A stretch of DNA of 63,974 bases, the filler included, from Olpidium bornovanus S191 (Eukaryota; Fungi; Olpidiomycota), in NCBI GenBank assembly GCA_017911155.1. It is 29 parts of 29 records of this genome, joined end to end, with 100 filler letters (N's around TTAATTAATTAA, not from the genome) between each part and the next. Parts side by side here need not be neighbours in the genome. Positions count along the whole stretch, not along the records: positions 28,669 to 31,358 come from JAEFCI010001155.1; 28 more parts are not named here. One strand, 5' to 3'. The first letter of the stretch is position 1. Every line of letters begins with the position of its first letter. Below are positions 1 through 63,974 of the stretch, piece after piece. Made by a program: the position numbers and the translations under genes. The notes under the pieces are model-generated. The model searched no databases, was not told the origin of the DNA, and saw only the letters and a list, made by a program, of their open reading frames with translations.

Positions 1-157
1 AAGCAGCCGCGCACGACCGGCCGTCCGGGGCGTTTGTGTGAGAACAAAGACAGGCGATTGGGCGCGTTTTCCCCGTGTCATCTGACAGCGGCTCCCCCCG
101 ACCGGCTAACACCCCCCCCCCCCCCCCCCCCCCCCCTCCCAAAATTCCCGGCTTTAC

Positions 158-227
158 CGGCAAAGATGCCTCCAAGGAAAATAAGCACGCAGACCGTCGC
201 GAACCGCCACCACCACTGCGTGGTTCC
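158..227 (-). CDS. Exon of a CNNM/DUF21 (Mam3-like) membrane protein, N-terminal part; gene runs off the contig
   Basis: The ag|...|gt exon encodes GTTQWWWRFATVCVLIFLGGIFAG, matching the start of the DUF21 domain (W..x.VLVLLGG.FAG, normally followed by LTLGL). Only one exon is clearly visible. Confidence 0.6.
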
Positions 228-714
228 CTGCGCATCCGGCGAAAGTAATTTGGACCAAGTGAGCACCGGATTTTGTGCGATGGTTGAACGGACTGCCCGA
301 AAAAACCTGCTGCCGCGGCAAAAGCGACCATGGATGATTTACCCTCAATTCAGCATGCGCATATAACGGTGGCGGCGTAAGGTTCCACGCATCCTGATGA
401 ACGCCACGCCATTTTTTTAAACAGGGGAGGTGCGCACATTCCTGTAGACTACCGCCATCACACCCTCACAAACCCATTCCCGACTTTGGTTTGCGATTGT
501 CGCGTCATCTGAAAACCACGCGCGTGTTCGGACCCGCGAGCCGTTCGTGAGCGCTGCACGAAAGTTCTCGCAAGAAACCCATAGGAGATCAAAAAATGCC
601 CCTTTCGGGATGAATCTCACTTGAAACCGTTAGCCTGGGTATCCAAACGCACAGCCGTGTTTTTAAAACTTCGATTTCAGCTGGAGAAGCCTTTGAGGGT
701 GTCTCCTCGATATG

Positions 715-1211
715 TTAGTCTACGAGTTCCGCGGAGTGGGGCGCCGGAATGTCGGACGTGCAGAAGGCGCAGCGGGTGGCGGCGACGGGCACTTTTTGGA
801 CGCAGAAAGGGCAGGACTTTTTGGCCTCGATTTTCAGCGGGCGGTATACGTGGCCGACGACTTTCAGAGAGAGCAGAAAAGAAAACGGGTGGAAAAGAGG
901 TTAATCTCTTTTTCTTTCCCCCCTCGCTTGCCATTGGAGGTTTTCTTTTTTTGTTTTTTTTTTCTTTTCTGCGGCCTGGAACGCGCGTATTTTTAAGTCC
1001 GGCGAGACGGGCGTCGAACGACCCCGCGGGCCCGCTTACATTTGACAAGCACGAACATCAGAAAGCTGATGATAAAGAAGTTTATGGTGAGTTGCAGGAA
1101 ATTTCCGTAGTTCTCGGTCACCACGCCGAGCCTTTGGGCCTCCTCGCGAGTCGTCTTCGCGTACGTCGGGTCTTAGCGTCCGATTTTGTTCAGATTGCAA
1201 ATGTTCAGATT

Positions 1212-1266
<55 letters not shown>

Positions 1267-1916
1267 CGAAAAAGTCAACCGGCGGCATACCTCCGACTCC
1301 CCCGCGGGTGCCAAACGGGTAACGAAACTTAACCCCCTCGTCCCGCGAACAAAAACTTAACCAGAAATACGTACCGCTCCTGCAGTTCTTGTAGTTATCG
1401 GGACACCTCAGAACAAAGTAGGACTCTTCCAGCTGCGAGTCTGATCGGATATTTCCGTCGCGTCAGAGAAAAAAGCAGCGGACAAACAAAACAACCGTTT
1501 TGACTTCGCGGCCAAACAAAGGACGTACGCGTTGCCAGGCCAACAATAGGCGTTATGAGATCCTTTATTATCGAGCTATCGTCCAAGTTTTCGACGTGTT
1601 ACCATCAGCGTGCCAAAAAAAAAATCAAGTGCCGTTCGCCTTCGCGTAAAAAGCGGCGCGGCCAAGAAGCCTAAACGAACCCTCTCCCCGCCCTCCGACT
1701 TACTTGACAATGTTTGTGAACGCTGTCCCCATCACGATACCGACGCTGCACAAAAAATTTCCGACGGAGTTCGTTATCCCACGCTAAAATCCCTAACTTG
1801 GGGAGGGGTGGCGAAGCGTAGCGAACCTCGAAAGCAATCCACGTACGCCGTGTCAATAACATTGCCTCTCGCGATAAACTTCCTGAACTCGCCGGCAACG
1901 CCGCCTGTTTTCCGGA
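715..1916 (-). CDS. mscL: Large-conductance mechanosensitive channel MscL, spliced; extreme 5' end uncertain
   Basis: Six phase-consistent GT-AG exons (1916-1847, 1745-1704, 1575-1529, 1440-1375, 1171-1040, 860-715) give ...EFRKFIARGNVIDTAVGIVMGTAFTNIVNSIIKDLITPIVGLATHSQLEESYFVLRCPDNYKNCRSDPTYAKTTREEAQRLGVVTENYGNFLQLTINFFIISFLMFVLVKFVGHVYRPLKIEAKKSCPFCVQKVPVAATRCAFCTSD...*. This carries the MscL S1/TM1 motif (F..F..RGNV.D.AVG) and TM2 motif (NYG.F....INF). Confidence 0.9.
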
Positions 1917-2260
1917 CTGCAGAAAAAAGGGAGTAAAAAACGTCAGCATGTACGACCTGGGGGATAAGGGGGCCGTGGGGGAGAGGGTGGGGGGGGCGGG
2001 GGAACCTCCTCGCGGGCGTCCGTTCTTCGGGGCCACAGGCGATATTCCCCCCCCTTCCCCCCCCCCCCACTTACTCGCGTAACATACCCAACGTTTCCGC
2101 GACGTCGCCGCTTATCGCAGCTGAATAAAAAGTCACATTTCGGGCGTGAGGGCGGAATTTACGTCGCTGGTACCTCGCGGGTTTTGGCAACGGCCCCTCG
2201 CTCGCCCCCGCCCTTCACGCACGCCCTATCTCCTCGTCCTCTCCCGGCTCCGGGAAGGGG

Positions 2261-2360
2261 NNNNNNNNNNNNNNNNNNNNNNNNNNNNNNNNNNNNNNNN
2301 NNNNTTAATTAATTAANNNNNNNNNNNNNNNNNNNNNNNNNNNNNNNNNNNNNNNNNNNN
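2261..2360. other. Artificial contig spacer (N-run + TTAATTAATTAA + N-run); first of 28
   Basis: The same 100-nt spacer starts at 2261, 5066, 8039, 11417, 13076, 14577, 16893, 19707, 20972, 22373, 25148, 27464, 28569, 31359, 33488, 35631, 36737, 38292, 40191, 41310, 43006, 48448, 50862, 52215, 54054, 57175, 58947 and 60448. TTAATTAATTAA places stop codons in all six frames. Confidence 0.98.
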
Positions 2361-2630
2361 CCATGAGTTTCTTGTATGCAGGCATAGCTTCGTTCTTGTA
2401 AACAGCCACAAGATCAGACTTGAGATTGACTATCTGTTTCAAGTTAAGGACTTCCTGGCGCAACTGTGTACCAACAGAAGCTTAGCCCCAATGGTGTCCA
2501 GCAATGCACGATGTTTACAAAGACAATTTAGGTCATACTTTCTCTATCTCGTAGTCCTTCCTCTCAACTTCCATTTCCAGTTGAGTGATTCTTTCAGACA
2601 GGTTCTTTTTATTCACAAAGAGCTAAAGCG
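2361..2630 (-). pseudogene. Coiled-coil protein exons, possibly decayed
   Basis: NLSERITQLEMEVERKDYEIEK|gtatga...cag|LRQEVLNLKQIVNLKSDLVAVYKNEAMPAYKKLM. An in-frame TAA lies just upstream and the region is CpG-poor. Confidence 0.35.
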
Positions 2631-4473
2631 TTAGGCAATTGTTTGGGGCAAAACATGCAACTGCGGGAACCAAGTCCGGGAAAGGTTACCTCTGGGGAGT
2701 CCGCAGTTGTGGCGGACCTGGTCCTTTTCGAAACCTGCTGCAGAGGTATGATAGACAAGGCAAAGGAAACGCAAACGTAACATCAGAAGCTGAAAGAAGA
2801 CAAAACCAAGAAGGAAACAGACAACGGAAGGAGGAAAGCTGCGATAACAGAAACCCGGGAAAGTAAAAGCAAGACAGTCTATACTCGCCCTTTCAACCTC
2901 GTTCGTCGTGTTGGGGATACGGTAGCGCGTGGAAAACACTCCCGGTCGTGTTGGTCACTTCCAGTGGTTTCGGTTCCTCCGCCAAGTTGTGTTCGCGCGC
3001 TTGCTTCGCATGCACCGCCTGGGAAAACAGAACACTGTGCGGGCTTGCTTCTCGTGCGCCAGCGTGGTTGTCAGTTTACGTCATGGCCGCCTAACATTCA
3101 CAACCGTGTCGTCCTCAGCCCTTCCGATGCCACCTGCTGGTTTTCTATGATACTTTTTTTTTTTTTTTTTTGCCGCAGGAGAAGGAGAGGAGGCCGCTCA
3201 CGTTTCGTGCGGGCGGGGGGGGGGGGGGCCCCGCCCTCACCGGCAACAAAGCAGGCGCCAACATCTGCTCCCTCCTCCTCTGCTTGACCACACACCGAAG
3301 CAAAAGCTGAGGGAGCCCAACAAACGCGCCGAGAACTCTGCGCGCGCCCTCCGGACTGCGCCGGCGCGTAGGACGGCGACGCCAGGGGAAAGCGAGGGTC
3401 AGTTTTTTTTTTTTTTTGCTTTCACGTTTTTCTGTTACCGGGTGGTGGCCGCGCACTGCGCGCAGTGCGAAGCTTCCGTGTAAACCCGTCGGAAACGTAC
3501 CTTCCCACCTCGGGGAGCCCTGTGTTCACGTACAAGGAGTAGCTGCGTCTTGCTCTGTGTGTACACGTTCTCCTGGGACGCCGGTGTGCTGTTCCCCCAT
3601 GGGCTCTGAGAAGACCTTTTGGGGAACGTTCACGCTGGAAAGTCCCCGGGGTTCGGTCATGCGGCAGCTGGCGCCGGCCAAGAATTGTACCTGTTCTTCA
3701 GGGATCACTCTCCAAAGCGGCTCTGTACGCGGAAAGCGCGGTTATGGCGGTGAGCAGCGCGTGGTCGGACTGTGGATTCTTCGCACGTAAATCACTGTCC
3801 GCCAGCCCTTCCCAGTGGTTCCTCTCAAAACTGTGTTATTGAGGACACTAGGTGGTCCAGTGGACGCCATGCGTTTGAGTTTCCAGGGAGGGTCCAAACA
3901 TGCTGGATCAGGCATTCACTGAAGTCTCCAGTAAATACACTGCTGATAATAACCGACCCGACCAATCCTTTGGCGTCACGTTAGGAAATGGGGTTTTTTT
4001 CCCCTTATGGGGTTTTTTCCCCACGGTCAAAAAAAAAGGGAAGCCTGTCAAACACCTCCACGCGGTGCTTCCTGGGCAACGGTCTCCGCCCCGGAGAACC
4101 GGCTAAGTTTGACAATCTTTTGGTGAGTGACTGCGTCACCCCAGGGCAGGTTTTAGCGCAAGAATTTTATCCTACGCTCGTGAGGGTACATACCTCTGCG
4201 ACCTCCGCACAGTCCCGTTGTTGAAGTCGAGCTTGATTTGGCGCCGGAAGGTTGTTTGCGACTTTCTGCCTCAATCAATGGCTTTGGCACCTTAACCAAA
4301 GACTGAGGGGAATGATGTCTGGAGGGGGGGGGGGGCAGGATCCTCGCGTCTGGACGCTATTCCGCAGTCCGCAGGAGTCCTGGAGGAATTTGAAATAATG
4401 TCGAGTCTAGGCTGCCTGCACGATTTTTTGGTATCAGGATTTCGGCCAAAATCTCCAGATTTTTCGTTAAAAC

Positions 4474-4990
4474 TTAAACGTTTGGGCCCCGTCGATGTTC
4501 GTGGTCGGAGGCCAGCTCGGTTGCGCTGATATTGTCGATTCCCGACTGGGGTTGATTTCGGCGTGACCGTAGAGCCCGGGAACCTTTCGCGATTGACTCG
4601 GGTGCTGGACCTTCTGGAGAGAGGCTACCCCTGCGTGAACTCTGCCTTGCGGAAATTGAAGCTGCTACGCGATTTCTGTCTCGACGGTCTCCACCCGAAG
4701 CGGGTCCCTGTTTCGCTGCTACGTAGCCTGTGGCAGGCGAGCGTGTTTCCCCCCGGTGCCGCCCGATCGGCACCGCTCGATCGGCACCGCTGTGCGCGGT
4801 GAGGCCTCGCAGGTCGAGCTCGCCGGCATCGAACTGGATTCCGCAGTCCGTCGTGCCCCGCAGAAGGTACCGGAGCGCTCGCTCCACTGCTGCCCGGTGC
4901 TTGCTGCCTGGTTTCACGCCGACAAATTGCTAGGTCATCGAAGAATAAAGAATTGAGCGGAGTATTCATCGTTAGTGCAACAGTTAGCAC
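4474..4990 (-). mobile_element. Degenerate Ty1/copia RT C-terminus and RNase H relic
   Basis: Frameshifted pieces: PGSKHRAAVERALRYLLRGTTDCGIQF (resembles P...HW.AVKR.LRYL.GT), GWRPSRQKSRSSFNFRKAEF (resembles SW.S.KQ..VA.S..EAEY), and DNISATELASDHEH (resembles DNQSAI.LA.NP..H). Confidence 0.75.
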
Positions 4991-5222
4991 TTCTAGTCAG
5001 TCTTGCCAAAAAAAAAAAGGGAAAGGTATACTGCCTGCCGCAACACAATAAAAAAAACGGCGGCGNNNNNNNNNNNNNNNNNNNNNNNNNNNNNNNNNNN
5101 NNNNNNNNNTTAATTAATTAANNNNNNNNNNNNNNNNNNNNNNNNNNNNNNNNNNNNNNNNNNNNACATGATAGGGAAAAGCGCTCAATTGCGCCTGCAG
5201 GATTTTTTTATGTTTTTGGCCC

Positions 5223-6706
5223 TTAAAAGCCGACGAATTTGTCGCTGTAAGGGTCGGGACCGGGCCGGCCGTAGGCTTCGGTCTCCTCGGGGTACTGGTC
5301 GAAATTGCTGGTGTCGCCCTCGCCCTTGACGGGCGGCACGTAGGGGGCGGGGATCTGGCCGGCGAGGAGCTTATTCCAGTCGACGCCTGCGAACCACTTG
5401 TGCTTCTTGATGTCGTTGACGCCGGCTTTGAGGTTGCCGAACCGCTTGGACAGGTCGGCGGTGAGCAGCCGCTTGAGGAGATCCTTGGCGGCCGGGTCAA
5501 AATGCGAAGGCCACTTAACCTTGCCCGCTATGATCTTCTCGTACAGCTTGAAGTGGTCCTCGTCGTAGAACGGCGGGTAGCCCGCCAGCATCTCAAATAT
5601 TAGTACGCCCAAGCTCCACCAGTCGACCGCCTTGGAGTAACCCTTGGACTGGATGATCTCCGGCGCCAGGTAGTCCGGGGTCCCGCAAAGCGTCCACGTG
5701 ATGTCCGGCACGTGCTTCGCGAAGCCGAAGTCGGTGATCTTGATGTTTCCGTTGAGGTCCAGAAGCAGGTTTTCTGGCTTCAGGTCGCGGTAGATGAAGT
5801 TCTTCGAGTGGAGGTACTCGAACGCCAGGATCACCTCGGCCGCGTAAAATTTGGATATGTGATTTGGAAACCGCTGAGAACGGTGGAGCGCGAGGCCGGC
5901 GTGGGTAACAGCAGCGGAGACAGCGAACACGAAAGAAAAAGAGAAAAAAGGAAACGGAAAGTGAAGCGGAAAGACGATGATCAGTTGAAAGGAGCGAGTG
6001 GGAGGGTAGAAGCGGAGTGGAGACTTTCGGCCGGCTTCGTGTCCGCCGAGATCGGACCCCGGGTAAGAGACAAGAGCGGGAAACCTTTCGGTCGGCTTCG
6101 TGTCCCGCCAAGATCGCACCCGGGTGAAAGGAGGAGCGGGAGACCCTTTCGGCCGGCTTTGCGTCCGTCGAGATCGAATACCCGTCGCGATCTCGGGCTT
6201 CCGCTCACCTGCGATTTCCTGAGGAACGAGAAGAGCTCCCCGCCGACCACATACTCGAGCACCATGTACAGGTTGTGTGCGTCCTGGAAAGTGCCGTACA
6301 GGTGGACGAGGTACGGGTGGTCGATCTGCTCGAGGATCGTCTTCTCGTTGATCGTGTGCTCGACCTGCTTGAGCCTGACGACTTCGGCCTTCTTGAGCAC
6401 CTTCATCGCGAAAAACTTGCCCGTCGACCTGTGCTTGACGAGGTGCACCCTCCCGAAGGAGCCGGTGCCGAGGGTCTGGAGGATGACGAAGTCGTTGAAA
6501 CCCAGCTTCGCCTTCCGCACGCTCTTGCCGCCCGTGTTCGCCTGCGGCGCGGGCGCCGGGGCCGCGATCGGAGTCGACGTGGGCCCGCCGCCGCCGCCCG
6601 CCGCCCCGTGCCCGGCCCCGCCGGCCTCGGCGGCGTGCCCGTCCTTGGAGTTCGGCGAGGTGGGGCTCCGTCCGGTCTTTTCGATGAGACGGTTGAGCAG
6701 GCTCAT
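5223..6706 (-). CDS. PKA-C: cAMP-dependent protein kinase catalytic subunit; complete, 2 exons (6706-6209, 5813-5223), 362 aa
   Basis: Motifs [43 protein letters not shown] and C-terminal [11 protein letters not shown]. The intron gtgagc...ctcag joins RKSQ|RFPN in phase 0. Confidence 0.97.
6024..6183. repeat. Roughly 62-bp degenerate tandem repeat (about 3 copies) in the PKA intron
   Basis: The core ctttcgg(c/t)cggctt(c/t)g(t/c)gtcc(c)g(c/t)c(g/a)agatcg occurs three times, starting near 6024, 6084 and 6146. Confidence 0.7.
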
Positions 6707-7369
6707 TTTTTTTTTTCTCTCCTCTCCGGGCTCTTTTTCTCGGACCCCGCCCGCCCTTGCGGCGGGGGTTCGTTGTTCGGTCGCGGGATCGCGGGCAGAC
6801 CGGGCGTTGAACGGGCAAAAAAAAAAAAAGAAAAAAAAAACCGTCCGGCTCTCCTCTTTCCCGCTCCCCTCCCTCCTTTTCCCCCCCGCGTGCTCCCCCG
6901 CCGCACTCCCTCGATCGCAGAGCAGCCCCGCGTTCTCGGCAATGACGCGCGAGCGGTAACTCCCGGCCCCCACAAGGCCCTTGGGACCGAGCTGGTACGA
7001 CCTGCCCAACGTCGCACACGTGAGCACCAAGGCGCCTGCAATGCGGTCCGTGAAGCCAAATCCCGCGGGTTGGCGATCGCAAGACGCCCCGCTGGCCAAC
7101 GTCGACAGTAGCCGCAACGCCGAAGTGGTCTTTACGTTGCTGCCTGTGTCAGCACGCGGGGTGTGCACCAGCGGGGTTTTTCTCATTCATTCCGTCTTCC
7201 TGCCGGCACTTTGAACGCTATGAATGTGTCCCGGAAACGTCACCTTACCCACCGGGAACCCGTTCCCGCCGCACGAATCGCGCCGAACTACGCGTTTCGG
7301 ATCCGCATGCAGCGTGGCGCTCTGCCGAAACTTCGCCAACATATCTTGCCTACAGGACAAGCGTTGGGC

Positions 7370-7896
7370 TCACAGTAAAGCTTTTACAGGCTTTTCAGCA
7401 GTCTTCGGCGCCGCTCTCCCGCCCGTCGTCCCGGATTTGCCCCCTATCGTTATGCCCCGTCGAGGAGTAACCGTTGCGATGGCGCCTGAGCCAAATCGGG
7501 ACAACGCACATACACGCAGGGGTGTCGGGGAACTCAGCACAAGACGTGGACCCCGGTTTAACTCTGGAGGATGATCGCAAGGAGGTGCGCACTGATTGGC
7601 ATACCTGAGAGAGCGTCATCCTCGATCAGAAGGATCATCGCATCCACGACCTTGGAAACCGGCACCAGCCCAAATTTCTGGACAGCGTCGGACACTAACC
7701 GCGCGTCTTCCGCGCCGGCGACTTCGACCTTGACAATATTCGTATCTGCCGAAGGTCGGTCCACGTTGGTGCCAGGCGGGAGAAGCGGGAGCGGACGGAA
7801 AACCCTCCACTCACCGGCGAACGACGGCGCGACACAGTTTACCCTCACATTGTGCTCGCTGGCTTGCAACGAAATCGCAGCAGAAAATCCCACGAC
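7370..7896 (-). CDS. Short-chain dehydrogenase/reductase (HPGD-like), 3' part
   Basis: Exons 7896-7815, 7745-7605 and 7485-7370 give VVGFSAAISLQASEHNVRVNCVAPSFADTNIV...GLVPVSKVVDAMILLIEDDALSGAIATVTPRRGI...*, with the SDR 'VRVNCVAP' motif. Confidence 0.8.
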
Positions 7897-9437
7897 CTAC
7901 GCGTCCCGTTTCGTCCTCATGGTGAGCGCCACTGGTTCCCGGGAGGGACGATCGCTCCGCCTACGCACCCCAAACTTAAAGGAAAGGCAGATTATCATTG
8001 TGAGTCACCCAACGCTTGGTTGCAGATCGAGGGCAAGTNNNNNNNNNNNNNNNNNNNNNNNNNNNNNNNNNNNNNNNNNNNNTTAATTAATTAANNNNNN
8101 NNNNNNNNNNNNNNNNNNNNNNNNNNNNNNNNNNNNNNACGGCAAAATAGTCGCGGGAATGAAGTGATGCGCACTATGTGGAATTATCTAGTGACGTTAA
8201 TGGTTATATGCGAGAAATATGTGCACGGTTCAGCGTTAGATTTTGGAGCGATTCATGTCCGCTTCAATTGCCGAAAGAGTCCCCGACTCTCGGCGACTTG
8301 AGGGCACATTAATATTTTTATTTATTTTTATTTTTTTTTTTTTGGTAGTGATTCTATAAAGGACGGTATCAACAGTCGGTGACACGCTCGTCGCCGTTTG
8401 ACGAATGCACATTCTTGTACACGAATAAATGCGTGCAGCTGGCCGGGATCCGTGGCATGTACACCTCAGACCTCGAGAGCAACAGCTGGCCGCTATCACC
8501 TGCAAAAACGTTCCAATTCACCGACTCCCTCCCCCCGTTTCCAACCCTTCCCCCTTCCCTTTCCCCACTCCCAGTGGAATTTGGGAAGGGCGTTCTCCTT
8601 GGCTTGGCTTGGCTTGCGTTGCGTTGCGTTGGGGGTGGGGTATGGGACGGGGGCAGAGAGCGCCTTTGAACCAAAAATGCACGAGTCGTGATAAAACCTG
8701 CTACCTTGCCCGATGCATTTCTTCCCCCCAGGGCGTTTGACCGACCGGGTTTTGGGAACGTCAAAACGCGAGTCTGGAAAGCCCTGCGTCAGTTGGCCCG
8801 GAAAAGTCGGGGAGAGGGCACACAAGCTTCGACGAAAGTCGCCTTGCCGGTGGCGTTGAGGAACGCGATCGCCGGAGAATCTGCTGCATACTTTGTTTAA
8901 GGAGCGCCGTCCGTGGGAGCCGAGGTAAAAACGTAACGTAATCACTAAGTTTTCCAAATCCGGGGATGGGACGGTCTGCAAAATCGGGCGCCCGCGGAAC
9001 CGAGCCCCGCGGAACCGAGCCCCGCGGACTTTTTTTTTTTTTCAAGTTTTCCACGCGCGCAGCGACAGAGAATATGCCGATGTGCGGATTTTTGAACTTC
9101 CCCCATCTTCCCCCCCCCACCCTCCTTTTCCCCCACAAAACGGCCGGGCTTTTTACATCGGTGGATGAAAGATAGGGAGATTTGGAGGGTTCCAGCCGGG
9201 AAAGCGGCAGCAGCGCCTTCGGCGGAGTCCGCTGCAGACGTCCGACGGAACAAGGAAATCCCGCGGGCTGCTTTTTCAAAAAGAGCCTTAAGCACACATG
9301 CTGTCGCCAGCGGCCGCGCCAGTTTCCCGCCGAATATATACCGGCCCAGCCGGCAAGTCCCTCACGCGGGGCTCGCCACCTCGTCCCGTGCCCCAGGTGG
9401 CGATAAGCACCTGCGAATGCAGCAGTCCCTCAACCGC

Positions 9438-11028
9438 TCATTCCTCCTTGTTGTTCCTCGTCAGCGAGTTCCAGAGCTTCTTGAACGAGTTGCGGGCCAA
9501 TACGAACGGGTCGCCCCTCTTGACCGTGTCGGCGAACCGGCGGAAAAATTCCGTCTGCGTTCCGTCAGAAAAGCTTGACGGCCATCGCCTGAGCGTGTTC
9601 AATGCCGGCGCGAAGCTTCGCTTGTAGAACCCCACGACTGGGTAAGGCCGAGTCACGGCGGAGAAAAACGCAAGTGGCGGAGCGGTTACGGGGAAACCAA
9701 GGAGGAAAAAAAAAGGCCGACAATGATATGGCCGATGCCCGGCCGCTGTTACTGAGCACGTCTTAGCGATGTGTAAAGCAAGGTGAACGAAGCGGTTCGA
9801 GCCCGAATACCTCGTTCCGTTCTATCCTGGAACTCTACGCCGAGGTCTGTTTCTCGTTCGGATGCGAGTTCACCGTCCGGATCATGCGGCAACGACGGCG
9901 CCCGGCGGCCGCTGCAGAGACGTTTTCCGGCATTTCGAAGTCAGGATCATCGCATTTTCCTCCACGCCTTCACCCAAAACCAATAATTTTTGCTTTCACC
10001 CAAAACCAATTATTTTGCTAACCCTCGTAATAGACCCGTCGAGCCCTCCCTGATCGGTACGCTACTCCCGACTTACGATGGCATCGGCATTGGCGCGTTG
10101 AAATCCGGGTATTGCATGCCTGGAATTCGGAAGGTCGGTTAAAGGTTTCCAACGTTCGCGACGGCTTAAAGGTGGGGGCGCCGGTGTACCTGTGATATGG
10201 TCCTGAGACGCTTCGGTACTCGCCGACGTATAAACGTAGTACCCGTCGAGTATATTCCACCAGGGCGTCCCAGGTCTCTGAAGGCAGAAAAAAAAAACGG
10301 TTTGAAATATATGTCAGAGGGAACTGGAACGAAGGCAACAACCTAAACCTAAGTCCTTTGAAAACGGGGCGTCAGTCGACGCTGACAAAAGCGGCCACCA
10401 GCAGTGCACAGTGAACTCCGACCTTATCCTTCCGTCTCAAGCAAATCATTCTGCAGCTCGGCGGGATGCCCCACTGCCTTCCGTCCTTTGTCTGCGAGCA
10501 GTAGTGGAAGCAAACCTCGTCCAAAGGTGACAGCCGGTTCCCAGGCTGGTCCTCGTCCGCGGCGCCTCCGTCGACTCCGTCCCACGGGGGAAACTCCTCC
10601 TCAATCGCCCTCATCATCGGTTCTTTGGGAAGCTGGTTCCGCTCGGACGCCTGCGCCGCCGGACAAGCGGGATTACCTCCTCGCGGCCTCGCGCTCGCGG
10701 GCCGCCGCGACGAATCGTCTTTCCCGTGCTCGACGTCCGGGACGCGCTCCGCGTCCGCGGGCGGGCCGCCGCCCGGCGAGATCCCGAAGCGGCTGCGGAA
10801 CAGGTCCCCGAACCGGCGCCGAAAGTCGCCCTCGACGTCCGAGAAAAAGGGCACGAGGGGCTTCCGTGCCTGGCCGGCGGCGTCGTCCTTCGATGCCGGC
10901 GCCGCTGAAGTCGCCGCAGGATAGAAGCTTGTGGCGGCTGCGGCGGCATCGTCGGAGGAAGCGATGCTTGCGCGGGGGTCCGCCTCGCAGCTTGACGCGG
11001 GCGCAGGCCCGTCACGGGGCCGCGCCAT
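9438..11028 (-). CDS. Hypothetical multi-exon protein with a low-complexity N-terminus and a twin CX3C motif
   Basis: ATG at 11028; exon 1 ends ...PLDEVCFHYCSQTKDGRQWGIPPSCRMICLRRKDK|gtcgga. A later exon encodes RPGTPWWNILDGYYVYTSASTEASQDHIT and the terminal exon ends ...FVLARNSFKKLWNSLTRNNKEE*. Internal exon joins are not fully resolved. Confidence 0.55.
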
Positions 11029-13292
11029 TTCTTTCGCTTTCCCCGCCCCCCGCGGCAACACAGAGATCGCCCGAACGGACGGCCGGCATGCAGGCGCGGG
11101 CACGCACTCCCGAGAACCTGAGGGAGAGAGAGAGAGAGAGATCGTCGCCCGGTGGGACGTTGACGAGGTCGGAAGGGGTGCGGGGGAGGAAGGAAGGAGG
11201 TGCTTCAGGGGCTTGGCGAGAGCTGCGCGGGGCCCCGTGAAGTGAACCGCGCGCGCCTCGTCCCTTCCGCCTCCGCTTCCCGCGCGCCCGCCCAGTTTCG
11301 TCGCAGCGCCGTGATTGCGAGCGGCGGCACCAAGGCACTGTATTGCCACGGCAATGAATGGCAAGAAGCTTTGCTGGGGGGCAATTGGAAGGGGGACAGC
11401 AATTGGACAGCCCATGNNNNNNNNNNNNNNNNNNNNNNNNNNNNNNNNNNNNNNNNNNNNTTAATTAATTAANNNNNNNNNNNNNNNNNNNNNNNNNNNN
11501 NNNNNNNNNNNNNNNNAAACCGCCCAGTTCAGAAAAGATCAAAGGGAAAACAAGGGTAAATGACCCTTTTTGTAGATGACCATGGGCGGCGATTAGCTAG
11601 ACAGGTTTAGGATGTGCTTAGTGAGGCGGGGTGTAGATAAGGGGGGCAAAGCACGCATGGCACCGCGCACATCCAACCCCTGAAGGACCGGAGACTTTCC
11701 CCTGAATCCCTCTCTATAAAACCGGGTAGCATCAAGGAATAGAAGAGCCCCGTGGCTCCGTTTTTTCAACCCGAAGTCAACACCCCCCCCCCCACCCCTT
11801 CCCCCGTTTCCCGCTCTCGCCCGCGCGTTCCCCGCGTCCACGCAACCCCCGCGGCGAAGAAACGCTTTGCTCCTCGGCGACACACGTCGCCCGCGTCCGC
11901 GCCGGGCGAAGGCAAAGGCCAGGTAGGCGTCTGGGGAGCGTGCCGCGGAGTGTGCGCCACCGCGTAGCCAACGAGCACCGACTCTCGTTTTTCGCTACTT
12001 GGATCGCAGTTCGGCTGGAGGGGCGGGAGATACCCCGCAAGCTTCCCTTCTCTACCCGCCCGTTCGGTTGGGGCGAGGTTGCTGCTCGCCGTGCTCGCCG
12101 TCTTCTCTTTTGGTTTGTTTGCAGAAGCAAAATTGGACTTTGGCCACCGCGCGGTCAAGCACGTCACACGATAGGACACTCGTCCTGGTAGCTGAACGTG
12201 CTCTCGAACTCTCGTTAGTGTAGTTGCCTCAATAAATGCCTGTTCCACACGTTTTTTCCTAATAATTGATGATACGCTTAGAACGCGTCGCGGAATATAC
12301 GCTGCCAGAAAGGTGCACGAGGCGCTCGGCATTGTTCGGAGGACGCTTCGGTTCTCGACGTTGTTGGCGCGGTCGATCAGGGCAAGGGATATCTTTACTG
12401 GACCGCAGCTCGCGAGCGAGCGCTCGGAACGCCGGGAAACTTTCGGAACCAACGGCAACTATATTTTACCATGCCTGACCGGCCACCAGCCCTAGCGAAG
12501 ATATTTTGGCCAGCTCACACCTGCACACCGTCGACGCGTTCGGGCATTGTTATTGGCTGGAACCAGCGCGGATTCACTGCGTGTGTGGCTGCATTGGTGT
12601 CTGACGTGTCGGTCAGTAAATCCCTGGATTTTCGGTGCGAGGACACCCAAAAGCCTATCATGCCCAACTTGCGCAGCAATACGAAGAGCTGAAGCGAGTA
12701 CTTATTGCATGTACAGTTCGAGGAACTGGATGCGGCATTGTCGAATCTCAAGGACGACGGACACTGGCCGAGCAGTCACATGAACAGGATCTGCGGTGCC
12801 CCCCCAGTTATCCTTGGCATTTGCACGTCAGCATTTGAGAACCACGAAAGCGTTCAGGCGTTTTTACATGGCGCACGTGCGTGAAGCTGCGTTGTGGAGA
12901 ATCACAGTAGTGCGTTCCAGGTGGGCTATGCCCAATTGCTAAACATCCCTTTTCTGTTGCTGCACGTCACCACGATGGGAACCGCGTATTCAGCCGTGTT
13001 GGAGAAACAACGAACGGCCAAGCAATGGATGACTTTCCACTTGCAGCTCAACTGCATGCCGTCCCTACGGTCCGTNNNNNNNNNNNNNNNNNNNNNNNNN
13101 NNNNNNNNNNNNNNNNNNNTTAATTAATTAANNNNNNNNNNNNNNNNNNNNNNNNNNNNNNNNNNNNNNNNNNNNCCGACACCCCCGTTTCGCGGAGTCG
13201 CCCCACGCTTTCTGCGACAGGCCGTCGTTTTTTTGCCCCCTGTTGGCAATTCCCAGTGTCCGCCAAAGCAGAGTAGATTTTTTCCGGCCAAC

Positions 13293-14215
13293 ATGTCGTT
13301 CAAGCTCGTCTTAAGCCTCCACCGCCGCAACCACGTCGACGCCAGCGAATGGATCGACGGGGACCAGGCGAGCGGCGCCTCTCGCGAGACAAATCCCGCT
13401 CACAAATCCCGCGATGGCGCGCAGCGCAACGGGAACCCCGTCGCCGCTCTGATGGCGCGCGCCCTTAGGCGCAACACCAGCAACCTCAACAGCAACTGCG
13501 CCGCCGAGGGCCGCGAAGGCCGTCCTGAGGCCGGGGGGGAGCAGGCGCAGCAGCAGCGGGCGGAAGGGTGCGGGTCTTCTCAGACGCTGCACGACGGCGC
13601 CGGGCGGCGCCGGGAGGAGGATGCGGAGGAAGAGCGCGGGGGATCGAAGGAAAAGGGCGGCAAGTTCCGAAAAATCTTCGCTAAGCTTCAAAGGCTGTTC
13701 GGGCGCAAGGAGAGGAGGAAGGCTCCCGCCAAAAAGCGCTTCGAGCCGGGGCCCATCTACTGGCGCCGCAGCGTAGAAACGGTGATTGAGTCGCTTGACG
13801 GCTTGCCGGGCGACCGCCGCGTTTCGGGCGGGGCCCTGGAATCGGTGAGGTCGGAAGAAAAGCTGGGGGTTGTGAGCAACAACGCGATTGCGGTACGCCC
13901 CCCCCCCCCCCCCCCCCCTTCCCGCCTCCCTCCCTTCCCGCGTTTTGGATGAGAGAAGAAAAAACAAAAGCGAACGGGTTCGCCTGCAGTACGAAAAGAA
14001 AGGGTGAACAAGTCCCCCTTCTCCAGCCAAATAATTTAACTTGCTGGCGAGCCGGCTTCCTTACCTGCCTCTCTCCCCCCGACCCACCGCTTTCCATCTC
14101 TTGCCTTTATCTGAAAAATTTGCAGGTGCGCGACGTCGACGGTCATATTATCAAAGTTCTTCGTCCTTTCAGCGACGAGGAGCTGAAAGTCGGGCGAGCC
14201 GCCAAGGTCGAGATG
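13293..14215 (+). CDS. Hypothetical protein, 5' part (exons 13293-13892 and 14126-14215)
   Basis: A 600-nt ATG exon ends at a gtacgc donor; a phase-0 90-nt exon VRDVDGHIIKVLRPFSDEELKVGRAAKVEM is flanked by ttgcag and gtatga. No family recognised. Confidence 0.55.
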
Positions 14216-14771
14216 GTATGAATCGCGGCTCACAGGACAAGATCGGCGTGGAAACATCCGCCTGGCTTTTTTTTTTTGGCCCCGACCGTTTTCGCTCCGC
14301 CGCCGGTCGCCCCGAATGCTCCAGTGTGGCGTACGTCGTGAACCTGGTACCGGGGAATGAAACTCTCAGACTTTTTCCGTCCTCGAAAGCGACCGCGGTT
14401 TCCGTAATCCCAGCGATGGAGCTCCCTGGGAACAGCCGCCCTTCTGTGCACCCCACCCTCCCCCACGCACATCCTTCTTTTCCCGCTTCGGGGCCGCCGG
14501 GTTTGTTTTTTTTTTTTGTACGGGAATCCTTTATCCCCCTGGCGCTCCCCACCCCCCTCCCATCTGCGAAATCCGCNNNNNNNNNNNNNNNNNNNNNNNN
14601 NNNNNNNNNNNNNNNNNNNNTTAATTAATTAANNNNNNNNNNNNNNNNNNNNNNNNNNNNNNNNNNNNNNNNNNNNACATGCTGGCCGTGCCCTGGGGCG
14701 GTTAGCGTACACCTCCCATTCGGATATAATACGACAGACTGCTTCTACTAGTGAGCGAACAAGTCTCCTAC

Positions 14772-15660
14772 ATTTCGCTGCAGCTCACAGCAAAGAAAAG
14801 CGAGTCCCCCTGGTCTATAATCCAACTGGGAGCCCAGGACAAGCGGCTCCTTTTGTATGCCACATAGACGAGGAAGTCGACCGCGCGTACTGTAGCAGTA
14901 AGGGCGATATCAAGTCTGCTATGAAGCTTGGACATTGTCACTTCGTCGCAGCTCGCAGACCGTCTCTTTTCAGAATGTAGCAGCGAATGCCGTTTCATTC
15001 TCACCACTAACACGGAAAGGCAGCCTGCAGTAGCGCCGGCGCAAAAGGTGGGCATAACATCGTCGATTCCAAGTGGCATCCCAACTTTCCGCTCGCCCTT
15101 TTCGGCATCCTCAACCGATATGGCGTGGCTTCGGTTCCGGTTTTTCCGGCGAAGGACCAGCTTAAACGTGCCATCCAGGAGCGTGAAGACCCCCGTCAGC
15201 ATTGCTAGCAAAGTGAACGTGCCAATACGTCACGTCAGGAATTCGAGCACAGTTTCCAGCAGCTGGAAAAATGTTATTTCCAATCTCGTGTGATGTTCCG
15301 TTTTCCTCAAGGCTTGAGGACGACTTTTGCGAGGTTGGCTATCGTCCTCGTACCCAGAAAGATGCCCGGACGCGACGCTAGCGCTTTTCTCCAGACAGAG
15401 CGGCCGTCCAAATTCTCCGACCGCAACGCTTTTTTCCACAGATCGACGAGCGACGGCAGGGCGGTCAGGCAGCAGCCCAGCGCATAACTTCGCAGAGACG
15501 TCAGCGCCGTCCGCTTGAGGAGATGCCGGACTGCAGGGTCCAAAATAGGCCGCGCCCCAGAGATTTCAGATCGAGACTGCCCGAGACCCGGCGCTTTCGC
15601 ATTTTCGTCGGCCACGTCAGTTGGGCGCGCTTCCAAAGACGGCGGCGGTTCCCCCGGCAT
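14772..15660 (-). CDS. TMEM135-like integral membrane protein, 5' part
   Basis: Exons 15660-15354 and 15204-14772 give SLRSYALGCCLTALPSL...RPGIFLAMLTGVFTLLD...RLDIALTATVRAVDFLV...DSLFFAVSCSE, resembling fungal TMEM135-family proteins (DL.L....RA.D; D..LF..SC.EI). Confidence 0.65.
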
Positions 15661-16027
15661 TCTACAGGCGGCTGATGAGACCGAAAGGTTCCTGCCGTGC
15701 GGAGGACCGGAAACCGCCTCGCAGATCTGTTCCACTGGCGAAGGCCCAAGGGGTATACGACGCGTTTCGGGAGCGCTCCCCGCCCGTCAGGGACGCGACG
15801 GGACGGCGGTGCCCCGCTCCCGGCGCACCCGCGCTCGCGTTTTGGTTTTCGGTTTCGCTCCCTCTCGTTCCGAGGGGAGGTTGACTTTTTTTTTTCATTT
15901 TTTCTTTTTTTTCATACTTCCCGGGAAAATTCCCCCTCCGCCATTCACTCACGCCAAGGAAACCAACGCCGGGGTGCTCTCATTTTTGGGGGAGAGGTCA
16001 GAGCGCTTCACCCCGTGCCCCGCAGAT

Positions 16028-16892
16028 ATGGCGGCGCCGCCGTCTTGTCCGGCGCCGCCCTCCGCGCCGGCCGCGCGGCTGCCGGCTTTCTTGGCCCGGC
16101 AGAGACTGGGCCGCGCTGGAGACGCCGTTGCGCTGCTGTTCGCCGTGTTCGTCAGGCTCGCCGTCGGGCTGGGCTCTTACTCCGGTACGACGTGACCGGG
16201 ACGACGAACTCGCTGCGACTTGGAGCGGGCGTTCATTGCCTGACGCCGTTTCCTCGATCGTTCTCGCGCCGCACGGCCGTAGGCTGCGGGGAGCCGCCGC
16301 TTTTCGGCGATTTTGAGGCTCAACGTCACTGGTGAAAACGACCCGTTGCCCGCAACGACCAATTTGAAGCAATGCGCGTCAGCTGATTTCGCGTCCTTTG
16401 CTCGTAGGATGGAGCTAACCATCCATTTGCCAACGAACAAGTGGTACGACTACGATCTCCCTTACTGGGGCCTGGATTACCCGCCGCTCACCGCTTATCA
16501 CAGTTGGCTTCTAGGCAAAGTGTGAGACTGCCTCCGCGGGGTTCCTGTCGCGTGCTCGTTATTGTTCTCTTACCGCTGTCCTTCAGAGCACACGCAATAG
16601 ATCCGTCCATCGTCGCGTTGGATGTTTCGCGAGGGACTGAAACGCCCGAAACCAAACTGTTCATGCGGTGGTCAGTCTTGGCATCCGATGTCGTGGTGTT
16701 CTTTCCGGCAGTATTGATGTTCTGTCGTCGCATGTTTCCGGACCGCCCGGACGCTCAAGTGGGGATACTCTTGATCCTGCCGCTAATACATCGGATAATT
16801 ACTTTCAACTGAACCAGTTCCTTATCGCTCCTTCCAGCAAACGGCGCTTTTCTTGATTCTCTTGCAGCCAGGCCTGATTCTGATTGATCATG
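16028..16892 (+). CDS. ALG6: Dolichyl-P-Glc:Man9GlcNAc2-PP-Dol alpha-1,3-glucosyltransferase, 5' part (5 exons)
   Basis: Motifs RLAVGLGSYSG, PPLFGDFEAQRHWMELT..LP...WY.YDL.YWGLDYPPLTAYHSWLLG, KLFMRWSVL and LQPGLILIDHG. Confidence 0.95.
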
Positions 16893-17102
16893 NNNNNNNN
16901 NNNNNNNNNNNNNNNNNNNNNNNNNNNNNNNNNNNNTTAATTAATTAANNNNNNNNNNNNNNNNNNNNNNNNNNNNNNNNNNNNNNNNNNNNCATGCAAG
17001 GCCCTCCGGGGCCCGATTCTCGGGCGAAAACCACATCGGGATTCTGCTGATGCACGAATCAACATCGGTAAACGCTTGCCGTTTGTGTTTCACTTGATAC
17101 AG

Positions 17103-17186
17103 ATTAACTCCGACGCCCCGATTGACGCGGTAACCGTGGCCACGTTGAAGGCGTTCAGCGACGCGGGCGTTCAGCCAGCGAGTTGA
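17103..17186 (+). CDS. Terminal exon of an unidentified gene, weakly like a nucleotide-kinase C-terminal helix
   Basis: gatacag|INSDAPIDAVTVATLKAFSDAGVQPAS*; an upstream gtaaac donor lies at about 17068. Confidence 0.3.
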   Translation: MNSDAPIDAVTVATLKAFSDAGVQPAS

Positions 17187-18095
17187 AATCGATGTTTATT
17201 TGCGTTTGCCTGTTGTGTCCCAATGAGGCGAAGACCCCGTTTTTTAACTCATCTTAAACGCTGGATCAGAGACGCGTTAGGCTCACATCTACGATTCCTG
17301 CGAATCGTGCTGTTTGCCAGCAAATCTCTTGGTGAATGCGCGTTTTTGTTATTTGTAACTCATCTTTCCTGCGAATCGTGCTGTTTGCCAGCAAATTTTT
17401 TTCCCCTCATATCCTCCCCACTCATCGCCACCCGGTGGGCAAAACCCACGACGTCTTCCGTACACACAAAAAAACCTTATGTGCTGGCGACCTCGCCGCA
17501 AACCGCGCGCGTTTACCGGTGAATTGCCTTTCTGGCTTCAGTTTTGACGGTAAGTCTTTCCGGCGCCTGAAAGTCTCGACCGTCTCTTCCTGCCTCAAAC
17601 CAATAGGATCTCCATGTCCTGCTCCACGACTGCCGATCGGCGCGTCGCCGCTCTATCGCCGCATGGAGTCCTTCTCTCGGCCCTGTTTATGTAATTCTGA
17701 CCATCTGTGCGTCGAGAGGTTGAGCACCCGGAGAACATTCACGCCGGTGTGCATTATTTGCCTGGGAAACACTACGGCTATGCGTACGAGGCAGACAAAA
17801 AAAAACAAAAAAAAAAATAAGCAACGGGGAATCCAGGTGACCAGTCACCCCTGCATGACAAGCCCGGCGGACAAAGGCTTTTTTTTTTAGCTTAGGTTGC
17901 CCCAATTGGCCCTGACACGCGCAACGCACACCGACTGCGCTCGGATGGCCCAGGAAGATGATCACCCTTCTTTCTTCTGTGTGTGGGGGAGGGGGGGTCG
18001 CCCTCAGCCCTGACGTTAGGCAAACGTTTGGCGACACCGGCCACGGCAGAGCGCGGTTCGCGGCGCGACGCCCCCGCCGTCCTCCTTCTCCTTCG

Positions 18096-18145
<50 letters not shown>

Positions 18146-18277
18146 CCCCGCCCCCCCCGCCCGCCTCCCCGCCGCGGGCCACCCCTCGTGGCGTGTTTCC
18201 AACGCCTTTCGTTGGGGCCAGCTTTCTGTGGAAAAAACCGCCGGCCAGCTCCGCGGCCCGGCCCCCGCGCGTGCAAG

Positions 18278-19162
18278 ATGTCGCCGTTCCGCGGCTGCTC
18301 CGTCACGCTTCGATATCCCCTCGGCGGTGTGTGCCGCCGTTACCACCGCGCTTCGTCCGTGCCGCCGAGGCCGCGGGCGGCATGTTGTCGACGAATTTTG
18401 CCGTGTTCCCGGCGGATGAGCGGTTGTACTGCCGAGCGCTACGAGGGTGTCCAAGCGGGCCCGGGAAGCAACCGGCCACTCGTTGCTTTAGACGGTAAAC
18501 GCAATATTGATCCAGTGCAGCCGCGCGATCGCCGGCTCGCGACGCGCGCCCCGTACTCATATGGCGGTCGGCCGGCCCGTTGCGAAGGGGAATACGTTTC
18601 CACCACGGCTCGCGGCGCTTGGTTCGAGGCGGCAGTGGTGGAAGCTCTGAGACCCCACCGTCTATCGTGCTGGACGGTCGGGAAGAAGGGCGACCGCGGC
18701 GTGGATTTCAGAGGAAGCTGGGTGATCGACCGAAGTGATTGCCGGCCGGGTTCGGCAACCGCGGAAGAAGTTGACAGGGCTGCCGGCCGCTTCCTTGTCG
18801 TCGGGCAGTGCAAGTACTCGGAAAAGTACGAGGTCGGCCCGGCGGTCGTGCGCGAAATGGTCGGGAATCTTGCCGCCGAGCCGGCCGGAACCGTCGGGAT
18901 GGTCGCCTCGTCGTGCGGCTTCACCAGCGGGGCGGTCCGAGAGTGCTGCTCTGCCGACTACCCTATGGTCCTGGTCAACGTCCCGGTCGCGACGATGACC
19001 TACGGAGAAGAATCCACACCCCCGGCCTGCAACTCGATGTTCTTCAACAACGCGATCTCCCGGCTCATCCCCGGCCTCTCAGCTGTAAACGCGGGGAAGT
19101 CGTTGGCGACGGGCGCCCCTTCGAAAGTTATGCTCCTGCTGAACGGACAGCCGCTGCGGTAA
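18278..19162 (+). CDS. RRG7: RRG7/DUF2034-like PD-(D/E)xK restriction-endonuclease-fold protein, probably mitochondrial; intronless, 294 aa
   Basis: Arg-rich, acid-poor N-terminus. Motifs STTARGAWFE, GKKGDRGVDFRG, LVVGQCK, VGPAVVREMVG, SSCGFTSGA and FNNAISRLIPGL. Confidence 0.75.
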   Translation: MSPFRGCSVTLRYPLGGVCRRYHRASSVPPRPRAACCRRILPCSRRMSGCTAERYEGVQAGPGSNRPLVALDGKRNIDPVQPRDRRLATRAPYSYGGRPARCEGEYVSTTARGAWFEAAVVEALRPHRLSCWTVGKKGDRGVDFRGSWVIDRSDCRPGSATAEEVDRAAGRFLVVGQCKYSEKYEVGPAVVREMVGNLAAEPAGTVGMVASSCGFTSGAVRECCSADYPMVLVNVPVATMTYGEESTPPACNSMFFNNAISRLIPGLSAVNAGKSLATGAPSKVMLLLNGQPLR

Positions 19163-19574
19163 ATATGCAGGACCTGGCGAGGTGTGGTGGCGACATCGGG
19201 TGCCCCGATGCTATATACATATACATATATCACCCTGGTCTCTCGAGTTCGCGCTTGCGAAAATTAAAATGCCCGCCCGTGTTCGGGGACCTTTCGAAAC
19301 GACCACGTCTCCATCCGAAATACTCGTGGATGTTGGCAAAAAGAAACGGAAGAGGCGAAAACGGGGCGGACCTGGGACAGGGCTTGTCACGTGGCGAGCA
19401 CTACCGCATATAGTAGGGACGGTGGTTTTGTGTTGGAATAGACGGCCGCTTTCCGGACGCGATACGAGACAGCGAAGTGCAAGGGGCTTTAGGAGCGGCG
19501 TTGTTCTTCCTACATAAAACCGCCGAGTGCCGAGTTTTTGGTGTAGTTTGCCGTCCGCAAAATGCCCAAGCTCT

Positions 19575-19617
<43 letters not shown>

Positions 19618-19933
19618 CCCCCCCCCCCTGGGCCCGCAAATTTTTTATTTAAAACCGGGAGAGGGGGGGTGGCGCCGCGTTTTTTTTTTTTTTTTTGTTT
19701 GGGAACNNNNNNNNNNNNNNNNNNNNNNNNNNNNNNNNNNNNNNNNNNNNTTAATTAATTAANNNNNNNNNNNNNNNNNNNNNNNNNNNNNNNNNNNNNN
19801 NNNNNNAGGGGGGGGGGGGGGGGGGGGCAAAGGAACAAAACCCCCCCCCCCCCACCGGTTTCCTTCTTTGCGCGGCCGGTTCACCCTTTTCTCCCGCAGA
19901 AGGAAGAGGGCCAGAGACGAACGACCCGGCCTT

Positions 19934-19973
<40 letters not shown>

Positions 19974-20057
19974 CCCTTTCTGCCGCGGACAAGACACTTC
20001 CCGCCCCGTCCCGCCCCGCCCCCGCCCGACCGACCGCTCCCCTGCACGCACCCCCCC

Positions 20058-20969
20058 ATGAGACCAGCCTCCGGCAACCGCGGCCGCGCCGCAGAGCCGA
20101 ACGGCGAACCGGCCAGGAAGAGGCCGAAGAAGAGCAGCGTCTCGCCGGAGGAAGCGGCGCCCGCCACAGGCGTCGACGTCGCGAGGCTCGCGCGCAGGGC
20201 GAGGTCCCTGGAGGCGGCGGTGCGCGAGAGCAAGGCCAACCTCAACGGTGTGGTGGAGCTGCTGGAGCTCTGCGAGGTAACGGCAACCTCCTCCCCCCTC
20301 CCTTCCCGGACGCCGCTCGCTCGGTTGTCCCTGCCGTCTCTGCTGACCCTCTCCGCGCGTCTGGAACACGCCGCGCCTTCCAGTCCGACCACGCCGAAGC
20401 CCGGCATGCGGCCGTCCACGCCCTTCACCGCGTCTTCATGCCGTTGCTGGAGAAAAGCGAACTGGTGCGCGAAAAGGAGGAGAAGAACAATAGACCAGAA
20501 GGAAACGCGAAACCCACGGAGAAGGCCCCGGAAACGGGGAAGCCGACTGTGCCGGGAGTTTCCAGCTGGTTACGTGACAACTACCTCCAGTACATCGACG
20601 TCCTCATTGGCCTTCTGAGCTCGCCAGAACCGGGGCTCCAGGTGGGCAGACGCGAGAACGCCCGTTTCCGCCCAAAAATTGATTTTGCGGACGGTCCGTT
20701 TATATTCGCTGCGCGGCTCCAACGTAACCCGTGCGGACTTTTTGCAGGTGCCGGCGTTGAACCTCCTGATGGACATATTCCGGCGTGAGGCCGCGTTTTC
20801 TGCTCGGTTGCGCAACGGCGAGCCGGAGTTTCCCAACTACTTGTACAAAAACATGGTCGCTGCGCTCGTCTACAACGCGAATTTTACCGAGCACCTGCGA
20901 GAATGTCTCGTAGAAAAATATCTTGTCATTTACGACGATTTGCGGTTTTTTATGTACAAGGACCTTACG
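20058..20969 (+). CDS. NOC4: Nucleolar complex protein 4 (CBF/Noc4), 5' part (3 exons)
   Basis: NLS-like RKRPKK; motifs SKANLNGVVELL, HAAVHALHRVF..LL, WLRDNYLQY and EKYLVIYDDLRFFMY, typical of the Noc4 N-terminus. Confidence 0.8.
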
Positions 20970-21071
20970 TANNNNNNNNNNNNNNNNNNNNNNNNNNNNN
21001 NNNNNNNNNNNNNNNTTAATTAATTAANNNNNNNNNNNNNNNNNNNNNNNNNNNNNNNNNNNNNNNNNNNN

Positions 21072-21857
21072 CATGGGCGATCAGAATATCCTTGATCTCC
21101 TTCTTGGACGCCTCGTCGACGTACTTCTGGTAAAATGCGACAATGGCCTTGGCGAGCGCCTGGCGGATTGCTGGCGAGCGGAATATCCGAGTCGTCAGAG
21201 TCACGCGGGGGGTAGCGGTACGGCACGTGCGGAAACGGCCCGGAAGCCGGATACTCACCGTAGATTTGAGAGGTGTGACCACCGCCCTTGACACGGATAC
21301 GAATGTCAACATTTGCAAACTTGTCCTGGCCGATTAGCAAAATGGGCTCGTAGATTTTGAACTTGAGGATGTCGGGCTCTACCAGCTCGATGGGGGAACC
21401 GTTGAGGCGGATAAGGCCCTTTCCCCGCTTGCAGAAAGCAACAGCGGTGGCGGTTTTCTGTTCCGCGGACCCAAAAGCGGCAAGAGCGGAAGGTGAGCCC
21501 GTTGGACGAGCATAATGCGCGTTGGCGGCGTGACCAGCAAAGAGGGGCGGTGACGACGGCGGAGGAGGTCATAGGGTCAACTTGGCGATGCCCGAGGCGC
21601 CCGGACGGGGCGGCGGCTCCTACTGCTGCTCTCGCTCTCGTTTTCTGGGCAATCGTTGCCCGCTTGCCCCCCTTGCAGGGCAGGATTTCGCATCCTTTCC
21701 CGGTACGGCAACATGTCCGCGAGGGCGACATGGGCCGCTACTGCCTCGGGCGGGCCGCAGGCGCCCGGCCGGCACGGGACAACCGCCCAACGACAAACCC
21801 ACACGGCGGGGAAAAGGCGGTACTGACCTTGCGCCCGTAGGTTTGAACAGCCTCCAT
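21072..21857 (-). CDS. RPS16: 40S ribosomal protein S16 (uS9), 3' end truncated
   Basis: Exons 21857-21828, 21457-21259 and 21170-21072 give [32 protein letters not shown]...[38 protein letters not shown]. Confidence 0.97.
21590..21751 (-). ncRNA. Candidate structured RNA element in RPS16 intron 1; family unassigned
   Basis: A 9-bp closing helix GCCCGAGGC/GCCUCGGGC encloses four short hairpins. The structure was folded by eye only. Confidence 0.3.
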
Positions 21858-22221
21858 GATAGACAGTGCCTTGCGGGGATCCCCGTTTCTCTTTTTCTCG
21901 GTTGGTCTGCTGGAAAGGAAACGAGGGCGCGCGGTGGACAGGTGTTGGGGGTCAGGACGCAATTGCGCGAGCGCGCTCCGAACCGGCCGACGCCCGCATA
22001 CGGATGGGGAGGGGAGGTCCGCCGGCAGAGAGTGGCAGCAGAGAGGGAACCGACTTCGCGGCCGGGGAGCGGAAAACGCCGGCGGGCAGCGGCTGCGCAA
22101 GACGGGCTGCGGCGGCGGGGACGGGCGCGAGAGCGGGGATGGCGGGGCGGACGGGATGGCGGCGCGGAGGAGAGGGCCGGGCGGGCGTGGGTGCGGCAGG
22201 GCGGCGTGACCGGCCCCGCCC

Positions 22222-22270
<49 letters not shown>

Positions 22271-22284
22271 TTTTTTTCCCCCCC

Positions 22285-22344
<60 letters not shown>

Positions 22345-23058
22345 CGCGGGGGGGGGGGGGGGGGGGGGGGGGNNNNNNNNNNNNNNNNNNNNNNNNNNNN
22401 NNNNNNNNNNNNNNNNTTAATTAATTAANNNNNNNNNNNNNNNNNNNNNNNNNNNNNNNNNNNNNNNNNNNNCTAGGATTTATGCGACGTCAGCTGCTGA
22501 ACGCTCCACAATTTGGAACCGTGCGAAGAGCAGAAAGTTACCGCTAGCACGGGTGACAAAGGCGAAAAAGCAACAACGACTGGTTTGCATGATGAAAGAA
22601 CAGATTTTTGCACCCCCGCGGCGGCGGAGGAAAAAAAAGCGCACGGAATACGGAACTGCGTAGACGCTATCCGACCAAAAACAGAAAAGAGAAGAAAAAA
22701 CTATACAAAATATGTTACGGATTTTTGGAGTAGAACGTCCAGTAAGGATCGCGGAGATATGCGAGGGCAAGATTGTGGTGCCATTGTTCGTTAATGTCCC
22801 TCACCTCCCGGAAACAGACCGGAGGGTGTGGGGAGTAGGTGTGGGAAAAGAAGCGAAGGAGGGCGGAGAGGAAGGTGGGGGGGTTGGGGGGGGGGAAGGT
22901 TGGGTGGGGGGGGGGGTTGGGGGCGGGAAGGAGGGGGGAATGGAGTGGGAAGCGGCGCGGGAAACAAAAGCTCCCCGGGAATTCTTGTTCGTTACTTTTT
23001 TTTTGCCCCGGAAAAAAAGGATGACAAAAGGAACGGTCCGAGGGGTAAATCGTCCAGG

Positions 23059-24509
23059 TCACTCGGCCGGGTACTTTTGTTCGTTGATCCCGAACAGTCG
23101 CACCCTATCCATCGAGGGAAGCTTGGCGATCAAGACAACCACCAACGCCGTCAGGTTAATCATGAACGTGGGCACGTCGTAGTTTGTGTAGTGCGTGCTT
23201 AGGAGGAACCTGCGACAGACAAAGGAAAAGAGATGTTTGCAACAAGAGAAAATCAAAGGCGACGGGATCAAAACCCCGCCAGAAAGCCGGGGAAAGCCCG
23301 CACTCACAGCAGGATGGGAAATGCCGTCAGGAATTTCCGTGTCGGTGTGAACTGCACGCCATGGTCAATTTGCTCCCACAAGGTCAGGTCGTCGAAAGCG
23401 CCTTGGTTGAACTCGAATGGGACCCCTCGTATCCAATGGAACATGAAAAACGAGCCCTGAGGATGTGGAACGCGGAATCGCGGGTCAAAATAATTGGGTT
23501 ATCGGGCGCATCGACGGTTAATACATTAGATTATCATCCGGTCCACGAATGACGAAAGCCCCCGACCGAGCAAACGTTCGCTACTCCGCCGCTCCGAACA
23601 CGGTTAATTCATTCCGCGAGAAAGGCTTTACCAGCATGTATGATAGGTTGGTCAGAGTCCAGCTGGCTTCGTTATTGATGAAGGGTATTACGCTGAAGAG
23701 CAGTTTCAAAAGAATGACCACGAACACGTTCGTGATCCATGCCCCTAAAGTGAACGAGCAAAGCGGCGAAGGACGGTGGGGACAGGAAAACAAAAGAGAA
23801 AGGTCGCTGATGGTCAGGCGGCAGCGTAGCCGGAGGAAAGCCTCACGTTTATCGATCCGACTGGTGACATCAGGCAAGAACACTCAAGGGGTTCCCTCAA
23901 CGAAACCGGAGGAAAACATGGGTCTTTGGGTCGGTTTCCAGAGCACAGCACGGAGGCGCGGTAGGCCGGTGGGTTCCGTGGGCAGCTCCCGCCCATCTTC
24001 ACAACCCTCACTTGCATCCCCCCAGTCCTGCCTCCCCACCAGCGATAATAAGCCCGCTGCGCTCGGCGGTCTTCGTCTCGCAGGATGAACAGGATTAGGA
24101 AAAGTAAGCGGTACTGCGCGGGACGCCAGTTTCTCCGCAAGCTTGGTTGCAGCGGAACTTCTGACTGGCGATGGACGAGTATCCCGTGTTCTTCGCACCG
24201 AGCCTTGGGGTCAAGCGTCCTTCCGGCCAACGGGCGGCCGACCGCGGAGAGGCGCGGTGCGGCCGAGGGGACGGGAAGGGAGGGCGGACGGACAGTCCTT
24301 GTCCCCGAACAGTTTGGGAGGCAGGCCCCGCCTTTCCCCACTTCCCTGTTGCCGTGCTTCTCACCACGCCATCACCCCCCTCCGCCTCCTCCTTCCTCCG
24401 GAAACTCACCCCTCGAGTTTACCCAATCCGAATTCGGGTTGTTGAAGCTCGTGTCCTGCGTGGCGGTGTCCCGCGACGCGCGCCGCTTAATGTCTCCGTC
24501 GGTGAGCAT
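23059..24509 (-). CDS. ORM1: ORM1/ORMDL sphingolipid regulator; complete, 4 exons (24509-24410, 23744-23632, 23456-23308, 23209-23059)
   Basis: Motifs NNPNSDWVNSRGAW, SWTLTNLSYM, MFHWIRGVPFEFNQGAFDDLTLWEQID, KFLTAFPILLFLLSTHY and AKLPSMDRVRLFGIN. All exon phases are consistent. Confidence 0.95.
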
Positions 24510-25247
24510 CCGCGCCGCTCGGCGACACCCGCGGGGCGCGCCGGCGGCCCTCCCCGTCGAACGGCGCTCGCTCTCCTAGGGAACGACGGGGAAAGGGGCC
24601 GGTCGGTGGCGGCCTTGGAAGCAGCCCCGAGAGAGAAAGTGATAGATATGGCTGGGGCGGGGGGCGGGGAAGGGGAAACGGGAAGGGGAGGAGAGAGGGA
24701 GAGCGTGGAAAAACAATCCCGTCCGCCTCCCCGCTCAAGGCTGCGCTCGTCCTGCTCTTCCCGACGGCGGCGGCGGCGGCGGCGGCGGCGGCGTGCGGCG
24801 GAGGGGAAGAGCGTGGGGATGGGGAGAAGGGGGGGGGAACCGTGTCCTTCTGCGGGTGCGAACGGTGGATGCCGTGCGGCTGCGTGTGTGTGTGCGTGGG
24901 GGGGTTTTTTTTTTGGGGAGAAGGAATTCCCGAACTGCAGGCTCCGGATCTCAGAAAAACCTGTCGATTTCGATCGAAAGATTTCCCCTCGCCAAAAAAA
25001 AAAAAAAAAAAAAAGAAAAAAAAATCCCATGCGTAAAACGTCTAATCCCATTTGCGGAGAGCTCCGCGCCCCCGTCGGAGATTGCACCCAGAGGTTTACC
25101 CCCTGGGTGCTCGCTCTGTGGAGCCGGCGTACCTTTTTCTCTATCGANNNNNNNNNNNNNNNNNNNNNNNNNNNNNNNNNNNNNNNNNNNNTTAATTAAT
25201 TAANNNNNNNNNNNNNNNNNNNNNNNNNNNNNNNNNNNNNNNNNNNN

Positions 25248-27463
25248 ACATGAAGCGGTCGAGGGTCATCTGCCCCTGACGAGGCCTGTCGATGTCTTGC
25301 CAGGGCGGAAGAAGGTGGCTCAATCACGAAAACCGGCAAGGCCGGGAAATCAGTCTCTCGTGAGCGGTCTCGTCTGGGCAGAGAAGGGCGATCGCAAATG
25401 TCAACTTTGGTTTTATGCCCGGGACAGAAACCGTAATGACCTCATCGGCGTCAGCTTGGCTATCGTGCATCGCGGTTTTCTGCTTTTTTTCCGATGCGTA
25501 CGGCTTCGACGGAACCGTATACGCGCATCCCTAAGCAGTTGTTCCGCGGTCGGTATTTCCATATTAGGTTCCAATGGCGGTTCAATCACAGCATCGCCCC
25601 ACTTGTCAAACCTTTCTGCACGCGGTCTCTAAAAATTGCGGGCGTCAGCGCCGCATCTTTCGCGCAGAATTGCTCGGAGAGCCCTGACGTCCACAAGGGG
25701 CAAGTCACGCGCTGTGCCCGGAACGTTAAGAGCCGCTGCAAGGTCCGGACGCGGTTTCGTTTCGCGATCGACAAGGTCAGACACCAGACTCGGATAATAA
25801 TCCAGCGTACTCCCAGCCTTGCCGCAGTGGTCGACCTCCGCGGGCAGTCTAAGGAGTTGGCCTGTGGCGATGCTGCACTCTTGTTGGGCTTCGGCGGAGT
25901 CGCACGTCAGCACGATCGTTGCATGTAACTCCGCGAAAACGAACGTGTTCCTGCAGGCGCACATTCGATCCCGCGGATTGCCGCATGGCAACACTGTCAG
26001 CTCGCGGAACAGTCGCATCGTGGTCCCAGAGGTAAAGGATGACGTCCTCAAGAACTCCGACAGAGCCAAGGAAGGTCGGCAAAGCAAGCTGGCCCCTTTT
26101 GGAAACCCCCAGTGGCAACGCGGTGGTTTTTGAACGGGGTCGACATGTCAGCTGCCGAAATATGAAGCCGCCGTCATACGACCACTTTGTGTACTTCGTA
26201 TTGGCAACGCTTACCCAAAGTACTTCCAACGCCCTCGTCTTCGCGGTCGTTTTGTTGATGGGCCGTCGGCACCGGCGGGCAGAAGGAGCTTGTATAAATT
26301 GTTGGAGGTGCGAATGGCCCGACCAATGGAGGTTGGCCCGTGGCGCCGTGCGAAATGGTGCAGGTGTCATGCTCAAACACCAGTCGGGCGCCCCTGCGGG
26401 TTAGTCTGCCGACAGAGAGCAGCTTCCACGCCATCTCGGGAATGTAGAGAACGTCCGAGACGGGTGACACTGCCCCGCCGGCGTGGCGAATGACGGCGGT
26501 TCCCCGAAGACGCGCGCTCACCGTTGAGTTATCACCAAGATGGATCTGCTGGGAACTCGGGCTGGTGCGCTCCAGTGTCGCTAGGTCGTTAGTGATATGC
26601 TGGGTGCAGCAGCTGTCCAACATCCAGCCGTCAGAGTCCCCCGAGGTGGCGGCCATCAGGGCGAACCATGTCAGTTGTTCTTCGCCAGCGACGGCAGCGT
26701 TTGCGACGTTGGTCGTCGAATCGGGGGGCGGAGCAGATGTGCTACTAGTGCTCTGTTGACGCTTTTTGCGTTCCGCGACTGCCCGCTTGGTACGCTCGGT
26801 GTGCTCCGTGGGACAGTTAGCCGCGATATGCCCGGATCCTTTGCAGTTGTAGCATTGCTGACTCGCACGTTCCCCCTTGTCCGGCCGCGCTTTGTCCTTT
26901 TTGGCGGCGAGGAGCGCAGTGCCGCCGTCCTTCTCGTCCTCCTTGCGCCGCCGGGCGTCCGCTTCACGATAGACCGTCAGTGTCTCACCTAGGGAGGGTG
27001 TCTCCCAGGTCTTGGTGACGGTGTTGTAGGAGGAACGACTCTCGAGCGCGTCCACAGCGACGCGGGGCAAGTTCAGGGAGCCCATTAACACGACGTCACG
27101 CATCTCCTGCTTCCAGTCTCTGACATTCGTCTCGCCCTGGTTCAGAAGGCGCCCGACGAGCTCCTTCACTTGCAGCACGAAGTTGTCGAACGTCTCCTCT
27201 TTCTTCATCTCGATGGTGTAAAGGGCGCGCTTGAGGGCGAGCCGTGCAGTAGCGCCAACGTGTTCAAATGCGCCTCCAATGCGCTCCACGCTTCGTGAGC
27301 AGTTTCACAGGCGGCGATAACGTGCTTGTGGAGGTCCCCGACGGGGAGGTATATTTCGCCCATTGCTTTGGCATCTTCCTCCTTCCATTGTTCGGCGTCT
27401 TCACCGTCGCCTGCCGGCCGCGAGCGCGACCCGGCAACAATGCGCCACTGGCGCTTTCGCATG
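25248..27463 (-). mobile_element. Ty1/copia retrotransposon internal region (gag, zinc knuckle, protease, decayed integrase)
   Basis: UBN2-like Gag (ARLALKRALYTIEMKKEETFDNFVLQVKELVGRL), CCHC knuckle CYNCKGSGHIAANC, protease WMLDSCCTQHITND, and GAG-pre-integrase LLSVGRLTRRG. Frameshifts occur near 27250 and below about 26250. Confidence 0.9.
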
Positions 27464-27563
27464 NNNNNNNNNNNNNNNNNNNNNNNNNNNNNNNNNNNNN
27501 NNNNNNNTTAATTAATTAANNNNNNNNNNNNNNNNNNNNNNNNNNNNNNNNNNNNNNNNNNNN

Positions 27564-28100
27564 CACTGCTGGCCTTCTGCAACAAATTCGAAATGGCAGC
27601 AGAACAAGCACAATTGACCAACAAGGAGGCGTTACGCCCTAACCTTTATAGGGCCCAAGCGCCAGGTGCAAGGATACTTCATGCACTCCCCGAATCTAAT
27701 GCCACGTTCCACTGCGGAACAAGAAGGCAAACCAAAAAAAAAAAAAAAAAAAAACCAATAAAAAAAACATCACGTCAATCAGGGCGCATTGCGAGACGTA
27801 CGTCTCCGGCTTATTTAGCCTCGCAAAAGGAGTCTGGCGAGGAAACTCGCGTTCCTTTTGGGTTTTTTTTTTCTTCCTTTTTTTGTTGTTTCTCCCAGTT
27901 GGAACAAGTCCAAAGAAAGGCATTACCGCCTTTGGACGGAGTAAAGCTGCCTGGGAGGGAGATCCGCCAGTTCGCGATTGCAAAACTGCTCTTCAAGTAC
28001 AAACACCAAGGGTTGTCCTGACACTGGCAAAACGCACGGCGGACCAGAAAACACCGAGACCTCTGGAAACCAGCGCTTTCTTCTGAGGTGATGCTGATTT
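27564..28100 (-). CDS. Internal exons of an unidentified gene
   Basis: Putative splices give KSASPQKKALVSRGL-GQPLVFVLEEQFCNRELADLPPRQLYSVQ...VERGIRFGECMKYPCTW. No family recognised. Confidence 0.35.
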
Positions 28101-28177
28101 CTGGAATGATTGGGGGGTGGGGGATATTGATAAGTTAGCTGGTCCGCGGGGACAGGGACGAGAGTGTCGGTTGGGCG

Positions 28178-28215
<38 letters not shown>

Positions 28216-28450
28216 GGAATTCAAAAGAGGCCCTGATTTCATTTTAAAAGTCCGGCGAGACTCTTTCCTTTCTTTCCCCGCGATCAGGGTCACGTGGGCT
28301 CACGTGCCTTTTTCTTTTTGCCGACGGCACCCACCGCCCCCCAGAGGCTTTCCTCCTCCTCCGCCCTCCCCAACCAACCCGCCGCCGCCCTCTGCCTTTT
28401 TTTTTTTTTTTCCGGCGGCCCCCGCCGGTTCGCCCACACGCGCGCTTCAA

Positions 28451-28494
<44 letters not shown>

Positions 28495-29400
28495 ACGCAG
28501 CCATGCCGGGCGCGCGCACGTCTGCACCGCACGCACATCCACATCTCGTGCGGCGTCTTCTGGCCGCGNNNNNNNNNNNNNNNNNNNNNNNNNNNNNNNN
28601 NNNNNNNNNNNNTTAATTAATTAANNNNNNNNNNNNNNNNNNNNNNNNNNNNNNNNNNNNNNNNNNNNCATGCAACCATAAATATGGATTACATCCTCAA
28701 TGGGAAACTGTTTACAATGTAACCATTAAGGATATAACTTGCTTTAACTGGCAATCCTTTAATGGCTTGAGCTACTGTTTCTATGTTAACGTGTATTCCT
28801 AGAACCAAACATAAAAACAACCTTTATGCCAAATCCTTGCTTCAGCGACCCCTTTTTCCCCCCTCCCCTTCACAAGGGATATTATCGCCCTGCCGAGTGC
28901 CGTTCTGAGGAGGCGCGCCCTATCGCGCAGCCGGTGCTTTCTCGCGCGTTCTTGAAGAAATTGAGAGAGGCGAGCAAAAAGGACAGAGTTTGAAGGATTG
29001 CAGACGGCGTGCGGCGAAGGTCGCGCGTACTCCGGGGTCCTGTGGAGCGGCGGGGCATCCTGGAACCAAGATGGGGAAGGTGAAGAGCGCGGAGGGGAGG
29101 CGCCAAGGGGCAATTCCGCGTGTCCGCCGCTGAACGCTCCCACAAGCGGTTGTTTCATCGCTGCCGGCCACGGCCGGTTGATACGGACATAAACCGGCGA
29201 AGATCGCCATTTCGTGTGTTCGCATTTGTCTCCACTCGTCTTGAAGCGGTTCGGCCAGTCGGCCATTCTCAAACAGAAAGACGGGACGCCGAGTTATCCC
29301 GAACCAGATAACAGTCACAATTTAATAATCACCGAGAAAAGCCTATCTTCAAACTAATATCAGAGCGACTGTGGATAAAATAACCAAGCGGAAGGTGTTT

Positions 29401-29849
29401 CTACCAGTAGCCGTAGTTCTTTCCCTTGCCCTTGCCCTTGCCCTTTCCCTTGCCCTTGTAGAAGTTGTTGTAGTTCGCATCTTTTTTGTTGTTCTTCTTG
29501 GCGGCGTTGTTGTAGTCTTTTTTGTAAGCTTTTGTGTTCTTGTTCGTGTTCTTCTTAGCCTGGTTGTACTTAAATCTGCAGGTAAGAAAAAAAACAATTC
29601 GAGTTTAACCGGCGGTCGCACCGGAGCTCCCTCAAGTTTCCTGCCAAGATCAAACGCTCTGTACCCCTTGTTAACAGCCGCGTTGTTATTGTACTTGTCG
29701 GTTTTCACAGCGACGTTGTTGGATTTCTTCGCAGCTTTGTTGTTAGCGTTGAGGTTCTTGAGGTTCTTTCCGTAACCGGGAGCAGGAGCCGCGTACACGG
29801 TCAGAGCGACGCCGACGAGCGCGAGAATAATAACGGTGGAGAACTTCAT
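29401..29849 (-). CDS. Small secreted Lys/Asn/Tyr-rich cationic protein; complete, 2 exons (29849-29665, 29575-29401), 119 aa
   Basis: Signal peptide MKFSTVIILALVGVALTVYA. The intron gtacag...ctgcag has a polypyrimidine tract; the spliced frame is open to TAG and ends YK(GK)6NYGYW*. A TATAAG lies about 105 nt upstream. Confidence 0.88.
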
Positions 29850-32800
29850 TTTTGGTTCTGGGCTGAAGGTTTTCGGTATGGAGGAGTTTAATGTCGGATA
29901 ACCTTGGCGACGACCGGCTCTGGGAATAAGAAAATTTGCTGACGATGGCCCAACTTATATGCGCCGCCGGGAAACCGAGAATCGCGCTTTGCGGCGCTGG
30001 CGGAGCTTACCAGGAACTGTACCGAGCGGCAACGTGTTCAAAAATCAACGATGACGGCGAGCTGTAAGGTGCACGAGAAAATAAAATATCAGCAGCCGGC
30101 GATGACGCCTTTTTTTGGCTCGGCGGCACGTTTGCTGGTCACCGACGGCGCCGAGAGGGACGAAAATTACGTGTCCGTTGGCGACTCCTCTTTCGCCATC
30201 TTCCATAACGTTGAAATGTCGCGCTGCAAACTGCCGGGAACGCTGACGGCATTTGTACGCCCGTTCGCTTGCCAAAAGCACGAAAGCGCACGAAAGCACT
30301 TGCACCGCACGAAAACACTTGCATTCAACGCGGCTACGCACTGGCAGTAGAAGCACGCAAACATTCGCGTTTTGCGCTGACGCTCATTGAAGGCAAAATA
30401 GCACGCAAGAACCTACGTCAAACGTGCAACAAATTATGGGGAACCGGCCGCAACCGGCGGCGCGCGTTCAAGGCGGAGTTAAGGCGAGCGGGTTGCTGCC
30501 GCTCGCGGGAAACGTGGCGAGGGCCGTCATATCTGCAAAAGAGGTTTTGCTCGCGCGCGGCTCTCCAGCAGCGCGTCCGCGGCCGCCCTCTCGCCCGAGG
30601 GAGAAAGGGCGTCAGTCGAGCCCATCTACTTCCACGGCCTGCAAATTGTGTCGTTTTCCGCCGAATGATAAATCTACCGGCAACGCGACCAGCGAGACTC
30701 AACACGCGCCGTCCACGAATGGTAAGCCGACAGTCGGAAGCGAAGCACATTTCCTGCGCGCCGTCCGCTAGGCGCCGAAGTGGCTGCCCGCGGTACCGCG
30801 GCTGGCCTCCAAACGTGCCGTCCGTCGCGATCATTCCGGCCTGTGCCACGCGCGCTTCGGGGTCTCCGTTTCTTTCTTTTTTCTTTGCAAGCGGTGAACG
30901 AGAAACGTAAGCTACGGGCACCGACAGCCGTATGGGTTTCACTGTTGTTCCTTGGGATCGCAGCCGCCGTCCGGCAGCTCGGGCGATCCCGTGGTTGACG
31001 CCACGAAGCGGGCAGTCAGTCCGCGTAACCCCCCATTTCCAGATCTCCCGTCTGGGCAGAACAACGGCCTTGCGCGTTGTTCTTGGCTCGCCGGTTGAGG
31101 GCAATTCCTCCGCGCCGCCAAACACCCGCGAGCGGTCTGGTCTCAGGTGAGTTCTGCCTGTCCTGTCAACACAGAAGGGAACTTGCTGGTGGAAAGAGGG
31201 CACTGGTGCGGCGCCGCCGTTTGTCTGGCGTTCAACAAAGCCTCTCTCTAGTTTACATCTGCATCTGTTGTTCTTGTCTGCAGGAGCTGTCAGGCAGCCA
31301 GCTCAATGCAGAGGGAATGACTCGTTCAGCCTCAACCTACGCGGCCTAAACTAGCATGNNNNNNNNNNNNNNNNNNNNNNNNNNNNNNNNNNNNNNNNNN
31401 NNTTAATTAATTAANNNNNNNNNNNNNNNNNNNNNNNNNNNNNNNNNNNNNNNNNNNNCATGCACCAGAAAGCGACGACTGTTTCTCACTGTCGTTATCT
31501 CTGTTCGTTCGCTCCGCCTACGTCCTCTCTATCACTCTAAAAATGCATCTATGTAACTCTATCAGAATATGTATTATACGTGCCTAATAATTCAATTGTA
31601 ACTCAAATACAATTTAATCCACTGACTGTGTTATTTTAACTATTATAGTCTCTATAGTAGTAGTATTTATATTAGATCCAATTATTGTGCTATGTGTCCG
31701 CGGCAGGGGGCCGTCTTTCTCTCTTTCGCTCGTCTGGAGAACGTTCGCGCCTCAGGCACCCTGGGGAATATGCTCTTGCCAGGAGGGAGAAGGGAGAAAC
31801 CGGGCGTTCCATATATTTGAGGGGGCTTCCCGCTCGCCCGAACACGTCAAAACCCTCCTCCGCAATGTGCTTGCCGCCATACCAGTGCAGGGCAATCAAC
31901 TCCGCGCCCGCGCCTCGCGCTTTCAATTTCCAAGACGCGGTTCGCTATCTCGACAGGTTTACTCGATTTTTCCGCGAGTCCGCCCGCGTCACGTTGGCCG
32001 TTAGATTCGTCGGAGTCGCTCCGGTCCAGACCTTCATCGCCCTCACCGTCGCTTGGTCACCCTTTCTGTCGTTGCCATGCAGCGATTATTGCCTAATTGA
32101 TGACTAACAGCAGATAACCCCAGGGCGATATCCACACCCGATCTCAAAAGAAACCGTAACATTTATCTGAGAATTTTGGATTTTTGCACGTTTTTGATGT
32201 TGACGATTATGCGGCATATTTAGGGGTGGCCCTCCCCAACGCTCCCTTTCCCCTCCCGTGGCGGTCGCGGCGGTCGTCGCGCAGTCGGTAGGAAACACCG
32301 GGGTGACGATCAGCGCCGCTGCGCGCTGATGAAACGTGGCCACGCGCTGGCCGCGCCATGATGGGCTGTAACCATTTTAAAAGCCATCTGTTTTGTTGAC
32401 GCCGTTCCTCGACCAACTTCGAACGAGGCCGGCAGGCTAAGCTGCCTTCACAGAGCCGATTGCTAGCACCGAATCCGGCTTCACGTTGTACTGTGGCGTT
32501 GGCGGCTTCCGCACTTAATGCTGACGAGCCTCGACTTGTATACCTCTTTTGACCGAATGGACGCAAAAGAAATAAACATTCCCGCCCCACCCACCCCCGT
32601 GCTGGTTGATGAAAGTGCCGTACGGGTTCTGGATGTTCGATGGGGGGAAAGGGTTTCCGTGATAAGACCAGAATCCTGCCGGTTCGGGAATTAACTGTCT
32701 GTCGTTCGCGCGAAATTTTTTCCCTTGACGGCATTTTTACGCACTTGCGGGCAAAAGCACCGCGGTCGCACGGAAGTTTGCCTGTCGGTCATCACCGCTC

Positions 32801-32982
32801 GATCGTCCAGATCATCTGCAGCCGCGTGATGCATATGTAGGCGGCCTGAAGAGGTGGGGCGGGAGGGCAACGATTACACCGGCGGAAGGGGCAAGTGCGG
32901 CGCCGTTATTCGAGCAGCCAATGGAGGGGCCCGGCGCTGCCCCAGGCCGCCGGACGCAAAAACCGCTGGGATGGCCTCGTAC

Positions 32983-33487
32983 CAAGACAAGCGCGATGGC
33001 GAACAGCAGCGCAGCTGGAAAGGCGACGTCGAAAAGCGATCTGCCGTAGTGCTCCGTCAGCGACGCGTTGCACCCGGCCGCGTCGAAGCTGCCGTTCGGG
33101 GCCAGGGCCTGACACGTCCGCACTACGCCGGCTGCCGTGTACGCCGCGGCGGAGAGGGTCCAGGCTGTCGCGCAGCCGGCAATCGTTTTCAGGTTCTAGA
33201 AGGCGGCGCGGCGAGCACCAGTCATCAACGGTTGCGAACGGGCGCGCGCGCCTGGTAACTCCCCGCTCGACGCTTCTTGCAAGCGAGAGGCAGACATAAA
33301 TTGGCGGAGCTGATGGGGGATTAAGGTTGGGTTGGGGGGGGGGGGTTTGGAAAACGATGAACGGCGAAGACGCTGTTCAGGAAGAACGGTCACCGCACCG
33401 CCAGCGAGCTCGGGGCGACCGGCTCTTTGTCCGCCCAAGTCGCCAGTTGGATGGCCAGCATTATGACCGACAAGCAAAAAACGCATG
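32983..33487 (-). CDS. Exons of a multi-pass membrane protein with a Cys-containing loop (tetraspanin-like topology)
   Basis: CVFCLSVIMLAIQLATW... and exon 33195-32983 NLKTIAGCATAWTLSAAAYTAAGVVRTCQAL...GCNASL...LFDVAFPAALLFAIALVL|gtacga. Confidence 0.35.
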
Positions 33488-33587
33488 NNNNNNNNNNNNN
33501 NNNNNNNNNNNNNNNNNNNNNNNNNNNNNNNTTAATTAATTAANNNNNNNNNNNNNNNNNNNNNNNNNNNNNNNNNNNNNNNNNNNN

Positions 33588-35480
33588 CTCTGTTGCCGTC
33601 CTTTTCCTGCCTGCTCGGAGAACTGCTGCTCAAACCTCTCCACCGTGTCTTCCAATTGCCGCTTGCTTTCGGCCAGTTCTTCAGTCCGAATGCGAAGCTC
33701 CTTCTTGACGTCAGCCAGCTCCTCTTCCAGCGCCTTCACATCCTTATGAGCTCTGGAAAGGGCTTCTTCCTGGCTCCGTGCCTTTTGGGAATTTTTTTCT
33801 GAAGTCCCGCTGGATTCCCGATCGGCCTTCAATCGCGCTTTCAAAGCTTTCTCGGACTGTTCCAATTTGGTCTTGTAGCACTTGAGATCTTTCTCGAGTG
33901 AATTCGCCTTCATTTTCAAATCTACATTCTGCAGGAGAGTGACGAGGTCGGCAACGTCAACGCCTGTCGCGATGCCGACCTCGGATCGGCCGACCGCGAT
34001 ACCGATCGCGATGTCGATCTCGAAGCGGTAAACAAAGCGCCAGCAACTTCCCGGCTAGTTGCCTCACCTCCTTTGCAACGTTTCCCAGGTGCGCAGGTGT
34101 CATCTTAAGCAAACTGTCTTCCAAGTAAAATATGTTCATTTTAAGATCAAAATTCTCCTTGTTAACTGCGTCTAGTAGGCGCGCTTGATCCCTAAGCGTC
34201 ATCGAAGACGGCGGTCCATTCCCGCTCCCCTGTTCCTCATTGGTGGATGCCTTGTCCGCCTGTGTCGGTGTCCCCGGCGAGCCGGCGGGCGAAGAGCGCG
34301 TGGACAAGGCGGGGGAAGACCGCTTAGACACCGCGGGTGAGGAGCGCTTAGACAAGGCGGGGGAGGACGGCAACGCGTTAGCAAATGGGGAGGTGCGGAT
34401 TCCACGCCCCGCGGCATCGGTGCTGGACGTCGACCGCAGCGGAGATGCGTTCGTGCCGGCGGCAACGCCGCGAGCCTGCAACGGTGTGCTGGTTTGTCCG
34501 CGGTACGTCACCGGCGGCATCGCAACAGACAGAGGGCACCGACCGTGCGTGCCATTGGCAACGCCGCGAGCCTGCAGCGGCGTGTCGGTCCGTCCAAGGG
34601 TGCATGGCGGCGACGCATCAGACGGAAGCCCCCGACCTTGCGTGCCAGTGGCAACGCCGCGAAGAGTCTGCCGTTTAACGCCGCGAGCCTGCAGCGGCGC
34701 GTCGGTCCGTCCGAGGGTGCATGGCGGCGACGCATCAGACGGAAGCCCCCGACCTCGCGTGCCAGTGGCAACGCCGCGAAGAATCTGCCGTTTAACGCCG
34801 CGAGCCTGCAGCGGCGTGCCGGTCTGCCCGGGGGTTAACGGCGGCGACGCAGCAGACGGAAGGCGCCGACCCTGTGTGCCTGCGGCAACGCCGCGAGTCC
34901 GTGCTCCATTGCCGGGAGTTGGAGCTCCAATGCCACGAGCCCGCACCGGTGTGCTGGCCGTCACCGGCGGCGGCGTAGCAAATGAAAGCCCGCGACCCTG
35001 CGCCACAGGTGCCCTTTGGCACTTGCTCGCTGGAGCAGAGTTCCGGACTCCGCGCAGCCCACCGCTTGCCACAGGACGCGGTGACGGTGGTTGATCTGGT
35101 GGCTTCGCCGGTTCAGCACGCTGCGAGGCGGTGGGCGACGCGTCCGGCGTCGCGTTCAACAATGCCGGCACTAAGATTTCGGAATCTTCGGTTTCGCCCA
35201 AATGCAGTAGCAGGTCGCCCAAGGAGACGCTGTCGGTGTCCGCCGCGTTGCTTTCATCACCGTCGTCCTCCTCGGCGGTCCGGTCGCGCGCGGCGTCGCG
35301 TGCTTCCGGCTCCGGCGGGCTCACGTTCCGCGCGGCCTGAGCCGCGCGGGACATGCTCTTCCTCAAGCTCTCTTCGAACTCAGAATTGTCCTCCTGTAGG
35401 ATGAACCTCTGCAACTCGGCGTCCATTTCGGCCATGGAGCCAAAGTTGTGGCCGTAGTCGCCAGCCGGCCGCCCGGCCAT
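33588..35480 (-). CDS. Centrosomin/Mto1-like MTOC coiled-coil protein (Cnn_1N motif), 5' part
   Basis: Exon 35480-34068 contains MTLRDQARLLDAVNKENFDLKMNIFYLEDSL (Cnn_1N consensus ..KENF.LKL.I.FLEE.L). A phase-0 splice leads to exon 33928-33588, which is coiled-coil. Confidence 0.85.
34465..34990. repeat. In-frame coding minisatellite (93-117-bp units) in the centrosomin-like gene
   Basis: The anchor acgccgcgag occurs at 34465, 34561, 34678, 34795 and 34888 (spacings 96, 117, 117, 93). It encodes PLQARGV...ATGT.GRGLPSDASPPCTLGRT repeats. Confidence 0.9.
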
Positions 35481-35560
35481 CCGCAGACGACGCCCACGGG
35501 AAGTGGGCGGGGTGAGAGAAAGGGCAGAAACGGGGAGAGGAAAGGGGGGGGGGGGGGGGG

Positions 35561-35619
<59 letters not shown>

Positions 35620-35885
35620 CGGAGCGTGAANNNNNNNNNNNNNNNNNNNNNNNNNNNNNNNNNNNNNNNNNNNNTTAATTAATTAANNNNNNNNNNNNNN
35701 NNNNNNNNNNNNNNNNNNNNNNNNNNNNNNCATGAAGCTGCCGCTTTTCGTCTCGGACGCGCAAGTGTGCGTCGGGATAACGCACGCGTCGTACGGACAT
35801 TTTTCCAGGGGGTTCCTGTTCCTCAGAATACGCCGGCAGAGCAGAACTACGGCAATAAGCTGGCACAATGAACTTCATAGCAGAT

Positions 35886-35985
35886 TGTTATCTCCACAGT
35901 ACCTCCCGGTGCATTTTTTTCATATGGAACAGTCCAAACTGTTATCTTCACAATACCTCCCGGTGCGTTTTCGTATGGAACAGTT
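35886..35985. repeat. 54-bp imperfect tandem duplication downstream of tRNA-Phe
   Basis: tgttatct(c/t)caca(g/a)tacctcccggtgc...tatggaacagt occurs at 35886 and 35940. Confidence 0.75.
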
Positions 35986-36631
35986 TAACGCCGGCCGATC
36001 AGACGCTCGGCGCAAGAACGGACATGGCCCTTTTCGCTGCGCGCCCAAGCGTTCTGGTATTGCTGTATTCGTTTGGTTCGCCAAATCAACACGAGGCAAA
36101 TTCGGGCCGGTTGGTTGCCATGAAGTGATCAAACCGGAAATCCGCCAGCCTTCCCAAGACGAACCACATCGCACTGTTCGCCGGTGTGATGCCCTAGTGG
36201 CGGACCCCCCCACCTTCCCCCCCTCCCCTACTCGGCGTGCAAAACCCCCAGCGGCCCTCGTCCGCCCTTACTCGATTGCTGCGGGGAGCTTTAAGTCACC
36301 GGTCGCCAACGGCGCTCGAGACAGTCCGGTCCCGAGGGAAACCCCTTTTATCCGCTATATTTTCTTTCGAGGATGCCGTGGAACCCCCGCCTCTTTCTCT
36401 TCCTTTCTCTCCTCGATAGTTGGACAAACAGGGGAGTCGAGGACAGCTTGTTCCCACGTCCGCGTAGGAAAGGTGCGGGAAGGAACACAGCTTCGCAGGA
36501 AACTGGGGAAAAGTCTCGTTTCCTTCCAATCGAAAAAATGTCGGGGGAGCGGGGTTGCCTTTTCTTCGACTTGTCCGATGCAGAACCCACAATGTGGACC
36601 GGGGGCAGCCGAGGAAAAAACAAAAGATTGA

Positions 36632-36704
36632 TGGGGAGTCGGAGGATCGAACTCCGTACCTTACGATCTTCAGTCGTACGCTCTCCCAGATGAGCTAACT
36701 CCCA
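36632..36704 (-). tRNA. tRNA-Phe(GAA), intronless, with a U1-C72 mismatch
   Basis: TGGGAGT-TA-GCTC-ATCTGGGA-GAGC-G-TACGA-CTGAAGA-TCGTA-AGGTA-CGGAG-TTCGATC-CTCCG-ACTCCCC-A forms a full cloverleaf with A and B boxes. T-runs resembling a Pol III terminator lie downstream. Confidence 0.9.
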
Positions 36705-36836
36705 GGCGCAGCGGTGAGCTGCGTGTGAAAATCATGNNNNNNNNNNNNNNNNNNNNNNNNNNNNNNNNNNNNNNNNNNNNTTAATTAATTAANNNNNNNN
36801 NNNNNNNNNNNNNNNNNNNNNNNNNNNNNNNNNNNN

Positions 36837-37812
36837 CATGCAACGGGCGCGGAAAAAGTTTTCGGGAGAAGGACCGGTGCAGGAAGTGCAAAGCCGAGGG
36901 CGTTACGGCGGAAAAGGCGGTCTTGGACGTGTACGTGGAGCCGGGGATGTCGGACGGGCAGCGGATCGTCCTCCACGGGAAAGGCGACCAGGCGCCGGGG
37001 TTCGACCCGAGCGACGTCATCGTGGTCATCCGACAGCAACCGAAGCCGCATCCGACGTTCCAGCGGGAGGGCGCCGACCTCCTGGCCAACGTGACCGTCT
37101 CGCTGTCCGAGGCGCTGACGGGCTTCTCGCGGGTCGTTCTCACCCACCTCGACGGCCGGGGAATCCACGCGTCGTCGCCGGCGGGATCAGTCATCAGGCC
37201 CGGCGACGTGCGCGTCGTGCGCGAAGAGGGCATGCCCGTGCACCGGCGCGGGACCTCGGCGCGCGGGGACCTCTACTTGAAGTTCTTCGTCGAGTTCCCG
37301 GAGCCGAACTGGGTGCCCGCCGACCTCCTCTCGCAGCTCAGGTCCATCCTCCCGTCGAAGCGGCGCGGCGAGCAGCGGGAGCGGTCGCAGGACGGTTCGC
37401 CGGCGGCCCCGGCGGCCCCGGCCGGCAAGAAGAAGAAACGGAGCAGGACCGCCAAGCGCGGGTCCGCTCCCGACGCGCCGCCGTCCGACGCTCCCGCGGA
37501 AAACGGCGGCGGCGACGGCTCCGGGAACCGCGGCGGCGGCGGCGGCGACGGGCCCGTTGTTGACGAAGTGGACATGGAGCCCGCGGACGTTGCGGACGTG
37601 AGTCTTCTCGGAAATGTTTTTTTTTTTTACCCCGGCGCCCTACCCCCCCCCCTCCCCCGCTCCCTCGCGAATGTTTTCTGATTACAGACCCCGCGGGAAA
37701 GTTTGGCAGCAAAGCCGCGAGTTCGTCGTCGTCGTCGGCGTATCGAGAGCACTACAGCTCCGAGGAGGAGGACGAGGACGAGGACGACGGCGTCCAATGC
37801 GCACAGCAGTAA
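36837..37812 (+). CDS. Type I DnaJ/Hsp40 (Ydj1/Xdj1-like), 3' part, with a CaaX box
   Basis: End of the zinc-finger region CNGRGK...CRKCKAEG, C-terminal domain VEPGMSDGQRIVLHGKGDQAPG...GDLYLKFFVEFP, and a terminal exon ending DDGVQCAQQ* (farnesylation signal). Confidence 0.93.
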
Positions 37813-38391
37813 AAGCGGGGAACCGCGGTCGCGCTCGAATCCGATTCCCCACGCGAGCAGCCCGTCTGAAAGCTTTGTTTCGAACGTTTTGTTCCACCAA
37901 AAAAAAAGAAAGAAAGAAAGAAGTACTCCTAGACCGTCAAAACACGATGCCTCTTTCCTCCCGTTTCCCGGTTCCCCCCCCCCCTTTTCCCGATTGGTTT
38001 GTCCCCACCCGGGTCTTCCCCGCATCTCTCCGAACATCTTCCATCGACGTGTTTCTTTTTTTTTTTTTTTTTTTTTTCAAAAGTTTGCAAAACTTGCGGC
38101 TTTTGCCGTTTTGCCCCCACTTTTTTTTTTCTCACGTGCGCTGACGTAATGAATGGCCTTTCCACCCCCCCCTCCCACCACTTAAAATCATCGTAATGCC
38201 TCCGAAAGCACACGCTGTCAGACGAGGGGAATTGGGCGACGGATGCGAAATATCGCCGAGTTCTTTGAAGTTCGGAGGAGCGGCGGGCGGGNNNNNNNNN
38301 NNNNNNNNNNNNNNNNNNNNNNNNNNNNNNNNNNNTTAATTAATTAANNNNNNNNNNNNNNNNNNNNNNNNNNNNNNNNNNNNNNNNNNNN

Positions 38392-39638
38392 CATGAGGGC
38401 GTTGATCTGGCCGTTTTTGCGCTCTTCGATCTCGTGGATCTCGTTCTTCCTCCGCAGCTCGAGGTCGTCGCGTATGAACTTCATCTTTTTCTCGTACTTG
38501 AGATGCAGCTCGCGGGCGCGACGCTCGAAGTCGGCGCGCATCTTGGATATGTCCTGGTCGTTCTTCTGCTTTATCTGCTTGACGATGTCCTCGTGCGAAA
38601 GCTCGAACTCCTTGAGCTCCAGCTTCAGCGCCCGCTTGTCCTTCTTGAGCTGCGTCTCCCGCGACAGGTGCTCCTCCTGCTCCAGCTGCAGCGCGTGCTC
38701 CGAGTCGGATTGGAGGTGCGCGACGTTGTTTTGGTACTCGTAGAGCAGGTGCTTGACCTTCTGCTTGTACACCTGCGGAAAGAAGACGCGGGCGGCGGAG
38801 GATTTGCATCGACGGCACCACTACGCTCCTCCTTCCTTCCCTTTTCGCCCGACATACGCGCCAGCCCGCCGGGAAAAGGACAACGCGACCAAGCACTTCC
38901 GCAAACCTTTATCTCGACTTGGTGCTTCTCCTCCAGCTCTTCGAGTTCCCGGTCCTTGTTGAGGAGCTCCGCTCTGCTCTCTTTCAGCTCGTGTTTCGTG
39001 ACGTCCCAAAATGCGTGGACCTTGTCCTGCGTTGTGCGAGTGTGATCACGCCCGAACCCGTGGTCGGCAGGGGGGGTGGGAAAAAAAAACGGTTTGATTC
39101 CGTTCTCTCGCGATGACGGAACGCGGGAAGAAAACGGTGCGGCCCGGCCTTCGCTGCATGCATAACGGATTTTCGGGCGCCCGTCCTTTCCGTCCTTTTC
39201 TTCTTTTTTTCTTTATTTCTCCCAACCCCCGTCCTCTCTCACCGGCCGGCCCGGCCGCGGCGTACCCTCTCGAGCTGAAAATAGTTTCTCTCCTCCTTCT
39301 CGGCGTTAAGTTCAGCGGTCAGCTTGTTTGCCTCCTCAATGAGCTCGGCGCGCGACAGCGCGGCCAGGCCCGTCGCATTCTGGTCACCGGCGTCCGGATC
39401 GACCGCCGCCGGCCCGTCGCCCTTCTCCTTCTGCGCCGATCCGGGCTTGGGCTTCTTCGATCCCGCGGAGCCCTTTTTTTTTGCCGACTGAGGAAGGAAG
39501 GGGGGGGGAAGCAGGGGTGGGCAGAATGGCGGTGATGGTGGAGGAAGAAAAGAGGTGTGATGGGGGGGCCGGACGAAGCGAGTCAGTTGTTTTTCAGATC
39601 AACGGGCCTCGGGAGGGGGGACGATGGAAGCGCACCAT
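38392..39638 (-). CDS. GAS8: Growth arrest-specific 8 / dynein regulatory complex subunit 4 (flagellar N-DRC), 5' part
   Basis: Exons: ATG (39638-39636), 39487-39266, 39026-38907 and 38772-38392. They give [22 protein letters not shown]...EEKHQVEIKVYKQKVKHLLYEYQNN...LRRKNEIHEIEERKNGQINALM, diagnostic GAS8 motifs. Confidence 0.93.
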
Positions 39639-40290
39639 GTTTTCTAGTTTGGGGGGGGGGAACCGATCTGCAAGGATTCTTGTGTTGTGGAGGGGGGAAG
39701 GAGGGGGGGGGAAGGATCCGTGCGGAGCGCTTTTGCCTGCTCTCTGCTCTCTCTCTGTCTCTCTCTTTCTCTCTTTCTCTCTCTGCGCTCTCTCTTTCGC
39801 TCTCTCTCTCTCCTTTTCTCTTTGGGGAATGCGGCTTCTCCTTTACGGAGCGGGCGGTGGTTGCGGGGGAAGCGGAAGCGGGAGCGGAAGGGTTCGCGCG
39901 AGCGGCGCGCGCGCGCGCGTGCGGGGGCGAAGGGGGGCAGAGAAAGGGAAAAAAAAAAAAAAAAAAAAAAAACAAAAACCAAAAACCAAAAACCAAAAAA
40001 ACAAAAAAAGAAAAAAAAAAAAAAAAAAAAAGACTCCGTTCTCCTGGTTACGCTCCGCTCTCCCTCACACTCTCGCTCGCTCCGCTGCCGCCAATACACA
40101 ACCCGCCCGCCGCCCACCAACCGCCTCGCAACCACCACCCCTGGAACAAATGTTCCCGACGCCAGACCTGTCCCATCTCTCGAAACGCGANNNNNNNNNN
40201 NNNNNNNNNNNNNNNNNNNNNNNNNNNNNNNNNNTTAATTAATTAANNNNNNNNNNNNNNNNNNNNNNNNNNNNNNNNNNNNNNNNNNNN

Positions 40291-41309
40291 CCATGGTGGC
40301 GACAAGGTAGCGCAGCTGCGGCTCCGTGGGCGGCGGCACCGCGACGGGTTCCCCGGTGAGCAAGTCTTCCCCGCGCCCGGAGAGCAACTCTTCGAAAATA
40401 GGGATGGTTTGTGCGGGATCCCGGAGGAGACAGAGGAAGTCCCCCGCTTGGCGGAGGTCGGCTCGCCGCAGAAAATGACGTACGAGTCTCGCGCCAGCTT
40501 CTCCGAACTTATCCGTGCCGTCACACCTCAAGCACGCCGCTCGCAGGCATTCGATCACAGTCGAGCCGATGGAAGGTTCCCCCAGGTCGTTAAGATTATC
40601 GGCGACCAGGACGGATGCGGAGTCGCCCAGCAGGTGATATAGCCGGCGTTCCAATTTCGGCACATCAAGCGCCGGGTGATCTTTACAAATCCCAACGACA
40701 TCGTTGTAGTCCCGCGCTCTTATTTTGGCAGCAACGTGAGCGGCGAGCAGAGACCCCGGAATCTGGCTGCTATTATCCGAGTCGCGCAGCGCCTCGGAAA
40801 TTGACGATATAACCTTGGCTTCTGCTTCCTGACATCGTGCTGCCACAGCAGGATCAACCTGATCCAAGCCCTCGAGCGCGTCCAAGATAAGCTCTAAATC
40901 CCGCGGCGACCGCGAAGCCGTTTTTTCTGCAAATAGGTCGATAAATTCAAGCGACGCCAAGGACCCCTCTGTTCCAGCGGACTTGAGGCAGTCCAAAATT
41001 TCCTTTGGAGTCGCCGATGATTGTCGTTCTGTCAGGTAGGCGAGCGCGGCTCGGACGATGAGCTCTCTCGAACGCAGATCGTGACGAACAAACGCTGAAA
41101 CAACTGCATGCGTGCTTGCTCCCTCCAGGCCGGCTTTGGCTGCAAGTTGCGAGAAAAGAGTTGCCACCTTGTCCTCGCTTATCTGCGACATGGTCGTGCC
41201 GGTCACGATGGTATTTAGTCGGTCCCAATCCCTGATGCGGAGTAAAAGGTCGATAGCACGGTCGATTAAGCCGATCCGTACGCATAAATCCACAACCTTG
41301 TGCCGATCG
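40291..41309 (-). CDS. Internal fragment of a large alpha-helical (solenoid-like) protein
   Basis: An open frame of about 340 codons spans the whole contig with Leu/Ala-rich helical composition (DLCVRIGLIDRAIDLLL...). No family recognised. Confidence 0.6.
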
Positions 41310-43607
41310 NNNNNNNNNNNNNNNNNNNNNNNNNNNNNNNNNNNNNNNNNNNNTTAATTAATTAANNNNNNNNNNNNNNNNNNNNNNNNNNNNNNNNNNN
41401 NNNNNNNNNCATGACCAACTAAGTTAGAAACGCTCGCCAACAGTTTACGCAACGTGCGCGAACTCTTCGCGCCGGGCTCAGCTGTCAGAAATCACATTCC
41501 GAGACGCGCGCAGAACGCCTGCAGGAAAATGCCGGCTTTTGGATGCGTTTCAAAATATCGGAGTTCACTAAAACGCGCTCCATAAAACGCGGGCGAACTG
41601 CGCGCCCTCTCCGGTTTCAAAATGCGGCTGTTCGATATTTCGCGGGACGATGCGGCAATTCAAGTATAAACGGCGACTGACGCCTTTATGCCTCGGGGGT
41701 GAGGGAGGGGAGTTGAGGGGAAAGAGGGGAAGGCCGTGTTCGCTGCGTTGACGGCGTCGTCCCGTTGCTGCTTGAGTCTCCAGAAAACTCGGGGGACTGT
41801 TTGCGCGGCAAAGACGGCCGCAAAGTTTTCGAAGCGCCGCGCTCGCCTTCTTCGACAGGTAGCGCCCGCGCAACGCGAAAAGTCGGTGACGCCCAGGCTA
41901 TAGATCTTGGGAGAACATAAGGGAAAGAAAATAATTAATCTTCACTCCGTACGTACAGAGAGGTTCACCCGGAGCAGCGGAAGAAGCTTTATGGGAACTA
42001 GGCCGCTTTCAAGAGAAAGCCTAATCCCCAGAACGAAAACAGTACCCGGCTGTCCGTGATGACCGCCGCGGCGTGCTTCCGCCGTGCCATGGGTCGGGAT
42101 TTTCGAGTTCAGGCGCTTCACTCTCCTTCGGAGTTCTCCGCAACACTTTTTAGTTTTGCCACTCCCCCGTGTACCGCGAGCAGTCGCAGCTAACTGCGCA
42201 GCACAGTACATGCCAATGTCGCAGGCGCTGACCTCGCATCCATCTCGGGTAATTGGTAGACGGAAAGCGGTCATCCTCTTACTCGGCGCCGTTGGCGTTA
42301 AGTTCAGCTGCTGTATTATTATATATCGTTTCGTGCTGGATGGTTTCTCCGCCAGCATGTTAGAACCCTCGCTGCCACCGCGCCAAGTGCTTCTTGGCCC
42401 ACCCGGCGGCTTGGTTGCCGGACATCTGCCCTTGATTGTGATGGTTGTGGCTCCTCTGTATAAGCTGACCGCTGTTGATCACTTTCCGAAGTTGACGAAG
42501 ACTGGAAATTATTACTGTATTCCTTCCCTGAAAGACAACAATGCTTCTTTTTTAAGCCCCGAAGGTGTTTCCTGTTGAACGCTTGGGAAACCCCAACACT
42601 CTTATTCTTTTGGTTTCGCCAAAACGATCTGCAGTTTGTTAACATCGATGATCATTGATAAAACCAATATAATATTAACTACATATATAATAATATAGCT
42701 ATAACAACTATAATTATATTGCAGATATTAAATATAATAATTATTATAATATAAGTAATATTAAGCCGCTGCAATCTTGGCATTTAAGATACGTGCCTTG
42801 GAAGGAGAAGGGCGAAAGCTGCTGAGCGCCAGAACGGGAAATCCTAGGCAACTCCGCGAACCGTCAGACTCGGCGCGCCGCAGTCGCCCGCAAAAGGCCA
42901 CAACGCCTAGTCGAACCGTCGTTGTCGGATGGGAGAGAGGGTGAGGAGGAAGGGTTGAGTGTTGGGTGGTAGGACGAATGTGTTTCCTCGTCGCCTTCAC
43001 ATGACNNNNNNNNNNNNNNNNNNNNNNNNNNNNNNNNNNNNNNNNNNNNTTAATTAATTAANNNNNNNNNNNNNNNNNNNNNNNNNNNNNNNNNNNNNNN
43101 NNNNNCCATTCAACCAGGTTCGGGAGGATTCCGCGCCGACGTCGACCTTCCCGGCGAACAGGTCTTTCCCGCTGTCCCAGGAGTCGGCCGTGAGCGGCAT
43201 CATCACGCCGTCCGTCTCCAGCATGCACCCTGTGGCCTCCGCGACAAGTTCGATTCGTTGTCGAAAAAAAAAGGCTCGCGTCGGATCACCCATCTGCGCA
43301 ATTTTGCCCTAGGCCACCGTCGGTGCTTGGGCGGTCCCGGGAAGATCGTGATCATCAGGCTACATCTTTGCCGATATCAACCCCCCCCTTTTCTTTATAT
43401 AATTATCTGCAAGCAGATGACCAGGCATCCAACCCCGGTCTTCGAACTGCCCCCAATGCTAAAACGTTCAGGAGATCAGAGAGGTCAGGCACAAGCCTGG
43501 TATTCCGGAAACCGTCACCGGGACCGGCCGCGAATGCTTCCCGACCGTCGAACGTGCGGGGGCCGGAGTGTGCCGCCGACCGCAAAGCGTTCGGACTTGC
43601 TTTTTCG

Positions 43608-45626
43608 CTACAGGCCCAACGCCTTGATAATTATTGCCGTGCGCTCGTACACCAGAAAGGTAATGGCGCTTGCGGGTGCGGCCTTTTTTTGTGGTAAAAA
43701 AGTTAACGGGTAAAGTGAGGAAGGGGGACCGGGTCAGATATTGGCCTCGGACCAGCTGCCAGTAGCACAGACTCCCGCATTCATGCAAAAAGTACACATA
43801 ATTCTGCCGGCCCGTCAGAGGCGTGAAAAACGCATGCGTACCTTGAGTATCGCCGGCGTCAGGCCCTTATACAGGGAGAGCGGCCCCTCGTCCCTCAAGA
43901 TCTGAGCGAACACGCCTTTTATACTTTTCGGGTACGTGGGGACGTGGTTGACCGCGTACGCGTTCTGCGTTGGCCCTTGTATCTGCGAACAAAGAAGAGG
44001 CAAACGTTTAATCATAAAAACCGCCCATGGCCGCATCCCTTTCTCCCCTCCGGCGGATTACCAACAGATTGCGAATATGAAAAGAAACTCTCAATTACCT
44101 GCATCCGTTTACGTATCGTGTCAACGGGGTACACCGCGATTTTGCTGAGCGTGCCGGACAGGGCTCCTGATATGAGCTCCTCCCTCGCACTCGGAGACTT
44201 TCCCAAGACTGCGTCCAGGCGACTGCTCCACCACGATCGGGTCTGGAAGGAACGGCGAGCGTCGGTTCCGAGAGCATCATGTCCTGCCTGCGGCGTGCCA
44301 TCGTCCACCACCACAAGCACCGCCCGGCTGTTCCAGAGCGATACCCACCCGCGCCCAGGAGAACCCTTTCCGCATCCAGTCGTAACTCCCGAATACTAAG
44401 CCCATGTAGGGCATGATCTGCAGAACGCTGGGCCAGAGACCCTTGTAGAGGCCCGCGAGTCCTTCTTGGCGGCGTATCTGCCGCACGGCGGGTACGACGC
44501 CCGAGTATATCCTGCGTTCGCCCTGCGCGGCGAACCGCGTCCGCAGCAGATCGAAGGGGTACGTCGCGATTGTGGACAGCGTCCCCGCGGCGGCGCCGCC
44601 TATGAACGCTCGGACGCCCCGCGGCGGAGCGTAATCCGGGTGCTTTTCGTCCTGGGTCGTAAAAGTGAAATCGTTGCGGGTAACCGGACGCCACGAACGC
44701 GTTAAGCCGGTTCAAAAATCCGAATTCAGTTTCGCGGATCGCGCGCGGATGGGAGAGGGGAAAAACCCCCATAAACGGAATTCGGAGGGTCCGCGAGAAG
44801 AAGCAGTCGGACGCTCACCAAGAACCGCCACAGGTCGGCGAACTTCTGGTATATGACGAATTGGACAGCTCCGTAGGTGAGGTACAAATACTCCGCCGGC
44901 ATGTTACCTTTCCATAGCGCCTGCACAAAGCACACGCCAACAGCTCCGTATCAGGTCGAGTAAATCCACCGACCGGCAGCCTACTGCTGGAATCATGCCA
45001 CACGGCATGGACGGGTACGCACGGTGATCCCCTCTTCTTGAACGATCCGCTTCGCACACTGTGAAATGGACGTATACTTGGGGTTTGTGGGTAAAGGCCC
45101 GGTCGACGAGAGCAGCGCGATGTGCTCGGCTTGCAGCTGTTTTTCAAGCGGGTCCCGTTGCTTTACTACGTGCCCCGCTCGCAGGGAGGACAGTTACAGT
45201 ATTCGGCATACCTGCAACCTAATCTTGACGACGTCGAGAGGAGCCACGACAAATCTGCGAGGGCGGAGCGATGCCGCAGTATGGTAGTGGGTGCGCAACA
45301 TACACGTCATCTATGAGGGGGGGGGGGGGGCAGTTGGGGTCCAACTCGTGGCCCGGCAGGCGCAGACGTCACCGGGACTTTGTGCGTGGGCTTACCTCGC
45401 TACCACGCCGGCCGTGGACCCGCAGAAGGCGCTTTCCAAAAACGAGAGCTTTGGCCCCAGCGGGCCCGTGTTCTTCGAGCCGGTCAGCGTGGCGGCACCG
45501 TCCGCCGCGTTGTCGACGCGGCCGCCGCCTGCTTCGCATCCGGCACAAACGAAAACGGGGCACGCGAACGTAAGTGGCAGCGCGTCTGGCTTGGTTCACC
45601 GCGCGGGACCGCACGGCGAGCGGCAC

Positions 45627-45662
<36 letters not shown>

Positions 45663-45686
45663 GCCCGAGGATGCTGCCGCCGCCAT
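43608..45686 (-). CDS. TPC1: Mitochondrial thiamine pyrophosphate carrier (SLC25A19/TPC1); complete, about 9 exons
   Basis: Three carrier repeats (APLDVVKIRLQ, YPFDLLRTRF, YPVDTIRKRMQ) and the TPC1-like LWKGNMPAEYLYLTYGAVQF. The last exon AAPASAITFLVYE...* stops at 43608. Confidence 0.9.
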
Positions 45687-46138
45687 TTGTGCTGCGCGAG
45701 TGCGGCGAGGCGTTTCCCGTGCGGGGGTGGGGGCGGGAAGAAGGTCGGCCGCGGGGTGGCGCCGGGCGCGGGAGGGAAATGGGCGCGGGGCGCGCGGGGG
45801 AAGGACGCGAGGTCGATCCGGTGAATGAGAAAAACAGAAATTTTAAATTCTGCGCGCGCGAAACCACACGTTTTCCGTATAGCAGCCATCATCAATCATC
45901 CCATTCGCGAGGCGCCAAAATTCCCCAAAACTCCCCCAATGGCCTCACAGAAGACGTTTGGGCTTGCTTTTTTTTTCTTTGTGCGGGACAGCATCTCTCT
46001 GCGCGGACGCGCTTGACAGCGGGGCGTTTGTATGTCTGTTCCGCCGGTTTTCGCGCGTGGTGCGCCCGCAGGCAGAACGGGGAGTGCCGGAGTGCCGCTC
46101 GCCGAACGGTCCCGGCGGGCGGGGGCGGGCGGCGGGGG

Positions 46139-46306
46139 CAAAATGCACTGAGAACAAATGTTGACATCAAATACACGGCAATTTAATGACTCGAGAAGGG
46201 GCAAATGCACCGAGAACAGGAAAATAAACGAACACGTCAAATGCACGGCAATTTAAATGACTCGAGAAGGGGCAAATGCACCGAGAACAGGAAAATAAAC
46301 GAACAA
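46139..46306. repeat. 70-bp tandem repeat (about 2.4 copies) in the divergent intergenic region
   Basis: cacggcaattta(a)atgactcgagaaggggcaaatgcaccgagaacaggaaaataaacgaaca occurs at 46174 and 46244, with a partial copy upstream. Confidence 0.85.
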
Positions 46307-46486
46307 GGGCAACTATTTAATCTGTCGCGAGAAATTGGCGGAGAGAACGGGGAACCCGCGCGCGCGCACGGCGCTCACGCACGGAAAGAAAAGGCCCTCC
46401 ATCCCCCCCACGCGGGTGGCAGCGCGCAGGCGGAGAGCGAGAGAGAGAGACGGAGACGGAGACAGAGACGGAGAGAAAGAGAAACA

Positions 46487-47308
46487 ATGTCGTCCGTCGT
46501 CGAGGCCGGCCCCGGCCAGCAGCCGTCGGAGAACCCCGAGTTCGTCCGGTACCGCGAGACGGCCGCGCAGTTCAACGCGCGGAAGCAGGCCGCAGTGCAC
46601 GACCGGCGGCTGCAGCCTTTGCCCGTGCACCACGAACTGCTGAGGCACAGATGGCTTTTGGGGTACGGGGGAGAAAAAAAAGAAAAATTATCGTTGCGCG
46701 CGCGGTGGCGTGGGGAAAGGGCTGTCGCGGGAACCGCTTCCCGAAAAATCAAGCCTCACCGATCCGCGCTCTTTCTTCGTGCAGTGGGATCATCGGGTAC
46801 GCGCGGTTGAAATTTGTCCCCGCTTGTCTTGCGAGCGAGAGCGGGGGGGGGGGGGGGGGGGGGGGGCCGAGGCGGGAAGTGAAATGCGGTGGTTGCAGAA
46901 CACGACCCTTTGCAATGCGCCGGGCACAGTTTGCGAGGCGAGCGGTAGCGAGGCGTGCGACGGCCCTGTCCTACGCACTCCGTGCACAGCGCCAAACTGG
47001 TTCTCTCCAACGAACGTTCTTTCCACGCGGATTCTATGCCGCTATTAACACGTTGGGCTGTTTCCGACACAGAGGCTTCGTCGGATGGAGGGCGGCACGC
47101 CATATAGATAAAGGAACAATGGGAGTGGTGAGTTACTGCCATTTATGTTGATTTGTCCAGGCTCCGTTCTCGAAGACGTTTCGCGCCCGCGTCTTCAACC
47201 GCGAAGCCTGGTTGACCCCTGCTGTTTCTCGCCGGGGGCGGCGCACGCGCCCCCCCCCCCCATATTGTTTAGGTCTTCGGCGCGCTCGGCGGCTCGTTAG
47301 TACAGGTC
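46487..47308 (+). CDS. Small Gly-rich membrane protein, multi-exon; 3' end uncertain
   Basis: MSSVVEAG...RHRWLLG|SGIIG|GFVGWRAARHIDKGTMGV|VFGALGGSL, assembled from plausible GT-AG exons; contains GxxxG motifs. Confidence 0.4.
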
Positions 47309-48547
47309 TTCGCCGGAGCGCTGAAGGTTTAAGCAAACTACGGCTTTCACGCAATTCGTCCGCAAGCTGCCCACCCACGGATGATATCGACGTAGGCAAA
47401 AATGAGCTGTCATTGAACGGACGGGCGAACGAACCAGCGGAATTTGAGCGGAAACCTAAGTTTTCTTCCAAGATGAAACCCTTACCCCCGCCCGTGAAGG
47501 AATGACAGTTTGTCGTTTGCCCCCGCGTGGCCTCTAACGTTGTGCGGTGTTGCCATGCGAAGGGAGGGGAACAGTGGGCAAGGGGTGGGAAGAAGGGTGA
47601 GGTGGGGCAGACGCGAGGGCAGAGAGGAATGGCCTCTCAGCTGCCTCGAGAGTCGCCTGACCCGACGAGATCACGGTCGTCCGGTAACTCACATCTGAAG
47701 AGCACGCATTCGCCTTGTACTCCCTTCGCTGCTTCGACGGCTCCGTCGGCCGTCATACCGTATATATTTGGAGAGAAGTAGTCTGGAAGGCAAAGAATGC
47801 CTGTGTCGGCTTCAAAATGCTGTGCGTGCCGTAGCAGCACAACCTGCTTTAAAGTATGCAAGGCATTTGATGCCCGGACGGTTCGGTCCGTCACGAGCGA
47901 CCGTCCGGACCCCGTTTCGACGAACTGGGAAGGGGCAATGGAGGGGGGTGTCAGTTGTATGGCGGTCGTCGTTGTCAAGCGGTCGAATGACCCGGAGGAT
48001 CTGGACGTTCATTGAGAGCTGTTCGGCAGCGGTGGTATACAAATCTCCCCCCCCGGAGGCCGAACATGTCGCAAAAAAAAGTCCTAATATGTCGTTACTT
48101 CGATACATCACGAGTCATAGTCGATCTCCGCAGTCTGCAACACTGTCCCCAGCTCTTTGGCGGCGGGCCCCTCGTCGCCCGCGAAAAGCTCCAGTAAGAC
48201 TGCCAACAAGACGCCGGGGTGTAGAACGGTTGGTCACGGGCGGACAAGATTCCGGCCTTGTTTTTTTTTTGGTCCTTCGCGCGCGCCGCCACAGCCCCAG
48301 GGGCTGACGGCCCGGTCGGGCGAACCGATCTTTTGTCCGCCGATCCGGCAAATGTGATTTGCTCCGGAATTCCGGCACGAGAATGGCTAGGGCGCGTTTA
48401 TTGGACGGAAGATTCTTCTGCCGGAAAAAAGCGGGGAACCCCTCGGCNNNNNNNNNNNNNNNNNNNNNNNNNNNNNNNNNNNNNNNNNNNNTTAATTAAT
48501 TAANNNNNNNNNNNNNNNNNNNNNNNNNNNNNNNNNNNNNNNNNNNN

Positions 48548-50230
48548 CATGATGAGTATGTCCTGAGGAGCGTCGTCGCGAACGTTGGGGTCCAAGTGGC
48601 CCGCGAACTCGAAGGTATCGCCGTAGCCCTTGTACCTGCAGTATCTCCTCGCGCCGCGGACGGCACCCACCTCGTCCACGCGAAGCGTGTCGAAGATAAG
48701 CAGGGCGGGAAATGCCTCCGGGCAGCAGCTTAAAAGGATCTCCTCCTGCGTCGCCGAGGGCAATACCCGGTGGACGTGCACTTTTCTATTCGCGAAATCC
48801 ACCACCGCGTCCGGATGTGCCCCTGCGCGCACAGAGTCCATAGGAGCAGTGTGCACCTCCACACGTGAGGAGGCCTCCAGCGGCGTCGCGTCGTCAAACC
48901 AGTTCGGCCGTGCGGTAGGTGGGAGGATCGCCCGGACGTACGTGATGAGCCTGCCGCCGGTGCTCTCCGGCGGAGGCGCTTCCATACCGGCATCGCCCCT
49001 TTCCGCGCCCCCCAAGGTTGTTACGCAGTCCTCCTCCCGCGCCTGCGCCGCGAAGTATGCCAGCAGGCAAAGAATGCGTCCCGTCGCAACCGAGACGCGA
49101 CCTTTCGAGCGGCCGTAGAGGACGCAGAAGTCTAGATTTCCCAGTTCGCAATGCCATACCTCCTGCTGTTTGTCGGATGCCGGCCGACAGTGAAGCAAGA
49201 ACGCGTTGGCGAGAAGGAACTTCACCTGCTCCGACGCGAGGGAGACGCAGCTCGTGTGTAAAAACGCAGAATTCTCGTCATAGTCGTCGTTCCCGCTCTT
49301 TGGGCGGCTAGGCGACGGGGGCAACTCAATGGCGGGCAGAACGTCCAGCGAAAACGGTCGGGTTTGCGAGGTGGCCCAGCGAATAATGCGGGGCAACAGG
49401 TCATCGTAAAAGCCGAACCCGCGTCGCGGGGAGTGCAGGCCTTCCAAAAGGGATATTGCCTTGAAGAGGTTAGGGAACTCCAGAGCTTCCGCAGAGAACC
49501 TGTCGCTGTCCTCTATCCACGACGCCCGACAGGCCCGCAGAACGTCGGTTAGGGCGTCCGCCGCTGCCCGGTTTCCGAGGGGTGTTCGCAAAAAAAGCGG
49601 CGAGGACAGAACTTCCGGCGGAAACTCGTCGACACACACAAAAGTGCGCCTGGATTCCGCCTCGTCAAGATGTGGTTTTGAGCCATTTTCCTCTTCGAGA
49701 AATTTCTGACTGAGCAATTGCCCGTGCCTTGCCCGCCTCCCGGTACAGCACCCATGCTTCCTTTTTAAAACCCGTTTTCTCACCTTCGTCCTCGTCAACT
49801 GACTGGCCGCGTCCAGTCCGCCTTTTATTTTCGTTCCCCTTCCGACCCAGGATCTCTCGTCTACGGCCTCCGCCAGATCGCTCCGCCTCTTCGCCGCGGC
49901 CGGTGCCGAGCCAAATGCGGCAGCAGCGCACACTCCCAGTCCACTGTTCATTACGGTGTTCTCTGTCTCCGCTTCCTCGCCTGCTTGCTTATCCTCGTTA
50001 CGCGTGGACACAGCGGTCGCCAGTTGCGGAACCTCTTGTATAGCGGGGTCGACCTTCGACCCGTTACGCTGGTTCCCTTCTTTATACCTTCTGGGCGGCA
50101 AAGTCGTTCTGGCCGCCTCCTCCTCTTGCTCAACAAGCGAATCTGCGCCTTCATTTCTCCCGACTCTCGTGCCGAAAAGCGGCTGCTCTTCCTGCTCATT
50201 CCCACGTTTTCCCTCAGGCTTTCCCGTCAT
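48548..50230 (-). CDS. PARG: Poly(ADP-ribose) glycohydrolase-like protein, 3' end truncated
   Basis: Motifs VKFLLANAFL, NLDFCVLY, GRILCLLAYF, ITYVR, VVDFAN...ATQEEILLSCCPE, GARRYCRYKGYGDTFEFAG and terminal ILIM(DA), the layout of the macrodomain PARG catalytic region. Confidence 0.85.
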
Positions 50231-50961
50231 GGCTGGCTCCTCCTCCCGCTCAGCTCTCGTTCGAAGGCCGGAGGTCCAGGACTTCGGGTGGGGAGCCGGA
50301 CGGGGCCAAAAAAAAGTAAAAGTTGCGAGGGCCTGATCACGTGATTACCATTCGTGCGCCGCCGTCCTCCGCCGTTGGCTGCCTTCACCTTTCTTCGCCC
50401 GTGATTCAGAACAACATCAGCTCCCTCCGAGGCCGTCTCCCGTCGGGCACCAAAGTTGCACGCCGGCTAAATCCTCCCTGACTCAGGCAGAGACAAGTCA
50501 ACAGCCATACAGGACGTGCCGGGAAGTCTCGAAACAGATTTCGGTTCGGGAAGTCGTGAATCCCAGAACCTTTACATCGTGAAGTTCAGAACGGGATTGT
50601 TTGGTATCAACCCGATCGTTGTGTAACGCTACCGGACCGATTTAACCTAGAAAGTTCAGGCGGACAATTACCCCGGTCAGGACGCGAACAATCGGGCTGT
50701 TTCCGACCAGGTGCAATCGGGACCCAAAGACAATTTAAAACAGCTCCGATTTGTGTTGTGTAAAAGGTTCAAGGTACTCGCTCTGTGTGCAATAAAAATG
50801 CAGGGGTGTTATGATGTGCCTTTTGATGAATTATCTAAAGTCTCCACGAAAGACAACATGGNNNNNNNNNNNNNNNNNNNNNNNNNNNNNNNNNNNNNNN
50901 NNNNNTTAATTAATTAANNNNNNNNNNNNNNNNNNNNNNNNNNNNNNNNNNNNNNNNNNNN

Positions 50962-51520
50962 ACGTTCGTCCTCGCGCCTGTGTCTAGACCTGCACCTTCG
51001 AAAAGCGCTGACGTCAGAGGGTGAGAAGAAGCGGTGGAGCCACCTACTTTTCCGCCAGCCGTGTGCTGCGGGGCCGCATGCATATCTGTACGGCTTTCTG
51101 GCGCGTCTTGGGTGCGTTTTTCGTTGTCTTTCATGGTGCGGGGCGGGTGGCGGCGCGCAAAGGCGGTGCCGAAGCGCGGCGGTTGCGGAGCCGAAGCGCT
51201 GGTGGCGGAAGGCGCAGCCGAAGCGCGGGTGGGCGGCGATGGCGAAGGCGGAGCCGAAGCGCGATGGCGGCGACGGCGAAGGCGGAGCTGAAGCGCGATG
51301 GCGGCGATGGCGGCGCTGCGGCGGCGGGGGGCGCGGCGGCGGCGGGGGGCGCTGCGGCGGCGGGGGGCGCGGCGGCGGAGGGCGGTCAGCGGAGCCTTGG
51401 GCTCATAACCTGTGCAGTTTTATGCGCCTAGTTTTCTTTTATTTGGGGGGGAAAAGCGTTGTTTTCGTTCGGGGGTTTTCTTCCTTTTAAGTGCGCTCGT
51501 AACTACCGTATTCTACGACA
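50962..51520 (-). mobile_element. 5' end of an LTR retrotransposon: 110-bp LTR (51520-51411), half-tRNA-iMet PBS (51410-51397), GC-rich repetitive leader, ORF start at 51134
   Basis: The minus strand reads TGTCGTAG...AAATAAAA...CTGCACA and then GGTTATGAGCCCAA, giving TG...CA termini. The leader repeats gccgaagcgcgatggcggcga. Confidence 0.7.
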
Positions 51521-51577
51521 GTGCACGCCCGCCCTGGCCTGCCGAAATCGCCTGAGGATCAGCGGAGTGGGGCCCCC

Positions 51578-52150
51578 ATGTGCCTAATCTTGCCCCGGAG
51601 GTCGGACCTGGCGGAGGCCCATCTGGGTCGCTTCATGTCGAGTTTGGCCAAGACGCCTTCGTCGAGCGAAGTTCGGGACTTCTCGCGCCCGAGGAATGTG
51701 GACCCTGACAAGAAGTTCCGGGAGCTCTGGATCTTTGACGAGGAGACAATGTCCATTGTCGGCGGGTTCTGTCGTGGCTTTGCTTTTGCCACCCTGGTCA
51801 ACCGCTGGCTTCACAAGTGTATTGTCCTCATGGAGACGCAGCTGGGCGTCAGCTGGAGCGCCAAGCAGACGCATTTTGCGAGAGGAAGGACGGGCGGTCG
51901 CATTGCAGGATTTGGGCTTGCCAGCCCTCGCGACGTTCGAGAATTGCACAAGTATCTTGCCAAGCCATTGTTATGGCGCGAGCCGGAAGGCCTGATGACT
52001 CGTGCAAATTGCTCGGCGCAGCATGGACTAGCAAGGGAATTCCTGGCCTGCGTGGAGGTTCACAACCCGTGCCTGAGCAAGGAATTGCAGGCCTTCCACA
52101 AGGTCTTCCCTGATGCGGCGCCGCCGATGTGGGCGACATACAACTACCAG
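51578..52150 (+). CDS. Hypothetical protein exon abutting the LTR
   Basis: A 191-codon open frame ends at a cag|gtatgt donor. The frame is also open upstream to the LTR edge at 51521. Confidence 0.45.
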
Positions 52151-52383
52151 GTATGTTTCGGGAACTGGTTTTTGCAATGCGTCAGTCCACTAATGTGCTG
52201 TAGCACGGCCCTCGNNNNNNNNNNNNNNNNNNNNNNNNNNNNNNNNNNNNNNNNNNNNTTAATTAATTAANNNNNNNNNNNNNNNNNNNNNNNNNNNNNN
52301 NNNNNNNNNNNNNNCATGACTGGCGAACACAGGGAATGTCACCGTTGCGCGCAATTGCTGCTGAAATCCGTACTTGACTACAG

Positions 52384-53233
52384 ACGAGTCTCCAGAGGCG
52401 AGCTTCGAGTTTGGATATCTCGTTAAGGTCATCCTACAGGACGCCCAGCAGAAGCTGGTCTTCCGCGTGCTTTCGTACATAAAGAACAATATCGAAATGT
52501 ATAATCCCACGCCTGCGGATTTGAATATCACCGCAAAGCGCGAAGGTGCTTCTCCTCTTTTTTCACATCTTCGGTCTGCCGATTTCCCGCATTCCCGCCT
52601 AACGTTGAAACTGGCACGGCGTCATGAACTGCAAAGAGAGAGGAAAACTTCCCCGCCGGCTGACATCTTTCGGCATCGCGGGTTGTTTTCCAGGGCCCAA
52701 TGTTTCGGAAACGGCCCCCTCGACAGATGATGTTGGACCTGCCGACCCGGCGGTGAAGGGTGACGATTGGTACCCCACATTGCTGCGCAGTCTTCACGTC
52801 CTCGATTTGCTATTCGGGCACGTGAACGTAAGAAACCACCTGATCAGCAGCGAAGGCCCTTTCTTCTGCTTGTTGATGTAACTAAATTCTTACAACCTGC
52901 TGCCGGCTTTTGGGTTTCCAAACGTTGTCGCGGCAAGGATGCTGTTTTCGACGATATATCTCGGGAGATCGTCGCCATCTGTTGCCTGTCGCTTGTTTCG
53001 GCGAGCGAGGCGATTGCGGCCAAGCAGGTGCGGCGAGACTTTCACAAGTTTTTGCGACGTTACGCAACTAGCAGGGCCGTAACGTCTACCCGGCGTGTTA
53101 TTTTCAGGGCAAACCGAACGGCCAGCACTTTCTGATCAAGCATCTGCTCATGCTGAAGGAACAAACAGCGAATTTCGCCGTTGACTGTACCGGTGTTCAA
53201 AAGCTGCTGGATTCGGCGAGCGCCGGTGCGTAA
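52384..53233 (+). CDS. COG3: Conserved oligomeric Golgi complex subunit 3, internal to C-terminal exons
   Basis: Motifs ILQDAQQKLVFRVLSYIKNNIEMYNPTPADL, DWYPTLLRSLHVL, AVFDDISREIVAICCLSLVSAS and GQHFLIKHLLMLKEQ across four GT-AG exons. Confidence 0.88.
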
Positions 53234-54153
53234 CCTGACGAGTTCCATGAAATGTCGTCGTTCAGAAAGCAAACAGCAAAAAGCCGCCCGCGTCAGTAAT
53301 ATTTCACACCCCGGGCTCCCGTGGATTCATTAAAACGGTGCACACTTTTGCCAAGTCCAGCCGTGCCTTCCGTCGGCGAGTAACCCCGGGCGGTCGCTCG
53401 AATCGCCCGCTTAATAGAAATTTTCCGCTGGGGTTTTTTTTCATCGCCGCGCGCATGCAAAAATCGAGTCCGAAAAATTGCTTCCGAAATAACGCTTCCC
53501 CTCAACATCCCGGGTGTTCTTTTCCGCTTTGCGATCGCGCTACTCTTCTTCCCCACATCGTGCGAATGAAAAAGAGCGTAATGTGCCCCAAGGTATTTTA
53601 TTGCGAAACGGCGCGCACCAGGGGTAAACGGCGGCGGGCCTTGAGACGGGATGGAAAGAAGCGAATGAGAGACCGGCGCGCGCGGGCCGTGGTTCACCGA
53701 GTGCAGCGTTTGCTTTGCTTCGGGAGGGCCCGGCCAAGGGATCGCGAATGCGTTGGGTGCACGCTTTTGCGAGGTGTTTCGACGCGAAATGGCGAGCGGT
53801 CAAGGAACGTGGGCGGGGAGGCATCACCGGCTTGGCGCGCCTTCACATCGCGCCAGGGCCGCCGGTACGGCCGAAGGAAAGCCGAGCGCTGAAGCTTGAC
53901 AAAAGCGGACCCTAAACGCAGAACAAGATGCTGGGTGAGCCCGTTAGGGTGAAACGCAGTGTCTGGCGTGAAAAACGTCTGTCCGTCTGTCATCGACCTC
54001 AGCCAATCAGAACGTTCACCCCTAACCCCCCCCCCCCCCCCGGGGGCTGGGGGNNNNNNNNNNNNNNNNNNNNNNNNNNNNNNNNNNNNNNNNNNNNTTA
54101 ATTAATTAANNNNNNNNNNNNNNNNNNNNNNNNNNNNNNNNNNNNNNNNNNNN

Positions 54154-54307
54154 CATGACCACCGCGTTCGCGGACAAGAGCCAATACTGCTCACTTTGCC
54201 TTTACACGCTGCCGCCGGGAGCCGGGATCCCGTGGACCGGGAAAGTCTACCATCCGCCTTGCGCCAACCTCTTCGTCAACAGGTTGAACACCGCGCGCCG
54301 GATCTAG
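54154..54307 (+). CDS. C-terminal end of a protein with a synergin-gamma-like Cys/His motif
   Basis: YCSLCLYTLPPGAGIPWTGKVYHPPCANLFVNRL...* resembles the CxxC...YHxxCANFWxN tail of synergin gamma (recalled, not searched). Confidence 0.45.
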
Positions 54308-54941
54308 CGAAATTCCGAAAAACCTCGCTTGGAAGAAAACAAAACATTTTTTAAGCCTCACTTTTTTTATCCTCCTTCTGTTTTTTCTTCTTTCTTTTTC
54401 TTTTCTTTGGTTTTTTTTTTCTTCTTCGGTTCGTCTTTATTTTCTCTTCCTTTTTTTTTCAACCAGGTTAGACTAAAGCTTCTTGTTTTTGAGCCAACTA
54501 TAATTTGTACCTTAACCGTCGCAGTACCAGTAGCCCGCACGCAATCGAACTCGATCGACAAAACCACTGGAAGAAACGGAAGAAAAAGGCGGGGTGGCGT
54601 TGGGGGGAAACCGGTTGGGGACGAAGTTACCGAGAAGGGCCGTTTCCAACCCCCCCCCCCCCATCTCCTCCACCTACCCACCTATTTTAGTGTGTGAAAT
54701 CCGCAACGGAACATTCCATAGCCGTTGTCTCCTGAAACCCGTGCCTTACTCTCTTCCGTTGACGAATTCCTGTTAACATTTCCGTTGGCGACGTCGCAGT
54801 GAAATGCCGTGCCTGCTGCCAGACCAGCGAATGCGCGGCTGTTGCCGGACCATCGAACACCTCGCAGTCGGCGCCCAACTGTGGTCGACGTGTCCGCCCA
54901 GGGCGGTTACCAGGTTGGCAAACATGCATGCGCTTGACCAG

Positions 54942-55183
54942 GGTATCACCAAGCATTTCAGCATGATCGTTGTGGTTGAAAGTTTTATCAACATGGACAA
55001 AATCTCGAAGCGCGCCACCCTGTTTGCTGTGCGTAAAATTCGGCAGAAGTAATTGGACCGCCTATGTGGCCTCTCATGCGCGTGATTAGGTTCCGTGATC
55101 GTCGCAGTCCCGGCACACCAAAGCTTTCAATCGACGACGTTGTCATTAAGGCGGCCGGCCGTGCGTTGAAGGCTGTTCCAGAG
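54942..55183 (+). pseudogene. Dihydrolipoamide acyltransferase (E2/E3BP) core-domain-like fragment
   Basis: Spliced INMDKISKRATLF...PKLSIDDVVIKAAGRALKAVPE resembles E2 INMDKLLKLR...KLSVNDFIIKA.ALAL..VPE. No lipoyl domain upstream and no recognisable continuation were found. Confidence 0.45.
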
Positions 55184-57439
55184 GTGTCTTATAATTCTGA
55201 GGTGTTGGATGCTCGATGGGCAATCGTCCCAGTTGACAGTGAGTGTACAATGCAGCAGAGACGCCGCTTTACTATTCACTTAGGATTCGGAATCCTAAGC
55301 TCCGGTTAACGCTTGATCCAAAATACCAAGGCTTTGGATCGCCGAAGTGATTTAAGTTCGTCAATCTAATCCCAATGCGTCTGCTTGAGCAATAATACGG
55401 CTAATCAATGGCAATAGGACACGCGCCATCGAAGGCGTCCAAAACAATCGCCTCCCTCCCATGCACAGCAGGTTTGCCCTCGCACATCTTCGCTTGCAAG
55501 TCGCGTGTCGCTGGCAGAGTGCACAAGTGCACAGGGGCGCACACATGTGTACCGATAAGCAAGGAATCGCGCGAAATGTTGCATTTTTTCTTGGCCCCCG
55601 TTGAGGAATTGGCGCAAAGCGATTTGCAAGACGAGATCCCTCCTGCCGGACTGAAACGAGCGCTCGTTCATCGGACTTTTCTGCAGCAAACTCGGGCACC
55701 ACCCACTGGATGCACTGAAAGAGGGATTTGTGGTACACAATACGTACCACCGGTGCAAAATCGTGGACCATCGCAAAGTTATATATAACGCACTGTTGCC
55801 GGCCACCGAATGGTATTCGCGTCCATCTCCTCCTGACACTTCGCACGATCAGGAAAAGCCACGGCAGTGTTCTAAATGGATGCACGTATTCGGGGAGCAG
55901 CAAGCGGAAAATCCGTCACGAGAAGTTTCAGGGCTTTTTGGGCTGCGGTCAGGCTAGCCACCCCCTACGGGCCAATTCCGGAGGGCCCTGCGCGGCGGAA
56001 CCCGAACTGCGCCGCGAATCGACGGGCCCGACGAGCTAGTCATCGCGCCCCGCGCTTCGCACGTAGCCGTGCATATGAGCGAAGACGGGCTTCTTCTCCG
56101 CGTGCGGAGCTCCCCGTTCCTACCCAACGCCGACTTGGCGCAGGTGGGAGACGGCGGCGGACTCTTGGCGAAGCTGCTGGGGCGGCCGCCGCCACCGGCT
56201 GGCCGTGCAGGCCACGACCAACCTGTGTCTGGGCTGGGCCTGGACGGCGCGCCGACGGCCGCGACGCCCAGCGACACAGCGATACCTGCCGCTCTTCATC
56301 TTCGTCTGCGACGGCCGGATAACCAAGGGGCAGGCGGAGCCCGTTTCGTCGTGCTGTTCGCCATTCCTTGCGCGACCGTGCCTGCTGGGCAGCTGGCGGT
56401 GTCGAGCTCGGTGTTGGAAGCGATCGCGCCCGTCTTTTGCGGCGTGGCCAAAGAGGGAGGGTTCGAGGCGCGCGTTGACATCGTGGACAATGAGATTTTG
56501 CGAAGTAGGATCGGGTTCTGTTACGGCGCGCGCGAAATCTGAGCCAGCACGGAGCCACTCACTTAGTTCCTGGCGGAACTGCAGAGTGCGAAAGAGCGAC
56601 TGCGAACAGAGTTTGTGTGACGATCGCCGGCCCGAAAACATTGGAAAGCGCAATCCTCCCATCCGACATCGGGAGTTGCTTGGCGCGGAGCCGCGGCGGC
56701 TTGACGGTGAGGACGTCGCCGAAGAACCATCTGAAAACCAGTTAGACTGATAAACAGCCGGTGCACGCTTCGTAGATCGCCGAAGGGCAGGTGTTTACGC
56801 ACAACGTGCGAGGCCAGAGCGTCGCCTTTTGCGTTGAGGGCTTCGACGTCGTCGGTAGTTCCTTCGCCTCAACTTCCGAATTCGGACTCGTGGATCGGCG
56901 GTCAACCCGATTTGAAGTTATCTTGGGAAAACACGAAACAAACATCCCGAAGTGCTCCGAGATTACCGCGGAAGCGGAAGGTACCCTTCCCGCGTTGCGA
57001 GATCTGCTTGGTAAATGGAGGGTGTAGGCCTGATTCTATCAGCCCGATAACCTTTGAATTTTTGGCGCGACACGATTGACAGCGGATGTTCCAAGAGGCC
57101 CATAATCACGACGTTCTCATTTGTGTGCAGGAAACGCATTTTTCAACCTCGATCACCACCGCACCCTCAACATGNNNNNNNNNNNNNNNNNNNNNNNNNN
57201 NNNNNNNNNNNNNNNNNNTTAATTAATTAANNNNNNNNNNNNNNNNNNNNNNNNNNNNNNNNNNNNNNNNNNNNACGCCTGCGGAAAGGTCTGCAGGCGT
57301 CGCGGACGACAAAAAACCGCTATCGGCGACGCCCGTCCTCTCCGGAGTTCCCTTAAAATCCCTCGGCGGTCGGTCAAATTGGCCCTCGTAGCATGGTCAG
57401 CGGGTCCTTTTTTGAGGGGGAGGGAATTCAGAGGTCTTC

Positions 57440-58450
57440 TCATTCTCAGCAACATTGTCCCTCACAGTGGTATCACCTCCGTATGGCCAAACCCTTGGAG
57501 TAACACAATACTTTCGCCCTCATCAGATAATTTGTCGCCAGGTTGGTTCAGTTCCAATGTTTTTGAGGTTGGATGAAGTGTTCCGCAGATCCTGCTTGGC
57601 TCAAGGAAAGGAATTCAGTCTTGAGTTGCATCCTGTTCGCCTTAGAGGTATGACAATGAATTTTTCCCAGGGTCTTCCAAGTTTGCCTGACGGCAGAAGC
57701 TTCCACGATTTGCATAAGCTGATTGTTTTCCACGGCTAAGATGATCTCGGCCAGGGAATCCCCCTCCTTCTTCGGGTCATGGTCAAAGTTCGGACTCTAA
57801 TTTTCAGGTTTAATATATTCAGCTGATTTTCGTTCCCTGGGTAAAGACGAGCCTGTAGACTCCAATATGCATCGTTTTTTCCATCCAGCTTGCTGATAGA
57901 ACTCCTGACGGTGGAAGCCATTGGTAATACTGCGATGGCGACAGTTTCGCGGCGACAGTTTCGCGGCGACAGTTTCGGGGCGACAGCAGAGGCGGTGAGT
58001 TTTTGCGCGTCAGAAGCGACGGTGATGCGCGACAGCGACAGTGACGGCTTCGCGGCGGATATTGGTAGACATCATCTTCAACATGATCTTGCGCTTCTCG
58101 ACGCGCTCGGACAAGATTGTAGAGCATGTCGATGTGTTTTGCGCGGCCATGGTTGACGGGATTGCCGGCAAGAAGAAAAACCGCATAGTTGTCCTCATTG
58201 TCAGCGATCGGACGCGCGCTCTCTCTGAGATCCCGGAGAAGATGCACGAGCGATATCGCTTCTTTTCCCCCTCAGCCAACGCGTATGTATTCCGATTCTG
58301 TCGTCGTAGCCGCAGCGATCTCCTGGCGCTTGCTCCGCCAGAGATTGCTTCTGCGAGCAGAAACACGTTCCCGCTTGTGACGCGACGAGACTCGCGGTAT
58401 TCGGTGAAGTCCGCGTCGCAGAATCCAGCAAGTTCTAAAAACCCCAATGC
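57440..58450 (-). mobile_element. Two juxtaposed Ty1/copia relics: RNase H end (about 58450-58050) followed by a leader and the gag 5' end (57921 to about 57440)
   Basis: RNase H part: LELAGFCDADFTEYRESRRVTSGNVFLLA, TTESEY, LAGNPVNHGRAKHIDM. Gag part: MASTVRSSISKLDGKNDAYWS (DUF4219-like) and QTWKTLGKIHCHTSKANRMQLKTEFLSLSQ (UBN2-like). A 14-bp repeat ggcgacagtttcgc occurs about 3 times at 57937-57986. Confidence 0.8.
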
Positions 58451-59046
58451 GTGACGGTGGCAAAGACGCGTGCCTGCCCACCCCCTCCGCCGACTCTTCG
58501 TTATAATTCCCGGGACGACCAACAGTGCGACGTCGGAGTCATCGTTGTAGATAAGATCTGGCGCTGTTGTCCGAATCGTCCTCTGTCAACTTCGTCTTTG
58601 CCCTGGTCCCTCTTTTCGCGCGACCCCTCGTGCGGACGGCTTTGGCGTGAGCAATGGCGCGCCCAGGAACTGTCAACGCGATATCTTCAGTGCTCGCGCT
58701 GCCCACGGCTTCTCACTCCTTTTATTCGGCATGTTTTTCTCGTCTTTCTTCGGTCGTCGGGGAGGAGGGGGGAAGGCAAGGGAGGTTCGCGCGGGAAACA
58801 AGATCAAGGGCGTGCGCACTGCGAAGAGTACGGGAGGCCCCGCCGGGGCTGCGGAGATGCGAGCGAGCGGGCGCGCGCACGTGCGTGGGCGCGGGCGCTG
58901 CCGGTTTTGTTGTTTTGCGCGCGAGGTTGCGTGAGGGGCGGCGGGGNNNNNNNNNNNNNNNNNNNNNNNNNNNNNNNNNNNNNNNNNNNNTTAATTAATT
59001 AANNNNNNNNNNNNNNNNNNNNNNNNNNNNNNNNNNNNNNNNNNNN

Positions 59047-60447
59047 AAGAACCGGTGACAGAATGACGCCGTTAGGCGTCTTGCGGTACTCGCAGTACTG
59101 TTCGAAAGTTTTCAGAATTAGCTCTGGTGTAGTCGCACTTGAAAAGTTTAGCCCGATGACTTCCATGTCAGGAAGCTTCCGCAAGGCACTGAACAAGGTC
59201 ATCGTTTTCCCGCTGCCGGGGGGGCCGCAGAGAATGAGCGGCTTATGTTCGGAGAGGTAGGAGTATATAACCTCTTCGTGGCGGAGAGTATCGACCGTCG
59301 GAATAACCACGTCCGCCTCAGCCACCGTGTGCGTCTCGATCTCGATGTTGGGAACCTTGCTCTGCCAAGGTACCCATTGCCCGCTGTTCAGCGCAACGTC
59401 GAATTCGATCACGCTCATTCCCCCCGCCGCCGCAGGCATGTCTATCGTCGTGATCCGTCCGACGAAGTCGGCGAATTTCGTTCGAAGCTCTAACCGCGTG
59501 TCTCCGACGAAGCTCCAAACGATTGCGTACACGAGGCGCTTCGAGATGTAATTTTCCAGGTGATCGGGCGCCATGGGAAAGTCGACGTGATTCGAATTGT
59601 ACTCCACGACGTTCCTCACCGTCTTGTTAAGCAAGCAGAACAAAGTCGTCAGGGCGCGGATCACGGTGAAGTCCATGATGTGCTCCAGCTCTTGCGCGAA
59701 CTTTAGAGCCTTCGGCACAAGTCCATCCTCCGAGAGGTGCGGAGCAAGGATCCGCGCGCACATTTGCTGGGTCCTCAATGCAGGAGACACCGTGGCGTCG
59801 TCTTCATCTCGCTGTCGCCGGACTGTGGAAGCCTCGTCCTCGATGTCATCTAGCGCCGTAGTCTCCATGACGTGCAGATAATTCTTGAATATCATGGGCA
59901 GTTGCACGACCGCTTCGCTGAACCACACCATGCCGCAACGGCTGACCGTCGCGAGGGTGGCGTACCGCAGCGTTTCAACTTCAAACATAATGCGAACGTT
60001 TGGAGGAAGCGCGAGCCTTTCTCCATTAGGGAGCGTTAAGAGCTTGTTATCGTCCAGTACACTGAAGTGCGTACAAAAAGCACAATATCAGCAGCCGCGG
60101 TGCAGTTAATGACGAACACCCCTCCGCACGGGTTGTTTTTTTTTTCCGGTTCGAACCTGTTAAGATTCTCGACCCATTCCGGATCAACGTCGCCGTCAAA
60201 AATAATCCAGTGCCTTTTCGTACTCTCGCCTCGCACGTTGTCCACGATCTTTCTCAAGATGTGGGTAAACAACCCGTCCGTCCATTCCCGGGTGGTGGGG
60301 TCCAAAGTGCCGTAGAGGGCGTCCTTCGACATCGCCTTCGGGTCGATCACGTAGGAAACCCCTTCGACACCTTCATACTCCGCCAGCGCCGCCAGCAGCA
60401 CCTGCCACGCGCAAGACTTGCCGCTGCCCGACGGGCCAACCATCATG
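59047..60447 (-). CDS. DYN1: Cytoplasmic dynein 1 heavy chain, AAA2-AAA3 internal fragment (exons 60447-60157 and 60061-59047)
   Basis: Motifs [76 protein letters not shown] and [10 protein letters not shown]. Confidence 0.97.
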
Positions 60448-60547
60448 NNNNNNNNNNNNNNNNNNNNNNNNNNNNNNNNNNNNNNNNNNNNTTAATTAAT
60501 TAANNNNNNNNNNNNNNNNNNNNNNNNNNNNNNNNNNNNNNNNNNNN

Positions 60548-62391
60548 CATGCGGATTTTGAAAGATTGGCGTGAACATTGTGGACAGCCAGGCCGGAAAA
60601 GACGGTGGCTGCTGCTCACCTCAATTGTCTTTCCCAAACCCATCTCGTCCGCAAGTATTCCGCTTCGGGACTGGCTCTCCGCTAGTGGAAACGTAATGCT
60701 GATCTCGCCTAAACCAAAAGCACGTCTCACTTCATATGCCGGGAAATGGCCGCAGTGTTCAAGGCTTGTGCGCACGCTGAGATTCTCACCGGTGTACGGG
60801 CTGAAGTACCAGGTGGACGGCGTGTCTGCTGGAAAGGAATTGGCCTCTTCGCTGTCGAACGCGTACTCCTCCCACAAAGGATGAATCATAGCTTCCCTTG
60901 ACCGTGCCAGTGAACCTCCGGCTTCTGCTTGCCCACACGGCTCCGTTTCTTTGGCGTACATCCACGCCAAGGCTTGTCTTTGGTACCTGAACACAACAAT
61001 AGGCATTAGACCGACATTCTAAATGCTGGCCAAGTCCGCTTCCACTTCTCACCCTCGAAGAGTAAGACCAAATTTGTCCGCAGGTTTCATTTCCGGAAGG
61101 ACCGCATCCAGCCGCTGAGCGCGAGTGTATAGAATGGAGAGGTCTGCTTCCGTCACTTTCTTTTCCGCGTCGTCGGCTACCTCGCCGTCGCCTACGTCGC
61201 CACCGACAGACGAATTGGGCGGCGCGGCTGATTTGGGCCTGGCCGTCGCCTCGGCAATGGCAGCTTTCAATACCGCTTCGTTGTCCGGGTCCGATCCCGA
61301 GATTTTCGCTGCGGCGGCTCCGGACAGCGTCGGTTTCAGACCGCAAAGTTGGATGAATGAAAGCATCGCCACCCGAAGGTCTTTCAACTCCTGGTCTTTC
61401 GCCTCCCGGTCGTTCTCGTCAACCTGGTGTGCTCTCTCTGAGAATCTGCTGAGCGCCCTGCGGTTCATATGCGCCCGAACCTGCAGTATGATGTCCTCGC
61501 CAATTTTGAGGTTTTCTGGCGCGAAGATTACGGAACCGGTGAAGACGAAAATGCCTTGGTCCAAGAGCGTGCTGACAAATCGGGCGACGTCTGCCGGTAG
61601 CCGACCGACCTCGAAACCCCGGGGATTGCTGAACCGCACGATGACGTTGCGGTGCCGACTTGCGACCGAGGCTGGGTAACTCAACCCCGCAGTCCTGCCG
61701 CGCTTTTTTGTGGTAACTTTCGGTGCTGCGAGCCGGTCGCGTTCGAAACGCACCTGGTCCCCTACGGACAAAAGGTTTCGACCCTTCGTAGTCGCGTACC
61801 CAGCCACCATAAAAACACCGACGTGGTAAGTTTCCGGAGGATGACTTTGCCGAGCTATTTCCGCTGCAAGTGCTCGCGGCTCAACGAAAGCAGTCGCTGG
61901 TTGCACCAGCTGCCTTGGCGGTGCGGCGGACACGCTGGTCCTAAAGGGTTCCTGTTTACTTGAGATAAGCCCGGGCGGAAGGGTGTTTCTGCGTGCCGGC
62001 CGTATATCCCTTACGCTCTGAGACGACGTGCCGCCCGGTGCGCCCACTGCAGCGCGCTGCGCATGTTTGCCGGTCTTCGGCTTGTAAAACGATCCGTCGA
62101 AGAACACATTCAGCGCGCGCTCCACTGATCCACCTGAGGCCGCCCACAACCTGCGAAGCGTTTCAGAATCCACGCTGTCACCTAGCACGCTTCGCAGAGC
62201 GTCGACGTGAGACGGCGGCTGCCTTCGGATCGAATCGTTAGAAGGACCGGTAGAATTGGCGACCTGCGGTTTCCACAACGTACCCAATCTGCCTCGCTGT
62301 CGTTCAGTTTCCGTTTCTTCGGCGAGGGTTCGGAAGACGGGCTGGTAGAGAACGGGACAAAGTCGTCTCCCGGCAGTTGTGCTCCGTCCAT
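60548..62391 (-). CDS. RAD5: DNA repair protein Rad5 (UBA-like, HIRAN and SNF2 N-terminus), 3' end truncated
   Basis: ATG at 62391. HIRAN domain IVRFSNPRGFEVGRLPADVARFVSTLLDQG, then YQRQALAWMYAKE, HPLWEEYAF, YFSPYTG and GILADEMGLGKTIE. Confidence 0.93.
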
Positions 62392-62853
62392 GCTGCTCAC
62401 GTCGACTCTCATTTATGCGCGGCACTCGTCGATCTGCCTGGTCGGTCGCAGGACTCTGGGAAAAGGAGGAGGTAAGTTTTGCAATGCGCGCACGTGATGC
62501 CACGTGAATCTGGCCGAGCGTCGAGCAAAACGAGCCAAAACCTGCAATGCCGTTTCCCATTAACCTGGAAATTTAGCGGAAAAACAACACCAAACGAATA
62601 CACGCATGCTCACATTAAGCTCTCTTTTCCACGCACGTCTTTCCTCGGATAGGTAATGGCCTTGTTTTCGAAGGCATGTTATCTTAGCCAGGATTGTTCC
62701 TTATGTGAAGGGGGAGGGGAGGCCGGGCGGGACGAAATCATCTAATCAAAAAAAGCGGAACAAACGAAAACAAACCCACTTTCCAAACCGTCACCAGAAC
62801 CAAAACTTGGAAATCAACTCCACCGTCAGGACGCACCACCCCCCCTTCCTCTC

Positions 62854-63974
62854 TGTTGGAAATAACGGGGCCCCATCGGCGGAGACGCACTGCGCCCACC
62901 CGTTGCCCCTTTGTAGAGTTCCTAGTTCCCGCCATATAGAAAAGGGCCAGAGGAAACTAGTAGTTCTCCTTCCTTCCCGCCGTTCTCGCGGACCCGCGCA
63001 GCGCATCTTCTTTGCCTTCTCCTCCGGCCTGACTTTAACAGGTTATGAGCCCAACCCGTAGACTCCCTGCCAAAGGAAAGAACGCGGCGGAAGTACCAGT
63101 CATGGCAGCAGGAAGTACGACACCGCCGTATTCGCCACACGCGACCATGGAAGCGACCATGGAAGTGAACCGCTGGAGAAGGACCATAAAGAGCGAGAAC
63201 GAAGAGGCCGAAGCTCTACTCGGGGACCTCGAAACCCCAGCAGAGCAGAGGGGAAGATGACACCAGAGCCCTCAAGTGGCCAGAAGAACGTCAACCCGGG
63301 AGCACAGCACTTCACAGGACTGAGCCATCTCCGCGCTCTCCCAAACGTCGAGGCTGTCAAGGCTGTCTGTCCGCTCTCAACGGATAGTAGACTCCGTTCT
63401 CCTCCAAGGAGAGAAGGAAAAGGCGAAACAAGAGGCTGAGGGCAAGGACGCCGAAAACGCCACACTCAAACGACAAGTTGAAGCGCTGCAGAGGCAACTT
63501 GCCGACCACCGTGCCACAATCGAGGAACTCGCTATCGAGCAACACGCGGAAGACCAAAACTACGCAGGGACAAGAGCAAGCGACCTTTTGGCGCAAACCA
63601 TGCTAGCCGCCGTCCCAACGTACAATGGCACGGGAGGAGCCACAGCGCTCACGAACTTCATCGCCAAGGTCGAGACAGCAGCAGAGCAAGCCGAGCTTAA
63701 CGAGGGACAAACGCTTGCCCTGGCGATCCACCGCCTTTCCGGACAAGCAAGCATCCTCTGGCTCTCCCACGTCAAGGAACACTCAAAAGAGAGCCACCAA
63801 CGTTGGACCAGCTGGAGGGATCTACGAGAAGCACTCTCCATGCGATTCTTTCCCATGGAACACCTGGAGACAACTATGACGACCCTCCTGACGCTGACGC
63901 AAGTGAAATGTGAGGATGACTTGGAAGAATACGTGGAAACCTTCAACACACTCTTCATGCAACTGCCGTCACCA
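62854..63974 (+). mobile_element. 5' end of an LTR retrotransposon: 187-bp LTR (62854-63040), PBS GGTTATGAGCCC(AA) (63041-63054), Ty3/gypsy-type gag running off the window
   Basis: TGTT...AACA termini. The frame is open from about 63330 to the end and encodes a coiled coil, then AVPTYNGTGGATALTNFIAKVE...LAIHRLSGQASILW...WTSWRDLREALSMRFFP...LTQ...LEEYVETFNTL (retrotransposon capsid pattern). Stops in the 5' part indicate decay. Confidence 0.8.

Follow-up and report, generated by a model that had tools for sequence, protein, structure and literature searches.

A two-exon gene in Olpidium bornovanus S191 predicted to encode a secreted lysine/asparagine-rich polycation of a very small, uncharacterised family

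The 63,974-nucleotide stretch of Olpidium bornovanus S191 DNA analysed here (the window) almost certainly contains an intact two-exon gene for a pre-protein of 119 residues, located on the minus strand of a 2.7-kb piece of the window (28669-31358; Table 1). The sequences compared leave us equally confident that this gene belongs to a very small, uncharacterised protein family, of which four other members (P0001, P0003, P0004 and P0005) were found among ~15 billion proteins, some of the searches having covered one exon or one length range only. A sequence-only reading of the window had proposed the gene, and its coordinates, strand, intron length and protein were all reproduced from the sequence, with the splice further backed by the collinearity of the homologues. 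Of the wider interpretation given in that reading, the gene model, the composition and the secretion signal stood, and the claim of novelty, the DOPA analogy, the weight placed on the C-terminal tail and the amyloid, antimicrobial and virus readings came out weakened. As to function, the composition of the protein and the biology of the parasite lead us to suggest, at somewhat less than an even chance, a disordered secreted polycation acting as an adhesive or as a component of the wall matrix.

Table 1. Features of the two-exon gene, in positions along the window
Feature	Positions	Strand	Description
Exon 1	29849-29665	-	185 nt; start codon, signal peptide, first 41 mature residues, 2 bases of split Gly codon
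Intron	29664-29576	-	89 nt, phase 2, GT-AG; GG/GTACAG ... T-rich tract ... CCTGCAG/A
Exon 2	29575-29401	-	Last base of Gly codon, 57 codons, TAG stop (29403-29401)
Predicted signal peptide, 20 codons	29790-29849	-	MK, 17-residue hydrophobic core, V-Y-A/A cleavage motif; rule-based
Hexanucleotide microsatellite encoding (GK)6	29419-29458	-	CTTGCC on the + strand, 6.7 copies; Tandem Repeats Finder
Candidate TATA element	29954-29959	-	TATAAG, 105-110 nt upstream of the ATG; consensus likeness only
Candidate polyadenylation hexamer	29321-29326	-	ATTAAA, ~75 nt past the stop; pattern scan, consensus likeness only

The start codon at 29849 is the earliest in-frame ATG following an upstream stop, and lies in A-rich surroundings (CCAAAAATGA). 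Exon 1 amounts to 61 codons plus two bases, and the spliced gene to 119 codons. That this gene is beyond chance follows from its GC3 and codon bias, the similarity between its exons, the composition of the intron and the collinearity of the homologues over the junction. Read in the proposed frame, exons 1 and 2 have a GC3 of 0.70 and 0.79, respectively, whereas the two remaining frames of exon 2 have 0.27. The spliced gene uses AAC for 22 of its 23 Asn codons and TAC for all 10 of its Tyr codons. The mature part of exon 1 resembles exon 2, with a local alignment score of 61 that was reached by only 2 of 1000 shuffles (39 +/- 6). Enumeration of the possible splices revealed that the sequence taken out by the intron is precisely the part that departs from the Lys/Asn/Ala composition of the remainder.

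The homologues speak to the junction directly. Residues 1-63 of P0001 are matched by exon 1 and residues 65-115 by exon 2, and the residue between them, Gly64, corresponds to the split codon GG/A. The ORFs called for P0001 and P0003 have no interruption, and the two are hence either transcripts or intronless copies; since they are continuous in either case, the joined reading frame is seen as a single protein. Two alternative in-frame donors share the same acceptor, at 29655 and 29694. They were rejected, as their products are without the conserved ...VN(Q/K)-G-F... segment, and the homologues agree with the donor at 29664. The sequence-only reading had correctly pointed out that the ORF track presents the unspliced form only, which is a 166-aa read-through ORF ending in a T/R-rich, wrong-frame tail. 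A mirror ORF on the + strand (29371-29775, 134 aa), which is Leu/Val/Phe-rich and runs antisense to the Lys/Asn codons, was rejected as a gene and is attributed to a complementary-strand artefact, since the homologues match the minus strand.

Relatives were searched for with the spliced protein, one exon at a time. An exhaustive HMMER search of 1.84 billion representatives, for which exon 1 was the only query, returned a single true match, P0001 (E 9e-6), a 115-aa protein from ENA encoded on a lone 738-nt contig. A second row, P0002 (707 aa, E 9.5e-4), was set aside as spurious, being a long multi-repeat protein dissimilar to the family. In pairwise BLASTP comparisons, P0001 was matched by exon 1 with an E-value of 4e-11 and by exon 2 with an E-value of 1e-9. 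A word search that started from P0001 then led to P0003, also from ENA (153 aa as called, on a 1304-nt contig), and to P0004, which is KAG5455687.1 (BJ554DRAFT_4809) and whose cluster mate P0005 is KAG5459958.1 (BJ554DRAFT_8059). The latter two are hypothetical proteins of O. bornovanus itself. P0001 and P0003 are collinear with the two-exon gene and 53-54% identical to it over their full length, the identity of exon 2 to P0001 being 53%. The ORF of P0003 as called begins 33 residues upstream of its likely true start (MFARYLALL...), and this extension is probably 5'-UTR.

The closest relatives of the two-exon gene are P0004 and P0005. They have in common with it the signal peptide, the mature start AAPAPGYGKNLKN, the region of the splice junction and a GK-type C-terminus, and differ from it in being partial (104 aa) and in carrying Asn where the two-exon gene has its three Asp. 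Both stop at ...NYGKGK, at contig ends that lie inside the GK repeat, which suggests that this repeat, or the similarity between the paralogues, breaks the short-read assembly there. Identity to P0004 is 77% for exon 1 and 83% for exon 2. An allele would be less divergent than this, so the two-exon gene represents a third paralogue or, possibly, the copy of a sister isolate or species. The copy is probably unannotated, as it is missing among the proteins returned by the HMMER search and by the word search from P0001.

Beyond these four relatives the searches were blank. Both exons and their relatives had no match in Pfam, where the best E-value (0.062) was far under the cut-offs; a profile search of the PDB gave a best E of 0.04, and its weak rows were judged spurious; and the ESM Atlas, searched with exon 2 and with P0001, yielded no usable match. 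A match to a well-characterised family, the outcome that the sequence-only reading had named as fatal to it, was thus found in none of these three resources. Scans of metagenome contigs with each exon gave pattern matches, of which zero were confirmed; bacterial and archaeal genomes contained neither an exact 31-mer nor anything for P0004; and viral contigs contained nothing for P0001. Searching the literature for the sequence fragments, locus tags or accessions retrieved nothing relevant. The hunt for paralogues and fungal orthologues that had been proposed earlier was successful in its first half, with paralogues in O. bornovanus; for its second half, the protein searches showed no other fungal relatives. 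Word searches with exon 2 and with exon 1, the latter conducted through the 166-aa read-through ORF, were both blank. The exon 1 result was a false negative, P0004 sharing an identical run of 13 residues and lying, with P0005, inside the length range of that search, and blank word searches therefore carry little weight for a low-complexity family of this kind.

Comparison of the five sequences separates a core that is common to the family from features that are particular to the Olpidium copies. All members begin with a signal peptide that has TVxA at its end and (A/S)P(A/V)P directly after it, a motif that reads TVYA/APAP in the two-exon gene; P0001, P0003, P0004 and P0005 all keep Val at -3, Ala at -1 and the AP(A/V)P that comes next. 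The secretion signal proposed in the sequence-only reading is accordingly well founded by rule-based criteria, its hydrophobic core and TVxA/AP-type cleavage motif being kept in all relatives. Also common to all members are the block VN(Q/K)GFxxNQAKK(N/D)TN, which spans the splice junction of the two-exon gene, an NNF motif and a KGK. The C-terminal aromatic residue is W in the two-exon gene and in P0001, and F in P0003. As judged from these comparisons, positional conservation at ~55% identity is greater than low-complexity drift would leave, and the conserved block together with the aromatic columns points to binding constraints that go beyond composition alone.

Outside this core the family is far less uniform. 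The mature chains of P0001 and P0003 are devoid of Tyr, and Phe fills the aromatic columns of the alignment; many of the sites that are Lys in the Olpidium copies are Ala in these two; and their net charge is +11 and +9, respectively, compared with +20 to +23 for the Olpidium copies. At the position of the (GK)6 tail they read ...GFPGFKGKAFG..., with no (GK)n array. The array is therefore a lineage-specific expansion, and it is a recent one in view of the hexanucleotide microsatellite that encodes it. The sequence-only reading had taken this tail as a hallmark of the protein; we see in it the microsatellite expansion of a short KGK, confined to one lineage. Since P0001 and P0003 differ in just these respects, we place the extreme charge outside the family core, along with the GK tail and the Tyr content, as lineage-specific elaborations.

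The mature protein of 99 residues contains 26 Lys, 23 Asn, 13 Ala, 10 Gly, 9 Tyr and 3 Asp, with zero Glu, Arg and Cys. Its net charge is +23, and it is 26% Lys, 23% Asn, ~12% aromatic and 3% acidic; a recount bore out exactly the residue numbers and the charge of about +23 given earlier. Hydropathy on the Kyte-Doolittle scale averages 2.34 in the signal peptide (residues 3-19) and -2.15 over exon 2. The C-terminus of the protein has no hydrophobic tail of the kind that would serve as a membrane or GPI anchor. When AlphaFold was given a six-row family alignment with P0001 as target, it returned one long helix at a mean pLDDT of 55 and no confident fold. Taken with its composition, the mature protein should behave as an extended, disordered polycation.

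A further observation concerns N-glycosylation. The five family sequences, which are 21-27% Asn, contain no N-x-S/T sequon at all, where 4.6 would be expected, and 0.55% of shuffles equal this. The protein has only four Ser/Thr, with one Ser in the mature chain. Such a deficit fits, if weakly, with proteins that travel along the secretory pathway and in which N-glycosylation is selected against, the five sequences being related to each other.

How might a protein of this kind act? According to the reading that we prefer, the predicted mature protein would be exported by the zoospore, the cyst or the thallus, and as a sticky, disordered polycation it would bind polyanions, either the pectin (homogalacturonan) or mucilage of the host root or the wall that the parasite builds around its own cyst or sporangium. 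Lys side chains would provide the main binding, with stacking or cation-pi contacts at the kept aromatic positions, whether Tyr or Phe, as a secondary contribution. Recent changes on the Olpidium side would have brought the high content of Lys and Tyr as well as the (GK)6 tail, and with them a raised charge and perhaps oxidative cross-linking through Tyr. Electrostatic binding of polyanions is the simplest role to propose, since the naked zoospores have to attach themselves to pectin-rich roots, encyst there and then build walls. Against an adhesive, the zoospore adhesives of other organisms that we know of are large glycoproteins and not 11-kDa polycations. In addition, the distant relatives have charges of only +11 and +9 and no Tyr, so that either extreme charge and Tyr chemistry are dispensable for the function that the family shares, or this function has changed. 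The thallus, moreover, lies in the host cytoplasm, and a protein secreted from it may equally act inside the host cell.

This last point leads to a host-directed effector, which we consider unlikely, though the likeliest of the alternatives. In this case the thallus would secrete the protein into the host cytoplasm, where KK and KKNNKK stretches would take it to the nucleus or nucleolus, to RNA or to acidic phospholipids. Being small, secreted and a lineage-restricted orphan, with several paralogues and a fast-changing charge, the protein has traits that are typical of effector families, and Olpidium is an obligate endoparasite (PMC7865070). On the other side, the protein is without Cys, a known effector motif or a Pfam match, and the only public RNA of this species comes from free zoospores and not from infected tissue.

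An antimicrobial polycation, shielding naked zoospores or resting spores from rhizosphere bacteria by acting on their anionic envelopes, appears quite improbable. A secreted, Cys-free, aromatic-containing chain with a charge of +23 would suit it, and the sequence-only reading had listed it among the candidate roles. The amphipathicity of classical cationic peptides is missing, however: in no family member does the helical (100-degree) hydrophobic moment rise above composition-matched shuffles, 23-75% of which reach it, and the strand-type (170-degree) signal is confined to the GK tail, where it reflects nothing but the trivial alternation of G and K. The candidate class of linear amphipathic cationic antimicrobial peptides was rejected on this moment. 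Hydrophobic content is also very low, and the relatives have under half the charge.

Could the gene be no working Olpidium gene at all, but that of a contaminant eukaryote binned along with the genome, or a decaying, unexpressed paralogue? Zoospores that were not axenic supplied the DNA and RNA for the O. bornovanus S191 assembly, a metagenome binned by composition that has 13,695 contigs, 29 Mb and a MAKER annotation (PMC7865070); a piece of 2.7 kb is in keeping with these figures. It is through this binning that the contig is assigned to Olpidium, as the family has no other fungal relatives to anchor it; the 2.7-kb piece carries no further recognisable gene, and this copy was not found among the annotated proteins. 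We nevertheless regard such an origin as very improbable: the reading frame, the signal peptide, the splice sites and the strong codon bias are all intact, three paralogues share one bin, and the signal peptide is of the MKFS type that is typical of fungi. Its closest relatives being O. bornovanus proteins, the contig is likely to be from Olpidium, the organism that the sequence-only reading had put forward as an example.

Least probable is a virion-binding factor, a polycation of the zoospore surface that helps to hold plant virus particles, for which the circumstantial points that the family occurs in the virus vector O. bornovanus and that a polycation could bind acidic patches are set against the lack of an N-glycosylation sequon, the four Ser/Thr and the lack of a transmembrane or GPI-like tail, when the work of Kakani and Rochon reportedly implicates mannose- or fucose-bearing zoospore glycoproteins. 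A glycan-mediated receptor role for viruses is thus unlikely for this protein, which weakens the earlier suggestion of virion binding. Returning to the adhesive or wall-matrix reading, one may speculate that the family forms the surface glue of Olpidium that has long been looked for, which fixes the zoospore or cyst to the pectic root surface and helps to hold virus particles by the same electrostatic and aromatic contacts, the number of paralogues, their Lys content and the length of (GK)n tuning specificity for host or virus. We would give this bolder version of the model very little probability.

The surroundings of the gene are sparse. The other eight ORFs of the piece have no Pfam match, and an Rfam search of the piece found nothing. 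The piece both opens and closes with CATG (28669-28672 and 31355-31358), for which the chance is ~1.5e-5 and which might reflect how the contig or the piece was cut. At 31147-31283 (+) there is a 137-nt intron-like stretch, CAG/GTGAGT ... TCTGTTGTTCTTGTCTGCAG/G, with no recognisable coding frame around it; as the piece ends in ATG, this stretch may be the 5'-UTR intron of a gene that runs off the right edge. Short direct repeats occur in GC-rich non-coding sequence at 30275-30323, comprising GCACGAAAGC twice and a 19-nt unit repeated 1.9 times. The left end of the piece (28669-28800) is 39% GC, compared with 60-65% immediately to its right, and its frames are broken by stops, the longest ORF being 43 aa.

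What, then, does the gene add? The sequence-only reading had presented it as a lead to an undescribed system; this needs tempering, as GenBank already lists two paralogues (KAG5455687.1 and KAG5459958.1), both as hypothetical proteins. The two-exon gene is a complete member with a full C-terminus, in a family that otherwise consists of two truncated hypothetical proteins and two environmental sequences, and it should be useful to annotators of Olpidium. It also illustrates how Ala-to-Lys and Phe-to-Tyr changes, together with a coding microsatellite, turned a milder ancestor rich in Ala, Asn and Phe into an extreme polycation. Of the flagellated relatives of the terrestrial fungi Olpidium is the closest, and it transmits plant viruses. 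To our knowledge it is not culturable without a host, and hardly any of its secreted proteins have been studied. If the protein does act at the interface between parasite and root, it would provide an easily expressed handle on attachment; otherwise it would be one more orphan small secreted protein.

Several known systems resemble the protein in composition, and most of them part from it on closer comparison. A diatom silaffin-like protein was ruled out, as the mature chain has one Ser and KxxK spacing is not enriched over shuffles. A Kex2-processed repeat protein (KEP), with its KR/RR and LxKR sites, was likewise ruled out, the mature protein being Arg-free and having KK pairs only, five in number. 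Amyloid formation, which had been suggested from the Asn content, is disfavoured: Asn/Gln-rich, prion-like amyloid formers have few charges, and here 29 of the 99 mature residues (29%) are charged, with a net +23. Linear cationic antimicrobial peptides are like the mature protein in positive charge, secretion and freedom from Cys, and unlike it in that the mature protein is 99 residues long, has very low hydrophobicity and is without amphipathic periodicity.

The mussel foot proteins Mfp-3 and Mfp-5, likewise small, secreted, basic, Cys-poor, low-complexity chains containing Lys, Gly, Asn and Tyr, may serve as a working analogy for surface binding by cationic and aromatic residues together. 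This likeness is one of composition only, no sequence relationship to mussel foot proteins having been found. Mfp-5 contains up to 30 mol% DOPA (PMC7403305), whereas Tyr makes up 9 mol% (9/99) of the mature protein described here. Four of the nine Tyr are adjacent to Lys, as composition predicts. Because P0001 and P0003 have Phe in place of Tyr, and Phe cannot become DOPA, DOPA is unlikely to be a requirement of the family, and the analogy to Tyr(DOPA) adhesives that the sequence-only reading had drawn does not extend to the family as a whole.

A further parallel is provided by CotC and CotU of Bacillus subtilis, small Lys/Tyr/Asp-rich spore-coat proteins that are cross-linked through Tyr and have no signal peptide. 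No sequence similarity to these proteins appeared in the exon 2 word search, the HMMER search or the word search from P0001, and CotC and CotU are bacterial and very Asp-rich, whereas the mature protein is nearly without acidic residues. What the two have in common is that they are tiny, low-complexity proteins rich in Lys and Tyr, of a kind that could serve as cross-linkable coat material.
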